Below, piece after piece: positions 1 to 40,415 of a DNA stretch of 40,415 bases. Under the pieces are notes generated by a model. That model was not told where the DNA came from, did no database searches, and worked only from the letters and a program-made list of their open reading frames with translations. The first letter of the stretch is position 1. Each line of letters begins with the position of its first letter. The stretch is from the IMG/VR virus record IMGVR_UViG_3300042360_000483, positions 1 to 40,415 of that record; one strand, written 5' to 3'. The translations under genes and the position numbers were made by a program. This DNA is from a virus. Its lineage: Duplodnaviria; Caudoviricetes.

Positions 1-66
1 GCCGCTTCGGCGCCGAGCGCGCCGGCGGCTGCCACCCGTGCCGGCGCTGGCAGCAAGGCCGCGAGC

Positions 67-108
67 TGAGGGGAAATGTCGTATTTGACGCGGGAAGACG
101 TCGTAATT
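67..108 (+). repeat. Left end (attL) with two transposase-binding repeats
   Basis: TGA at 67; ATGTCGTATTT 76-86 and ACGTCGTAATT 98-108, 22-bp period, first site starts 9 bp in from the terminal base. Confidence 0.85.
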
Positions 109-179
109 GCCGGGAAGAAGTGAAACCAAACCGACAAAAACGCAAACGAAAATCAACGGCCTTGCCGCAGGTGAAAAGC

Positions 180-593
180 CTAGAACGGGAGATCAACCTG
201 GACTGGCGGCACGCCGACTCGGCCGATGCGAGCCAGATGTTTGCATACCTGACGCCGAGACAGACCGGTGGTACGCACAATCTGGCCAACGGTGTAGCCC
301 TGTGATCGCAGGGTGGCGATGATCCGAACGGTCTGAGCGGTACGCCAGTCTGGCTGGCGGTGTAGTGCATCGGGGTATGCGACGACACGCTCGCCGTCGA
401 TCACCGGGAAGCGCGGAATGTATTCCTGGGCGCCTCCGATCCGGTCGCAGATCGACAAAACGCACGCACGCGCCACCTGTCGTGCGCGGTCTGACTGCAT
501 CGACGCGGCCGACACAAGCGTCGCCTCGACCGCGGCTGCCATGTCGTCGACGATGGTCACTGTCACTCGATTACCCACGTGCGTCAGCTCCAC
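180..593 (-). CDS. mor: Mor/C-family transcription activator (start uncertain)
   Basis: IGGAQEYIPR motif followed by a C-terminal HTH (GYTVGQIVRTTGLSRRQV); last gene of the early operon, after gemA. Confidence 0.7.
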   Translation of the reverse strand: MELTHVGNRVTVTIVDDMAAAVEATLVSAASMQSDRARQVARACVLSICDRIGGAQEYIPRFPVIDGERVVAYPDALHRQPDWRTAQTVRIIATLRSQGYTVGQIVRTTGLSRRQVCKHLARIGRVGVPPVQVDLPF

Positions 594-1011
594 GCGTGAC
601 GCGCGCGATCCAGCTTTTGAGCGACTCGGTCAGGGTCTCCAACTCTGCTGGCCTACGGTCGAGCCACTCGATGCGATCGACGCCGGTCTGGCGCTTGCAG
701 AAGACGTTGAGCGACCGCGCTGAACGGTCCGCGACCGCGCCGAGCTGGTGCAGCTCGCCCCAGAGCGCGAGCAGCTTGCGGATCCGGGGCGAGGTCTTGT
801 TAACGCCTGGTGTCCAGCCGAGATGGCGCAGGTGCTCAAGCACGCGCTTGCGTCCGCCCCAGTCGAGGTCGCCGGCTGAGCGGACCCGCGCGACGGCATG
901 CAGCATCGCCTCATACGTGTCGCGATCAATGCCGAGCTGTTTCGCCGCGATGTGAATCTGCGCAAGCTCGGCCCTCCGCAGAGCGGCGCCATTGCGCTCA
1001 ACCGAGGCCAT
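571..1011 (-). CDS. gemA: GemA / Mu gp16 (DUF1018) family regulatory protein
   Basis: LAQIHIAAKQLGIDRDTYEAML...SAGDL...RKLLALWGEL...LKSW pattern; position before mor. Confidence 0.85.
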   Translation of the reverse strand: MASVERNGAALRRAELAQIHIAAKQLGIDRDTYEAMLHAVARVRSAGDLDWGGRKRVLEHLRHLGWTPGVNKTSPRIRKLLALWGELHQLGAVADRSARSLNVFCKRQTGVDRIEWLDRRPAELETLTESLKSWIARVTRGADARG

Positions 1012-1336
1012 ATTGTGCTGACGAAATCAAGTTAGGCCTCAAGGCGGCGCGCAGGCGGTCACACACACCCCACTCGTCGCCGTCGCGCTCAAGCGTGGCA
1101 ATCGCCTCACGCAACGCGCGCTCCTGCTTCTCTGCCATCAGCAGCAGGGCGCAAGCCCGGCCGACGTAGACGTGCCGAGAGAAGTCGACCAGGGGCTGGC
1201 CGCGGTAGCTGTAGGGGTGCCCGTACTCTTGTCGCAGCGCCATCCGAATCTCCTCCCACTCGGTGTGTTGAGGCCGAACTGGCGTTTCGAGCCGACCCGC
1301 GTCGGCGGGCGGCACCTGTGCGTCTTCATGCTTCAT
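998..1336 (-). CDS. Hypothetical protein, cassette 1 cargo
   Basis: GGAGG RBS and ATG inside attC-A; N-terminus AGRLETPVRP is encoded by the L''/R'' boxes. Confidence 0.7.
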   Translation of the reverse strand: MKHEDAQVPPADAGRLETPVRPQHTEWEEIRMALRQEYGHPYSYRGQPLVDFSRHVYVGRACALLLMAEKQERALREAIATLERDGDEWGVCDRLRAALRPNLISSAQYGLG

Positions 1337-1371
1337 CTGCGCCTCCTTGGCGGCTCAAACTATCGTTAGGC
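1273..1371 (+). other. attC-like recombination site A
   Basis: R'' GCCGAAC 1273-79, L'' TTTCGAGC 1285-92, L' GCTCAAA 1353-59, R' GTTAGGC 1365-71; extra C and extra A on the top strand. Confidence 0.8.
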
Positions 1372-1605
1372 CACATACGCGCGCCACCACCAGCGCCAGT
1401 ACTGGAGGCTCAGGAATCGGCCCCAGCCCAGCACCTCAGCGTGCATGCGCATGCGCACCTTGGCTGCTTCGCGCATGTTGATGGGCTCCAGCTTCGCCAG
1501 CGCGGCCCCGTACAACTCAAAGGCGCGGCGGGCTTCATCCAGGCTCATCCCTGTGCCGCGCACTCTAGGCAAGTCATTGGCGGTTGTGTGCTCGTTGGGT
1601 TCCAT
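1366..1605 (-). CDS. Hypothetical protein, cassette 2 cargo (ATG 1605; TTG 1626 alternative)
   Basis: ORF ends on a TAA formed by the R' core of attC-A; Trp-rich C-terminus. Confidence 0.6.
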   Translation of the reverse strand: MEPNEHTTANDLPRVRGTGMSLDEARRAFELYGAALAKLEPINMREAAKVRMRMHAEVLGWGRFLSLQYWRWWWRAYVA

Positions 1606-1608
1606 GTG

Positions 1609-1709
1609 GCCTAACTCTTCGGTCAACGGCGACCCGCCCCGGCGGGCCGCCTTGTTGCATCTTCCTACGTCAGCAGCGCCGGGTCGGTCGCGTTACCTCT
1701 ACGTTGGGC
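1609..1709 (+). other. attC-like recombination site B
   Basis: R'' GCCTAAC 1609-15, L'' GGTCAACG 1621-28, L' CGTTACC 1691-97, R' GTTGGGC 1703-09. Confidence 0.82.
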
Positions 1710-1713
1710 GTCT

Positions 1714-1959
1714 TCAGGCACGCAGAGCGCCCAGCACTTTGCGCTCGCAGTTTGCGTACCCTTCGGCCTCGCCATCTGCCCACGCCACTGCCAGCAGCCC
1801 ATCCATCGCATACGCAGCACGGAAGCTCGGGAAGTCCTGTCGCACAACAACCTCAACATCCCCAGTGCGGCGCTCTTCGGTGTAGCGCCACACGGCCACG
1901 CCGGATTCATCGTCCGGGGCGGCGCTGTTTGCCGTGAACTCAAATTTTGGCTTGCTCAT
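1714..1959 (-). CDS. Hypothetical protein, cassette 3 cargo
   Basis: AAAGGA RBS before ATG; ORF fills the cassette between attC-B and attC-C. Confidence 0.7.
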   Translation of the reverse strand: MSKPKFEFTANSAAPDDESGVAVWRYTEERRTGDVEVVVRQDFPSFRAAYAMDGLLAVAWADGEAEGYANCERKVLGALRA

Positions 1960-1989
1960 GTCGTCCTTTCGCGCCTTCGTTCACCAGCC

Positions 1990-2040
1990 GCCCAACCCTC
2001 GCTCAAGCCGACCTTCGGCGGCTTAGCTCGAACGTTAGGC
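1990..2040 (+). other. attC-like recombination site C (short, 51 bp)
   Basis: GCCCAAC-cctc-GCTCAAGC-cgaccttcggcg-GCTTAGC-tcgaac-GTTAGGC; classic 59-base-element architecture with extra C and A. Confidence 0.85.
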
Positions 2041-2042
2041 CC

Positions 2043-2357
2043 TCAAACCGGCCAAAGGTGGTTGCCGTGGCAGTCGTCGCCTGCGGCAGCGCCAAGGCAC
2101 ATACCAGCAGCTTCGTCGGCCGTCATTGCGCCGCACTGCTGGCACGGCGGCTGCTCCCATGCGTGCCGCGCTTCAGCGCACGCGCGGCACGCATGGGCTC
2201 GCTTGTCCACGCCGTGCGACACCTCGCCGCAGCGCTGGCAAGTGTTCATGTAGTTGCCGGGCGCGTAGCCGTAGCGCAGCAGGTGCTCGAACCCGCTCGC
2301 GTCGGGCCTAACCCCTCGCTCAAGCTGACCGGCCACGGCGTCACTGTTGGTTGTCAT
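2043..2357 (-). CDS. Cys-rich (CxxC x3) putative Zn-binding protein, cassette 4 cargo
   Basis: GAGGAG RBS and ATG inside attC-D; GYAPGNYMNTCQRC...CRAC...CQQC. Confidence 0.72.
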   Translation of the reverse strand: MTTNSDAVAGQLERGVRPDASGFEHLLRYGYAPGNYMNTCQRCGEVSHGVDKRAHACRACAEARHAWEQPPCQQCGAMTADEAAGMCLGAAAGDDCHGNHLWPV

Positions 2358-2398
2358 CGTTGCTCCTCGCGGCCGTGTCCGGCAGCTTAGCGTTAGGC
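2306..2398 (+). other. attC-like recombination site D (L'-R' spacer missing)
   Basis: R'' GCCTAAC 2306-12, L'' GCTCAAGC 2318-25, L' GCTTAGC 2385-91 directly abutting R' GTTAGGC 2392-98. Confidence 0.78.
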
Positions 2399-2410
2399 CC
2401 TACGCTTCAA

Positions 2411-2644
2411 CTAGGTCAGCACTTCGGCCAAGTCGTGCCGCAAGCTGTCCACGCTGTCGCGCATCTCGCGCATGTTGCGCGCCGCCTGCATCTGCGTCGG
2501 CAGGCCCGGCGGGTATGCGCAGCCCTTGAACGCCTCTCGGATATCGTCATCCACGAACTTCAGTTCGTCCGGGTACATCATCGGCAGCGTCGCAATCACC
2601 GGCGACACGTTGCCAACAATGCTTACTTGCTCTGCGTCCATCAT
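2411..2644 (-). CDS. Hypothetical protein, cassette 5 cargo
   Basis: GGAG RBS at 2649-2652; ORF fills the cassette. Confidence 0.65.
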   Translation of the reverse strand: MMDAEQVSIVGNVSPVIATLPMMYPDELKFVDDDIREAFKGCAYPPGLPTQMQAARNMREMRDSVDSLRHDLAEVLT

Positions 2645-2663
2645 CTCGCTCCAGTTAAAACGG

Positions 2664-2724
2664 GCCTAACCTGTCGCTCAATTCCAGCGACGCGCTACGC
2701 GCGCCGCTGAACACGGCGTGAGGC
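2664..2724 (+). other. attC-like recombination site E (degenerate)
   Basis: R'' GCCTAAC 2664-70, TTCCAGCG / CGCTGAA arms with extra C, variant R' GTGAGGC 2718-24; R''-L'' spacer 10 bp instead of 5. Confidence 0.62.
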
Positions 2725-2891
2725 CAAAGAAAACGGTGATCCGGCTCACCGCGGGCCAGCCGCGCCTGGTGCACTTGTTCGCCGCTCGCGCGGCTAGGGG
2801 CTCCCATCGTCGACCTGCGGGTGTTTTTTCGTCGGCCCACCGCCCGCTGGGACCGGCGTCGGCATCCAGCTCGCCGACGCATCTGCATGTG

Positions 2892-3431
2892 CTATGCGTC
2901 GAGGCTCTTGTCGTGCGCGAGCAGCGCGCTGACGAGCTTGTCGATTTCGCTTTCGGTGTCGCGAACGACCACCTGGTCGTCGTCGTCCTTGATGCTGACG
3001 CCAATGCGTTTGAGGTCTGCCGCCGAGAGCTGTTCGAGCGCGGCGCGGATGGGCGTGCGCTTGATGTCGATCAGCGCGTCGGCGGCGTCGGGCAGGTGCT
3101 TGTCGATGAGGCGGCAGACGGCCTCGCCATCGTCGTACACCAGCTTGCCTTTGCCCTTGGTCCAGCCGAACTTGACCCCGTCTACCGTCAACGTGCGCGG
3201 GCGATCGAACAGGTCTTTTCGGGTCTCGACCATGTGGCGAAGGGCGGCCTCACTGGCGCTCGCACGCTCAACTGCGCGCGTGATCTGCTTCATGGCTCGG
3301 CGTTTGGCCTCGGCAATCTCCGTCTGCAGGGCGCTGACCAACAGCCGCAGGTCGCGTCGATGCTCTGCATGCTTGCGCGCGGCAGTTTGGATCAGGTCCA
3401 TCGTGATAGCTTGATCGGTGGCGGTGGTCAT
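2892..3431 (-). CDS. gam: Gam-like host-nuclease inhibitor (DNA end protection)
   Basis: Coiled-coil N-terminus, then LFDRPRTLTVDGVKFGWTKGKGKL...LKRIGVSI, typical of Mu Gam relatives; early operon position. Confidence 0.7.
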   Translation of the reverse strand: MTTATDQAITMDLIQTAARKHAEHRRDLRLLVSALQTEIAEAKRRAMKQITRAVERASASEAALRHMVETRKDLFDRPRTLTVDGVKFGWTKGKGKLVYDDGEAVCRLIDKHLPDAADALIDIKRTPIRAALEQLSAADLKRIGVSIKDDDDQVVVRDTESEIDKLVSALLAHDKSLDA

Positions 3432-3438
3432 GTGGTCC

Positions 3439-3618
3439 TCATTCGATGGTCTGGCAGAAGCTGCTGAGTCGCAGCTCGAAAACGTAGCGGCGGCCGCCTC
3501 CCGGCGCGTCGTAGTACGTAGTCCAGAGGGTCTCGCCGGTCTGCGCGTAGCGATACAGCGCCTGAGCCAGCAGGGCGGGCGCCTCCGGCGGGGGGGGCAA
3601 CGAGGCCGGCTCAGTCAT
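3439..3618 (-). CDS. Hypothetical protein
   Basis: ATG 3618 overlaps the upstream stop (ATGA coupling). Confidence 0.55.
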   Translation of the reverse strand: MTEPASLPPPPEAPALLAQALYRYAQTGETLWTTYYDAPGGGRRYVFELRLSSFCQTIE

Positions 3619-3977
3619 GTACGCACCCTCAACTGGCCGAGCAGGTCCGGCAGTGCGATCTTGCGCAGCCGGGCTTCGATCTGCAGGCTGTGCATAGCTC
3701 GGGCGCGGAGGAACCTGCAGCACTCCTCAAGCTCGTCGCCTGTGACGGCGATGTAGTAGCCCGTCTCCGGCGTGCCAACAATCGCGACGCCATCGTCGCG
3801 CGCGCTGCTGATGAGGTCGCGCAGGGTGCGCTCGTGCACGCCAAGCGCCAGTGCGAGCAGCTCGGCCTTGATGCCGTTGGCTCGGCCCGTGTGGCGGGAA
3901 GCAAGGCGCTGTGTGAGCTGCGCGCGCAGCGTGTCGCGACCTGGTGTCGCACCCGGAAGCGCGAAGGCGGTTTTCAT
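3615..3977 (-). CDS. Winged-helix/HTH DNA-binding protein
   Basis: GIKAELLALALGVHERTLRDLISSAR...GYYIA; ATG 3977 overlaps the upstream stop. Confidence 0.75.
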   Translation of the reverse strand: MKTAFALPGATPGRDTLRAQLTQRLASRHTGRANGIKAELLALALGVHERTLRDLISSARDDGVAIVGTPETGYYIAVTGDELEECCRFLRARAMHSLQIEARLRKIALPDLLGQLRVRT

Positions 3978-4321
3978 GTCGCGCTCCCGGCTGCGATTGC
4001 GGCTGCCTTCTTGCGCGCGCGATACGCGCGCATGTAGATCGTCCAGTGTGCGCGGCGGCGCTGCATCTCCTCTGGTGTGATCGACCGCGCGGCGCGCTGC
4101 CGGCGCATCCACTCCCGTTTGTAGGCGCGCATGGCGGCGATCACCTGCTCGCGGCTCTGCTCGTCGGTACAAAGCGAGGGACTGCGCGTCTGGCCGTGCC
4201 GCTGGTACGGCGCGCGTTTGCGCGGTGCCTGCGAGTCGAGCTTGCGGACGCGCCGAGTGCGGCCAATCTTGACGGCCGGCGGCGCAATCAGGCTGCGCCA
4301 GGGGTCGAATGTGCGTGTCAT
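3974..4321 (-). CDS. Basic hypothetical protein
   Basis: ATGA-coupled on both sides; Arg-rich with two MRAY(K/R) motifs. Confidence 0.55.
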   Translation of the reverse strand: MTRTFDPWRSLIAPPAVKIGRTRRVRKLDSQAPRKRAPYQRHGQTRSPSLCTDEQSREQVIAAMRAYKREWMRRQRAARSITPEEMQRRRAHWTIYMRAYRARKKAAAIAAGSAT

Positions 4322-4965
4322 GTGCTGACCTCGTGGTTGTCGGTGCCGGTATCGGCGTCCACGGCCGCATCCGCGCCCTTGCGTCGACGCAAGCCAAGGC
4401 GCTGAAGGTGCTCGAATACCTGCGTGGGTACCTGACGCGGTCCATTGACAGGTGGCAGGGCCGGGTACGAAGGCAATGCCATTGGTGCAGTGGCGGCGGC
4501 GCTGTCGGACACAGGTGCGGCGGGCGGCAGCGGGCGGTGTGGGGACCGGCGCTCTGCTTCGCGGCGCGTTTCGTCTGCGCGAAAAACCTTCTCGCGCTGC
4601 TCAACGAGTATGGCTAGTAGGTACCCGTGGCTCTTGAGCGGCAGCCTGATGAGCCCGGCGTCTCGGTTGGCGAGCACCTGATCGAGCGCCGCCGTCCAGT
4701 CGGCGGTGGTGGTGTCGTACCGGTTGCCGTTGCGCTCAACGCGCTGGTCCCTGACGAGCGGCAGCAGATCATCGAGTAGCGTTGCCACGCGATCCATCGT
4801 GAGCTGGCGCTGCGCAGGTCGGAAGAGCGCGATGTAGTGCATGACCCGGTGCGCAAGAGGGGCGCTGAGCTGCAGCGCCGCTGCAACGGCGCGTCGCGCG
4901 CCGTCGTGCGCGACGAGCACGTCGAGTGAGAGATCAGCGCCGCAGCTCGGGCAGCTCACGCGCAT
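4318..4965 (-). CDS. Conserved Mu-like phage early protein with N-terminal CPxC
   Basis: MRVSCPSCGADLSLD...YIALFRP...LPLKSHGYL pattern recognised from Mu-like early regions. Confidence 0.72.
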   Translation of the reverse strand: MRVSCPSCGADLSLDVLVAHDGARRAVAAALQLSAPLAHRVMHYIALFRPAQRQLTMDRVATLLDDLLPLVRDQRVERNGNRYDTTTADWTAALDQVLANRDAGLIRLPLKSHGYLLAILVEQREKVFRADETRREAERRSPHRPLPPAAPVSDSAAATAPMALPSYPALPPVNGPRQVPTQVFEHLQRLGLRRRKGADAAVDADTGTDNHEVST

Positions 4966-5315
4966 GCGGCCTCCAGCTTGCGCATGCGCGCGCAGATGCT
5001 GTCCGTCATGTCGTGCACGAAGTACGCCATCGGCTCGTCGTCATCGCCGTCGCGCAGGCCATAAGCGCTGGCGACGTGCGTGACCTCGTGCGCCACAAGA
5101 CCGGGCGTCCACTGACTGAGGTTGAGCGTGACGCGCGCGACGGCCGATCCGCACCGAACAGTGGTGAATCCGTGCACGACCTTGCCGCAGGCCATCCGGC
5201 GCGCCCCACTGCCCTCCAGAAAGGCGCGCGTCACTTCGCGCGGCGTAGGCAGCACCGTCACGCGCACGGTGATGCCGCGGCGCGTGACGGTAAAGACGTG
5301 CGCTGAGATCATCAC
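4956..5315 (-). CDS. HExxH-motif protein (putative zinc metalloprotein)
   Basis: LVAHEVTH followed by DDDEPMAY. Confidence 0.62.
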   Translation of the reverse strand: MMISAHVFTVTRRGITVRVTVLPTPREVTRAFLEGSGARRMACGKVVHGFTTVRCGSAVARVTLNLSQWTPGLVAHEVTHVASAYGLRDGDDDEPMAYFVHDMTDSICARMRKLEAACA

Positions 5316-5506
5316 ACCATCTCCGGCCGCGCCGACCAGCGATCGCAGACCAGACCAGGACGCACGAGCACGTCGAGCGACTTGCAGCGGATGATCTGCT
5401 CGACCGGCTTGACCGCTGCATGACGGCAGGACTCGCAGCGTGCGCTGTGACTGCCGATGCGCAAGTTGGCGTTGAGCGCGGACATCGCGTTGTCAGCGGC
5501 ACTCAT
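5312..5506 (-). CDS. Small Cys-rich protein
   Basis: CESC...C...C pattern; coupled overlaps. Confidence 0.6.
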   Translation of the reverse strand: MSAADNAMSALNANLRIGSHSARCESCRHAAVKPVEQIIRCKSLDVLVRPGLVCDRWSARPEMV

Positions 5507-5706
5507 GCAGCCCTCCGCTTGCGGATTGGCGCGACCTTTGACGCTTGATCGCGCGGTGCCGCTGGCACCGCGGCCGGTTGCGACCGCTTGCGTGCGGCCT
5601 GGCGCAGCAGGCGGAACCGCCGCTGGAGATACCCGGGCTGCTGGGTTTCGTCTGCCGGCGTGTACGGCGCCGGACGCTTGATGAGGTGGTCGAGTCGGGC
5701 CCGCAT
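5503..5706 (-). CDS. Hypothetical protein
   Basis: ATG 5706 overlaps the upstream TGA. Confidence 0.55.
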   Translation of the reverse strand: MRARLDHLIKRPAPYTPADETQQPGYLQRRFRLLRQAARKRSQPAAVPAAPRDQASKVAPIRKRRAA

Positions 5707-6032
5707 CACGTCACCCTCCGGATCGTCCAGTACACGAGGCAGCCGTGCAGCCGGAAGCGCACGCGCGGCTCGATTGCGACCACCGGGGCAGCGGTGCCGG
5801 CGGCGCACGTGCTTCCGAGCGGCGTGAGCAGTCCTGTTTCGAATCCGTTGATGGACGCGTCGTTGACTGGCTCATCGATCTCGATGACCGTGCCCAGATC
5901 GCCGGCGCAGATCTCCGCGGCGCGCACGCTCAAGCCCCTGGCCTGCAGATCGATCACCGCCATCGCCAACTTGCACACGCGGTCGATCATGGTCTCCTGC
6001 GGCGTGCGGTGGCTCAGTGTTTGGGTCTGCAT
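5706..6032 (-). CDS. Hypothetical protein
   Basis: Coupled ORF, GAGG RBS; C-terminal FRLHGCLVYW. Confidence 0.6.
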   Translation of the reverse strand: MQTQTLSHRTPQETMIDRVCKLAMAVIDLQARGLSVRAAEICAGDLGTVIEIDEPVNDASINGFETGLLTPLGSTCAAGTAAPVVAIEPRVRFRLHGCLVYWTIRRVT

Positions 6033-6382
6033 CAGTGCACCTCGCGCGCGTTGGGTTTGACCGCGGCGTCGTCGCGGCGCTCATACCACTGCACCCACAC
6101 GTGGCCGAGGGGTGTGGGAAACGCGAACCACATGAGGCTGCCGGATTGCGTGTCCACGCCATTAAGGCGGCGCGCCATCCGATCAACTTGCTCGTCGGTC
6201 GGCTGGGCAACCGTGAGCACTGCGCCGCTGGCCTCGTCAACGCGGAAGCCCAGGACGGTGTAGCCCGCGCCAATCAGCGCGTCCGTGGCCATGAGCACTC
6301 GGCCGATGTAGCCATTGATCGTCGCGAGGTTGGAGACCTGCATCGCAGCGCGATCAACGTGGAGCCCGTGGATGGTGGTCAT
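6032..6382 (-). CDS. Hypothetical protein
   Basis: ATG 6382 overlaps the ATPase stop. Confidence 0.6.
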   Translation of the reverse strand: MTTIHGLHVDRAAMQVSNLATINGYIGRVLMATDALIGAGYTVLGFRVDEASGAVLTVAQPTDEQVDRMARRLNGVDTQSGSLMWFAFPTPLGHVWVQWYERRDDAAVKPNAREVH

Positions 6383-7602
6383 GCTGCCCTCCGCATCACG
6401 TCGGCGTTGATGCTCGACAGGTCCACGCTCGCTGCGGCGTTCAGCGCCAGCGTCATCAGGTTGTTGATGGCGAGCGGGTAGCACACGGAGCGGTAGCTCT
6501 TGTCGCCGTGCTTGCCGATGGTCAGCCGCGACATGAGGGCACCGAAAGCTGCGTCGTCCATCACGTCGGCCAGGCGCTTGCCTGCGCGCGCCAGGCGGTG
6601 CTCGATGTAGCCCTTGGCGTGGCGGTCCCAGGGCTCCAGCGTCACGAGCTCGCAGCGCTGCGTGACTTCGCGCACCTCGGGATCGAACTCGGACAGCTTG
6701 TCGCGCAGCTCGGGCTGGCCGATCAGCACGATGCCCAGCAGCCGCTGCCGGCCGCTCTTGATCTCGTGGAATCCCTTGAGGTGCCGGATCGCGTGCTTGC
6801 TGAGACGGTGCGCCTCTTCGATCACCAGCAGGTGCTTGTTGCCAGTGCTGGCGCTCTCGGTCAGCAGCCGCTCAACGCGTCTGGCCTTGGCCTGCATGGT
6901 GGCCGGCGCGGGCGCGCTGGGCGCCAGTGCCCAGCAGATCACGTCCATGATGGCGCCGGCGGTGAGCGGGCGGCCCTTGGCCTCGCTGTCGTCCATGCCG
7001 AGCGTGCTCGGCTGGATGATGACGAACTCCTTGCGGTCGCGCTGCAGGCGTTCGATCAGGTCTTCGCGGATCGTGCTCTTGCCGGCACCGCTCTCACCTG
7101 TGACGGCAAGAAAGCCGGCATTGCGCGCGGCGTGCATCAGCGCCTCGCGCACGTACCGCACGTCGGGCGTCTGGAACAGGTCCTCGTCGCTCTCGACCTC
7201 GAGCGCAAACGGGTTGGTGGGCAGACCGAAGCGCTGCTTCGCGGCCTCGGTCAACACTTGCCTTCGGAGTAACATCGTGGGGTCCTCTGCTGTGGTGGTG
7301 GGGGGCAACTCCGGCCCGGTGCTGTTTGCAGCAGCACTGGGCCGATCCTTTTCCGCCGTCGCGGGCGCGGCGGCGGGTGAAACTGCGTTGATGCTCAGCG
7401 CGATCTCGGCTGCGGTCGCGCCCTGCTTGCGCAGCGCGCCTTCGAGCCGCGCGCAAACCTGCGCGCGGTCCACGCGCACCGGCCACACGCCGTGATTGAG
7501 CACGGCCGTCAGCGCGGGCCTGCTCAGGCCGATCTCCGGCGCCAGGTCCTGCTGGCGCAGGCGCAGGCGCTTGAGGGTCAGCGAAAGGGGGTGCAGAGTC
7601 AT
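6379..7602 (-). CDS. Transposition ATPase (MuB-like, ExeA-type AAA) with N-terminal HTH
   Basis: Walker A GESGAGKS, Walker B LLVIEEAH, LIGQPEL; ATG 7602 overlaps the transposase stop; HTH QQDLAPEIGLSRPALTAVL. Confidence 0.9.
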   Translation of the reverse strand: MTLHPLSLTLKRLRLRQQDLAPEIGLSRPALTAVLNHGVWPVRVDRAQVCARLEGALRKQGATAAEIALSINAVSPAAAPATAEKDRPSAAANSTGPELPPTTTAEDPTMLLRRQVLTEAAKQRFGLPTNPFALEVESDEDLFQTPDVRYVREALMHAARNAGFLAVTGESGAGKSTIREDLIERLQRDRKEFVIIQPSTLGMDDSEAKGRPLTAGAIMDVICWALAPSAPAPATMQAKARRVERLLTESASTGNKHLLVIEEAHRLSKHAIRHLKGFHEIKSGRQRLLGIVLIGQPELRDKLSEFDPEVREVTQRCELVTLEPWDRHAKGYIEHRLARAGKRLADVMDDAAFGALMSRLTIGKHGDKSYRSVCYPLAINNLMTLALNAAASVDLSSINADVMRRAA

Positions 7603-9392
7603 GCGGCACCTCCCTGCGCAACGCCGTTGCTCACCAGGCGCAGCGGCTGCGGTGCTGCGGGCGCCTCGGCCGGCGTGGTGCACGCGGCCACAATGCCGGC
7701 GATGGCGGTCTCGGGCACGCCCTGCGCGTAGCGCTCGCCAATCCACTGACGCACGCGCGCGCTGATGGCTTCGTACTCGTGGCGGCCGACCAGGTCGCGC
7801 ACGCGGAACAGTGCGTCGGTCACGCTCAGCATCAGCGGTGCCACGCTCGGCGCGCCGTCCACCTGCAGGTCGGTCGTGGCGCGCGGCAGCCGGTCTGGCA
7901 ACTGCGCGACCTTCACGTCGGCAAACGCGTCGATGTGCGGCAGCGGCCTGGCGCGCTTGCGCTGCGCGGCCTCGGCTTCCTCCAGCGTGTCTACGCCGTA
8001 GGTCTTGAGCAGGACCTCGTTGCGGTTGCGGTCGACCTCGGTCTGCGGTGGTGGCGCAAAGGTCTCGCCCCACACGGCGGCGTCGGCGGCAAAGCCCGCG
8101 GCGTTGAACTGCTGCGGCGCCACCGTGTGCCATGTGTCGTCGGTCTCTGGCCGCAGCAGCGCGCGCACGCGCAGCGTGTCGAGGCAGAACGGATTGGTGA
8201 TGACCTCCACCTTGCCGCCCACGAACACGTGCGGCACGCCGCGCACGGAGTAGATGCGCGAGCGGCGGCCGCGCGCGGCGAAGCTGATGGTCACGTCATC
8301 CGCCACGCGGCGGTGCTCGGGGCTGCTCTCCACGAGCAGGCGCAGCGCATCCGCGTTGGGCGGGATCATCACTTGCTCGGGCCGCGCGCTGGTGAGCAAA
8401 TCAACGCGGTTGCGCTCGATGCCGTCTTTGCGCACGATGGGCACCGTCTCGTTGAAGTGGTGGCCCCACGTGTCGGCGAGCGCGTTGATCTGCTCAACCG
8501 AGCGGATGTCCTCAAACTTCAGCCGGCCCTCGAACTCGCACTCGATGCGGTTGTGGAACCCTTCCACGCCGCCCTTGGCGCGCGCGTTGCCGACCGAGTG
8601 CACGATCACGCGCACGTTGAGCCTGTCCATCAGCAGCAGCACTTCGTCGCTCACGTTGGCCGCACCGGGATCGAGGATCAAAATGCGCGGCACACCGCGC
8701 AGGGGGTCGCGCTCGCCCTTGGCGGTGAAGGCCCAGAGCAGGAAGTCGAGCAGGTTGCGCACGCTCTCGCCGCCGGTGCAGTAGCGCGCGCGGCCATAGC
8801 CGGAGTAGTGATCGCGAATGGCGTAGCGCAGCAGGCGCTTGCGGGCGATCTTTTCGAAGTGATCGGGCTTGTTGTCGTTGAACTCGACCGGCCCCATGTT
8901 GCGCAGGCCGCGGCTCTCATCGAGGTAGTACAGGGTGGGGATGGAGGCATCCACCTGCACCACGTGCAACGGGTGGTCGCTGCGCATGCTGCTGGCCGGG
9001 TCCGGCGCGGAGAGCTGCGTCGGGTGCAGGCCCAACGACCATAGCTTGCGCGTGAGGCGGCCGGCGCCGACGGGCATCTCAATGCCGTTGGCGGCCACGA
9101 TGTCGCTGGCGCGCGTCACGCTCAGCGTGCGCTTGCCGTTGGCGCGCACGCTGGCCATGACCATCGCGGTGGCGGTGAGCGCTGCGTCGCGGTCGACCGA
9201 GGTGTCGCCAGCGTCTGAGCGCCGCACACGGCCGCTCACGCGGCCGCAGCGGTTAAGGTAGCGCTCGAGCTGGCGCACGCTCACGCCCATGCAGGATGCC
9301 CAGCGCGCCTTGATTGACGCACGGTCGCCGTGCGGCGCGGCGCGCAGTTCATCGCGCGCCTTGATGGTCAGGCCGACTTCGGACTCGGTCAT
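7599..9392 (-). CDS. DDE transposase (MuA-like)
   Basis: VVQVDAS, LILDPGAAN, NARAKGGVEGFH catalytic D-D-E motifs; 597 aa; adjacent ATPase. Confidence 0.92.
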   Translation of the reverse strand: MTESEVGLTIKARDELRAAPHGDRASIKARWASCMGVSVRQLERYLNRCGRVSGRVRRSDAGDTSVDRDAALTATAMVMASVRANGKRTLSVTRASDIVAANGIEMPVGAGRLTRKLWSLGLHPTQLSAPDPASSMRSDHPLHVVQVDASIPTLYYLDESRGLRNMGPVEFNDNKPDHFEKIARKRLLRYAIRDHYSGYGRARYCTGGESVRNLLDFLLWAFTAKGERDPLRGVPRILILDPGAANVSDEVLLLMDRLNVRVIVHSVGNARAKGGVEGFHNRIECEFEGRLKFEDIRSVEQINALADTWGHHFNETVPIVRKDGIERNRVDLLTSARPEQVMIPPNADALRLLVESSPEHRRVADDVTISFAARGRRSRIYSVRGVPHVFVGGKVEVITNPFCLDTLRVRALLRPETDDTWHTVAPQQFNAAGFAADAAVWGETFAPPPQTEVDRNRNEVLLKTYGVDTLEEAEAAQRKRARPLPHIDAFADVKVAQLPDRLPRATTDLQVDGAPSVAPLMLSVTDALFRVRDLVGRHEYEAISARVRQWIGERYAQGVPETAIAGIVAACTTPAEAPAAPQPLRLVSNGVAQGGAA

Positions 9393-10291
9393 TTCTTGGC
9401 GCCAAGCGCGGCGGTGGCAAGGTCCGCATACGAGTACCAGCGGCGCAGCTCGCTATCAACAAGCCCGCTGATCTGCTGCACACAGGCCACGCTCACGCGC
9501 GGGTCGGTGCGGGCGTCGAGCAGCACCTGGCCGATGAGCGAGGTGGGCTTGAGAATCTCATCGAGCGCGCGCTTCACGGCCTCGATCTGCACAGCGTCGT
9601 GCACGCTCTGCGCCTCGGCCTCGTCACTGGGCACGAACGCCTTCAGCGACTTGATCTCCTTCTTGGCGGCCGTAAGGTCAGCGGCTTGGCTGCTCACCAC
9701 TTCATCGAGCTCGTTGAGCTTGGCGGCCGTGGCGTCGGCCTGGCGGCGCGAGGCGGTGAGGTCCTCCACCAGGTCACTGATCAGCGCGCGGATGGCCTTG
9801 CCGTCGGCAGCGCCGCCGCCGATGGCGGCCTCGATCTTGGCCCGCTCGGGCGCGGGCAGCGCGCGCAGGGCGCGCATGTCGCTGTAGCGCAGGCACAGTG
9901 TCTGCGCGCTCTCATACAGCGCGTCGCCGAGGTCGCTGAGGTTCTGCAGGTCCTCTTCCATCGACCGGTAGCTGCGGTCGAAGGCCAGCAGGCAGAACGA
10001 CTCCAGCGTGTCGGCGCGGATGCTGTTGCCCAGCTCGTCTTGCAGGTACAGGCCCTTGTAGGCGCCGCTGGTCTTGAGCTGGTCATAGGCGCGCAGCATG
10101 GCGACGCGCGAGAGGTTGGCCATTGCGCGCGCCATCTGGTAGCGCCCGACCAAGATGCCGGCGGCGCCCGCCTCTTGCATGGCGGCGATGACCATTGCGC
10201 CGTCACTGCCTGCCGCCTGCAGGGCATGGGCGTCGTCGATGACCTCGACGGGCAGCGGCGCGGGGACGGACGTGCTGGGCTTGCGTGGCAC
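9389..10291 (-). CDS. DUF3102-like phage protein
   Basis: 300 aa helical protein upstream of the transposase, as in B3-like phages; FCLLAFDRSYRSMEEDLQNL. Confidence 0.55.
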   Translation of the reverse strand: MPRKPSTSVPAPLPVEVIDDAHALQAAGSDGAMVIAAMQEAGAAGILVGRYQMARAMANLSRVAMLRAYDQLKTSGAYKGLYLQDELGNSIRADTLESFCLLAFDRSYRSMEEDLQNLSDLGDALYESAQTLCLRYSDMRALRALPAPERAKIEAAIGGGAADGKAIRALISDLVEDLTASRRQADATAAKLNELDEVVSSQAADLTAAKKEIKSLKAFVPSDEAEAQSVHDAVQIEAVKRALDEILKPTSLIGQVLLDARTDPRVSVACVQQISGLVDSELRRWYSYADLATAALGAKK

Positions 10292-10303
10292 GGTGGGTGC
10301 TCC

Positions 10304-10639
10304 TTAGTCTGTGGTGGTGGGGGTGCGGCTGTAGCGCTGGCGCATCTCGGCCAGTTCTCGTTCTGCGCGCGCCAGGTCAATCTCATGGGCGCGCGCCAGT
10401 TGCACGATGGCCGGGCCAAGGCGGTAACGGCCCTCGGTCCGGCTGGTCTCGACCACGCCGCGGCGGATGAGCTGCGCCAGCAGCCGCGTGACCTGGGCCG
10501 GCGTGGCCTTGGCGCTGCGGGCGATGTCGCCGGGCGACATGCCGTTGACGGCGTTGCCGGAGAGGGCCTCGATGACGCGCAAGGCGCGGTCAACGGCCTC
10601 GGAATCGGGGTAGCGGTCGATATCCATTAGGCGGGTCAA
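10304..10639 (-). CDS. IclR-type HTH DNA-binding protein
   Basis: AVDRALRVIEAL...GMSPGDIARS...VTRLLAQL...GRYRLGP. Confidence 0.8.
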   Translation of the reverse strand: MTRLMDIDRYPDSEAVDRALRVIEALSGNAVNGMSPGDIARSAKATPAQVTRLLAQLIRRGVVETSRTEGRYRLGPAIVQLARAHEIDLARAERELAEMRQRYSRTPTTTD

Positions 10640-10911
10640 TCTGCGACGGTCGCAGGTTTGCGCAGTGCGGCAACCTTACGAATCAATGACTTGGGGTTTT
10701 CGATCTGCGACGCGTCGCAGGTTTTGTCAGGCCAGACCTGCGCCACCTTCATGCCGAGCGCGCGGGCGATTGCTGAGCGGACGCGGCGGTTGTGCCGGTG
10801 GCCGTGGATGACGTAGGAGACGAGCGCCCTCGACACGCCAAGCCGCGCGGCGATGTGCGCTGAGCTTTGGCCGTGAATTCGCAGTTGCGCGGCGATGAGG
10901 CCGGGGTGCAT
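10636..10911 (-). CDS. ner: Ner-like transcriptional regulator
   Basis: MHPGLIAAQLR...IAARLGVSRALVS...IARALG...VWPD; first early gene, divergent from the repressor. Confidence 0.8.
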   Translation of the reverse strand: MHPGLIAAQLRIHGQSSAHIAARLGVSRALVSYVIHGHRHNRRVRSAIARALGMKVAQVWPDKTCDASQIENPKSLIRKVAALRKPATVAD

Positions 10912-10938
10912 AGTCGCGTGGCGTTAATCAGTTCACGG

Positions 10939-10991
10939 ATTATTCAACGCATTGCGTTGAATTGTCAAGCATAGGCCGCAGTGCGTTGTAT
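10939..10991 (-). promoter_or_regulatory. Early promoter with overlapping repressor operators
   Basis: Minus-strand TTGACA (10963-68), 18 bp, AATAAT (10939-44); 21-bp palindrome ATTCAACGCA-T-TGCGTTGAAT 10942-10962; partial second copy CGCAGTGCGTTGTAT 10977-10991. Confidence 0.8.
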
Positions 10992-10993
10992 CC

Positions 10994-11413
10994 ATGCCCC
11001 GAGTTGCGGTCAACCTCTCCGCGCAGATGCGTCGCGTCTTTAGTGCGCTGAACGTGTCCGCCTACTCCGAGGCTGCGGCCCTGCTGTCCCTTCCTGACGC
11101 GCCGGTTGCCCCGACGACCGTGCAGAGTTGGAATGCCCGCGGCGTCCCCGCGTGGCGCCTCGAACAGATCGCGCAGCGCACCGGCTGTCGAATCTCCTGG
11201 CTGCGCGACGGCGAGGGGCCGCAGTACGATCGCAACCCCGGCCTGGTCGTGAGCGAGCCTGTGTCTACCTACGATGCGCTGAGCCCTCGGGAGCGGGCGT
11301 TGCTCGACAACTATCGCGCACTCGACGAGGCCGCCAAGAGCGCGCTTGAGCAGACAAGCGCTGTCCTGGCGCAACAGACCCACAACCCCAAACGGCGGCG
11401 GCGAGCCGCGTAG
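10994..11413 (+). CDS. Phage repressor (HTH)
   Basis: TTVQSWNARGVP...GCRISWLRDGEG and LSPRERALLDNYRAL; divergent from ner; no SD before the ATG. Confidence 0.8.
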   Translation: MPRVAVNLSAQMRRVFSALNVSAYSEAAALLSLPDAPVAPTTVQSWNARGVPAWRLEQIAQRTGCRISWLRDGEGPQYDRNPGLVVSEPVSTYDALSPRERALLDNYRALDEAAKSALEQTSAVLAQQTHNPKRRRRAA

Positions 11414-11421
11414 GAGCAACC

Positions 11422-11913
11422 ATGCGAACGAGATCTGCGATCTGTGCGGTGGCGGTGTTTGCCGCCGCGGCGGCTGACGCTCAGGTGTATCGCTGCACCG
11501 ATGGGGACGGCCGCCTGACGTTCTCCGATCAGCCCTGCCCGCGCGGCGCGGCCCAGGCGCGGCAGGAGGCGCGGCCGTCAAGCGGTGGCTTTGCTGCGCC
11601 GCGCGCGGTGCCCGCGCAGACGCCAGCGCCCGCGCCAGTCGCGGCGCCTGCGCCGGTGGCGCCGGTGGCGTCAGGCCCCGCGCAACCGGTGCCGCCGCCG
11701 GGCGTAAATCTGGACTTTGCCGCTCAGCAGGGGCGCTTGGTGGTGGGGATGAGCCAGGACCAGGTGCGCCGCGCGTGGGGCGACCCGACGCGCACCTCCA
11801 GGCGCGTGCTCGAGCGCGGGCTGCACGAGGAGTGGCATTGGATCGACAACACCACGCGGCAGCGCGAGGTGGTTTTCTCGAACGGGGTGGTCGCCAGCTT
11901 TACCGATCGCTGA
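11422..11913 (+). CDS. Secreted DUF4124-family protein with Pro/Ala linker
   Basis: Signal peptide ending ADA-Q, VYRCTDGDGRLTFSDQPC motif, C-terminal GMSQDQVRRAWGDP domain; GGAG RBS. Confidence 0.8.
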   Translation: MRTRSAICAVAVFAAAAADAQVYRCTDGDGRLTFSDQPCPRGAAQARQEARPSSGGFAAPRAVPAQTPAPAPVAAPAPVAPVASGPAQPVPPPGVNLDFAAQQGRLVVGMSQDQVRRAWGDPTRTSRRVLERGLHEEWHWIDNTTRQREVVFSNGVVASFTDR

Positions 11914-11991
11914 TCGGCTAGGAAAATCGAGCGCCGAACGATCGTTAGATCGCTCCCCCTCATTCGAGGGTTTGCCCCGATGAAAAAGCAC

Positions 11992-12020
11992 TTGCGCACT
12001 ACGCGCATTGCGCGTATATT
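11992..12020 (+). promoter_or_regulatory. Sigma70-type promoter with palindromic operator
   Basis: TTGCGC, 17 bp, TATATT; TACGCGCA-T-TGCGCGTA 12000-12016 in the spacer. Confidence 0.7.
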
Positions 12021-12087
12021 TCTGCACATGGACAGAGCGTTTCTGTCCACCGTCCGGGCCGGTAGCCCGTGTGATTGGAAACCTGAC

Positions 12088-12399
12088 ATGACCTCGATGT
12101 GGATTGGCCCTGATGAGACCCTGACCGTTGGCCAAATCGGCTTCCTCGTCCAAAAGCACCAGACCATGAAAGGCTGGCAGCGCCACGAACTGCGCGATGT
12201 CCCGGCCCACACCAACCAGTCGAACGAGCCCCGCCTCCACGGCTGGTGCGGCACCTACAACGACCTCGCCACGCACGCTCGCGGCATGGTCCGCGTGGAG
12301 CGCGTGGCAAAAAACGGCAGGGCTTACGTCCGCGAACTCGACGGCGCCGAACTGGCCGCCGCGCTCGATGAACTCGGCTACCCCGAACTCGCGTCCTGA
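12088..12399 (+). CDS. Hypothetical moron protein
   Basis: ATG 12088 lies downstream of the promoter; the longer 11980 start would lie upstream of it. Confidence 0.62.
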   Translation: MTSMWIGPDETLTVGQIGFLVQKHQTMKGWQRHELRDVPAHTNQSNEPRLHGWCGTYNDLATHARGMVRVERVAKNGRAYVRELDGAELAAALDELGYPELAS

Positions 12400-12580
12400 G
12401 CCAGAGCCGGCCGTCATCCGCGCAACGCGGGAGGCGGCCGGCCTTTCCCAAACAGCCGCTGGCGCACTCGTGCACACCACCTGCCGAACGTGGCAGCAGT
12501 GGGAGGCCGGAGACCGGCGCATGCACCCCGCGTTCTGGGAACTGTTTTTGCTCAAGTCGCGCTCCAAATCCGCGATCTAA
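12368..12580 (+). CDS. XRE-family HTH regulator
   Basis: VIRATREAAGLSQTAAGALVHTTCRTWQQWEAGDRRMHPAFWELF. Confidence 0.82.
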   Translation: MNSATPNSRPEPEPAVIRATREAAGLSQTAAGALVHTTCRTWQQWEAGDRRMHPAFWELFLLKSRSKSAI

Positions 12581-12660
12581 CTGGGCGCTCCAGGCGACCG
12601 GCCCTGGCGGGCCGGATCGAGCGCCGAACGATCGTTCGGCGCCCGGCGCCCCTGCTGGGC

Positions 12661-12705
12661 TTGGTTCACGTAGCGCACTGCGCCCCCAATGGGCACAGTG
12701 CGCCC
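12661..12705 (+). promoter_or_regulatory. Putative activator-dependent late promoter (lysis)
   Basis: TTGGTTCACGTAGCG-N16-GGCACAGTGCGCCC-ATG, repeated at 24524. Confidence 0.72.
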
Positions 12706-13302
12706 ATGCCTGCCGCCCCCCCGCCCGCTGAGCACCGCTCGCGCCAAGACACCCAGGGCTCCGCCTTTACGGCCGCGTTTGGCCGGCTCGTTGCGGTCGA
12801 GGGCGGGTACGTCAACGATCCCGCGGACTCCGGCGGCCGCACAAACTGGGGCATCACCGAACCGGTTGCGCGCGCCTACGGCTACAGCGGCGCGATGAGC
12901 GAGCTGCCCCGCTCGCTTGTTGAGCGCATCTACCGGTCCGAGTACTGGCTCGTACTGGGGTGTGAGGACATCGCCTGGCGCAGCGTCGCGGTGGCCGAAG
13001 AGTTGTTCGAGGCTGGCGTCAACTGCGGCGTGACGCGCGTAGCGATGTGGCTGCAGCGGTCGCTCAACGCGCTCAACGACTCTGCCAGCCGCTGGCCTGA
13101 CCTGGTGATGGATGGTCGGGTTGGCCCGGTGACGTTGGCGGCGCTGTTCCATGCGCTCGCGCGCAGCGGCGGCGAGCGCGTGATCCTCGCGGCGCTCAAC
13201 TCGCTGCAGGGCGAGCACTACATCGCGCTGGCCGAGCGGCGGCCGAAGGACGAGCGGTTTGTCTGGGGCTGGCTGGCTCATCGTGTGCAGGTGCCGCGGT
13301 GA
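12706..13302 (+). CDS. Endolysin, glycoside hydrolase family 108 with peptidoglycan-binding domain
   Basis: EGGYVNDPADSGGRTNWGIT, DGRVGPVT, FVWGWLAHRV. Confidence 0.92.
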   Translation: MPAAPPPAEHRSRQDTQGSAFTAAFGRLVAVEGGYVNDPADSGGRTNWGITEPVARAYGYSGAMSELPRSLVERIYRSEYWLVLGCEDIAWRSVAVAEELFEAGVNCGVTRVAMWLQRSLNALNDSASRWPDLVMDGRVGPVTLAALFHALARSGGERVILAALNSLQGEHYIALAERRPKDERFVWGWLAHRVQVPR

Positions 13303-13598
13303 CCTCGCCCGCGCGCAACAACCAGCCGAGCAAGCCTGCGCGCAACAGCGCGGTGGTTGTTGCGCGCGCGGAGATCGAGGCGCTGCTGGCTGCCGGCGCC
13401 GTGGCCGTGGCGCTGTACCTCTGGCGCGACGTGCTGCGGCCGCGCGCCCACCCCGACAGCCAATTGCCGATCCCCGCGGACTCGTACCTCGTGGGTGTGT
13501 ACCAGGCGGTGCCCGGGGCGCTGCGCCTGGCCGACGACGTGGCCGCAACGCGGCTCGCGCGGGATCACGACCTGTTTCAGCGGGCTCGACATGCGTAA
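13299..13598 (+). CDS. Hypothetical protein in lysis cassette
   Basis: GTGA overlap with the lysin stop; overlaps the holin start. Confidence 0.5.
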   Translation: MTSPARNNQPSKPARNSAVVVARAEIEALLAAGAVAVALYLWRDVLRPRAHPDSQLPIPADSYLVGVYQAVPGALRLADDVAATRLARDHDLFQRARHA

Positions 13599-13830
13599 TC
13601 AGAGACGTGCTGCGGGCTGCAAGCCCTGGTGGCGCAGCCGGACCGTGTGGTTCAACGCGGGTACGTCCGCGCTGCTGCTGCTGGACGCCGTTGCGGCCAA
13701 CCTCGGCATGCTGCAGCCGCTGGTGCCGCCCGGTGCGTGGCCGTGGGTCGCGGCCGTGGTCACTGTGGTCAATCTGTGGCTGCGCGCCATCACCAGTGGC
13801 GGCATCACCTGGCGCGGAGATGCGCAGTGA
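13591..13830 (+). CDS. Putative holin
   Basis: 79 aa, KPWWRSRTVWFN, two hydrophobic segments, NLWLRAIT. Confidence 0.7.
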   Translation: MRNQRRAAGCKPWWRSRTVWFNAGTSALLLLDAVAANLGMLQPLVPPGAWPWVAAVVTVVNLWLRAITSGGITWRGDAQ

Positions 13831-14465
13831 TGAGCACGCTGCAGCTCGTGCGCGTGGCACTGCCCTTGCTGCTGCTTCTGCTGCTCGTGGGCGCGGTGTG
13901 GTCTGCCTGGCGCATTGGCGTGAGCGACGGTCGCTCCGGTCTGCTGGCCGAGCAGGCGGCGCTGGCCGCCGAAGCGGCGCGCGAGTCCCGCGCGCTGGCC
14001 GGCGCTGCGGTCGAGCGCGCGCACGGCGCGGCGGCCGGCGCCATCGACGAAACGTATTCGAGGCTCGCCCAGGAGGCCCGCCGTGTCACCCGATCGCCAC
14101 GCGCTGCTGCGCCCGTTGTCCGAGATGCCGTCGCACCCGCCGGCGAGCAGCGATCCGCTGTGGCTGCGGTGGCCCCTGCTGAGGTGGATGCTGATCGCGT
14201 TGCTGTTGCTGCTGCCGCTTGCCTTGACGGGCCTGCTGTCGGGGTGTGGAACGACGCCGTCGCCGCCTATGCAGCGCGCGCCGGAGCCGCCGGCGCAGTT
14301 TCGGGCGCCCTGCCCGCCGCCGCCCACGCTGCAGCAGGGGACGGCCGAGGAAGTGCTGAGCGCCTGGGTGGAGGCGATGCGCCTGTACTCGCGCTGCGAG
14401 CAGACGCGGGCCGATCTGCTGGAGTGGACGCGCACGCAGCGCTAGATCCCGGTGCCGAGTACTGA
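13830..14465 (+). CDS. i-spanin (Rz-like)
   Basis: N-terminal TM helix, Ala-rich periplasmic part; contains an embedded lipoprotein ORF. Confidence 0.7.
   Translation: MSTLQLVRVALPLLLLLLLVGAVWSAWRIGVSDGRSGLLAEQAALAAEAARESRALAGAAVERAHGAAAGAIDETYSRLAQEARRVTRSPRAAAPVVRDAVAPAGEQRSAVAAVAPAEVDADRVAVAAAACLDGPAVGVWNDAVAAYAARAGAAGAVSGALPAAAHAAAGDGRGSAERLGGGDAPVLALRADAGRSAGVDAHAALDPGAEY
14188..14445 (+). CDS. o-spanin (Rz1-like lipoprotein), fully embedded; start uncertain
   Basis: Hydrophobic signal, lipobox LLSG-C, Pro-rich mature part, +1 frame within the i-spanin. Confidence 0.75.
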   Translation: MLIALLLLLPLALTGLLSGCGTTPSPPMQRAPEPPAQFRAPCPPPPTLQQGTAEEVLSAWVEAMRLYSRCEQTRADLLEWTRTQR

Positions 14466-14488
14466 TCAACTACGACGGAGATGACGAC

Positions 14489-15007
14489 ATGACCCAGTCC
14501 CTTAGGGCCGCAACCGCCCGCGTGCTCGCGCTGCTGGCGCTGCTGTGTGGCGTGCTGGCCCCAGCCGCGCAGGGCCAAGCGCTCACCGACCATGCGGAGA
14601 ACCGCGTGGTGGATGCGCTGTTCCGGGCGCAGGCGCTGAATGCGCCGGCCACGTGGTGGGTGGCGCTCTACACGACGAGCTGCTCGGACACGGGCGGCGG
14701 TACGGAGGTCAGCGGCGGCAGCTATGCGCGCGCATCGCTGGGCAGCGCGCTGGCGAACTGGGCCGGCACTCAGAGCGCCGGCAGCACCACCGCGAGCACG
14801 GGCACTGGCGGCACGACGAGCAACAACAGCGCGATCAACTTCGCCACGCCCACCGCGGGGTGGGGCACCGTCACGCACTGGGGGCTGGTAGACGCTGCGT
14901 CTGCGGGCAACGTGTGGATCTGCGCCGCGCTGACCGTGAGCAAGGCGATCAACAGCGGCGACGCGGTCAGCTTCGCGGCGGGCGCGCTGACGGTGACGTT
15001 GCAGTAG
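14489..15007 (+). CDS. Phage fibre-associated structural protein with signal-peptide-like N-terminus
   Basis: ALTDHAENRVVDALFR...GTEVSGGSYAR...WGTVTHWGLVDAASAGN motif; GGAG RBS. Confidence 0.65.
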   Translation: MTQSLRAATARVLALLALLCGVLAPAAQGQALTDHAENRVVDALFRAQALNAPATWWVALYTTSCSDTGGGTEVSGGSYARASLGSALANWAGTQSAGSTTASTGTGGTTSNNSAINFATPTAGWGTVTHWGLVDAASAGNVWICAALTVSKAINSGDAVSFAAGALTVTLQ

Positions 15008-15063
15008 TCCAACGGCTGAAATCAACTTGACTACGCTGACTATGACTACGAGGCGCCGACACA

Positions 15064-16629
15064 ATGGCTGACAACGTCATCCTGCCGGGGAGCGGCGAGC
15101 CCGTCGCGACCGACGAGATCGGCACGGTACCGAACAATGCCCACTATCAGCGCTTCAAGCTGAGCGACGGGCTGGCCGACAGCACGGTCCATGCGCGCGT
15201 CAAGGCCGCCAACGCCGACACCAATGACGCCGGCATCGTCACGCGCCACACGCCGCAAAACACCTGGTGCGTGAGCTTCACGCGCGTCAACGGCTCGGCG
15301 CTCGACACGGCGGACATGACGCAGCGCCGGCTCGGCACCGGGGTCGGCGTCAGCCAAAGCAACGGCAATCTGGTCGTCACCGCTGGCACCACCGCAAACA
15401 GTGAGTTTCTGGCGCGCTCGGTCGTCTCGTTCAACGGCGCGGTCATCAAGCGGCACCAGACCATCCTGTCGCAGCGCATCGCCAACAACAACTTCGCCGT
15501 GCTGCTGGCCGATCGCATTGGCGAGGGCCTCAGCTGCACGATCAACAGCGCAACCAGTATCAGCGTCACGCTGACCGCGCACGGCTACACCACGGCCAAC
15601 GTCGGCCAGAGCATGCTGATCGGCGCCATCAGCGGCGCCAACGGCGTGCCGGGTCGGTATGCAATCGCGTCGATCCCGGATGCCGACACCATCAACTTCA
15701 CGGTCGCCGGCTGGCCCGCCAGCGGCAGCTGCACGCTCGATCTGTTCGGTTGGAACTATGTCCGCTGGCTGTACACCGGCACCAGCGCCACCACCGCCAA
15801 CGTCGACAGCCAGCGCATGGGCTGGAATAGCGGCGACACCGCTGCCACCATCAACACCACGGCCTCGCCGGGCCACATGGCGCAAACGGCCATTGATGGC
15901 CGCAACATCTACTTCCAGGACGGCTTGGTCGCATCCGCTGCCGCGCCAACACTCACCAGCCGCGCGCACCGCTGGATCAACATCCCCGAGCAGGACACCG
16001 AGCTGTTCCTGTACGTGTGGAGCTTCAACGGCACTACCGCGCCGGCCAGCGGCACCACCTGGACGGTCGGGTTCGTCAGCATCGAGGACACCGTCAATTT
16101 CCCGGTGTACCTGGCCGGTGTGCGCCCGCACGGCACCAGCCAGGCGTTGCCCGTCAGCGGCACCGTCACCGCCAACGCCGGCAGCGGCACGTTCGCGGTG
16201 TCGATGGCCACCAACACGCCGACCCTGGCCGCAGGCTCCGCCGCTATTGGTGATGTCGGCGTGCAGTACCGCGGCAGTGCGACGGGCGCCGGCACGCCGG
16301 TCAATCTCAACTGCCCGGCCACACCGGCCGCGCAGGCCATCAAGGCCACGGCTGGGCGTGTGCTCAAGCTATTTGCCGCCAACAGCAACGCGGCGGGGCG
16401 CTTCGCCAAGATTTTCAACACTGCATCTGGCTCAGTGGTCATGGGCACCACGTCAGCGGTGCTTGACATTCCGCTGCCGCCCAACAACGTGCCCGTAATG
16501 ATCGACCTGGGTGATGGCGGTGCTGGTTTCGCCACGGCCATCAGCATCGCCATCACCGGCGCGCGCGGCCTGACCGACAACACCGCCGTCACGCTCAATG
16601 ACGTGACTGGTTTCGTGATCAACGCTTAA
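15064..16629 (+). CDS. Putative fibre / receptor-binding structural protein
   Basis: 521 aa, Thr/Gly/Ala-rich beta-type sequence; MADNVILPGSGEPVATDEIG N-terminus. Confidence 0.6.
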   Translation: MADNVILPGSGEPVATDEIGTVPNNAHYQRFKLSDGLADSTVHARVKAANADTNDAGIVTRHTPQNTWCVSFTRVNGSALDTADMTQRRLGTGVGVSQSNGNLVVTAGTTANSEFLARSVVSFNGAVIKRHQTILSQRIANNNFAVLLADRIGEGLSCTINSATSISVTLTAHGYTTANVGQSMLIGAISGANGVPGRYAIASIPDADTINFTVAGWPASGSCTLDLFGWNYVRWLYTGTSATTANVDSQRMGWNSGDTAATINTTASPGHMAQTAIDGRNIYFQDGLVASAAAPTLTSRAHRWINIPEQDTELFLYVWSFNGTTAPASGTTWTVGFVSIEDTVNFPVYLAGVRPHGTSQALPVSGTVTANAGSGTFAVSMATNTPTLAAGSAAIGDVGVQYRGSATGAGTPVNLNCPATPAAQAIKATAGRVLKLFAANSNAAGRFAKIFNTASGSVVMGTTSAVLDIPLPPNNVPVMIDLGDGGAGFATAISIAITGARGLTDNTAVTLNDVTGFVINA

Positions 16630-16641
16630 CGGAGAACCACC

Positions 16642-16938
16642 ATGACGACCAAAGCAGCCAGCATCGAAGTTTACGTGCGCGACGACGCAGAAGGCACCAT
16701 CGGTGGCACGCCGTTCGGCATCCTGACCGTGGAGAGCGCGCAGGGCACCACCGACGATGAGGGCGCCACGGTCGTCATCGGCAACGGCTATGTCCCGAGC
16801 ATCGGCAACGCCGCACCGGCTGACATCAAGGTCACCGTGCACGCGCCGCCGGTGGAGAAGCAGCCCGCCGAGCTCTTGAGCCGCGTGGATGACGCCATCG
16901 AGAACACAAGCACCCTGACCTTTAACCTGACGCCGTAA
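16642..16938 (+). CDS. Hypothetical acidic protein
   Basis: GGAG RBS, clean ORF. Confidence 0.65.
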   Translation: MTTKAASIEVYVRDDAEGTIGGTPFGILTVESAQGTTDDEGATVVIGNGYVPSIGNAAPADIKVTVHAPPVEKQPAELLSRVDDAIENTSTLTFNLTP

Positions 16939-16942
16939 CCCC

Positions 16943-17539
16943 ATGCTGCTGCTGCTCAACCAGCCGGCGAGCGGCAGCGTCGCATTGGCCGGCGCAGCGC
17001 AGGCCGGCGCAACGGCCGCTGGCGAGATCGCCAAGGCGGTCTCGCTGGTCGGCATTGCTGTCGCTGGCGCAAGCGCCAGCGGCGCCGTGTCGGAGTCGGT
17101 GCCACTGTCCGGTGCCGCGGCCACGCTGGTGGCGGCGGCCGGCGCACTCTCGCTGCAGGTCAGGTTGGGAGGAGAGGCATTGGCTGCGCTGTCCGGCGCG
17201 GGCGACCTGAGCGTGTCCGCCAGCTTCGGCGGCGCTGCGCTGGCGCAGGTTGCTGCAGCCGCAAACATCACGTTGGGCAAAGGACTTGCCGGTGCGGCAA
17301 TGGCGGGTGCTACCGCCGGGGCGGTGCTCACGGTGTCGATGCAGCTATCGGGTGCTGCGCTGGCCGCGGCGCAGGCGGCAGGCATGCTGCTGCTTAACGT
17401 GCCGCTGGCCGGGGCTGCGGTGGCAGGCAGTGCCGCCGCCGGCGCGCTACAGACAGACTTGGCCGGCGACCTGTTCCGCCCCGGTCTGCTGGCGCGGCGC
17501 TTTGTTGCCGCGCAGGCCGTGCGCAGGGTGCCCGCGTGA
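16943..17539 (+). CDS. Ala/Gly-rich repetitive fibre-shaft-like protein
   Basis: About 21-aa quasi-repeats LxGxAxAxAxAxGxL. Confidence 0.6.
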   Translation: MLLLLNQPASGSVALAGAAQAGATAAGEIAKAVSLVGIAVAGASASGAVSESVPLSGAAATLVAAAGALSLQVRLGGEALAALSGAGDLSVSASFGGAALAQVAAAANITLGKGLAGAAMAGATAGAVLTVSMQLSGAALAAAQAAGMLLLNVPLAGAAVAGSAAAGALQTDLAGDLFRPGLLARRFVAAQAVRRVPA

Positions 17540-17847
17540 CCGTACTGCGCCGACAGCTCGGCGTCTTTGTCCCCGGCGAGGTCGACGTGGTGGAGTGCGA
17601 CTACTCCGCGCGCCTGGGCGACGCGGAGACGATCACGAGCGCGGCGCGCACGCTCACGGTCATCAGCGGCGCCGATCCTGCGCCTGGCAACGTGCTGGCG
17701 GGTGCCGCGCAGGTGCAAGGTCCGCTGGTGCGTCAGATGCTGGCCGCGAGCGTGGCCGGCACAACGTACCTGCTCACCATCTTCGCGACCACGAGCAACG
17801 GGCGCACGCTGCCCGGCGTGTGCGTGGTGCCGGTCCGCAACCCATAG
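17536..17847 (+). CDS. Putative fibre adaptor protein
   Basis: PGEVDVVECDYSARL..ETITSA...GTTYLLT...TSNGRTL pattern. Confidence 0.6.
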   Translation: MTVLRRQLGVFVPGEVDVVECDYSARLGDAETITSAARTLTVISGADPAPGNVLAGAAQVQGPLVRQMLAASVAGTTYLLTIFATTSNGRTLPGVCVVPVRNP

Positions 17848-17854
17848 TGCCGCC

Positions 17855-18232
17855 ATGCAGCTCTCGATCGATTTCTGGCAGTGGCTCGCGATACAAGGCG
17901 CGATGCTCACGTTTTTTTTTGGGGCTCTGGCCGGGCTGGCGCGGCTGGTGCTGCGGCAGTTCGAAGCGCGCATCGACGCGCGGCTCGATGTTGCGGACAA
18001 CGCCCGCTCGCATGCCGTCCTGCAGTCGGAGGAGCGGTTTGCGGCGCTGGAGCGCGAGCTGCGCGAGATCCATCGCGCGCAGGGCGGGGCACGCGAGGAG
18101 ATGCTGCGCGACTACGTGCGCCGCGAGGACTCGATCCGCGACCAGACCGTGACCAGCGCCAAGCTCGACGCGCTGGCGAGCGAGATCAAGCTGCTGGCTC
18201 AATACGTTGCTCGACTGCAAGGACCGCAATGA
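17855..18232 (+). CDS. Mu gp25-like membrane-anchored coiled-coil protein
   Basis: N-terminal TM, DYVRRED motif; position before gp26 and the small terminase. Confidence 0.65.
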   Translation: MQLSIDFWQWLAIQGAMLTFFFGALAGLARLVLRQFEARIDARLDVADNARSHAVLQSEERFAALERELREIHRAQGGAREEMLRDYVRREDSIRDQTVTSAKLDALASEIKLLAQYVARLQGPQ

Positions 18233-18537
18233 TCGACATCGCAAAAGCCGCGCGCGAGACGGCGCGCTGGCTGATCCTGGTGACGCTCGACAAAGCCCGC
18301 CCGCTGGGTGCGGCCGAGAGCCTCATTGCGAGCGTGCTGGCTGCGGTGCCGCACCCCATCACTACACACGAGCTGCGGCGCGAGCTGGACTACCTCGAGG
18401 ATCGTGGGCTGGTAGAGATTGGCGGACGCAACTCGCCGCAGTGGCACGCGAGCCTGACCCGCACCGGCGTGGACGTGGTGGAGTACACCGTCGAGTGCGA
18501 TGCAGGCATTGCCCGCCCCGCGCGGTACTGGCACTGA
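18229..18537 (+). CDS. Mu gp26-like winged-helix protein
   Basis: ELRRELDYLEDRGLV...LTRTGVDVVEY...GIARP. Confidence 0.72.
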   Translation: MIDIAKAARETARWLILVTLDKARPLGAAESLIASVLAAVPHPITTHELRRELDYLEDRGLVEIGGRNSPQWHASLTRTGVDVVEYTVECDAGIARPARYWH

Positions 18538-18538
18538 C

Positions 18539-19081
18539 ATGCCCAAGCGCAGCAAGGTGGGGGCGCTGCCGGCAGACACCCGCCAGTGGCTGGAGGCGGT
18601 GCTGGTGAGCAACCAGTTCGGCGGGTACGAAGAGCTGGCCGCCGCGCTGGAGGCGCGCGGTTACCGGATCAGCAAGAGCGCGCTGCACCGGCACGGCCAG
18701 CAGTTCGAGCGGCGCCTGGCGGCCATCAAGGAGGCGACCGAGGCGGCGCGGGTCATCGCCGAGCACGCGCAAGACGACGCGGACGACCGCAGCGCCGCGG
18801 TGATGGGGATGGTGCAGTCGGACATCTTCCACATCCTCGTGGACCTGCAGGATGCCGACGGCGACACCGAGCCTGCCGAGCGGCTCAAGCTGCGTGCCCG
18901 CGCCGCCAAGTCGATCGCCGAGCTCAGCCGCGCATCGGTGAACCAAAAAAAGTGGATGACGCAGGTGCGCCAGCGGGCCGAGCAGGCGGCCAGCAAGGCG
19001 GACAAGATCGCCCGCAAAGGCGGCCTGTCGGCGGCCGCGGCGGACGAAATCCGCCGGGCGATCCTCGGGATCGCGGAGTAG
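18539..19081 (+). CDS. Terminase small subunit (DUF3486 / Mu gp27)
   Basis: MPKRSKVGALP...ISKSALHRHG...GLS...IRRAILGI. Confidence 0.85.
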   Translation: MPKRSKVGALPADTRQWLEAVLVSNQFGGYEELAAALEARGYRISKSALHRHGQQFERRLAAIKEATEAARVIAEHAQDDADDRSAAVMGMVQSDIFHILVDLQDADGDTEPAERLKLRARAAKSIAELSRASVNQKKWMTQVRQRAEQAASKADKIARKGGLSAAAADEIRRAILGIAE

Positions 19082-19222
19082 GCGGGGTGCCGGCCATGCG
19101 CGGATGCATCTACGGCCGCGTCAGACGCGTGTCAGACGCGGTTTTGCGGGCTGGCGGCTATCACCCTACGTGCCGGGGCGCTGCGCGGCTCCTGGGGCCT
19201 GTAATCCGGGGCGGGGTGTGCG

Positions 19223-20887
19223 GTGGGTAAGCCGGCTGCCCGCCGCGCGCCGGCCGGCCACCCTTTGGTCGATGCCGTTGCGCTGCCCACCGGGCAGGCG
19301 CCGGCCGCCCTGCTGGGCTACCAGCGGCGCTGGGTGGCCGACCGCAGTGCGCTCAAGGCGGCCGAGAAAACGCGCCGCTGCGGCCTGACATGGGCCGAGG
19401 CCAGCGACAACGCGATGGACGCGGCCACGGCCGGCGGGTCCAGCACGTACTACATCTGCCCCAACCAGGACATGGGCCGCGAGTACATCGAGGCCGTGGC
19501 CCTGTGGGCGCGCGCCTATGACCTAGCGGCGAGCGAGATCGAGGAGGGGTTGTACGACGACGGCGCGGACGCGGCCAGCGACAAGCGGTACATCAAGCAG
19601 TTCGAGGTGCGCTTCCCGGCCACGGGCCTGCGCGTGACCGCGCTGACCAGCCGTCCGAGCAATCTGCGCGGCAAGCAGGGCAACATCGTGATCGACGAGG
19701 CCGCGTATCACCAGGACCTCGGCGAGCTGCTCAAGGCCGCGCTCGCAATGGTGATGTGGGGCAACAGCGTGCGCGTGATCAGCACGCACAACGGCGCGAC
19801 GAATGCGTTTGCCGAGTTGATCGAGGAGATCCGCGCCGGCAAGCGGGGCCACAAGGCCAGCGTGCACCGCATCACGTTCGCGGACGCGGTGGCCGATGGC
19901 CTGTACCGCCGCGTGTGCCTGCGGCGGCGCATCGAGTGGACCGCCGAGGGCGAGGCGGCCTGGGTGGCGGAGGTGCGGCAGACCTACGGCGAAGCCGCGG
20001 CCGAAGAGCTCGATTGCGTTCCGAGCCAGGGCGCCGGCGCTTACCTGCCGCTGGCGCTGATCGAGAGCCGCATGGCGCCGTGCACGGTGATCACCGACAC
20101 CTCGGCCGCGCGTGCCGCGCTGGATGCGCGGCTGCCGGTCATCGTGCGCGGGGCCTGGGACGAGCCGTTTGGCAGGCTGCCGGAAGACGTGCGGCGCTAC
20201 GCGATCGAGGGCTGGATTGCCGAGCGCATCAAGCCGCTGCTGGAGATCCTGTCGCCTGACGAGGTGTTTGCCCTGGGCGGCGACTTTGGCCGGCTGGCGG
20301 ACCTGAGCGTGTTCGTGCTGCTCGGGCAGGACCGCGAGCTGGTGTGCCGGCCGCGGGTCACGGTGGAGCTGTCCAACTGCCCTTTCCGGTCGCAGGAGCA
20401 AATCCTTTTCGCGCTGCTCGATGGCGTGCGTCGCCGGCGTGCGCTGGCGCTCGATGCCGGCGGCAACGGCGCGGCCCTGGCGGAGTACGCGGCGCAGCGC
20501 TACGGCTCGCAGTCGGTGGAGCAGGTCAAGTTCAGCGACTCGTACTACCTGCAGCACATGCCGCGCTTCAAGGCCGCGCTCCAGGACGCCACGCTGTGCG
20601 ACCTGCCGCGCGACATGGAGCAGCGCGACGACCTGCGCGCGCTGCGCGTGATCGACGGCACGCCCAAGCTGCCCAAGGCCAAGACGCAACGCGCAGGCGC
20701 AGACGGCGCGCGCGTGACGCGACACGGCGACTACGCGATTGCCCTGTTCCTGGCGCATCGGGCGATGCATATGGAGGCGGGGGAGATCGCATTCGAGGCT
20801 GCGCCGCACGCCAGCGACTTCGACGACGGCGACGCGGGCGACTGGGACGGCGGCACGGTTGCCGTGCGGCGCAAGCGCGCCTACTGA
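19223..20887 (+). CDS. Terminase large subunit (Mu gp28-like)
   Basis: LLGYQRRW, EKTRRCGLTWAEA, NLRGKQGNIVIDEAA, ISTHNG, GGDFGR, HGDYAIA. Confidence 0.93.
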   Translation: MGKPAARRAPAGHPLVDAVALPTGQAPAALLGYQRRWVADRSALKAAEKTRRCGLTWAEASDNAMDAATAGGSSTYYICPNQDMGREYIEAVALWARAYDLAASEIEEGLYDDGADAASDKRYIKQFEVRFPATGLRVTALTSRPSNLRGKQGNIVIDEAAYHQDLGELLKAALAMVMWGNSVRVISTHNGATNAFAELIEEIRAGKRGHKASVHRITFADAVADGLYRRVCLRRRIEWTAEGEAAWVAEVRQTYGEAAAEELDCVPSQGAGAYLPLALIESRMAPCTVITDTSAARAALDARLPVIVRGAWDEPFGRLPEDVRRYAIEGWIAERIKPLLEILSPDEVFALGGDFGRLADLSVFVLLGQDRELVCRPRVTVELSNCPFRSQEQILFALLDGVRRRRALALDAGGNGAALAEYAAQRYGSQSVEQVKFSDSYYLQHMPRFKAALQDATLCDLPRDMEQRDDLRALRVIDGTPKLPKAKTQRAGADGARVTRHGDYAIALFLAHRAMHMEAGEIAFEAAPHASDFDDGDAGDWDGGTVAVRRKRAY

Positions 20888-20899
20888 TGAGAGACCAGC

Positions 20900-22576
20900 A
20901 TGGCTAGCATCCTTGACCAGTTCGGCCGGCCGCTCGACCGGGCGGCGCTGCGCGAAACGCAGAGCGCGGCGCTGACGACGCTGCATCGCGAGTACGCGCA
21001 GCACCCGGCGCGGGGTCTGACGCCGGCGAAGCTGGCCGGCATCTTGTCGCGCGCGGAGATGGGCACGCTGTATGACCAGTTCGACCTCTACGAGGACATG
21101 GAGGAGCGCGACGCCCACATCTACGCCGAGATGAACAAGCGCCGCCTGGCGCTGCAGTCGATCGCCTGGGAGATCGTCGAGCCGCCGAATGCGGATGCGC
21201 GCGAGCGCAGCGCGGCGGCGCTGCTGCGCGAGCTGTACGCCGGCCTGCCGGACATGGCCGATCTGCTGTTCGATATGTCGGATGCGATCGGCAAAGGCTT
21301 TGCGTGCCTTGAAATCACGTGGGCGCGCAGTGGACGCTGGTGGCTGCCGCAGGCCATCGAGCACCGGCCGCAGCGGTGGTTTCGCACCGCCACGGCCAAC
21401 CGCAACGAGCTGCGCCTGCGCGACAACAGCGGCGAGGGCGCCACGTTGTGGCCGTTTGGCTGGGTGCAGCACGTGCACCGGGCCAAGAGCGGGTATCTGG
21501 CGCGCGCAGGATTGTTCCGCGTGCTCGCGTGGCCGTACCTCTTCAAGAACTACTCGGTGCGCGACCTGGCGGAGTTCCTCGAGATCTACGGACTGCCGAT
21601 GCGCATGGGCAAGTACCCGGCCGGCGCCAGTGAGGCGGACAAGGCGACGCTGCTGCAGGCAGTGGTCAACCTTGGGCACAACGCCGGCGGCATCATGCCG
21701 CAGTCGATGCAACTCGAATTCACGGAGGCGGCCAAGGGCACTCACGATCCGTTTGCGGCCATGATCCAGTGGGCGGAGGCGAGCGAGAGCAAGGCGATCG
21801 TGGGCCAGACACTGACCGCGCAGGCGAGCAATACCGGCACGCAGGCGCTGGGCACGGTCCACAACGAGGTGCGGATGGACATCCGCAACTCGGACATCCG
21901 GCAGATCGCCGCCACGCTGACGCGCGACATCAGCTACCCGCTGCTCGCACTCAACAGCGGTCCGATCGACCTGCGGCGCGTGCCGCGCATCGAGTTCGAC
22001 ACCGGGGAGGCCGAGGACCTTGCGGCCTACGCCGACAGCCTGCCCAAGCTGGCGCAGGCCGGCGTGCAGATCCCGGTGAGCTACGTTCAACGTAAGCTCA
22101 AGATTCCCGAGCCGGTGGACGGCGAGGCGACGCTGCGTGGTGTGGCCGTGGCGACGCCGAGTGCCGGCGCGTTTGGGCGCGGCGCGCAGGGCGATGCCGG
22201 CGACGACGCGGCGGATGAGTCGGCCGACGATCGCGCCGACGACGCGATCGAGGACGACGCCGAGGATGCGCCGGCCGGCATGCGGCAGGCGCTCGCGGCG
22301 CGGCGCGCCGGTGCAGGACCGCGCGACGCGCTGGACGATCTGGCCGATGCTGCCGCCGGCACGTGGGAGCCCGCGCTGCTGCAGGTGATTGCGCCGCTGG
22401 AGCGCGAGCTCGCCACACTGGCGGCGCGCGGCGGCACGCTGGCCGACGCCAAGGCCGCGCTGATCACGGCGCTGCCCGCAATGAGCGTGGACCAGATTGC
22501 GGAGACGCTGGCCCGCGCCGCCTTCTTTGCTCGCCTGGCGGGCGAGGCCGACCTCGATCTCGACCGACGGGAGTGA
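20900..22576 (+). CDS. Portal protein (DUF935 / Mu gp29)
   Basis: DMEERDAH, FLEIYGLPMRMGKY, SKAIVGQTLT, LGTVHNEVR. Confidence 0.93.
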   Translation: MASILDQFGRPLDRAALRETQSAALTTLHREYAQHPARGLTPAKLAGILSRAEMGTLYDQFDLYEDMEERDAHIYAEMNKRRLALQSIAWEIVEPPNADARERSAAALLRELYAGLPDMADLLFDMSDAIGKGFACLEITWARSGRWWLPQAIEHRPQRWFRTATANRNELRLRDNSGEGATLWPFGWVQHVHRAKSGYLARAGLFRVLAWPYLFKNYSVRDLAEFLEIYGLPMRMGKYPAGASEADKATLLQAVVNLGHNAGGIMPQSMQLEFTEAAKGTHDPFAAMIQWAEASESKAIVGQTLTAQASNTGTQALGTVHNEVRMDIRNSDIRQIAATLTRDISYPLLALNSGPIDLRRVPRIEFDTGEAEDLAAYADSLPKLAQAGVQIPVSYVQRKLKIPEPVDGEATLRGVAVATPSAGAFGRGAQGDAGDDAADESADDRADDAIEDDAEDAPAGMRQALAARRAGAGPRDALDDLADAAAGTWEPALLQVIAPLERELATLAARGGTLADAKAALITALPAMSVDQIAETLARAAFFARLAGEADLDLDRRE

Positions 22577-22578
22577 TT

Positions 22579-22728
22579 ATGTGGGGATCACGCGACCTTG
22601 AGCGTGCCTTGGCGGCCGTACTGGCGATTGCCGCCTTAGCCGGTGCCGCGCTGGCGGCTTGGCTGTTGATCGGACTGCCCTGGCTGTGGCAGATCATCAA
22701 GCCGTGGCTGCACGGCGTCAGCGGGTAG
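22579..22728 (+). CDS. Small membrane protein
   Basis: 49 aa, single hydrophobic helix, GGAG RBS. Confidence 0.55.
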   Translation: MWGSRDLERALAAVLAIAALAGAALAAWLLIGLPWLWQIIKPWLHGVSG

Positions 22729-22735
22729 GCGATCC

Positions 22736-22915
22736 GTGACCGTCGTCTATTTTCTTGGCCGCGACGGCCGCTGGTACTGGCGGCTGTATGGCCGCAACAA
22801 CCGCATCCGTGCGGATGGCAGCGAGCGCTACAGCAGCCGCGCCGCCGTGCGCAGGGCCTTTGTCGGGCTGCATGCGCGGCTGCTCAGCGGCCCGCTGCGC
22901 GAGCGGGTGGCCTGA
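22736..22915 (+). CDS. DUF1508/YegP-like small protein (below the ORF-track cutoff)
   Basis: Manual translation: VTVVYFLGRDGRWYWRLYGRNNRIRADGSERYSSRAAVRRA...; stop overlaps the next ATG. Confidence 0.68.
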   Translation: MTVVYFLGRDGRWYWRLYGRNNRIRADGSERYSSRAAVRRAFVGLHARLLSGPLRERVA

Positions 22916-23106
22916 TGGCGCGTTCGCTCGGCGCCAAGCTGGAGCGGCTGCACGCGCTGTGCGAGACGCACGACCTGACCGACTGGGAGCAGGGCTTTGT
23001 CAGCGACCTGTGGGTGTACAGCGCGCACGGCCAGCGCACGAGCTGGATGAGCGAGCGGCAGGTCGAGATCCTCGGCCGGGTGTACGCGCGGCACTTTTCG
23101 GACTGA
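22915..23106 (+). CDS. Hypothetical protein
   Basis: LTDWEQGFVSDL...MSERQVEILGRVYARHF. Confidence 0.65.
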   Translation: MARSLGAKLERLHALCETHDLTDWEQGFVSDLWVYSAHGQRTSWMSERQVEILGRVYARHFSD

Positions 23107-23112
23107 TCGGCC

Positions 23113-23952
23113 GTGCCGACTGCGATCCCGGCCGCACTGGTGTTCGCGATCCTCGCGCCGCGCGAGGCGATCGCGGCGTTCCGCCGCCGCGAGCTGCTCA
23201 CGACGTTCGCGTGGCAGGACCTGTGGCAAGAGGAGCATGCGCGCGCCTTCACGGTCGCCAAGCTGCTGCGGCTGGATCTGCTCAAGTTCGTGCGCGACGA
23301 GTTGGACCGCGCGATCGAGCAGGGCACGCCGTTGAGCGAGTTCGTGCGCGCGCTACGCCCGCGGCTGGCCGAGGCCGGCTGGTGGGGCACGCGCGAGGTC
23401 ATCGACCCCAGCACGGGGCAGATTGCGCGCACGACATTCGACGCGTCTCGACTGCGCCTGATCTACGACGTCAACCTGCGACAGAGCTACGCGGCGGGCC
23501 GCTGGCAGCGCATCGAGCGCACGGCGGAGGCCGGCACGCTCATCTACTACCGCACCATGCGCGACGAGCGCGTGCGCCAGTCGCACAAAGCCTGGGACGG
23601 GGTGGCGTTGCCGCCCGGTCATCCGTTCTGGCGCACGCACTACCCGCCCAACGGCTGGCGCTGCCGCTGCGTGGCCTACGCGGTGACACCCGAGCAACTG
23701 CAACGCCTTCGCCGCGCCGGCATGCCGGTGCGCACCGACGCGCCGCCGGTGGTGATGGTGCCGTGGCGCAACCGTCAGACGGGCGAGGTCGTCAACGTGC
23801 CGGCCGGCATCGACCCCGGCTTTGGCTACAACGCGGGCCGCGCGGCGGGCGACAACCTGCCCGGCCTGGTCAACGATGCCGCGCGCTGGTTGCCGCCGGG
23901 CTCGCGCGAGGCGGCCGTGCGCGACGCGTTGCGGCCGCCGGAGGACTCGTAG
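23113..23952 (+). CDS. Head morphogenesis protein (Mu gpF family)
   Basis: RAFTVAK, RLRLIYDVNL, DERVRQSH, FWRTHYPPNGWRCRC, GIDPGFGYN. Confidence 0.92.
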   Translation: MPTAIPAALVFAILAPREAIAAFRRRELLTTFAWQDLWQEEHARAFTVAKLLRLDLLKFVRDELDRAIEQGTPLSEFVRALRPRLAEAGWWGTREVIDPSTGQIARTTFDASRLRLIYDVNLRQSYAAGRWQRIERTAEAGTLIYYRTMRDERVRQSHKAWDGVALPPGHPFWRTHYPPNGWRCRCVAYAVTPEQLQRLRRAGMPVRTDAPPVVMVPWRNRQTGEVVNVPAGIDPGFGYNAGRAAGDNLPGLVNDAARWLPPGSREAAVRDALRPPEDS

Positions 23953-23954
23953 GC

Positions 23955-24440
23955 ATGGCCGACGCGATCAGCATCACCGTTACCGGCTCGGCCGAGCTGC
24001 GCGCGGCCCTGCAACGCCTGCAGGGCGGCGTGGAGCGACCGCGCGAGCTGCTGGAGCGCATTGGCGTGGTGCTCGAAGGCAACGTGCAGGAGCGGCTGCA
24101 GACCAAAGCAGATCCGCTCGGGCGGGCGTGGATGCCGCTGGCGGCGAGCACGCGCGCGCGCTACGCCAAGGCCGACGGCAAGGCGCGGCAGGGCTCGCTG
24201 CTCGTGCGAACGGGCCTGATGCTCGCCAGCCTGTCAAGCAGCGTGAGCGGCAGCAGCGTCACCGTGGGCTTTGCGCGGCCCTACGCGCTGTACCACGAGA
24301 CCGGCACCAAACGCGGCGGCGTGCTGTGGATGCCGCGCCGTGGCATGCTCACGGCCGACGCGGTCGCGGGCACCCTTGGCCCGCAAGACGAGGCCGATCT
24401 GCTCGCGGCGATCGACCGCTGGCTTGGCGAGCTGGCCTGA
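23955..24440 (+). CDS. Virion morphogenesis protein (Mu gpG family)
   Basis: DPLGRAWMPL, LVRTGLMLASL, YALYHETG, MPRR. Confidence 0.85.
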   Translation: MADAISITVTGSAELRAALQRLQGGVERPRELLERIGVVLEGNVQERLQTKADPLGRAWMPLAASTRARYAKADGKARQGSLLVRTGLMLASLSSSVSGSSVTVGFARPYALYHETGTKRGGVLWMPRRGMLTADAVAGTLGPQDEADLLAAIDRWLGELA

Positions 24441-24474
24441 CCGCGCCACGCTGACCGCGCCACGCTGACCGCGC
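24437..24474 (+). repeat. 14-bp tandem repeat, 2.7 copies
   Basis: CTGACCGCGCCACG x2 plus CTGACCGCGC. Confidence 0.85.
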
Positions 24475-24523
24475 GATGGCGCGCACCGGCCTTCCGGGGC
24501 ACTTGCACCCGCGCCGCGTCTAA

Positions 24524-24569
24524 TTGGTTCACGTAGCGACGATGCCGCCGGGGCGGCACAGTGCGCCCC
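24524..24569 (+). promoter_or_regulatory. Putative activator-dependent late promoter (head operon)
   Basis: TTGGTTCACGTAGCG-N16-GGCACAGTGCGCCCC-ATG, same boxes and spacing as at 12661. Confidence 0.72.
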
Positions 24570-25604
24570 ATGCACCAGCATCTGCTGTCACTCGTTGCCG
24601 TGGCCTGCGCTCTGCGGGCCGGCGAAATCTCGTCCGTGCAGTTGCTGCCGGCGGGTGAGTTCGCGGCATCCGATGGCCGGCCTGGCGCCGGCAAAAAGTG
24701 GTCGCTCTCCGACGCTCAAGGCCGGCTCGTGGCGCAGGCTATCAACGCGCGGGGCAATGAGTTCGTGATCGACTACGAGCACCAGACGATGCTCAGCGCA
24801 GACAACGGGCTGCCGGCGCCTGCTGCTGGATGGGCGCGCAGTGTCGAGTGGCGCGATGGCGTGGGCCTGTTTGCCGTTGACGTGCGCTGGACCGAGCGCG
24901 CGCAGGCCATGCTGGCCGCCGGTGAGTACCGCTACGTGTCGCCGGTGCTGGTGGCCGACAAGTCCGGCGCCGTGGTCGATGTCCTGCATGCCGCGCTGGT
25001 CAACGTGCCCGGTCTGGACATGCTGCCCCCCCTTACCGACGCGCTGGCGGCGCGTAACGACGACCCCCGCCGACTCCACACGAGGACTGCAATGGACTTG
25101 CTCAAACGCATCGTGGCCGCGCTCAAGCTCGCGGCCGAATCCACCGAGGACCAGGCGCTGGCTGCCATCGACGCGCTGAGCGCCGCCGCCGCCCGCTCGA
25201 CCGAACTGGAAACGCAAGTCGCCTCGCTCAAGAGCACGGCCGGCGCCGGCAACGACGCCATCAAGGCGCTGCAGAACGAGGTTGCGACGCTGCGCGCGGC
25301 CACCGCCAGGCGCGAGCAGGACGAGCTGATCGCCAGCGCGCTCGCCAGCGGCAAGCTCCTGCCCGCGCAAGAGACCTGGGCGCGCACCCTGACGCCCGAG
25401 GCGCTCAAGGGCTACGTGGAGTCCGCGCCGGCCATTGCGGCGCTCAAGGGCACGCAGACCGGTGGCAAGGGCGAAGAGCGCAACGACGTCGCCGACGCCG
25501 AGGCGCTGCGCCAGAAGGCTGCCAAATACATCGCCGACCAGGCCGCGCTGGGCTTCACGGTGCAGCCGCACGTGGCGGTGGCGCACGTCAAGCGCGCGGC
25601 CTGA
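24570..25604 (+). CDS. Prohead protease (Mu gpI) with C-terminal scaffold
   Basis: QLLPAGEF, VIDYEHQT, PAPAAGW, WTERA, EYRYVSPV, ALVNVPGL. Confidence 0.92.
   Translation: MHQHLLSLVAVACALRAGEISSVQLLPAGEFAASDGRPGAGKKWSLSDAQGRLVAQAINARGNEFVIDYEHQTMLSADNGLPAPAAGWARSVEWRDGVGLFAVDVRWTERAQAMLAAGEYRYVSPVLVADKSGAVVDVLHAALVNVPGLDMLPPLTDALAARNDDPRRLHTRTAMDLLKRIVAALKLAAESTEDQALAAIDALSAAAARSTELETQVASLKSTAGAGNDAIKALQNEVATLRAATARREQDELIASALASGKLLPAQETWARTLTPEALKGYVESAPAIAALKGTQTGGKGEERNDVADAEALRQKAAKYIADQAALGFTVQPHVAVAHVKRAA
25092..25604 (+). CDS. Scaffolding protein (Mu gpZ-like), in-frame internal start
   Basis: GAGGA RBS before in-frame ATG 25092; helical C-terminal region. Confidence 0.65.
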   Translation: MDLLKRIVAALKLAAESTEDQALAAIDALSAAAARSTELETQVASLKSTAGAGNDAIKALQNEVATLRAATARREQDELIASALASGKLLPAQETWARTLTPEALKGYVESAPAIAALKGTQTGGKGEERNDVADAEALRQKAAKYIADQAALGFTVQPHVAVAHVKRAA

Positions 25605-25658
25605 CGCCGGCGGCCGCACGCAACCCGACCGACACCCCACAGCGCCAAGGAGCGACAC

Positions 25659-26033
25659 ATGGGTCAGCTTGTAGCAGTACGCAGCTTCGTGGCCGAGGCC
25701 GCGATCAACGCCAACCGCATCGTGACGTTCGGCGCGAGCGACGACAACGTCGTTCAGGCCAGCGCGGTGACCAGTCAGATGATCGGCGTGGTCGAAGGTG
25801 TGGCGCCGGCGCTCGGTGAGCGCTGCGACGTGGTCATGACCGGCATCGCCGACGTGCAGATCGGCGGCACCGTCACCCGTGGCGCCTACCTGACCAGCAA
25901 CGCGACCGGTCAGGGCGTGGCGGCCGCGCCGGCCGCTGGCACCAACAACAACGTGATCGGCATGGCGCTGCAGAGCGGCGTGTCCGGCGACATCATCCCG
26001 GTGCTCGTGGCACCGAGCCGCATCCAGGGCTGA
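25659..26033 (+). CDS. Capsid decoration/cement protein (DUF2190-like)
   Basis: 124 aa Gly/Ala/Val-rich, between protease and capsid genes; AAGGAG RBS. Confidence 0.75.
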   Translation: MGQLVAVRSFVAEAAINANRIVTFGASDDNVVQASAVTSQMIGVVEGVAPALGERCDVVMTGIADVQIGGTVTRGAYLTSNATGQGVAAAPAAGTNNNVIGMALQSGVSGDIIPVLVAPSRIQG

Positions 26034-26073
26034 CGCCAGCCAGCCACACAACGACCGACACCGGAGAGCATCA

Positions 26074-27006
26074 ATGGCGATTCGCCCGTTTCCTGTCAAC
26101 GCCGAGCTGACCGCCGTCGCGGCGCTCTATCGCAACCCCGATGTTGCGCTGATCGCCGACGACGTGCTGCCGCGCACGCCGGCCAGCGCATCGTTCAAGT
26201 ACCTAAACTGGGACCTCGCGCAGGGCTACTCGGTGCCGGATCTCAAGGTCGGGCGGAAGAGCTACCCGAATGAGGTCGAGTTCCGGGGCACCGAGATCGC
26301 CGACACGGTGCTGGACTACGCGATCGACGACTTCGTGCCCAATCAGGACATCGACGACGACAACCAGGGCCTCGATCCGCTGGGTGCCGCCACGACCTAC
26401 CTGACCGGGCTGCTGCGGCTCGGCCGCGAAGTGCGTGCGGCCAACCTCGTGTTTGCGCAGGCCACCTATCCTCTGGGGAACCGCACGGCGCTCAGCGGTA
26501 CCAGCCAGTGGTCCGACTACACCAACAGCGACCCGGTCACCGCGATCCTCAACGCGCTCGACATCCCGGTCATGCGGCCCAACGTCGCGGTGTTTGGCCA
26601 ACGCGTGTGGACGCGGCTGCGCAATCACCCGCGCGTCGTGAGCGCCGTGTTCGGCAGCAACCAGAGCGGCCAGCTCGTCACCCGCCAGATGATGGCTGAG
26701 GTGCTGGAGGTGCAGGCGGTGTACGTGGGGGCGGGGTTCGTCAACACCGCCAAGCCGGGTCAGACGGCATCGCTGGCGCGGGTGTGGGGCAACCACGCGG
26801 CGTTCATGTACCGCGACCGGGCCGCCGGCCCGCAGGCCGGCACGACCTTCGGGTTCACCGCCGAACGCACCGGCGTCATGGTCGGTCTGATCAGCGACGA
26901 CAAGCGCGGCATCAGCGGCGGACAGACGGTGCGCGTGATGGAGCGCGTCAAGGAGGTTGTCAGCGCCAACGCGCTCGGCTACTACTTCGAGAACGCCGTC
27001 GCCTGA
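26074..27006 (+). CDS. Major capsid protein
   Basis: 310 aa after the decoration gene; IADDVLP, QWSDY...SDP, GYYFENAV. Confidence 0.85.
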   Translation: MAIRPFPVNAELTAVAALYRNPDVALIADDVLPRTPASASFKYLNWDLAQGYSVPDLKVGRKSYPNEVEFRGTEIADTVLDYAIDDFVPNQDIDDDNQGLDPLGAATTYLTGLLRLGREVRAANLVFAQATYPLGNRTALSGTSQWSDYTNSDPVTAILNALDIPVMRPNVAVFGQRVWTRLRNHPRVVSAVFGSNQSGQLVTRQMMAEVLEVQAVYVGAGFVNTAKPGQTASLARVWGNHAAFMYRDRAAGPQAGTTFGFTAERTGVMVGLISDDKRGISGGQTVRVMERVKEVVSANALGYYFENAVA

Positions 27007-27044
27007 TCGAGCTGAAGTCTCTACACGCACAAGGCGGAGCACAC

Positions 27045-27218
27045 ATGAGCAAGTACAAGGCACTCACGAACATCGACCACGACGGCAAGCGCTACTCGCC
27101 CGGCGACATCATCGAGCTGACCGACGAGCAGCAGGTGGAGTACCTGCAGCAAGCCAACGCGATCGAGGAGGCGACCGCCGACGAGGCGGCCGCCGGCAAG
27201 AGGCCCAAGAAGGCGTAG
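27045..27218 (+). CDS. Small hypothetical head-associated protein
   Basis: GGAG RBS; IDHDGKRYSPGDIIEL. Confidence 0.7.
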   Translation: MSKYKALTNIDHDGKRYSPGDIIELTDEQQVEYLQQANAIEEATADEAAAGKRPKKA

Positions 27219-27249
27219 GCCCGCCACCATTCACTGACGTTGCCGCGCC

Positions 27250-27684
27250 ATGACCTACGCGACCGCGCAGGACCTCATCGACCGCTTTGGCGAGCGTGAG
27301 CTGGTGCAGCTCACGGACATCGACGAGCCCCGCACGGATGCGGTGGTCACGGTGCGCGTGCAGCGCGCGCTGGATGATGCGGTGGCCGAGATCGACGGCT
27401 ACCTGGCCGGGCTGTACACGCTTCCGCTTACTGCCGTGCCGGCCACGTTGCGCCGGGTGGCGGTTGATCTGGCGCGGTATCACCTCGGCGGCGTGGCGAC
27501 GGATGGCGTTGAGGCCAAGCGGTACGACGACGCCATCAAGTTTCTTCGCCTGGTGGCGGCCGGCAGCGTGCGGTTGGGCGTGGACGCGACCGGCAGCGAG
27601 CCGCCGGCAGCGGGCAACACGGTGGAGATTGTCACCGGCAGCAAGGTGTTTGCTCGTGAGACGTATGACCACGGGTGTTACTGA
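27250..27684 (+). CDS. Head-tail adaptor (Mu gp36 / DUF1320)
   Basis: MTYATAQDLIDRFGERELVQLTD...IDGYLAGLYTLPL...RYDDAIKFL. Confidence 0.9.
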   Translation: MTYATAQDLIDRFGERELVQLTDIDEPRTDAVVTVRVQRALDDAVAEIDGYLAGLYTLPLTAVPATLRRVAVDLARYHLGGVATDGVEAKRYDDAIKFLRLVAAGSVRLGVDATGSEPPAAGNTVEIVTGSKVFARETYDHGCY

Positions 27685-28142
27685 TGGTCCTGTCGGACGA
27701 CTGGCTGGCCGTGGGTCGGCAGATCATCGAGCGTCTGCGCGAGCAGGTGCCCGAGCTGACGGACGTGCTGCCTGTGGCGGAGATTGGCGACCTGGACGAG
27801 CTGGAGCGGCTTCGCTCGCCGATGGCCTACGTGGCCTACGGCGGCGACGTCAACGTGACAAGCAGCACGGCAGGCCGCGCAGTGAAGTGCCGGCAGGTGT
27901 GGTTTGCGGTGCTGGCGGTGCGCAACGTGCGGCCGGGCAGCGACGCGGTGGGAGACAGCCACCGCCAGGCCGGGCCGCTGCTGCGCAAGATGATGGGTGC
28001 GCTGCTCGGCTACAAGCCGGCGGCGGCATCGGGCGAGCTGCTGCGGGTCACCGGGCCGGCGCCCTCGTACGGCAACAAGTTTGCGCTCTACCCGCTGCAG
28101 TTCGAGGTGGATGCGCGCGTGGTACTGGCAACGGCGGCATGA
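27684..28142 (+). CDS. Tail terminator (Mu gp37-like)
   Basis: Position after gp36; LLGYKP...LYPLQF. Confidence 0.7.
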   Translation: MVLSDDWLAVGRQIIERLREQVPELTDVLPVAEIGDLDELERLRSPMAYVAYGGDVNVTSSTAGRAVKCRQVWFAVLAVRNVRPGSDAVGDSHRQAGPLLRKMMGALLGYKPAAASGELLRVTGPAPSYGNKFALYPLQFEVDARVVLATAA

Positions 28143-28162
28143 GCTGCACTGGAGACTGAGCG

Positions 28163-28909
28163 ATGGCACTTAACACGATCGTCAAGCCGTATGCCGGCGT
28201 GGGCAAGGTCTACGCCCGACGCTACGGCGTGGCCGAGGCACTGCGCGAGGTGGGCAACTGCTCCAACCTCTCGGTCAGTTACGAGGAGGACGCGCGCGAG
28301 CAGACCGACTTCACCAAGGGCGGCGGCGGCGTGTACGCCTCCATCAAGCGGATCAACAACGCGACCTGCAGCTTCACTTGGCTGGACTTCTCGCCGCGCA
28401 ACCTGCGCGAGGTGCTGTTCGGTGGCGTGACGGTCACGACCGGCGGCACGGTGGTCAACGAGGCGTCCGTCGCGTATCGCGGCGGCCTGAGCAAGACGGT
28501 GCACCCGAATCCGACCGTGGTCACGGTCCAGAACCAGGCCGGCACCGTCACGTACGTCAACAACACCGATTACGAGGTGCGCGGCGGCGGCATCTGGATC
28601 ACGCCCAACTCGGCCATGACCGATGGACAGGCAATCCGCTTCAACTACACCTATGCGGCCTACGACACCATCGAGGGCCTGATCGCATCGGCCCCGGAAC
28701 TCGAAATGCTGTTCGAGGGCGTTAACGAGGCGGACAGCAACACGTTCGTCAACCTCGACCTGTGGCGCGTCAAGCTGGGACCCCCAAGCGATGTGCAGTT
28801 CATTTCCGAGGAGTTTGGTCAGCTCGAGATCGAGGCCACGCTGATCAGCGACCCGACCAAGACCGGCGCCGGCATCAGCAAGTTCCTGCGCGTGCGGCAA
28901 GCGAGCTAG
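28163..28909 (+). CDS. Major tail tube protein
   Basis: 248 aa, VGNCSNL, FEGVNEA; directly before the tape measure gene. Confidence 0.78.
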   Translation: MALNTIVKPYAGVGKVYARRYGVAEALREVGNCSNLSVSYEEDAREQTDFTKGGGGVYASIKRINNATCSFTWLDFSPRNLREVLFGGVTVTTGGTVVNEASVAYRGGLSKTVHPNPTVVTVQNQAGTVTYVNNTDYEVRGGGIWITPNSAMTDGQAIRFNYTYAAYDTIEGLIASAPELEMLFEGVNEADSNTFVNLDLWRVKLGPPSDVQFISEEFGQLEIEATLISDPTKTGAGISKFLRVRQAS

Positions 28910-28950
28910 CGCAGGCTGACAGGTTGTCTCCTCCTCACGGTGGTGAGGTT

Positions 28951-28977
28951 ACGGCGGGCCTGGCCCGCCGTTTTTTT
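28951..28977 (+). terminator. Intrinsic terminator
   Basis: ACGGCGGGC-ctg-GCCCGCCGT followed by a T-run. Confidence 0.85.
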
Positions 28978-29000
28978 GAACGGCACGGACAAGCGCAGCC

Positions 29001-32000
29001 ATGACCACGTATTCGGTCGGCGTCAAGCTCGATATCGCCTCGCGGGGCCTGGACAACATCCAGGCGCTGCTGAGCGAGCTGGACAAGAGCGGCGCGGCGA
29101 CGGCGCAGTTTCGCCAGCGCGCCGCCGAGCTGGGTCAGCAGCTCCAGCGGCTGGGGGCGGAGCAGGGGCTGATCGAGTCGTTCCGGCGGTCGAAGACCGA
29201 GGCCGAGGCGTCGGCCCGCGCCTACCAGCAGGCGCAGCAGCGCGCGCAAGAGCTCGGCCGCGCGCTGGCGGCGACCGAGGCGCCGTCGCGCCGCCAGGTG
29301 GCGGACATGGAGGCGGCGCGCACGGCGGTGCGCAACGCCTCCGATGCGTACCAGCAGCAGCAGCGCGCGCTGCAGGAGCTGCGCGGGCAACTGAGCGCCG
29401 CCGGCATTGCCAGCGACCAGTTGGCGGCCGCGCAGACGCGGGTGCGCCAGCAGACGGCCGACGTACAGGCCCAGCAGGGCCGCCTGGCGGCCGATCTGCG
29501 CGCGGTGGCGCAGCAGTCCACCGCCGCCGGCAACGCGGCTCAGACGGCCGGCAAACAGGCCCAGCGGGCATTTGCGGACGCGAGCGCCGAGACGCAGCGA
29601 TTTTCGGGCGGGCTGGAGGGCGTGGGCGGCCGGCTGCAGGCGGCCTTTGCCGCAGCGGGCCTCACCGTCACCGCGCAGAGCCTGGCGCAGATCGCCGATC
29701 AGTACAGCAACATCCTCGCGCGGCTCAGACTCACGGAGGGCAGCACCGAGGCGGCGCGCGCCGGCCTGCAGTCTGTGCTCGATGTGGCGCAGCGGACAAA
29801 CTCGTCTCTCGACGCCACGGCCACCCTCTACACGCGCATCGCGGCCAATGGGCGCGAGCTGGGTCTGAGCAACCAGCAGGTGCTCGGCCTGGTGGAGACC
29901 ATCAACAAGAGCATCCAGGTCAGTGGCGCCGGGGCGGCCGAAAGCGAGGCCGCGATCCGCCAGCTCGTGCAGGGCCTGCAGGCCGGCGCGCTGCGCGGCG
30001 AAGAGTTCAACTCCGTGGTCGAGCAGGCGCCGCGGCTCGCGCGCGCGCTGGCGGATGGCCTGGGCGTGCCGTTGGGCGCGCTGCGCGGGCTGGCTGAGCA
30101 GGGCAGGCTGACGACCGACGCGGTGGTGGGCGCGCTGCAGCAGCAGCGGCAGGCGATCGACAGGGAGTTCGAGTCGCTGCCCGACACGGTGGGTCGCGCG
30201 GCCGAGCGGCTGCGCAACTCGTGGATCGCGGCGCTTGGCGCGCTGGATCAGACGCGGGGGTTCTCGGCCAGCGCGGCGAGCGCGCTCGATGTGCTGGCGC
30301 GTAACGCGGGCACGCTGGTGGCGGTGGCCGAGGCGGCAGGCAACGCGATCATCGTGTTCCTGGGCGTGCGCGCGCTGCAAGCGTTGCTCAACTTCAGCGC
30401 CCAGGGCGGGAGTGCCCTCGGCAGCCTGCGCAACCAGATTTTGGAGACCGAAAAGCAGTTCGGCGTGCTCGGCCGGGCTGTCTCCTTGCTGCAGGCGGCG
30501 TTCGTCGGGTTTCAGGTCGGCTCTTTTCTCAACAACTTCGCGATCGTGCGCCAGGCCGGCGTGGCGATGGTGCGCGGCATTGTTGAGGCGATCGAGGTCG
30601 GTCGCCTGTCGTGGGAGAGCTTTGCGGCGATCTTCACGAGCGACACCATCGACCAGGCCATCGCGCGCTACCAGCAACGCATTGGCCAGGCGCGCGAGAT
30701 TTTCCGCCAGCAGTTCGCTGACGCCGGGCAGGATGTGGCGCCTGCGGTGCAAGCACTCGGCGCGGTCGGCACGGCTGCGACGAGCGAGGCGCAGAAGGTT
30801 TCTGCTCTGGCAAAGGAGTTTCCGCTGCTGGCCGGTGCGCTGGCGCCGGTGGGCTCGGCCGGGCAGGCCGCGGCGGCCGGGGTCGCGCAGGTGGGCGCGG
30901 CGGCGGCCAAAGCCGGCGCAGACCTCGACAAACTCTCGGTTGAGCAGCTTGCGCGGCTGAGGGTGGAGGCCGAGAGCGCGTTTGCGGCCGGCAAGATCAG
31001 CGCGGACCAGTTTTCCAGCGCGCTCAACACCGTGGCGGCCGGGGCCGCCAAGGCGCTGGGACAGGACTTCGCGCGGTTCTCGGCGATCGTCACGAAAGGT
31101 TTCGGCGACAACCTGGAGGCGCTCTCGACGCTGGTCCAGTCGCTCGACACGCTGCGCACGCAGGGCATCGACACCGGCGCGGCGCTCGCGGCCACGTTCG
31201 ACACGCTGACCTCGCGAGCGAGCAACCGTGCCGAGTTGGATGCGCTCGTGGCGCGCGTGCAGGCACTGGGGCAGGCCGGGGAGTTGAGCGGCGAGCAGGT
31301 CTCCAACGCGCTGGTCAAGATCAAGGCGCGCACGGACGAGCTGACGCCCGGCATCAACAGCGTGGCGGAGGCGTATCGCGCGCTCGGCGTGACCTCGCAG
31401 GCGGAGCTGGCCAAAAGCGCGGACGCGGCGCGCGAGGCGTTCGAGGTGCTGCGGCAGGGTCGCGTGCCGCTGGCCGATCTGCAGTCGGGCTTTGATCGCT
31501 ACGCGGAGGCGCAGGTCAAGGCGTTTGGCGAGACTCGCAGGGCGTTCCTGGAGCAGCAGGCCGCCGTGCTCGGGCTGGTGCCGAGCTGGCAGAAGGTGGC
31601 CGAGGCGGCGCGCGCCACCGGCGAGCAAGGCGCGGGCGCGGCGCGCAGCATCGCGCAGAGCGTGACGGAGGTCGGCCGCGCGGCGGACGACACCGCACGC
31701 AAGATCGCGCAGCTTGCGGAGCAGCTGCGGATCAGCCAAGAGGAGGCCGCCGTGCTGCAGGAGCGCATGACGCGGCTCAGGACCGACGTGCAGGGGTTTT
31801 CGCTCGACACGGCTGGCCAGCGCGTCAACGCGGCCGGGCGCACAGAGGAGCAGGCGCGACTGCAGATCAACGAGATCATCCGCAACGCGTTCGGCGCTGC
31901 TGCGCTGGGGGATGCAAACGCTCAGCAGTTTGCGCGCAACCAGCTGCGCATCCAGGACTTCCGCGCGTCGATTGAGCAGGGCTCGCGCGCGGCCGGATTG

Positions 32001-32315
32001 GGCGGCGGCCAGATCTCTCAGGACTTGACCGACCTGCTGGTCCGGCTCGAGCGCGATAACCAGGCGCTGGCCGGCCTGGTGACGCAGGGCCTCGCGGGCC
32101 GCCAGTCGCAGCCGACCCAGCCAAGCCGTGCCGCAACGCCGGGGACGGGCGGGCCGGTGCCGACCCAGGCCACCCCGAGCAGCACCGTGCGGGTGGTCTT
32201 CGAGGTGGGCGGTCAAGTGGGCAGCACGGAGGCGCTGTTCGAGGACGGCTCTTTCGTGCAGCGCCTGCTCGATGTGCTTCGCCGAGCGGGCGCGCGCTTT
32301 TCGACGGGGTTCTGA
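29001..32315 (+). CDS. Tail tape measure protein
   Basis: 1104 aa Ala/Gln-rich; tape-measure domain QLVQGLQAGALRGEEFNSVVEQAPRL. Confidence 0.93.
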   Translation: MTTYSVGVKLDIASRGLDNIQALLSELDKSGAATAQFRQRAAELGQQLQRLGAEQGLIESFRRSKTEAEASARAYQQAQQRAQELGRALAATEAPSRRQVADMEAARTAVRNASDAYQQQQRALQELRGQLSAAGIASDQLAAAQTRVRQQTADVQAQQGRLAADLRAVAQQSTAAGNAAQTAGKQAQRAFADASAETQRFSGGLEGVGGRLQAAFAAAGLTVTAQSLAQIADQYSNILARLRLTEGSTEAARAGLQSVLDVAQRTNSSLDATATLYTRIAANGRELGLSNQQVLGLVETINKSIQVSGAGAAESEAAIRQLVQGLQAGALRGEEFNSVVEQAPRLARALADGLGVPLGALRGLAEQGRLTTDAVVGALQQQRQAIDREFESLPDTVGRAAERLRNSWIAALGALDQTRGFSASAASALDVLARNAGTLVAVAEAAGNAIIVFLGVRALQALLNFSAQGGSALGSLRNQILETEKQFGVLGRAVSLLQAAFVGFQVGSFLNNFAIVRQAGVAMVRGIVEAIEVGRLSWESFAAIFTSDTIDQAIARYQQRIGQAREIFRQQFADAGQDVAPAVQALGAVGTAATSEAQKVSALAKEFPLLAGALAPVGSAGQAAAAGVAQVGAAAAKAGADLDKLSVEQLARLRVEAESAFAAGKISADQFSSALNTVAAGAAKALGQDFARFSAIVTKGFGDNLEALSTLVQSLDTLRTQGIDTGAALAATFDTLTSRASNRAELDALVARVQALGQAGELSGEQVSNALVKIKARTDELTPGINSVAEAYRALGVTSQAELAKSADAAREAFEVLRQGRVPLADLQSGFDRYAEAQVKAFGETRRAFLEQQAAVLGLVPSWQKVAEAARATGEQGAGAARSIAQSVTEVGRAADDTARKIAQLAEQLRISQEEAAVLQERMTRLRTDVQGFSLDTAGQRVNAAGRTEEQARLQINEIIRNAFGAAALGDANAQQFARNQLRIQDFRASIEQGSRAAGLGGGQISQDLTDLLVRLERDNQALAGLVTQGLAGRQSQPTQPSRAATPGTGGPVPTQATPSSTVRVVFEVGGQVGSTEALFEDGSFVQRLLDVLRRAGARFSTGF

Positions 32316-32716
32316 TGTCGCAGCACGTCTTGACGATTCCGCAGGCCGCCAGCGTGACGCTGAGCGGCCACATGCAGTGGACCGACGAGTTCGCCTGGCA
32401 GCCGGTGGTGCAGACGGGCAGCTACTCGCTTGACGGTGCTCTTGTGGTGGAGGCGGCCGTCAAGCAGGCCGGCCGGCCAATCACGCTGGCCGGCGCGCAA
32501 GACCGCGGATGGGTGACGCGGTCGGATGTGGTGGCGCTGCTCGCCGCAGCCGCGCGGCCCGGGCTTGTGATGCAGCTCACGCTGGATGACGGACGGCAGT
32601 TCGACGTGGTTTTCCGGCACGAGGACACGCCGCTGCAGGCTGAGCCGGTGCTGTTCCTGGTGCCCCTGGAGGCCACGGATGCCTACGTGGCCACGATCCG
32701 ACTCTTGGAGGTGTAG
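32315..32716 (+). CDS. Distal-tail-like protein
   Basis: WTDEFAWQPVVQ...GRPITL; directly after the tape measure gene. Confidence 0.65.
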   Translation: MSQHVLTIPQAASVTLSGHMQWTDEFAWQPVVQTGSYSLDGALVVEAAVKQAGRPITLAGAQDRGWVTRSDVVALLAAAARPGLVMQLTLDDGRQFDVVFRHEDTPLQAEPVLFLVPLEATDAYVATIRLLEV

Positions 32717-32718
32717 AG

Positions 32719-35700
32719 GTGCCGATCACTGATGCAGACATTCGCCTGCTCAAGAGCGAGCGACTGACCGACGCCGACGATGGCGGCGGCAGAATCACCG
32801 GCAACGAGGTGGTGGACGGGCAAAGCAACAACCTCTTCGCGGACGTGAGCGATCTGGACCGGACGGTGGGCCGTGTGTCGCTGCGAAAGGCGTATCCGGC
32901 CGTGGTCAGCCTCAACACCGACGCCTACTTGGGCGTGCACGCGATCATTGACGACGCGCCGGACGACCCGAACGTGAGCGCGGTCATCTTCACGACCGGG
33001 AGCTGGACGGACGACCGAGCGGATGCGCGCGACCAGCTCGAGCGGTTTGTGGTGCGTGGTCCGCTGTACCCCGGCTTTCTGTACGACACGCAGATCGTGG
33101 GGGCGCGTGCGATCACGCTGTTTCAGTCGGTCGCTCAAGACCCGCCGGCGGTGGGCGATGTGCTCTCGCTCATCAACGCCGAGGGCACGGCGGGTGAGCA
33201 GGAGCAGTACATCCGCCTGACGGCGGTTGAGTTTGAGGACCGCACATTCACAGACGCGAATGGCAGTTTTCAGCGCCGCGTTGTGACGTGCGAGATCAGC
33301 GACCCGCTGCGGGTGACGTTTGCGGGGGCTCCGATCAACCGGCGGGACGACATTACGCCGACCGCGCGCGTGCGGCAGACGCTGGTTGCGGATGCGGCTC
33401 GGTACTACGGCGTCTCGCCGACTGTGGACGCGGCTGCGCCGAACGACCTGACGGTGCGGGTGACGAGCATTACCGCGCCGCTGGTGCCGAGCGCGCAGGG
33501 CGAGACGCCGGTGGTCAACGCGATCGCCGGCGGCGAAGCCCCGGCGCTGGTGGCGGCCGGTCCGGCGCTGACGCGAACTTACCCGGGCAAGCAGGCCGGC
33601 GGCACCGTGGCGCTCTACCTGAGCGGGCCGGTCATGCCGGGCAGCGTGATCATCCAGCTCGGTATTACCGTGTGGACGGACAGCGGACGCGGGACGCTGG
33701 TGCGCAGCGGGGTGGACGACGCGACCATTGACTACGCGACCGGGGCGATCCGCTTTGCGAGCGGGCTTGCGGCAACCACGGGCACGGTCAGCGCGACCTT
33801 CGTACCGGCGGCGAGCCTGGCGCGGGTGCGCAACAGCATTGCGGTGCCGATCACGCTGTCTACGCGCGGCTACAACTACGTGGCAACCTTGGCCCCGGTG
33901 CCTGCTCCGGGCAACCTGGTGGTGGACTACCTGAGCGGCAACCGGTGGTACCGCCTCCGTGACCTGGGCAATGGAACGCTGGCCGGCAGCAGCCCATCGA
34001 TCGGTGCGGGTTCCATCAACTACGCGACGGGCGCGTTGCTGGTCACGCTGGGCGCCCTGCCGGACGTAGGCAGCGACATCATCGTCGGCTGGAGCACCGG
34101 CCCGGAGGCCCTGCAACGCGCGGGCGACGCGAACATCACGCCGGCCGAGGTGGTGGTTCAGATCGCGGTCGGGGCGAACGAGTCGATCGTACCGGGCAGC
34201 GTCGCCATCACATGGGAGAGCGGCGGCGCAAAGAGCGCGACAGCCAACGCGGCGGGCGTGGTCAGCGGGGATGCGACCGGGGTGGTTGTGCACGCGACGG
34301 GAGAGCTGCGGTTCCGCCCCGCATCGTTGCCGGCCTCGAACACGACGTACACGATCAGCTTCGAGCGATCGCTGCGGCAGGATCAGGCAATCTCGGCAAC
34401 GGTCGGCGCGGGCAACGTCCTGACCTTTACGCTGACCGCGCCGGTCAGGCCGGGCTCGGTTCGCATCAGCGGCGTGGCGCTGCTGCCCGGGAGCGTGGTC
34501 TACCCCGTGAGCGTGGTGGACGACGGATCGGGCGCACTGACAGGCGACTGCGCTACGGGCAGCACGATCAACTACTCGTCGGGGCAGGTGAGCATCGTGG
34601 GCGTGGTGCAAGTGCGCCGGGTGGAGCAGGCGCAGACGTGGCAGCTCGACCCGTTTGCCAACATCGTTGTGCTGCCGAACGCGACGGTCTCCACGCTGCC
34701 GTTCAACTGGTCGGCCAGCGTTACGGCAACCTGGGTGATTAGCAGCGCGGCAAATACAGCCGGGACGCAGCAAGCCGACTCGCCAGCTCTATTGATTGAC
34801 CTGCTGCCGGACGTTGGAGACACTGTCGCGCCAGGGTCGGCTCGGATCGACTTGAGCGGCAACGAGTACGTGGATCGCGGCGATGGCCGCGTGGTGCGTG
34901 CCATCGACGCGCAAACCGATGCCGGCACACTCGCCGGGACGATCGACTACAACTCCGGGCTGGTCACGCTCACGAACTTCCCGTCGGGCTCTGCTTCGTT
35001 CGCGGTGCGCGCGCTGGTGAGCGAGGCAGAGACTCAGCAGTTGTCTTCGGTGTCGTTCCGTGTGCCAGGGGCGCCGCTGCGACCGGGCAGTGTGTTTGTG
35101 CAAGCGGTCAGCGCGGAAACTGGCGAGACCATCAGCGCGACAGCAGCCCTGAACGGCACGCTCAGCGCCGCGAAGATGCGCGGCACGGTCGACGTGGACA
35201 CGGGCGTCGTGCGCGTGGAGTTCGGGCAGATGGTGCCCGTTGCTGGCAACGAGGGCCAGCCCTGGTTCTTGCCGGGCCTGGTGGTTGGCAGCAACGTCTT
35301 CCGGCCGCACCTCGTGGTGGCAGGGACGATGCGCTACAACGCGGTGATCCAGACCTATCTGCCGCTGTCTGCCAGCCTGCTGGGCCTGGACCCGGTGCGT
35401 CTGCCCCAAGACGGCCGCGTGCCGATCTACCGCCCTGGCGAGGTCGCGGTCGTGCACAACACGCAGGTCACGTCACGGGCGGCGCCGCTGAGCAACGGCC
35501 TGGTCATTAATTGCGGCCGCACGCGCCTGGCCCGAGTGGAGGTGCGCAACGAGGACGGCACACAGGTGCCAACGTCGCAATATGCGGCCGACCTAGACGC
35601 CGGGACGGTGACGCTGACCAATGTCACGGGTATGGTGCCACCACTGGCGGTTGAGCATCGGGTCGAGGACATGGTGCTGGTGACGGATGTCCAGATCGAC

Positions 35701-36225
35701 GGGACGATCCGCTTCGCCCGGCCGCTGACGCATACGTACCCGTCCGGCAGTACGCTGGTCAGCAGCGCGCTGGCGATTGGAGACCTGCAGGCGCGCGGCG
35801 GTGTGCCGTTTGCCCAGCAGACCTGGACCAATGTGTGGAGCGACGACCTGATCGGCAGCGCGCCGGTGGCCGACTACAACGCGGCGATCTACCCGATCGA
35901 GGTGAGCAACGCCGGCGCCATACAAGAGCGCTGGGCGCTCATCTTCGTCAACACGACTACGGTGCGGGTGGTGGGCGAGTACTCGGGCGACCTGGGCACG
36001 CTGCCGATCGTCGCCGACATTGCGCCGATCAATCCGGTGACCGGGCAACCGTACTTCACACTGCGCGCGCTGGGCTGGGGCGCGGGCTGGGCGAGCGGCA
36101 ACGTGCTGCGATTCAACACCGCCGCGAGCAACTACCCGCTGTGGTTTGCGCGCACGGTGCTCCAGGGGCCGCCCAGCGTGGGCGCAGACAAATTCCGCGT
36201 GCAAGTGCGCGGCAACGCAAGCTGA
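32719..36225 (+). CDS. Large tail-tip protein with repeated beta modules
   Basis: DIRLLKSERLTDADDGGG...NNLFADVSDLDR N-terminus; repeated GxIxYxTG motifs. Confidence 0.78.
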   Translation: MPITDADIRLLKSERLTDADDGGGRITGNEVVDGQSNNLFADVSDLDRTVGRVSLRKAYPAVVSLNTDAYLGVHAIIDDAPDDPNVSAVIFTTGSWTDDRADARDQLERFVVRGPLYPGFLYDTQIVGARAITLFQSVAQDPPAVGDVLSLINAEGTAGEQEQYIRLTAVEFEDRTFTDANGSFQRRVVTCEISDPLRVTFAGAPINRRDDITPTARVRQTLVADAARYYGVSPTVDAAAPNDLTVRVTSITAPLVPSAQGETPVVNAIAGGEAPALVAAGPALTRTYPGKQAGGTVALYLSGPVMPGSVIIQLGITVWTDSGRGTLVRSGVDDATIDYATGAIRFASGLAATTGTVSATFVPAASLARVRNSIAVPITLSTRGYNYVATLAPVPAPGNLVVDYLSGNRWYRLRDLGNGTLAGSSPSIGAGSINYATGALLVTLGALPDVGSDIIVGWSTGPEALQRAGDANITPAEVVVQIAVGANESIVPGSVAITWESGGAKSATANAAGVVSGDATGVVVHATGELRFRPASLPASNTTYTISFERSLRQDQAISATVGAGNVLTFTLTAPVRPGSVRISGVALLPGSVVYPVSVVDDGSGALTGDCATGSTINYSSGQVSIVGVVQVRRVEQAQTWQLDPFANIVVLPNATVSTLPFNWSASVTATWVISSAANTAGTQQADSPALLIDLLPDVGDTVAPGSARIDLSGNEYVDRGDGRVVRAIDAQTDAGTLAGTIDYNSGLVTLTNFPSGSASFAVRALVSEAETQQLSSVSFRVPGAPLRPGSVFVQAVSAETGETISATAALNGTLSAAKMRGTVDVDTGVVRVEFGQMVPVAGNEGQPWFLPGLVVGSNVFRPHLVVAGTMRYNAVIQTYLPLSASLLGLDPVRLPQDGRVPIYRPGEVAVVHNTQVTSRAAPLSNGLVINCGRTRLARVEVRNEDGTQVPTSQYAADLDAGTVTLTNVTGMVPPLAVEHRVEDMVLVTDVQIDGTIRFARPLTHTYPSGSTLVSSALAIGDLQARGGVPFAQQTWTNVWSDDLIGSAPVADYNAAIYPIEVSNAGAIQERWALIFVNTTTVRVVGEYSGDLGTLPIVADIAPINPVTGQPYFTLRALGWGAGWASGNVLRFNTAASNYPLWFARTVLQGPPSVGADKFRVQVRGNAS

Positions 36226-36234
36226 GGACCGACG

Positions 36235-37341
36235 ATGACACTGCCTGTGCACTGGTACCGACATGACATGGGCGGCGCGCCGCAACTGCGCGGCGTGGCT
36301 GGCGACGCGATCGCGCTGCTCGATGCGTGCCTTGTCAACGGATTTAACTTGCGGACCGCCACGTCGCTGGTTGTTGCGGGCGAGGTGGCCACGTTGACAT
36401 TTAGCTCGGCGTTTGGTTGGCTGACCCATCAGGTTATCGACGTCGCGGGCGCCACTCCAAGCGCGCTCAACGGCGAAAAGCGGGCGCTGTCGGTGGCTGG
36501 CAACACCGTCACATTTGCCGCGCCTGGCGTTGCCAATCAGACGGCGACAGGCAGCATTACCTGCCGGACCCCGGGCAACGGATGGGAGAAAGCTTTCGGC
36601 GCTGGCAACGTGGCGGTATACAGGCCAACGGATGTTTCCAGCACACGGTTTTTCCTGCGCGTTGACGACTCTGCCAATGCCCGCGCCGGCCGCGCGCGCG
36701 GCTTTGAAACGATGTCCGACATCAACACCGGCACCGGCCCTTTTCCGACCGACGCGCAGGTCAGTGGCGGGCTGTCTTTTTGGAAGTCCAACACGGCCGA
36801 CACGGTGGTCCGCCAATGGGCGTTGGTAGCAGACCCGGCCGGGTTTTTTTGCTCGGCTCGAGCCTTTGGGGCCGGCTTCCCAAGCGAGTGGGCCTTCGGG
36901 GACATCGGTGCATTCAACTCGGCGGACGCATACAGGTGCCTGATCAGTGGGGAGAACCAGTCGTCTGGTCCGGGTAACCCACACGGCGTGCTTCAGCCCA
37001 ACACCCTAGGCGTGTACCTGCCGCGTGCATCGTCAGGGCTGGGCGGGTCGGTGCAGGTTGGCGGTTTCGATGATGGGTCGTTGTCGGTGGAGTACCCCAA
37101 CCAGCCAAACTCGGGGTTGATTGTGCGGCCCAGTGTGGTGATGGAATCTGCAACACGAATGCGGGGCGTGGTGCGCGGCTTCAGGCGCTCGGTGCATGGC
37201 AGCAGCACAGGCGGCGTGTTTGCGTGCGGCCAAGTGCTGGCTGCGGCCGACGGTTACCCCGGCTTGGCGATCTGCATGGATAGGTCGGGCGTTGGCTCGG
37301 GACAACTAGGCGGCGTGTTCGACATTGTGGGGCCGTGGTAA
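36235..37341 (+). CDS. Tail fibre / receptor-binding protein candidate
   Basis: GAPQLRGVAGDAIALLDACLVNGF N-terminus; codon usage visibly less GC3-biased than neighbouring genes. Confidence 0.65.
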   Translation: MTLPVHWYRHDMGGAPQLRGVAGDAIALLDACLVNGFNLRTATSLVVAGEVATLTFSSAFGWLTHQVIDVAGATPSALNGEKRALSVAGNTVTFAAPGVANQTATGSITCRTPGNGWEKAFGAGNVAVYRPTDVSSTRFFLRVDDSANARAGRARGFETMSDINTGTGPFPTDAQVSGGLSFWKSNTADTVVRQWALVADPAGFFCSARAFGAGFPSEWAFGDIGAFNSADAYRCLISGENQSSGPGNPHGVLQPNTLGVYLPRASSGLGGSVQVGGFDDGSLSVEYPNQPNSGLIVRPSVVMESATRMRGVVRGFRRSVHGSSTGGVFACGQVLAAADGYPGLAICMDRSGVGSGQLGGVFDIVGPW

Positions 37342-37616
37342 TGCCTGCCGTTGTGATCGAGGGTCCCTTGGTTGCGCTGGATGTCGAGCACGGTGGGCCG
37401 GGCTCGATCAGCGGAGTCGTGACGCAGCAGGGCCAGCCGGCGCGCAAGCAAGTGGTGCTCATCGCCTGGCCGTCGTTGCGCGCTCTATCGAGCCAAGTGA
37501 GCGAGGCCAGCGGGGCATACAGCTTTGAGCGGCTGCGGGTGCGTGAGTACCTGGTCGTCGGAGTCGATGAGGCGCGTGCGCTTGACCCCGAGGCCAAGCT
37601 GGTGGTGGCCTCGTGA
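37341..37616 (+). CDS. Small beta-sandwich tail accessory protein
   Basis: GSISGVVTQQGQP...GAYSFERL; TAATG coupling. Confidence 0.6.
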   Translation: MPAVVIEGPLVALDVEHGGPGSISGVVTQQGQPARKQVVLIAWPSLRALSSQVSEASGAYSFERLRVREYLVVGVDEARALDPEAKLVVAS

Positions 37617-38005
37617 GCTTTTTCGCGGCTTCGGTGTCCATGCGTAACTTGCGCGCACAGGCCAACCGCGACGCTCTGTCTGGCGGCAAGCTGCGTCTGT
37701 ACGTGGGCACTGTGCCTGCCGATCTGGGCGCGATCACAGATCAACTGCTCGTCGCGGAGTACGTGCTGCCCTCGCCTTCGGGCGCGGTGGCGGCCGGTAC
37801 GCTGACACTGGGGCCGGTGGAGCAGGTCATCGCGCTGGGGAGCGGCCCGCCCAACTTCTTCCGGCTACTGTCCTCCGCCAACGTCGCGCTGTTTGACGGC
37901 AGCGCCGGCGCAGTCGGATCTGGCGCCGTGGCGCAGATCTCGCCCTATCCGGTGATCGCGGGGGGGCTGCTCTATGTGGACTTCGCGCGCCTGATCGAGC
38001 CGTGA
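37613..38005 (+). CDS. Virion structural protein
   Basis: GGKLRLYVGTVP motif; GTGA coupling. Confidence 0.62.
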   Translation: MSFFAASVSMRNLRAQANRDALSGGKLRLYVGTVPADLGAITDQLLVAEYVLPSPSGAVAAGTLTLGPVEQVIALGSGPPNFFRLLSSANVALFDGSAGAVGSGAVAQISPYPVIAGGLLYVDFARLIEP

Positions 38006-38008
38006 TGC

Positions 38009-40135
38009 ATGGCGACCAACGTCAATCTGGCGCTCGAGTTTCAGGTCGACGGCACGGCGAACTTGCCGCTTGGCCGCGCGCCGGTTGTTGGGGACAGCTA
38101 TCAGGTCTCGATCGAGGCGACGCTTGCGGCGCTACAGGCAGAGCTGAGGCTGGCTCCGAGCGGGCTGCTGGCGATCGAGGTGGTTCTTCCGGCGCTGACC
38201 GCGCAAGCGCAACTGATCTACGACGTGCTGGTGTTCCGCGGGCCTCAGCTCGCGGCGCGCAGTCCGTTTGCGCAGGCGCCGGTGCGGCGCGCGATGGCGG
38301 CGGCCGTCTGGGAGCCGTCTGCGGTCGTGAGGCGGCGCGTCTGGGCAGCCAATGCGGAGCCGTTACGACGGTCCGGACGCACGAGGCCTCGTTGGGGGAG
38401 GCCGGCGCCGCGGCTCAGTGCTCGCGGCATACGGATCGACAGGGGACAGCCTGGCTCATTTCGGGCAACTCTTGTCGGATACAGCTCGCCGCCGGAGAGG
38501 GGTGCCGCCCCCTCGGTGCGATGGGAGCCGGCGGCTGCTTTGGCCGACGCACGATGGTCTGGGTTTGTGTACCCGCCGCCACGGCGGCGGCCGACCTACG
38601 TTCCGTGGGCGCTGCCCGGCGCTTTGGACGGGGGTGCGGTTGCCGGCTGGCGCATGGACCCACTGCGCCGTCAACAGCGGCGCGCAATCCCGTGGGATGT
38701 GGCGCTGATGATCGGTCGAGTCTGGCCGAAGCCGGTCTATCCGCCGCCGGCGCCGCCGCCGCCTGGCGTGTACGTGCCCACCGGCGATCTTTCGCTGTGG
38801 TGTCCATTCGACGGCGCGCAGCCGGTGCTGATTCAGCTCGGGCGCGTTTGCCAGCCGCCGGGGCCTCCGCCTCAGCCGTCCAGAAGGGTCTACATCGTGG
38901 TGCATGACATCGTTGTGCTGCGACTCCCCGAACGCACGCCGATCCGCGCGCAGTCAGTCACGATGGAGCTGGACGTCGACTCGTGGGCGTGGGGGCTCCA
39001 AGCGACTCTGCTCGGTCGCGCCGCGCTGGACGCGGTGGTGCCGGACGGCGATGGCTCGCCGACGCAGATCGAGGTGGCGATCGACGGGTACGTGTGGCGC
39101 TTCGTGGTCGAGCAGTGGTCCGAGGGCCGTGCGTTTGGTGAGCGCAGCGTCCGCGTGACGGGCCGGTCGCTGGTCGCCCTGCTTTCCGAGCCGCACGTAC
39201 AGCCGAGCGCATTTGTGGCCAACGGCGACTTGTTGGCGCAACAGATCGCGGCCGCGCAGTTGCCCTTCGGCTACAGCCTTGACTGGCTTGGGCCGGACTG
39301 GGTCGTGCCGAGCGGGGCATATACGCAGAGCGGCCGCACCCCCGCTCAGGCAGTTGCCGCTATCGCGCAGGCGGCCGGCCTCATGGCCGAGCCATTGCGC
39401 GATGGATTGGGCTGGACGGTTCGCAAGGTCTACTCGACTCCGCCGTGGCAGTGGGACGGCGCCATCCCCGATCGTATGGTCGGGCAATCTGTGATCCTCC
39501 AGCTCGACCGCAGCCTGGCGCTGGCCAATCGCGGGCAGGCCAACGCCGTCATCGTGCATGGCGGCGAAGTGCAGGGCATCCTGGCCAGCGTGCGGATTGC
39601 AGCAACGGCCGGCGACCGACTGGCTGCAACCTATTCAGACCCGCTCATCACCGCCGTGGTGGCCGCGCAGGCAGCCGGGGAGCGCATCCTGGCGCGGGAG
39701 TACAGGCAGCCGCCCATCGCGTCACTGGAGATGCCTATGGGGCCTGCGGCGGGCGATTTCGCGCTCATCAACCTGGGCGACCTGGTGCAGATCAACCTGG
39801 GCGGCGACACTGGCCTGGCAGTTGCCACCGCCCTATCAGTCGCCGCGACGATTTCGGGCCGGCAGATCAGTGTTCGCCAGCGGGTCGGCTTCGGCGAGGT
39901 GGCCCGCAACCCGGCTGCGCAGTTCGCCGATCTGACCGCACCAGGCGCGGTGACGCCGGGCGAAGTGCAGGCTGTTTTCGGCGACGGAACCGCCGTGGTA
40001 AGCCTCGTCACCGGCGGCTCGGTCCGCGCCGCGCTGAACGGTCTGGCCGCTACCCCAGGGGCGCGCGTTTATGTGCGCGGTGGCCAGATCACCGGCCCGG
40101 CTCCGACATTTCCGAGCTACGTCATCGACGTGTAG
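38009..40135 (+). CDS. Tail-tip / hub-like protein
   Basis: 708 aa; LDVDSWAWG, DWVVPSGAY, DPLIT motifs; last phage gene. Confidence 0.68.
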   Translation: MATNVNLALEFQVDGTANLPLGRAPVVGDSYQVSIEATLAALQAELRLAPSGLLAIEVVLPALTAQAQLIYDVLVFRGPQLAARSPFAQAPVRRAMAAAVWEPSAVVRRRVWAANAEPLRRSGRTRPRWGRPAPRLSARGIRIDRGQPGSFRATLVGYSSPPERGAAPSVRWEPAAALADARWSGFVYPPPRRRPTYVPWALPGALDGGAVAGWRMDPLRRQQRRAIPWDVALMIGRVWPKPVYPPPAPPPPGVYVPTGDLSLWCPFDGAQPVLIQLGRVCQPPGPPPQPSRRVYIVVHDIVVLRLPERTPIRAQSVTMELDVDSWAWGLQATLLGRAALDAVVPDGDGSPTQIEVAIDGYVWRFVVEQWSEGRAFGERSVRVTGRSLVALLSEPHVQPSAFVANGDLLAQQIAAAQLPFGYSLDWLGPDWVVPSGAYTQSGRTPAQAVAAIAQAAGLMAEPLRDGLGWTVRKVYSTPPWQWDGAIPDRMVGQSVILQLDRSLALANRGQANAVIVHGGEVQGILASVRIAATAGDRLAATYSDPLITAVVAAQAAGERILAREYRQPPIASLEMPMGPAAGDFALINLGDLVQINLGGDTGLAVATALSVAATISGRQISVRQRVGFGEVARNPAAQFADLTAPGAVTPGEVQAVFGDGTAVVSLVTGGSVRAALNGLAATPGARVYVRGGQITGPAPTFPSYVIDV

Positions 40136-40187
40136 TGTTGCTTGTATGGCTATTCCTTTGCCGCCAGCGAAAAGCCGACTACGCGCC

Positions 40188-40229
40188 ATTTATGACATTT
40201 TCGGTTCCGATTTATGACGTCGCGCTTCA
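40188..40229 (-). repeat. Right end (attR) with two transposase-binding repeats
   Basis: ATTTATGACAT 40188-40198 and ATTTATGACGT 40210-40220 (reverse complement AYGTCATAAAT), 22-bp period, same 9-bp offset from terminal TCA; mirrors the left end. Confidence 0.88.
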
Positions 40230-40415
40230 GCTGGGCCAGGCTCATGCGCGCATGCGGCGGCATCTCGAAGGCGCGCAGCTCCAGCAGGCCGAGGCGGCCG
40301 GCCGGGCCGTCGGGCGAGTACAGCTTGTCGATGCAGAACTCGCTGCGGTGGGTGTTGCCGGTGACGTCGACCAGGATATTGCGCAGCGTGCGGCCGATCA
40401 GCCAGGGCGCAACCG
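40230..40415 (-). pseudogene. Host gene fragment (DUF2126 / transglutaminase-associated family) cut by the phage end
   Basis: Manual translation [61 protein letters not shown] stops at the phage terminus. Confidence 0.78.

What the first reader, a model, noticed from the sequence alone, without database searches (positions are those of the whole stretch)
1031..2670. Each R'' box pairs with its own cassette's upstream core, the signature of G|TT crossover
Left core versus reverse complement of the same cassette's R'' region: cassette 1 GTTAGGCCTCAA / GTTCGGCCTCAA (11 of 12); cassette 2 GTTAGGCCACAT identical (12 of 12); cassette 3 GTTGGGCG identical; cassettes 4 and 5 GTTAGGCCC identical. Cassette 3's R'' (GCCCAAC) matches the GTTGGGC on its left and not the GTTAGGC on its right. 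This is expected if each unit once existed as a circle with a fully paired attC and was integrated at G|TT. It argues for real mobility, not generic hairpins.
Basis: partly seen in the sequence, partly recalled or inferred. Interest (0 to 1): 0.85.

Follow-up and report, generated by a model that had tools for sequence, protein, structure and literature searches.

The report
Backwards gene cassettes swapping in phage
A Mu-like lake phage carries five small genes built as integron cassettes with the genes facing backwards, and close natural relatives gain, lose and swap such cassettes exactly at the integron cut site although no integrase gene was found in this phage record, so it likely borrows its host's enzyme to reshuffle accessory genes.

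Summary
The pairing is real: own-core 51 of 60 matches versus 41 for the next core, 3 of 720 assignments as good. It is an ordinary integron trait, just as strong in bacterial arrays (149 versus 9 of 177), and says nothing about strand or present mobility. Mobility is shown by other data. Near-identical relatives of this Mu-like phage lack, replace or reorder whole cassettes at G|TT. All 8 metagenome contigs with the left flank diverge 3-8 letters from G1031, with 5 different first cassettes, and one joins an intact attC to a bare GTT inside ORF5. G1031 sits in an attI-type site, ranked first of 788 GTT sites. The record has no integrase; likely hosts do. All five ORFs are antisense to their attC and follow the early operon; two start inside the hairpin. 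That polarity is the rule in related viral contigs (128 versus 1) and the reverse of bacteria. Phage attC clusters are published (Qi 2023); I did not find the reversed polarity in print. This scan reported the reversed class before on other DNA (42 notes). New variant of a known kind.

The parts
574..1011 (-). gemA (Mu GemA family), fixed flank at the attI end of the array
   Evidence: PF06252, E 4.7e-25; 93.7-99.2% identical flank in 8 metagenome contigs
1015..1037 (+). attI-type simple site, crossover G1031|T1032; inferred entry point for new cassettes; no hairpin of its own
   Evidence: Ranked 1 of 788 GTT sites in the window by a matrix from 28 viral array-leading sites and by one from 10 bacterial sites. 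Its best match among 29,450 GTT sites is the attI beside a phage intI, 12 of 16. Five different first cassettes follow it in 8 contigs.
1032..1365 (+). cassette 1 (334 bp)
   Evidence: Absent in X3 (joint 1030 to 1365), replaced in X10, found between other flanks in X3 record 11
998..1336 (-). ORF1, 112 aa, no family; ribosome site and ATG lie inside attC1; reads through L'', R'' and the attI site
1273..1371 (+). attC1 (99 nt, top strand +); 96-99% identical copies sit on unrelated gene bodies in other viral contigs
1366..1703 (+). cassette 2 (338 bp)
   Evidence: Same cassette with other neighbours in X3, X7, X8, X10
1366..1605 (-). ORF2, 79 aa, no family; its stop codon is the TAA of the left core read on the bottom strand
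   Evidence: 4 full-length relatives, 80-97% identical
1609..1709 (+). attC2 (101 nt)
   Evidence: retained when cassette 3 is absent or replaced
1704..2034 (+). cassette 3 (331 bp)
   Evidence: Precisely absent in X7 (one contig) and X8; replaced by another unit in X3 and X10
1714..1959 (-). ORF3, 81 aa, conserved family without a name
   Evidence: 37 proteins, 61-100% identical, the first being the window's own; no Pfam or PHROG
1990..2040 (+). attC3 (51 nt)
2035..2392 (+). cassette 4 (358 bp)
   Evidence: Other upstream neighbour in L227; same gene body on an attC1-type site in L218
2043..2357 (-). ORF4, 104 aa, Cys-rich, weak double zinc ribbon; ribosome site and ATG lie inside attC4
   Evidence: PF18912, E 1.8e-4, below the curated cut-off
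2306..2398 (+). attC4 (93 nt); lacks the 6-nt spacer before R' that the 99-nt copies elsewhere have, so it is possibly crippled
2393..2718 (+). cassette 5 (326 bp), distal and the most constant
   Evidence: Present in X3, X7, X8, X10 and L227; cut at an internal GTT (2563) in L226, L229, L231
2411..2644 (-). ORF5, 77 aa (83 aa in relatives, where it ends at the TAA of the core), no family
   Evidence: 9 proteins, 70-99% identical
2664..2724 (+). attC5 (61 nt), degenerate; its R' reads G|TG, not G|TT; distal end of the array
2892..3431 (-). Mu Gam-like gene, fixed flank at the distal end
   Evidence: PF07352, E 6.4e-9
40230..40415 (.). host DNA beyond the phage end, used to infer a Rubrivivax-like Burkholderiales host
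   Evidence: 90-92% identity in 11 of 50 genomes searched, 7 of them named Rubrivivax

Best explanation
This is an integron cassette array with an attI-type entry site inside the early operon of a Mu-like phage; its units are gained, lost and swapped at G|TT in natural relatives, most likely by an integron integrase supplied in trans by the host or a co-infecting phage. Shown: five attC sites with top strand +; own-core pairing; variant arrays with breakpoints on G|TT; all ORFs on the minus strand in line with gam and gemA; no tyrosine recombinase in the record. Inferred: IntI recombines the folded bottom strand, excises a unit as a circle in which R'' pairs with the unit's own core, and inserts circles mostly at the attI-type site beside gemA. 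That would explain why the gemA end is the most variable and the gam end the most constant. Inferred: the genes are reversed because they are read from the phage early transcript, which enters from the distal end, so no Pc promoter is needed. The hairpin can then supply the ribosome site and start codon (ORF1, ORF4), and the left core the stop codon (ORF2, and ORF5 in relatives). The cargo pool is phage-type accessory genes; variant arrays include a DNA methyltransferase and a PAPS-reductase-like gene. The functions of ORF1-5 were not found.
For: Pairing and folding. Strand: extra C in L'' on + for attC1, 3 and 4; minus strand folds more stably in 4 of 5 sites and GC skew on + is negative in 5 of 5, as described for attC in PMC5027507 (passages). 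Variants: X7 has one contig skipping exactly cassette 3 with 5 nt of ambiguity; X8 shows the same joint; X3 joins 1030 to 1365; X10 has one 19.2-kb contig with cassettes 1 and 3 both replaced and 2, 4, 5 kept. 8 of 8 metagenome contigs diverge 3-8 letters from G1031, with 5 distinct first cassettes. Homology-free junction: in L226, L229 and L231 an intact attC is joined at G|TT inside ORF5, while the same cassette has a normal neighbour in L232; GWT is the published secondary-site consensus (10.1101/2022.09.11.507474, passages). One cassette of L226 is shared at 91.5% with viral contig L044, whose fetched locus shows no backbone match to the window. attI. Integrase: none in the record; 9 of the 11 genomes closest to the host flank have IntI over the cut-off; 3 of 50 related viral records do, two of them with an identical gene. 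Polarity: viral 128 antisense, 1 sense, 21 unclear of 150; bacterial 22 antisense, 78 sense, 77 unclear of 177. PHROG hits in 10 of 27 antisense ORFs versus 0 of 27 sense ORFs of the same cassettes.
Against: No recombination assay, and no circular cassette was seen: neither lay listed a joint that goes back (contigs only). The record is linear and estimated 83% complete, so an integrase elsewhere is not strictly excluded, although gam and gemA flank the array directly. The attI similarity is modest: 12 of 16 against chance hits at 11 of 16; the bacterial matrix gives 6.3 vs 5.3 for the runner-up, and 3 of its 10 sites look like attC ends rather than attI. The distal junction (G|TG) and a junction inside attC5 in L232 (G|CT) do not fit GWT. 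attC1 does not fold as one hairpin unconstrained and shows no strand bias, and attC5 is degenerate. The X3 and X8 joints are contig-end overlaps ('between: not known'). The genomes with IntI were picked for carrying the attC motif, so 9 of 11 is biased. The codon model was trained on this phage's genes, which leaves many bacterial cassettes unclear. Expression was not shown.
Confidence: 0.82

Rival explanations
1. The cassettes are integron-derived relics, now exchanged between phages by homologous or microhomology recombination at the similar attC repeats, without IntI.
For: attC modules of 90-100 nt are 96-99% identical across phages and very abundant in the same lake samples. Two replacements keep the first 9 and 19 nt of the lost cassette.
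Against: At the attI-type site only 3-8 letters are shared before divergence. The cassette-3 loss has 5 nt of ambiguity and keeps attC2 whole. The ORF5 junction shares only GTT. All of these breakpoints sit on the IntI cut.
Confidence: 0.08
2. IntI does the work, but the left junction is a chance secondary (attG) hotspot rather than a true attI, so the array grew from stray insertions.
For: Hotspots with an 18-nt minimal site recombine near attI rates (10.1101/2022.09.11.507474, passages). The site overlaps the gemA start region. Distant gemA relatives L001-L005 show no array beside gemA.
Against: It ranks first of 788 by a matrix of other arrays' leading sites, and its nearest match is the attI beside a phage intI.
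Confidence: 0.2
3. The true recombinogenic strand is the other one, so these would be ordinary sense cassettes read the wrong way round.
For: attC sites are near-palindromic and the own-core pairing is symmetric. Some attC sites recombine the top strand at low rate (PMC5027507, passages).
Against: The extra base in L'', the folding bias and the skew point to + as top. Natural losses remove a gene body plus the attC on its right (331 and 334 nt), not the one on its left (381 nt would be expected for cassette 3). Beside phage intI and attI the ORFs are still reversed.
Confidence: 0.03
4. They are generic hairpins or terminators, or assembly chimeras.
For: GC-rich DNA folds easily, and repeats can misjoin assemblies.
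Against: The detector found 0 sites in 59 kb of shuffled loci. The junctions at 1031 have unique sequence on both sides. The same variant joints recur in separate studies (X7 and X8; X3 and X10).
Confidence: 0.02

Closest known systems
CALINs and integrons in phage genomes (Qi, Rajabal, Ghaly, Tetu, Gillings 2023, PMC9892861)
   Same: A cluster of attC sites without intI in a phage, small hypothetical genes and DNA methyltransferases as cargo; their Shewanella prophage M16-3 CALIN also has its own attI. They showed that 5 of 6 phage attC sites are used by IntI1.
   Different: The text I read describes no antisense rule and no natural turnover, and names no phage as Mu-like. Re-examined here, their TJE1 array is in the normal sense orientation, whereas their ctTUS972 array has attC top strands opposite to the annotated ORFs. 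So the reversed type occurs in their data set but is not remarked on in the text I saw.
Sedentary chromosomal integrons of Rubrivivax-like Burkholderiales
   Same: Same R''-L'' motif, same own-core pairing, IntI present.
   Different: ORFs are mostly sense with the stop in R'' (34 of 78). In the viral sets ORFs are antisense with the stop in the left core (56 of 128), and 32 of 128 have a ribosome site and start inside attC. No attC1 or attC4 module was found in the bacterial loci at high identity.
IntI insertion at secondary attG sites (Loot et al., bioRxiv 10.1101/2022.09.11.507474)
   Same: GWT junctions without homology, and deletions to nearby sites, as at position 2563.
   Different: That work is a laboratory assay in host chromosomes. 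Here there is one fixed, reused entry site in a phage, with a standing array.
Variable early region of Mu-like transposable phages (from my own knowledge)
   Same: Small accessory genes between gam and gemA/mor in the early operon.
   Different: Here the variable genes are bounded by attC sites and change at G|TT.

Membership tests
integron gene cassette / attC | R'' (RYYYAAC) and R' (GTTRRRY) boxes 50-150 nt apart with inner L''/L' repeats | tested here: met
   Five sites of 51-101 nt; R' of attC5 is GTG and attC4 lacks its R' spacer
integron gene cassette / attC | Extrahelical base in L'' and a bottom strand favoured for folding | tested here: met
   Extra C on + in attC1, 3, 4; minus strand more stable in 4 of 5; negative GC skew in 5 of 5; attC5 unclear
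integron gene cassette / attC | Unit runs from TT of one core to G of the next; R'' pairs best in the circular form | tested here: met
integron gene cassette / attC | Recombined by IntI | not testable with these tools
   Inferred from the breakpoints only
canonical bacterial cassette | ORF on the attC top strand, upstream of attC, expressed from Pc | tested here: not met
   5 of 5 ORFs antisense; ORF2, ORF3 and ORF5 have full-length relatives
complete integron | intI gene next to the array | tested here: not met
   0 PF00589 matches in the record; no tblastn hit of a phage IntI in the window; gemA lies where intI would
complete integron | attI simple site in front of the first cassette | tested here: met
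   By sequence rank and by reuse; function not assayed
complete integron | Pc promoter reading into the array from the attI side | tested here: inconclusive
   0 sigma-70-like sites in 100-3500 against 0.4 expected; a weak scan
CALIN | Two or more attC sites without a neighbouring intI | tested here: met
Mu-like transposable phage | Transposase, transposition ATPase, Gam, GemA, Mor-like activator and host DNA at the end | tested here: met
   phrog_310, phrog_296, PF07352, PF06252, weak PF08765; host flank

The most novel reading that the evidence does not exclude
Phages of these lake Burkholderiales keep their own cassette pool of opposite polarity and make new cassettes in it. A ready-made attC module that already holds a ribosome site and start codon is joined in frame to a new phage gene at the R'' box, possibly by IntI acting on the top strand (AA|C). 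The evidence is that 24 of 28 pairs of near-identical long viral attC sites (one pair is a mis-called start) sit on unrelated genes, with identity ending 3-11 nt from the end of R'', and that cassette 4's gene occurs on two different attC modules. The reversed polarity would also act as a filter: host cassettes, many of them anti-phage, would land silent in the phage attI, and phage cassettes would land silent in the host attI.
Probability: 0.3. Interest if true: 0.88.

Novelty: new variant of a known kind. Interest (0 to 1): 0.68.

Why it matters
Phage attC clusters were reported as rare and their natural activity was open. Here one phage lineage shows about ten array arrangements on a backbone that is 94-99% identical, with breakpoints on the integrase cut site. 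That is close to direct field evidence that a phage uses integron recombination to turn over its accessory genes without a detectable integrase of its own. The reversed layout, with start signals inside the hairpin, and the reuse of identical attC modules on unrelated genes give a concrete, testable handle on the old question of how cassettes are made.

Tried and rejected
No help: blastn of the region against annotated phages gave only a Gam hit and a short chance hit. The left-flank pattern found 0 viral contigs. The look-up of earlier notes on look-alike stretches was empty. PHROG gave nothing for ORF1-5 and Pfam only a sub-threshold hit for ORF4. The Atlas gave only unnamed clusters or scores under 0.9 for ORF3 and ORF4. 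A first orientation test by longest ORF was too noisy (80 vs 44 of 128) and was replaced by a codon model and a PHROG check. The RNA run X15 has contigs only on the flanks (800-988 and 2692-2950), so it says nothing on cassette expression. The terminator-like hairpin at 2733-2752 is at chance level (2 found, 2.1 expected). Joints between attC3 and attC4 with about 20-26 nt sides (2040 to 2306 and the like) were rejected as other organisms' attC sites. Parts of the stretch without contig cover in a run were not read as absence. For 15 of 25 bacterial intI loci no first cassette could be paired within the fetched flank. Rejected readings: the pairing as a novelty; the pairing as proof of strand; sense cassettes misread (deletion units). 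Host-protein naming by Pfam was dropped in favour of a DNA search. No structure or complex jobs were run because they would not bear on the claim.

Full report
Context. The window is a single 40,415-base virus record, linear and estimated 83% complete. It is a Mu-like transposable phage: transposase, transposition ATPase, Gam, GemA and a Mor-like gene lie on the minus strand in the first 11 kb, and head- and tail-type genes follow on plus (read by eye; only the last tail gene was scanned). The last 186 bases match bacterial DNA at 90-92% in 11 of 50 genomes searched, 7 of them named Rubrivivax, so the host is likely a Rubrivivax-like member of the Burkholderiales. The finding lies between gemA (574-1011) and gam (2892-3431).

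The observation. Five units of 326-358 bp run from a GTT core to an attC site (1273-1371, 1609-1709, 1990-2040, 2306-2398, 2664-2724). Own cores give 51 of 60 matches against 41 for the next cores, and 3 of 720 assignments do as well. In-silico circles fold to -133.2 against -107.0 kcal/mol, with 2 of 720 as good. I called attC sites with a simple detector that found 0 sites in 59 kb of shuffled loci. Own beats next in 124 versus 12 of 150 viral cassettes and in 149 versus 9 of 177 bacterial ones (duplicates, units outside 200-1300 bp and units with a probable missed attC were dropped first). So the pairing is real and typical of integron cassettes. It is also symmetric: core and R'' both stay on the gene body under either strand of crossover.

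Mobility. Contigs of eight public runs were laid on the region; X1 may be the source of the window and is not counted. X7 has one contig that skips exactly cassette 3 (1700 to 2032, 331 nt, 5 nt of ambiguity, 255 or more letters each side), and X8 shows the same joint as a contig-end overlap. X3 joins 1030 to 1365 (334 nt, cassette 1; contig-end overlap, 33 nt side). X3 also replaces cassette 3 with 267 other letters within one contig, and holds cassette 1 (1031-1372) between other flanks. X10 has one 19.2-kb contig with cassettes 1 and 3 both replaced and 2, 4 and 5 in place. X4 and X2 have pieces in the window's order. A scan of metagenome contigs with the 23 nt left of the first cut gave 8 contigs, with flanks 93.7-99.2% identical. 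All 8 leave the window sequence 3-8 letters from G1031, giving five different first cassettes, and cassettes are reused among them in other orders. L227 carries a new cassette followed by cassettes 4 and 5. In L226, L229 and L231 an intact attC is joined at G|TT inside ORF5 (2563) with no upstream homology, while in L232 the same cassette has a normal neighbour. One L226 cassette recurs at 91.5% in viral contig L044, which shows no backbone match within the fetched locus. Together with the window this is about ten arrangements. The units lost are a gene body plus the attC on its right, which is the bottom-strand rule. Against: no circle was seen, and two junctions (G|TG at 2718, G|CT inside attC5 in L232) are not GWT.

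The entry site. The fixed left junction has no hairpin of its own; the only AAC in the 95 nt upstream lies at 1000, and the fold does not pair it with the core. Among 29,450 GTT sites in the fetched loci (duplicates included), its best match is the attI beside a phage-encoded intI, 12 of 16, and two more such sites score 10; chance hits reach 11. A matrix built from 28 array-leading sites of other viral contigs ranks it first of 788 GTT sites in the window (10.8 vs 8.5). A matrix from 10 bacterial sites, 3 of them probably attC ends, does so narrowly (6.3 vs 5.3). I read it as an attI-type simple site; a secondary hotspot is the rival.

The enzyme. No PF00589 match lies in the record. IntI over the TIGR02249 cut-off occurs in 34 of 50 bacterial genomes chosen for the attC motif, including 9 of the 11 closest to the host flank. 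It also occurs in 3 of 50 viral records, two of them with an identical gene (20 further viral loci were not searched). In those viral integrons the cassette ORFs are reversed too and run in the same direction as intI. In the window, gemA stands where intI would. Supply in trans is inferred.

Polarity. The extra C in L'', the folding bias and the GC skew make + the top strand (criteria from PMC5027507). All five ORFs are on minus, in line with the early operon. ORF2, ORF3 and ORF5 have full-length relatives at 61-99%. ORF1 and ORF4 start inside their attC behind a ribosome site, and ORF2, like ORF5 in relatives, stops at the TAA of the left core. Across viral loci 128 cassettes are antisense, 1 sense and 21 unclear; across bacterial loci 22, 78 and 77. 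In the 27 viral cassettes with an ORF of 60 aa or more on both strands, 10 antisense and 0 sense ORFs match PHROG families. Stops fall in the left core in 56 of 128 viral cases, mirroring 34 of 78 bacterial stops in R''; 32 of 128 have an in-frame start with a ribosome site inside attC. Variant cargo includes an N6/N4 DNA methyltransferase (PF01555) and a PAPS-reductase-like protein (PF01507, phrog_424).

Module reuse. attC1 recurs at 96-99% on unrelated genes in L221-L223, and attC4 at 97-99% in L031/L219, L041 and L220. The gene of cassette 4 recurs in L218 on an attC1-type site with its own matching core and R''. Of 28 pairs of long viral attC sites at least 88% alike, 24 sit on unrelated bodies (one is a mis-called start), 1 on the same body and 3 are intermediate. 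Identity ends 3-11 nt from the end of R'', and in 6 pairs at the AAC itself. The search motif favours a shared R'', so runs of 7-8 nt are expected. This fits exchange at R'' or repeated new cassette formation but does not prove either; the L218 junction has diverged over about 25 nt.

Literature. Qi et al. 2023 (PMC9892861): I read parts 1-4 of 7 (introduction to conclusion) and supplement part 1 of 2; the figures and the Dryad annotation file were not seen and may show strands. It reports 17 phage CALINs and IntI1 activity on phage attC sites, but no antisense rule. My re-check shows TJE1 sense and ctTUS972 reversed. Passages only: 10.1101/2022.09.11.507474, PMC5027507, PMC2674596, PMC8352920. 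Listings with the start of the abstract only: 10.1101/2024.07.02.601686 and 10.1101/2024.07.02.601719 (anti-phage cassettes). Searches found no paper describing reversed phage cassettes or their natural turnover; subscription journals are mostly not covered. This scan's own notes list the reversed class in at least 42 other genomes, and one notes an attI without integrase and one natural swapping. They are unchecked notes, and my reading was on record before I saw them.

Verdict. What is there is an attI-plus-array without a detected integrase in a Mu-like phage, with reversed cassettes and good natural evidence of turnover. It is a new variant of a known kind; interest 0.68.

Noticed in passing
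window 2386-2398: attC4 lacks the 6-nt spacer before R' found in near-identical copies elsewhere; cassette 4 is followed by cassette 5 in every variant seen that has it, as if locked.
   Followed up: partly
window 2692-2724; L232; run X15: Two different attC sites are joined at the same G|CT point inside attC5's loop, giving hybrid sites; not a GWT junction.
   Followed up: partly
L228 (after the first cassette): An attC appears joined at a GTT in the middle of a plus-strand gene fragment, next to a DUF488 gene (PF04343); probably another secondary-site junction. The parent sequence was not seen.
   Followed up: partly
L233 and L072: A sister lineage has other genes on the gam side, in L233 including a tape-measure fragment (PF20155), and no attC5; the sequences diverge exactly at window 2718-2719.
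   Followed up: partly
L234, L235, L236 (records G015, G027, G007): Complete viral integrons: intI, attI and reversed cassettes; the two distinct IntI proteins are 67% alike and 41-54% like the bacterial ones fetched.
   Followed up: partly
L270 (MW202573) 2250-4800: The published ctTUS972 CALIN has attC top strands on minus and annotated ORFs on plus, i.e. the reversed type.
   Followed up: yes
window 2411-2413: ORF5 has an early stop relative to X8, X10 and L227, where it reads on to the TAA of the core.
   Followed up: yes
window 40165-40215: Two copies of a 9-nt motif just inside the host flank, probably transposase-binding sites at the phage end.
   Followed up: no
window 2733-2752 (-): Terminator-like hairpin just upstream of the array in the early transcript; at chance level in the scan.
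   Followed up: no
viral loci L006-L071: ORFs that start inside attC share short N-terminal peptides read through L'' and R'' in two frames (16 and 16 of 32), which could serve as a protein-level marker for such cassettes.
   Followed up: partly

What the first reader, a model, noticed from the sequence alone, without database searches (positions are those of the whole stretch)
1273..2398. Cassette ORFs are inverted, and attC sites double as translation signals
All five ORFs are on the - strand while attC polarity (extra C in L'') is +, the reverse of typical cassettes but co-directional with the phage early transcript. In sites A and D the RBS and ATG sit in the attC loop (GGAGG...ATG 1336; GAGGAG...ATG 2357), so the proteins start by reading through L'' and R'' (AGRLETPVRP, AGQLERGVRP). 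The core of site A supplies the TAA stop (1366-68) of the cassette 2 ORF. Inference: a phage-adapted cassette class that carries its own initiation signal in the recombination site, with possible hairpin control of translation.
Basis: partly seen in the sequence, partly recalled or inferred. Interest (0 to 1): 0.82.

Follow-up and report, generated by a model that had tools for sequence, protein, structure and literature searches.

The report
Phage attC hairpins carry start codons
A Mu-like freshwater phage keeps five small early genes as swappable integron-type cassettes facing the opposite way to bacterial ones, and in two of them the recombination hairpin holds a ribosome-binding site and in-frame start codon that likely begin the protein, with the swapping likely done by a host integrase.

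Summary
Confirmed, and wider than reported. Five attC sites (1273-2724) and an attI-like core (1031) lie between gam and gemA of a Mu-like phage without IntI; the genes run on the bottom strand. With one search pattern, viral cassettes are inverted (80 bottom, 17 top, 83 undecided) and chromosomal ones canonical (4, 68, 17). Sister phages carry different cassettes joined at G|TT, and each attC travels with the gene it precedes. Loop starts hold up: 27 of 47 long viral attC sites have an in-frame SD+ATG (6 and 1 in other phases), against 0 of 50 short sites, 44 of which precede a gene with its own start. Conserved coding sequence of cassettes 1 and 4 begins right after R'' with no conserved Met. 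Hairpin control is unsupported: the start lies in the least-paired part. Only cassette 2 stops in a core TAA here; site B's loop start is dead. One leader is fused to many unrelated genes. Nothing is tested at the bench. Phage attC clusters are published; inversion and loop starts were not found in eight searches. This scan found both before on other DNA (66 and 18 notes).

The parts
571..1011 (-). gemA-like gene, fixed phage gene downstream of the array on the early strand; its ATG overlaps the end of the cassette 1 ORF by 14 nt
   Evidence: Pfam PF06252 E 4.7e-25; shared by sister phages
1019..1037 (+). attI-like insertion point: core GTTAGGC at 1031-1037 with a degenerate L-box-like CGAA five bases ahead; no attC partner
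   Evidence: 7 sister contigs are near-identical to the left of G|TT and carry 4 other first cassettes; CTAH-N5-GTT at 10 of 18 viral array starts against 96 of 14690 background GTT; the window's own site has one mismatch to that motif
998..1336 (-). Cassette 1 gene, 112 aa; starts in the loop of site A, reads through L'' and R'' in the VR frame, and runs through the 1031 core into gemA's start region
   Evidence: Met32 is Leu in 3 of the 4 full-length homologs
1273..1371 (+). attC site A (99 bp); SD GGAGG 1346-1342 and ATG 1336 on the minus strand; R' gives the TAA of cassette 2
   Evidence: the same site, 89-98% identical, lies between unrelated genes in other contigs
1366..1605 (-). Cassette 2 ORF, 79 aa from the ATG just after R'' of site B (weak SD); no homolog support
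1609..1709 (+). attC site B (101 bp), an A-family relative whose SD and loop ATG are lost (CTG at the ATG position, TAG two codons on); an out-of-frame ATG gives a 28-aa peptide
1714..1959 (-). Cassette 3 gene, 81 aa, own SD and ATG 31 nt beyond short site C
   Evidence: 36 relatives besides itself; conservation begins at its own Met in the 12 aligned
1990..2040 (+). attC site C (51 bp, short, no loop start); its R'' GCCCAAC matches the cassette's own upstream core GTTGGGC at 1703
2043..2357 (-). Cassette 4 gene, 104 aa, cysteine-rich (weak double zinc ribbon hit); starts in the loop of site D; no ATG, GTG or TTG in frame between R'' and the conserved HLLRYGYAPG block
2306..2398 (+). attC site D (93 bp); SD GAGGAG 2368-2363 and ATG 2357 on the minus strand; lacks the 6-bp L'-R' spacer present in L043, L063 and L071, so probably a poor recombination substrate
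   Evidence: same deletion in L306
2411..2644 (-). Cassette 5 gene, 77 aa, own SD GGAG; ends 6 codons earlier than the 83-aa allele of L306, which stops in the TAA of site D
2563..2569 (+). Secondary core GTTCGTC inside the cassette 5 gene; in sister phages L299, L300 and L302 an attC is joined here at G|TT
2664..2724 (+). attC site E (61 bp), degenerate L' and R' (GTGAGGC); distal end of the array
2892..3431 (-). Mu Gam-like gene, fixed phage gene upstream of the array on the early strand
   Evidence: PHROG 491 E 8e-16

Best explanation
This is an integrase-less array of five integron-type cassettes in the early region of a Mu-like phage, with every ORF on the bottom strand so that each attC sits in front of its own gene, likely shuffled by a host integron integrase, and sites A and D hold an SD and in-frame ATG in their loops that likely serve as the real starts. 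Shown from sequence comparison: the sites, their polarity, exchange of cassettes at G|TT of R' and at the fixed 1031 core, linkage of each attC to the gene beside its R'' arm, and the split between long sites with loop starts and short sites followed by a gene with its own start. Inferred: (1) transcription from the phage early promoter reads the array towards gemA, so the mRNA has the bottom-strand sequence; (2) IntI is supplied in trans by a betaproteobacterial host, and new cassettes enter mostly at the 1031 end; (3) since a cassette's own attC becomes its 5' leader, a long hairpin would hinder initiation, and phage sites have kept host-type arms but replaced the long paired stem by an open loop with SD and AUG; (4) the ribosome then reads through L'' and R'' in one of the two stop-free frames, adding a 17-26 residue leader that is under frame constraint but little amino-acid constraint. 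The crossover lies upstream of the SD, so shuffling never separates a gene from its start.
For: Inversion is phage-specific: viral 80 bottom / 17 top / 83 undecided of 180; genomes 4 / 68 / 17 of 89. Further Rubrivivax-genus loci give 14 top, 1 bottom, 3 undecided of 18. Junctions at G|TT: seven sister contigs at 1031, L306 at 2033-2034, L299 at a non-attC GTT at 2563. R'' matches the cassette's own upstream core better than the downstream one in 79 against 13 informative viral cassettes (8 ties, 80 uninformative). Loop SD+ATG in phase 27 of 47 long sites against 6 and 1; 22 of the 27 have no SD+start in the first 60 nt after R''; short sites 0 of 50, with 44 of 50 having their own. Bottom-strand SD+ATG in long sites: viral 44 of 78, genome 5 of 38, top strand 0 of 78; 1 of 30 in Rubrivivax-genus loci. 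Conservation starts directly after R'' in cassettes 1 and 4, in both the VR and LG frames. The R''-L'' arm of site D matches in 83 of 201 genomes of that genus, the best hits 91-94% over 34-42 nt. IntI is over the cut-off in 4 of 5 genomes with this attC type, including G042, which also holds an inverted array. It is over the cut-off in only 1 of 42 viral records and absent from this one.
Against: No expression, ribosome or recombination data: RNA runs hold under a tenth of the stretch. Cassette 1 has a strong alternative SD and ATG at Met32 (1243) in this genome. 83 of 180 viral cassettes were undecided by ORF length and 83 of 180 were dropped from the phase test (63 with no frame filling the cassette, 20 with two). 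AT skew does not separate viral from genome cassettes cleanly (negative in 165 of 180 and 61 of 89). The viral loci were gathered with a pattern taken from site D and are not independent. Site A folds no better than shuffles as RNA; D lacks a spacer and E is degenerate, so parts of this array may be frozen. The host is unknown, and G042 is a metagenome bin. The R''-side exchange of leaders between genes is not explained by bottom-strand recombination. The one viral record with IntI has a canonical first cassette, so inversion is not universal in viral records.
Confidence: 0.75

Rival explanations
1. The hairpin regulates translation: folding of the attC in the mRNA hides the SD and AUG until an upstream ribosome or a protein opens it.
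For: attC stems hinder ribosomes in class 1 integrons (PMC8876359 section 3.2). The mRNA hairpins are stable (-37 and -41 kcal/mol) and part of site A's SD is paired. In 17 of 29 loop-start sites an upstream frame ends in the TAA of R', 18-62 nt before the AUG, and in 3 of 29 within 15 nt of it, so coupling is possible.
Against: AUG and SD are the least-paired part (0.64 and 0.54 against 0.44). Site D's centroid structure leaves a 24-nt open loop over SD and AUG. Accessibility does not change as the 3' arm is added. Host sites with the same arms are long, near-perfect stems, so the phage sites look opened rather than closed.
Confidence: 0.15
2. The repeats are exchanged without IntI, by homologous or phage-encoded recombination between similar arms, as for the PeSL elements of T4-type phages, or by another tyrosine recombinase.
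For: No IntI in the phage; 4 of 42 viral records have weaker tyrosine recombinase hits. Identical leaders are joined to unrelated genes at R''. PeSL shuffling is described (PMC2839356 abstract).
Against: Junctions fall at G|TT even where the partner is not a repeat (1031 and 2563). R'' covaries with the cassette's own core. An attI-like L box stands at 10 of 18 array starts. Phage attC sites recombine with IntI1 (PMC9892861).
Confidence: 0.12
3. The loop ATGs are incidental: real starts lie beyond R'' (Met32 of cassette 1, Met37 of cassette 4), and the arm peptides are gene-calling artefacts.
For: Strong SD before Met32. The leader shows no amino-acid selection. Site B lost its loop start and its ORF persists. 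5 of 27 loop-start genes also have a downstream SD+start.
Against: Met32 is not conserved and lies inside a conserved block. Met37 would cut off the conserved HLLRYGYAPG block. Phase bias 27:6:1 with the frame fixed from the gene body alone, and complementary use in short sites. SD+ATG is rare in host sites of the same length.
Confidence: 0.08
4. The site crosses over at R'', so each gene is translated from its neighbour's attC and cassette order switches translation on or off by frame.
For: The same leader occurs on many unrelated genes, and the same gene with different leaders in both frames.
Against: L306 keeps site D with cassette 4 and breaks at the R' core of site C. Core covariation is 79 against 13 for the canonical unit. 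Loop starts are mostly in frame.
Confidence: 0.05

Closest known systems
CALINs in phage genomes (Qi et al. 2023, PMC9892861; main text parts 1-4 of 7 and supplement part 1 of 2 read; figures and Dryad file not seen)
   Same: Clusters of attC sites without IntI in phage genomes, small unknown genes and methyltransferases as cargo; their sites recombined with IntI1.
   Different: The text read does not describe genes opposite to attC or starts inside attC. Of two of their phages that I fetched, TJE1 is canonical (2 arms), and ctTUS972 (MW202573) has 3 bottom-strand arms on the gene strand, i.e. inverted. Here the host element is a Mu-like phage, with a fixed attI-like site and observed cassette turnover.
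Sedentary chromosomal integrons of Rubrivivax-type Betaproteobacteria
   Same: Near-identical R''-L'' and L'-R' arms; same G|TT crossover and cassette unit.
   Different: They have IntI, genes on the top strand, attC behind the gene, and 126-132 bp near-perfect stems almost never holding SD+ATG (1 of 30).
ORF-11 of attI1 and short ORFs inside attC (reviewed in PMC8876359; passages and section 3.2 read; the primary papers not seen)
   Same: A recombination site carries translation signals that help cassette expression.
   Different: Those are separate short ORFs acting by reinitiation on the next cassette, on the top strand. Here the start is the gene's own, fused in frame, on the bottom strand, and moves with the cassette.
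attG secondary sites (bioRxiv 10.1101/2022.09.11.507474; passages read, supplements closed)
   Same: IntI joins attC to GWT sites that are not att sites; this fits the junction at 2563.
   Different: The 1031 site is reused by at least five different first cassettes, so it behaves as a dedicated attI-like site, not a one-off target.
PeSL elements of T4-type phages (PMC2839356; abstract and outline read)
   Same: Repeated stem-loop modules between small accessory genes carry expression signals and drive modular shuffling.
   Different: PeSLs are promoter-terminator units. These are attC sites with integron boxes, exact G|TT junctions, and no promoter-like match in the region (0 found).

Membership tests
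attC site | R'' (RYYYAAC) and R' (GTTRRRY) cores, L''/L' boxes with one extra base, spacers of about 5-6 nt | tested here: met
   A and B in full; C with a 4-nt spacer. D lacks the L'-R' spacer and E is degenerate, so these two meet it only in part.
attC site | Single strand folds into a hairpin pairing R with R and L with L | tested here: met
   as RNA B-E beat all 200 shuffles, A pairs its boxes but z is only -1.0
attC site | Crossover between G and TT of R'; cassette unit runs from core to core | tested here: met
   sister-phage junctions; core covariation 79 against 13
attC site | Recombined by IntI, bottom strand preferred | not testable with these tools
   needs a conjugation assay; shown for other phage sites in PMC9892861
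Complete integron | intI gene next to the array | tested here: not met
   no TIGR02249 candidate in G000; the record is estimated 83% complete
Complete integron | attI site at the head of the array | tested here: inconclusive
   1031 is a reused insertion point, but its L-box-like motif has a mismatch; the attI simple-site layout is recalled, not from a call
Complete integron | Pc promoter reading cassettes on the top strand | tested here: not met
   0 sigma-70-like sites in 800-3000 (a simple scan); genes are on the bottom strand
Canonical gene cassette | Gene on the top strand with attC at its 3' end | tested here: not met
CALIN | At least 2-3 clustered attC sites of one polarity with no integrase nearby | tested here: met
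PeSL elements | Sigma-70 promoter plus terminator stem-loop in each repeat | tested here: not met
   0 promoter-like sites and 1 terminator-like site, outside the attC sites
Mu-like transposable phage | Transposase and transposition protein, Gam, GemA, Mor in the early region | tested here: met

The most novel reading that the evidence does not exclude
Phages run their own mirror-image integron on the host's integrase: their own attI-like sites, and attC sites that work as portable start modules. One SD+AUG hairpin is grafted at R'' onto many unrelated genes, minting ready-to-express cassettes, which would be a visible route of cassette genesis. The reversed polarity would also act as a firewall: host defence cassettes entering a phage array land antisense and silent, as do phage cassettes entering the host integron.
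Probability: 0.3. Interest if true: 0.87.

Novelty: new variant of a known kind. Interest (0 to 1): 0.72.

Why it matters
The integron model puts attC behind its gene and uses strand preference to face genes towards Pc. Here the same sites and the same crossover serve genes facing the other way, in phages, with the site turned into the gene's 5' leader. If true, host integrases that stock anti-phage genes also diversify phage early regions, and many small phage proteins with odd N-termini are explained as translated recombination arms. Identical attC leaders on unrelated genes give a tractable case for the open question of how a gene becomes joined to an attC. A 100-base unit that is both a recombination site and a start site would also be a useful part for shuffling libraries.

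Tried and rejected
Rfam gave no match above a gathering score in 900-3000. blastn of 950-2800 against 50,697 phage records gave no match. PHROGs and Pfam name none of the five cassette proteins, apart from a weak zinc ribbon hit below the cut-off for cassette 4; the Atlas gave only hits under 0.9 for cassette 3. The gemA scan of viral contigs gave 5 loci with no array. Viral scans found no relative of cassette 3 and only a chance hit for cassette 2. AT skew was tried as an independent strand signal and dropped, being negative in both sets. The 17 viral 'top-longer' cassettes were read by eye as possible captured host cassettes: most look like antisense shadows of GTG/TTG-started frames over phage-like bottom genes, so the firewall idea gained no example. 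Translational coupling inside the loop is uncommon (3 of 29). Site A was not found full length in 401 genomes of the family of G042 (13 partial hits). Only one set of four DNA runs was laid; run X1 may be the source of the window and is not independent. The many 2040-2305 'joints' in that call come from other attC sites matching both arms and were ignored.

Full report
Setting. The window is a whole virus record (G000, one contig, estimated 83% complete) of a Mu-like transposable phage: transposase, transposition protein, Gam, GemA and a Mor-like gene lie on the minus strand. The DNA runs that hold most of the stretch are lake and freshwater metagenomes. Between gam (2892-3431) and gemA (571-1011) lie five small minus-strand ORFs without family names.

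Observation. Five attC-like sites lie on the + strand: A 1273-1371, B 1609-1709, C 1990-2040, D 2306-2398 and degenerate E 2664-2724, plus a lone GTTAGGC at 1031. My detector finds four of them against 0.045 per strand in 300 shuffles. Polarity was fixed against the attCaadA7 strands printed in Table S3 of PMC9892861: + is the top strand. Only cassette 2 ends in a core TAA here; an allele of cassette 5 in L306 does too.

Are the minus-strand ORFs the genes? Cassette 4 has 13 relatives besides itself and 16 synonymous against 6 non-synonymous changes in its own frame. Cassette 3 has 36 relatives, conserved from its own Met in the 12 aligned. Cassette 1 has four full-length relatives among 15 hits. 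Cassette 5 has a relative in L296, but the codon test does not separate sense from antisense. Cassette 2 rests on geometry alone.

Is inversion special to phages? By longest ORF, 180 viral cassettes in 52 loci gave 80 bottom, 17 top and 83 undecided; 89 genome cassettes in 29 loci gave 4 bottom, 68 top and 17 undecided. Two of the four genome exceptions are in L131, which looks like a prophage array. The one viral record of 42 with IntI over the cut-off has a canonical first cassette. Of two published phage CALINs, TJE1 is canonical and ctTUS972 is inverted. Limits: no gene caller was available, and the loci are not independent.

Do the cassettes move, and as what unit? Seven metagenome contigs match the backbone at 93.5-99.6% but hold four other first cassettes, each joined at the 1031 G|TT. 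L306 keeps site D with cassette 4 and cassette 5, and identity begins at the core of site C's R' (2033-2034). L299, L300 and L302 have an attC joined at G|TT of a non-attC site inside cassette 5 (2563), as described for attG sites (bioRxiv 10.1101/2022.09.11.507474, passages). In run X4 a 943-base contig links the 1031 end to the start of cassette 5 through other sequence, beside contigs holding cassettes 1, 2 and 4; contig depth is no share of molecules. R'' matches the cassette's own upstream core better than the downstream core in 79 against 13 informative viral cassettes, and in 2 of 2 in the window. So the unit is the canonical core-to-core cassette, and each attC moves with the gene it precedes on the mRNA. 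At 10 of 18 viral array starts a CTAH motif stands five bases before GTT (background 96 of 14690), the layout of an attI simple site as I recall it; the window has CGAA there.

Do attC loops supply the start? With the frame fixed from the gene body only, 97 of 180 viral cassettes were scorable. Among 47 long sites (80 bp or more), SD+ATG was in phase in 27, and in the other phases in 6 and 1; 22 of the 27 lack an SD+start in the first 60 nt after R''. Among 50 short sites none had a loop start and 44 had their own. The 27 split into 15 V[RG]-frame and 12 LG-frame leaders (counted by hand), the two stop-free readings of the arms. Long sites carry bottom-strand SD+ATG in 44 of 78 viral and 5 of 38 genome cases, and in 1 of 30 Rubrivivax-genus sites that share site D's arms. 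The window fits: A and D use loop starts; short C and E precede genes with their own SD; B is an A-family site with SD and ATG lost. For cassette 4 the conserved block starts a few codons after R'' with no start codon in between. For cassette 1 the rival Met32 has a strong SD but is Leu in 3 of 4 full-length relatives. The leader peptide itself is not under visible selection (3 synonymous, 10 non-synonymous).

Hairpin control? In 29 loop-start sites the AUG (0.64 unpaired) and SD (0.54) are more open than the variable region overall (0.44), and accessibility at A and D does not fall as the 3' arm is added. Host sites with the same arms are 126-132 bp near-perfect stems. The simpler reading is that phage sites opened the loop to escape the ribosome block that attC stems cause (PMC8876359 section 3.2; PMC11511950, passages, finds such effects generally modest). 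These are folding predictions only.

Unexplained. The site A leader is fused to unrelated genes in six database proteins (P0020, P0024, P0026, P0027, P0028, P0029; P0026 and P0029 are related to each other) and in several contigs. Cassettes 1 and 4 occur with different leaders in both frames, and L284 joins an A-type site to the cassette 4 gene. Bottom-strand recombination does not produce this. Top-strand events at R'', homologous exchange between arms, or cassette genesis would; I cannot tell which.

Enzyme. There is no IntI candidate in this record. IntI is present in 4 of 5 genomes with this attC type, and phage attC sites recombine with IntI1 (PMC9892861). A host enzyme in trans is the likeliest source; this is inferred.

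Novelty. Phage CALINs, ORF-11, short ORFs in attC, attG sites and PeSLs are known. A Xanthomonas preprint notes single reversed cassettes (10.1101/2025.06.18.660453, passages). Eight searches found no description of systematically inverted phage arrays or of in-frame starts in attC loops; the library lacks most subscription papers, and bioRxiv supplements, the figures of PMC9892861 and its Dryad annotation file were not seen and may show the inversion. This scan noted inversion in 66 and loop starts in 18 earlier findings on other DNA; those notes are not evidence here. What this locus adds is a transposable phage, sister genomes with exact junctions, the long/short complementarity and the attI-like motif. 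Verdict: new variant of a known kind, interest 0.72.

Noticed in passing
viral array starts in L011, L012, L016, L021, L036, L047, L053, L066, L069, L078: A CTAH-N5-GTT motif heads 10 of 18 arrays of three or more sites (background 0.65%), suggesting phages carry their own attI-like sites without intI.
   Followed up: partly
window 2563-2569; L299, L300, L302: An attC is joined at G|TT inside the cassette 5 gene, leaving half the gene: a natural secondary-site recombination product.
   Followed up: partly
window 2385-2398; L306, L043, L063, L071: Site D lacks the 6-bp spacer between L' and R' in the window and L306 but keeps SD, ATG and frame: a site that may have lost recombination and kept its translation role.
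   Followed up: partly
window 998-1011: The first cassette's frame runs through the 1031 core and stops 14 nt into gemA, which could couple gemA translation to whichever cassette is first; in sister phages first cassettes stop at or just before the core.
   Followed up: no
L314 (MW202573) 1874-2340: A published phage CALIN has three bottom-strand arms on the gene strand, i.e. it is inverted; the paper's text that I read does not say so.
   Followed up: partly
L301 123-815 (top-strand coordinates), L284, L131: DNA methyltransferase-like ORFs (judged by eye from the translations) occur as inverted cassettes, one at the 1031 site of a sister phage.
   Followed up: no
L305 1474-2004 (top-strand coordinates): A sister phage has a 176-aa ORF resembling a tape-measure fragment inside the array region (by eye).
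   Followed up: no
L308 / L073: A viral record carries a complete IntI with a canonical first cassette and repeated near-identical attC sites; it may be host DNA.
   Followed up: partly
window 2813-2885 (-) and 2733-2752 (-): Weak Rfam match to Proteo-phage-1 RNA (24.5 bits, cut-off 42) and a terminator-like hairpin between gam and site E; if the terminator is real, the array needs read-through or its own promoter.
   Followed up: no
window 6379-8133 and 7599-9392 (-): The ORF called for the transposition protein overlaps the transposase ORF by over 500 bases from its first ATG; the true start is probably further in.
   Followed up: no
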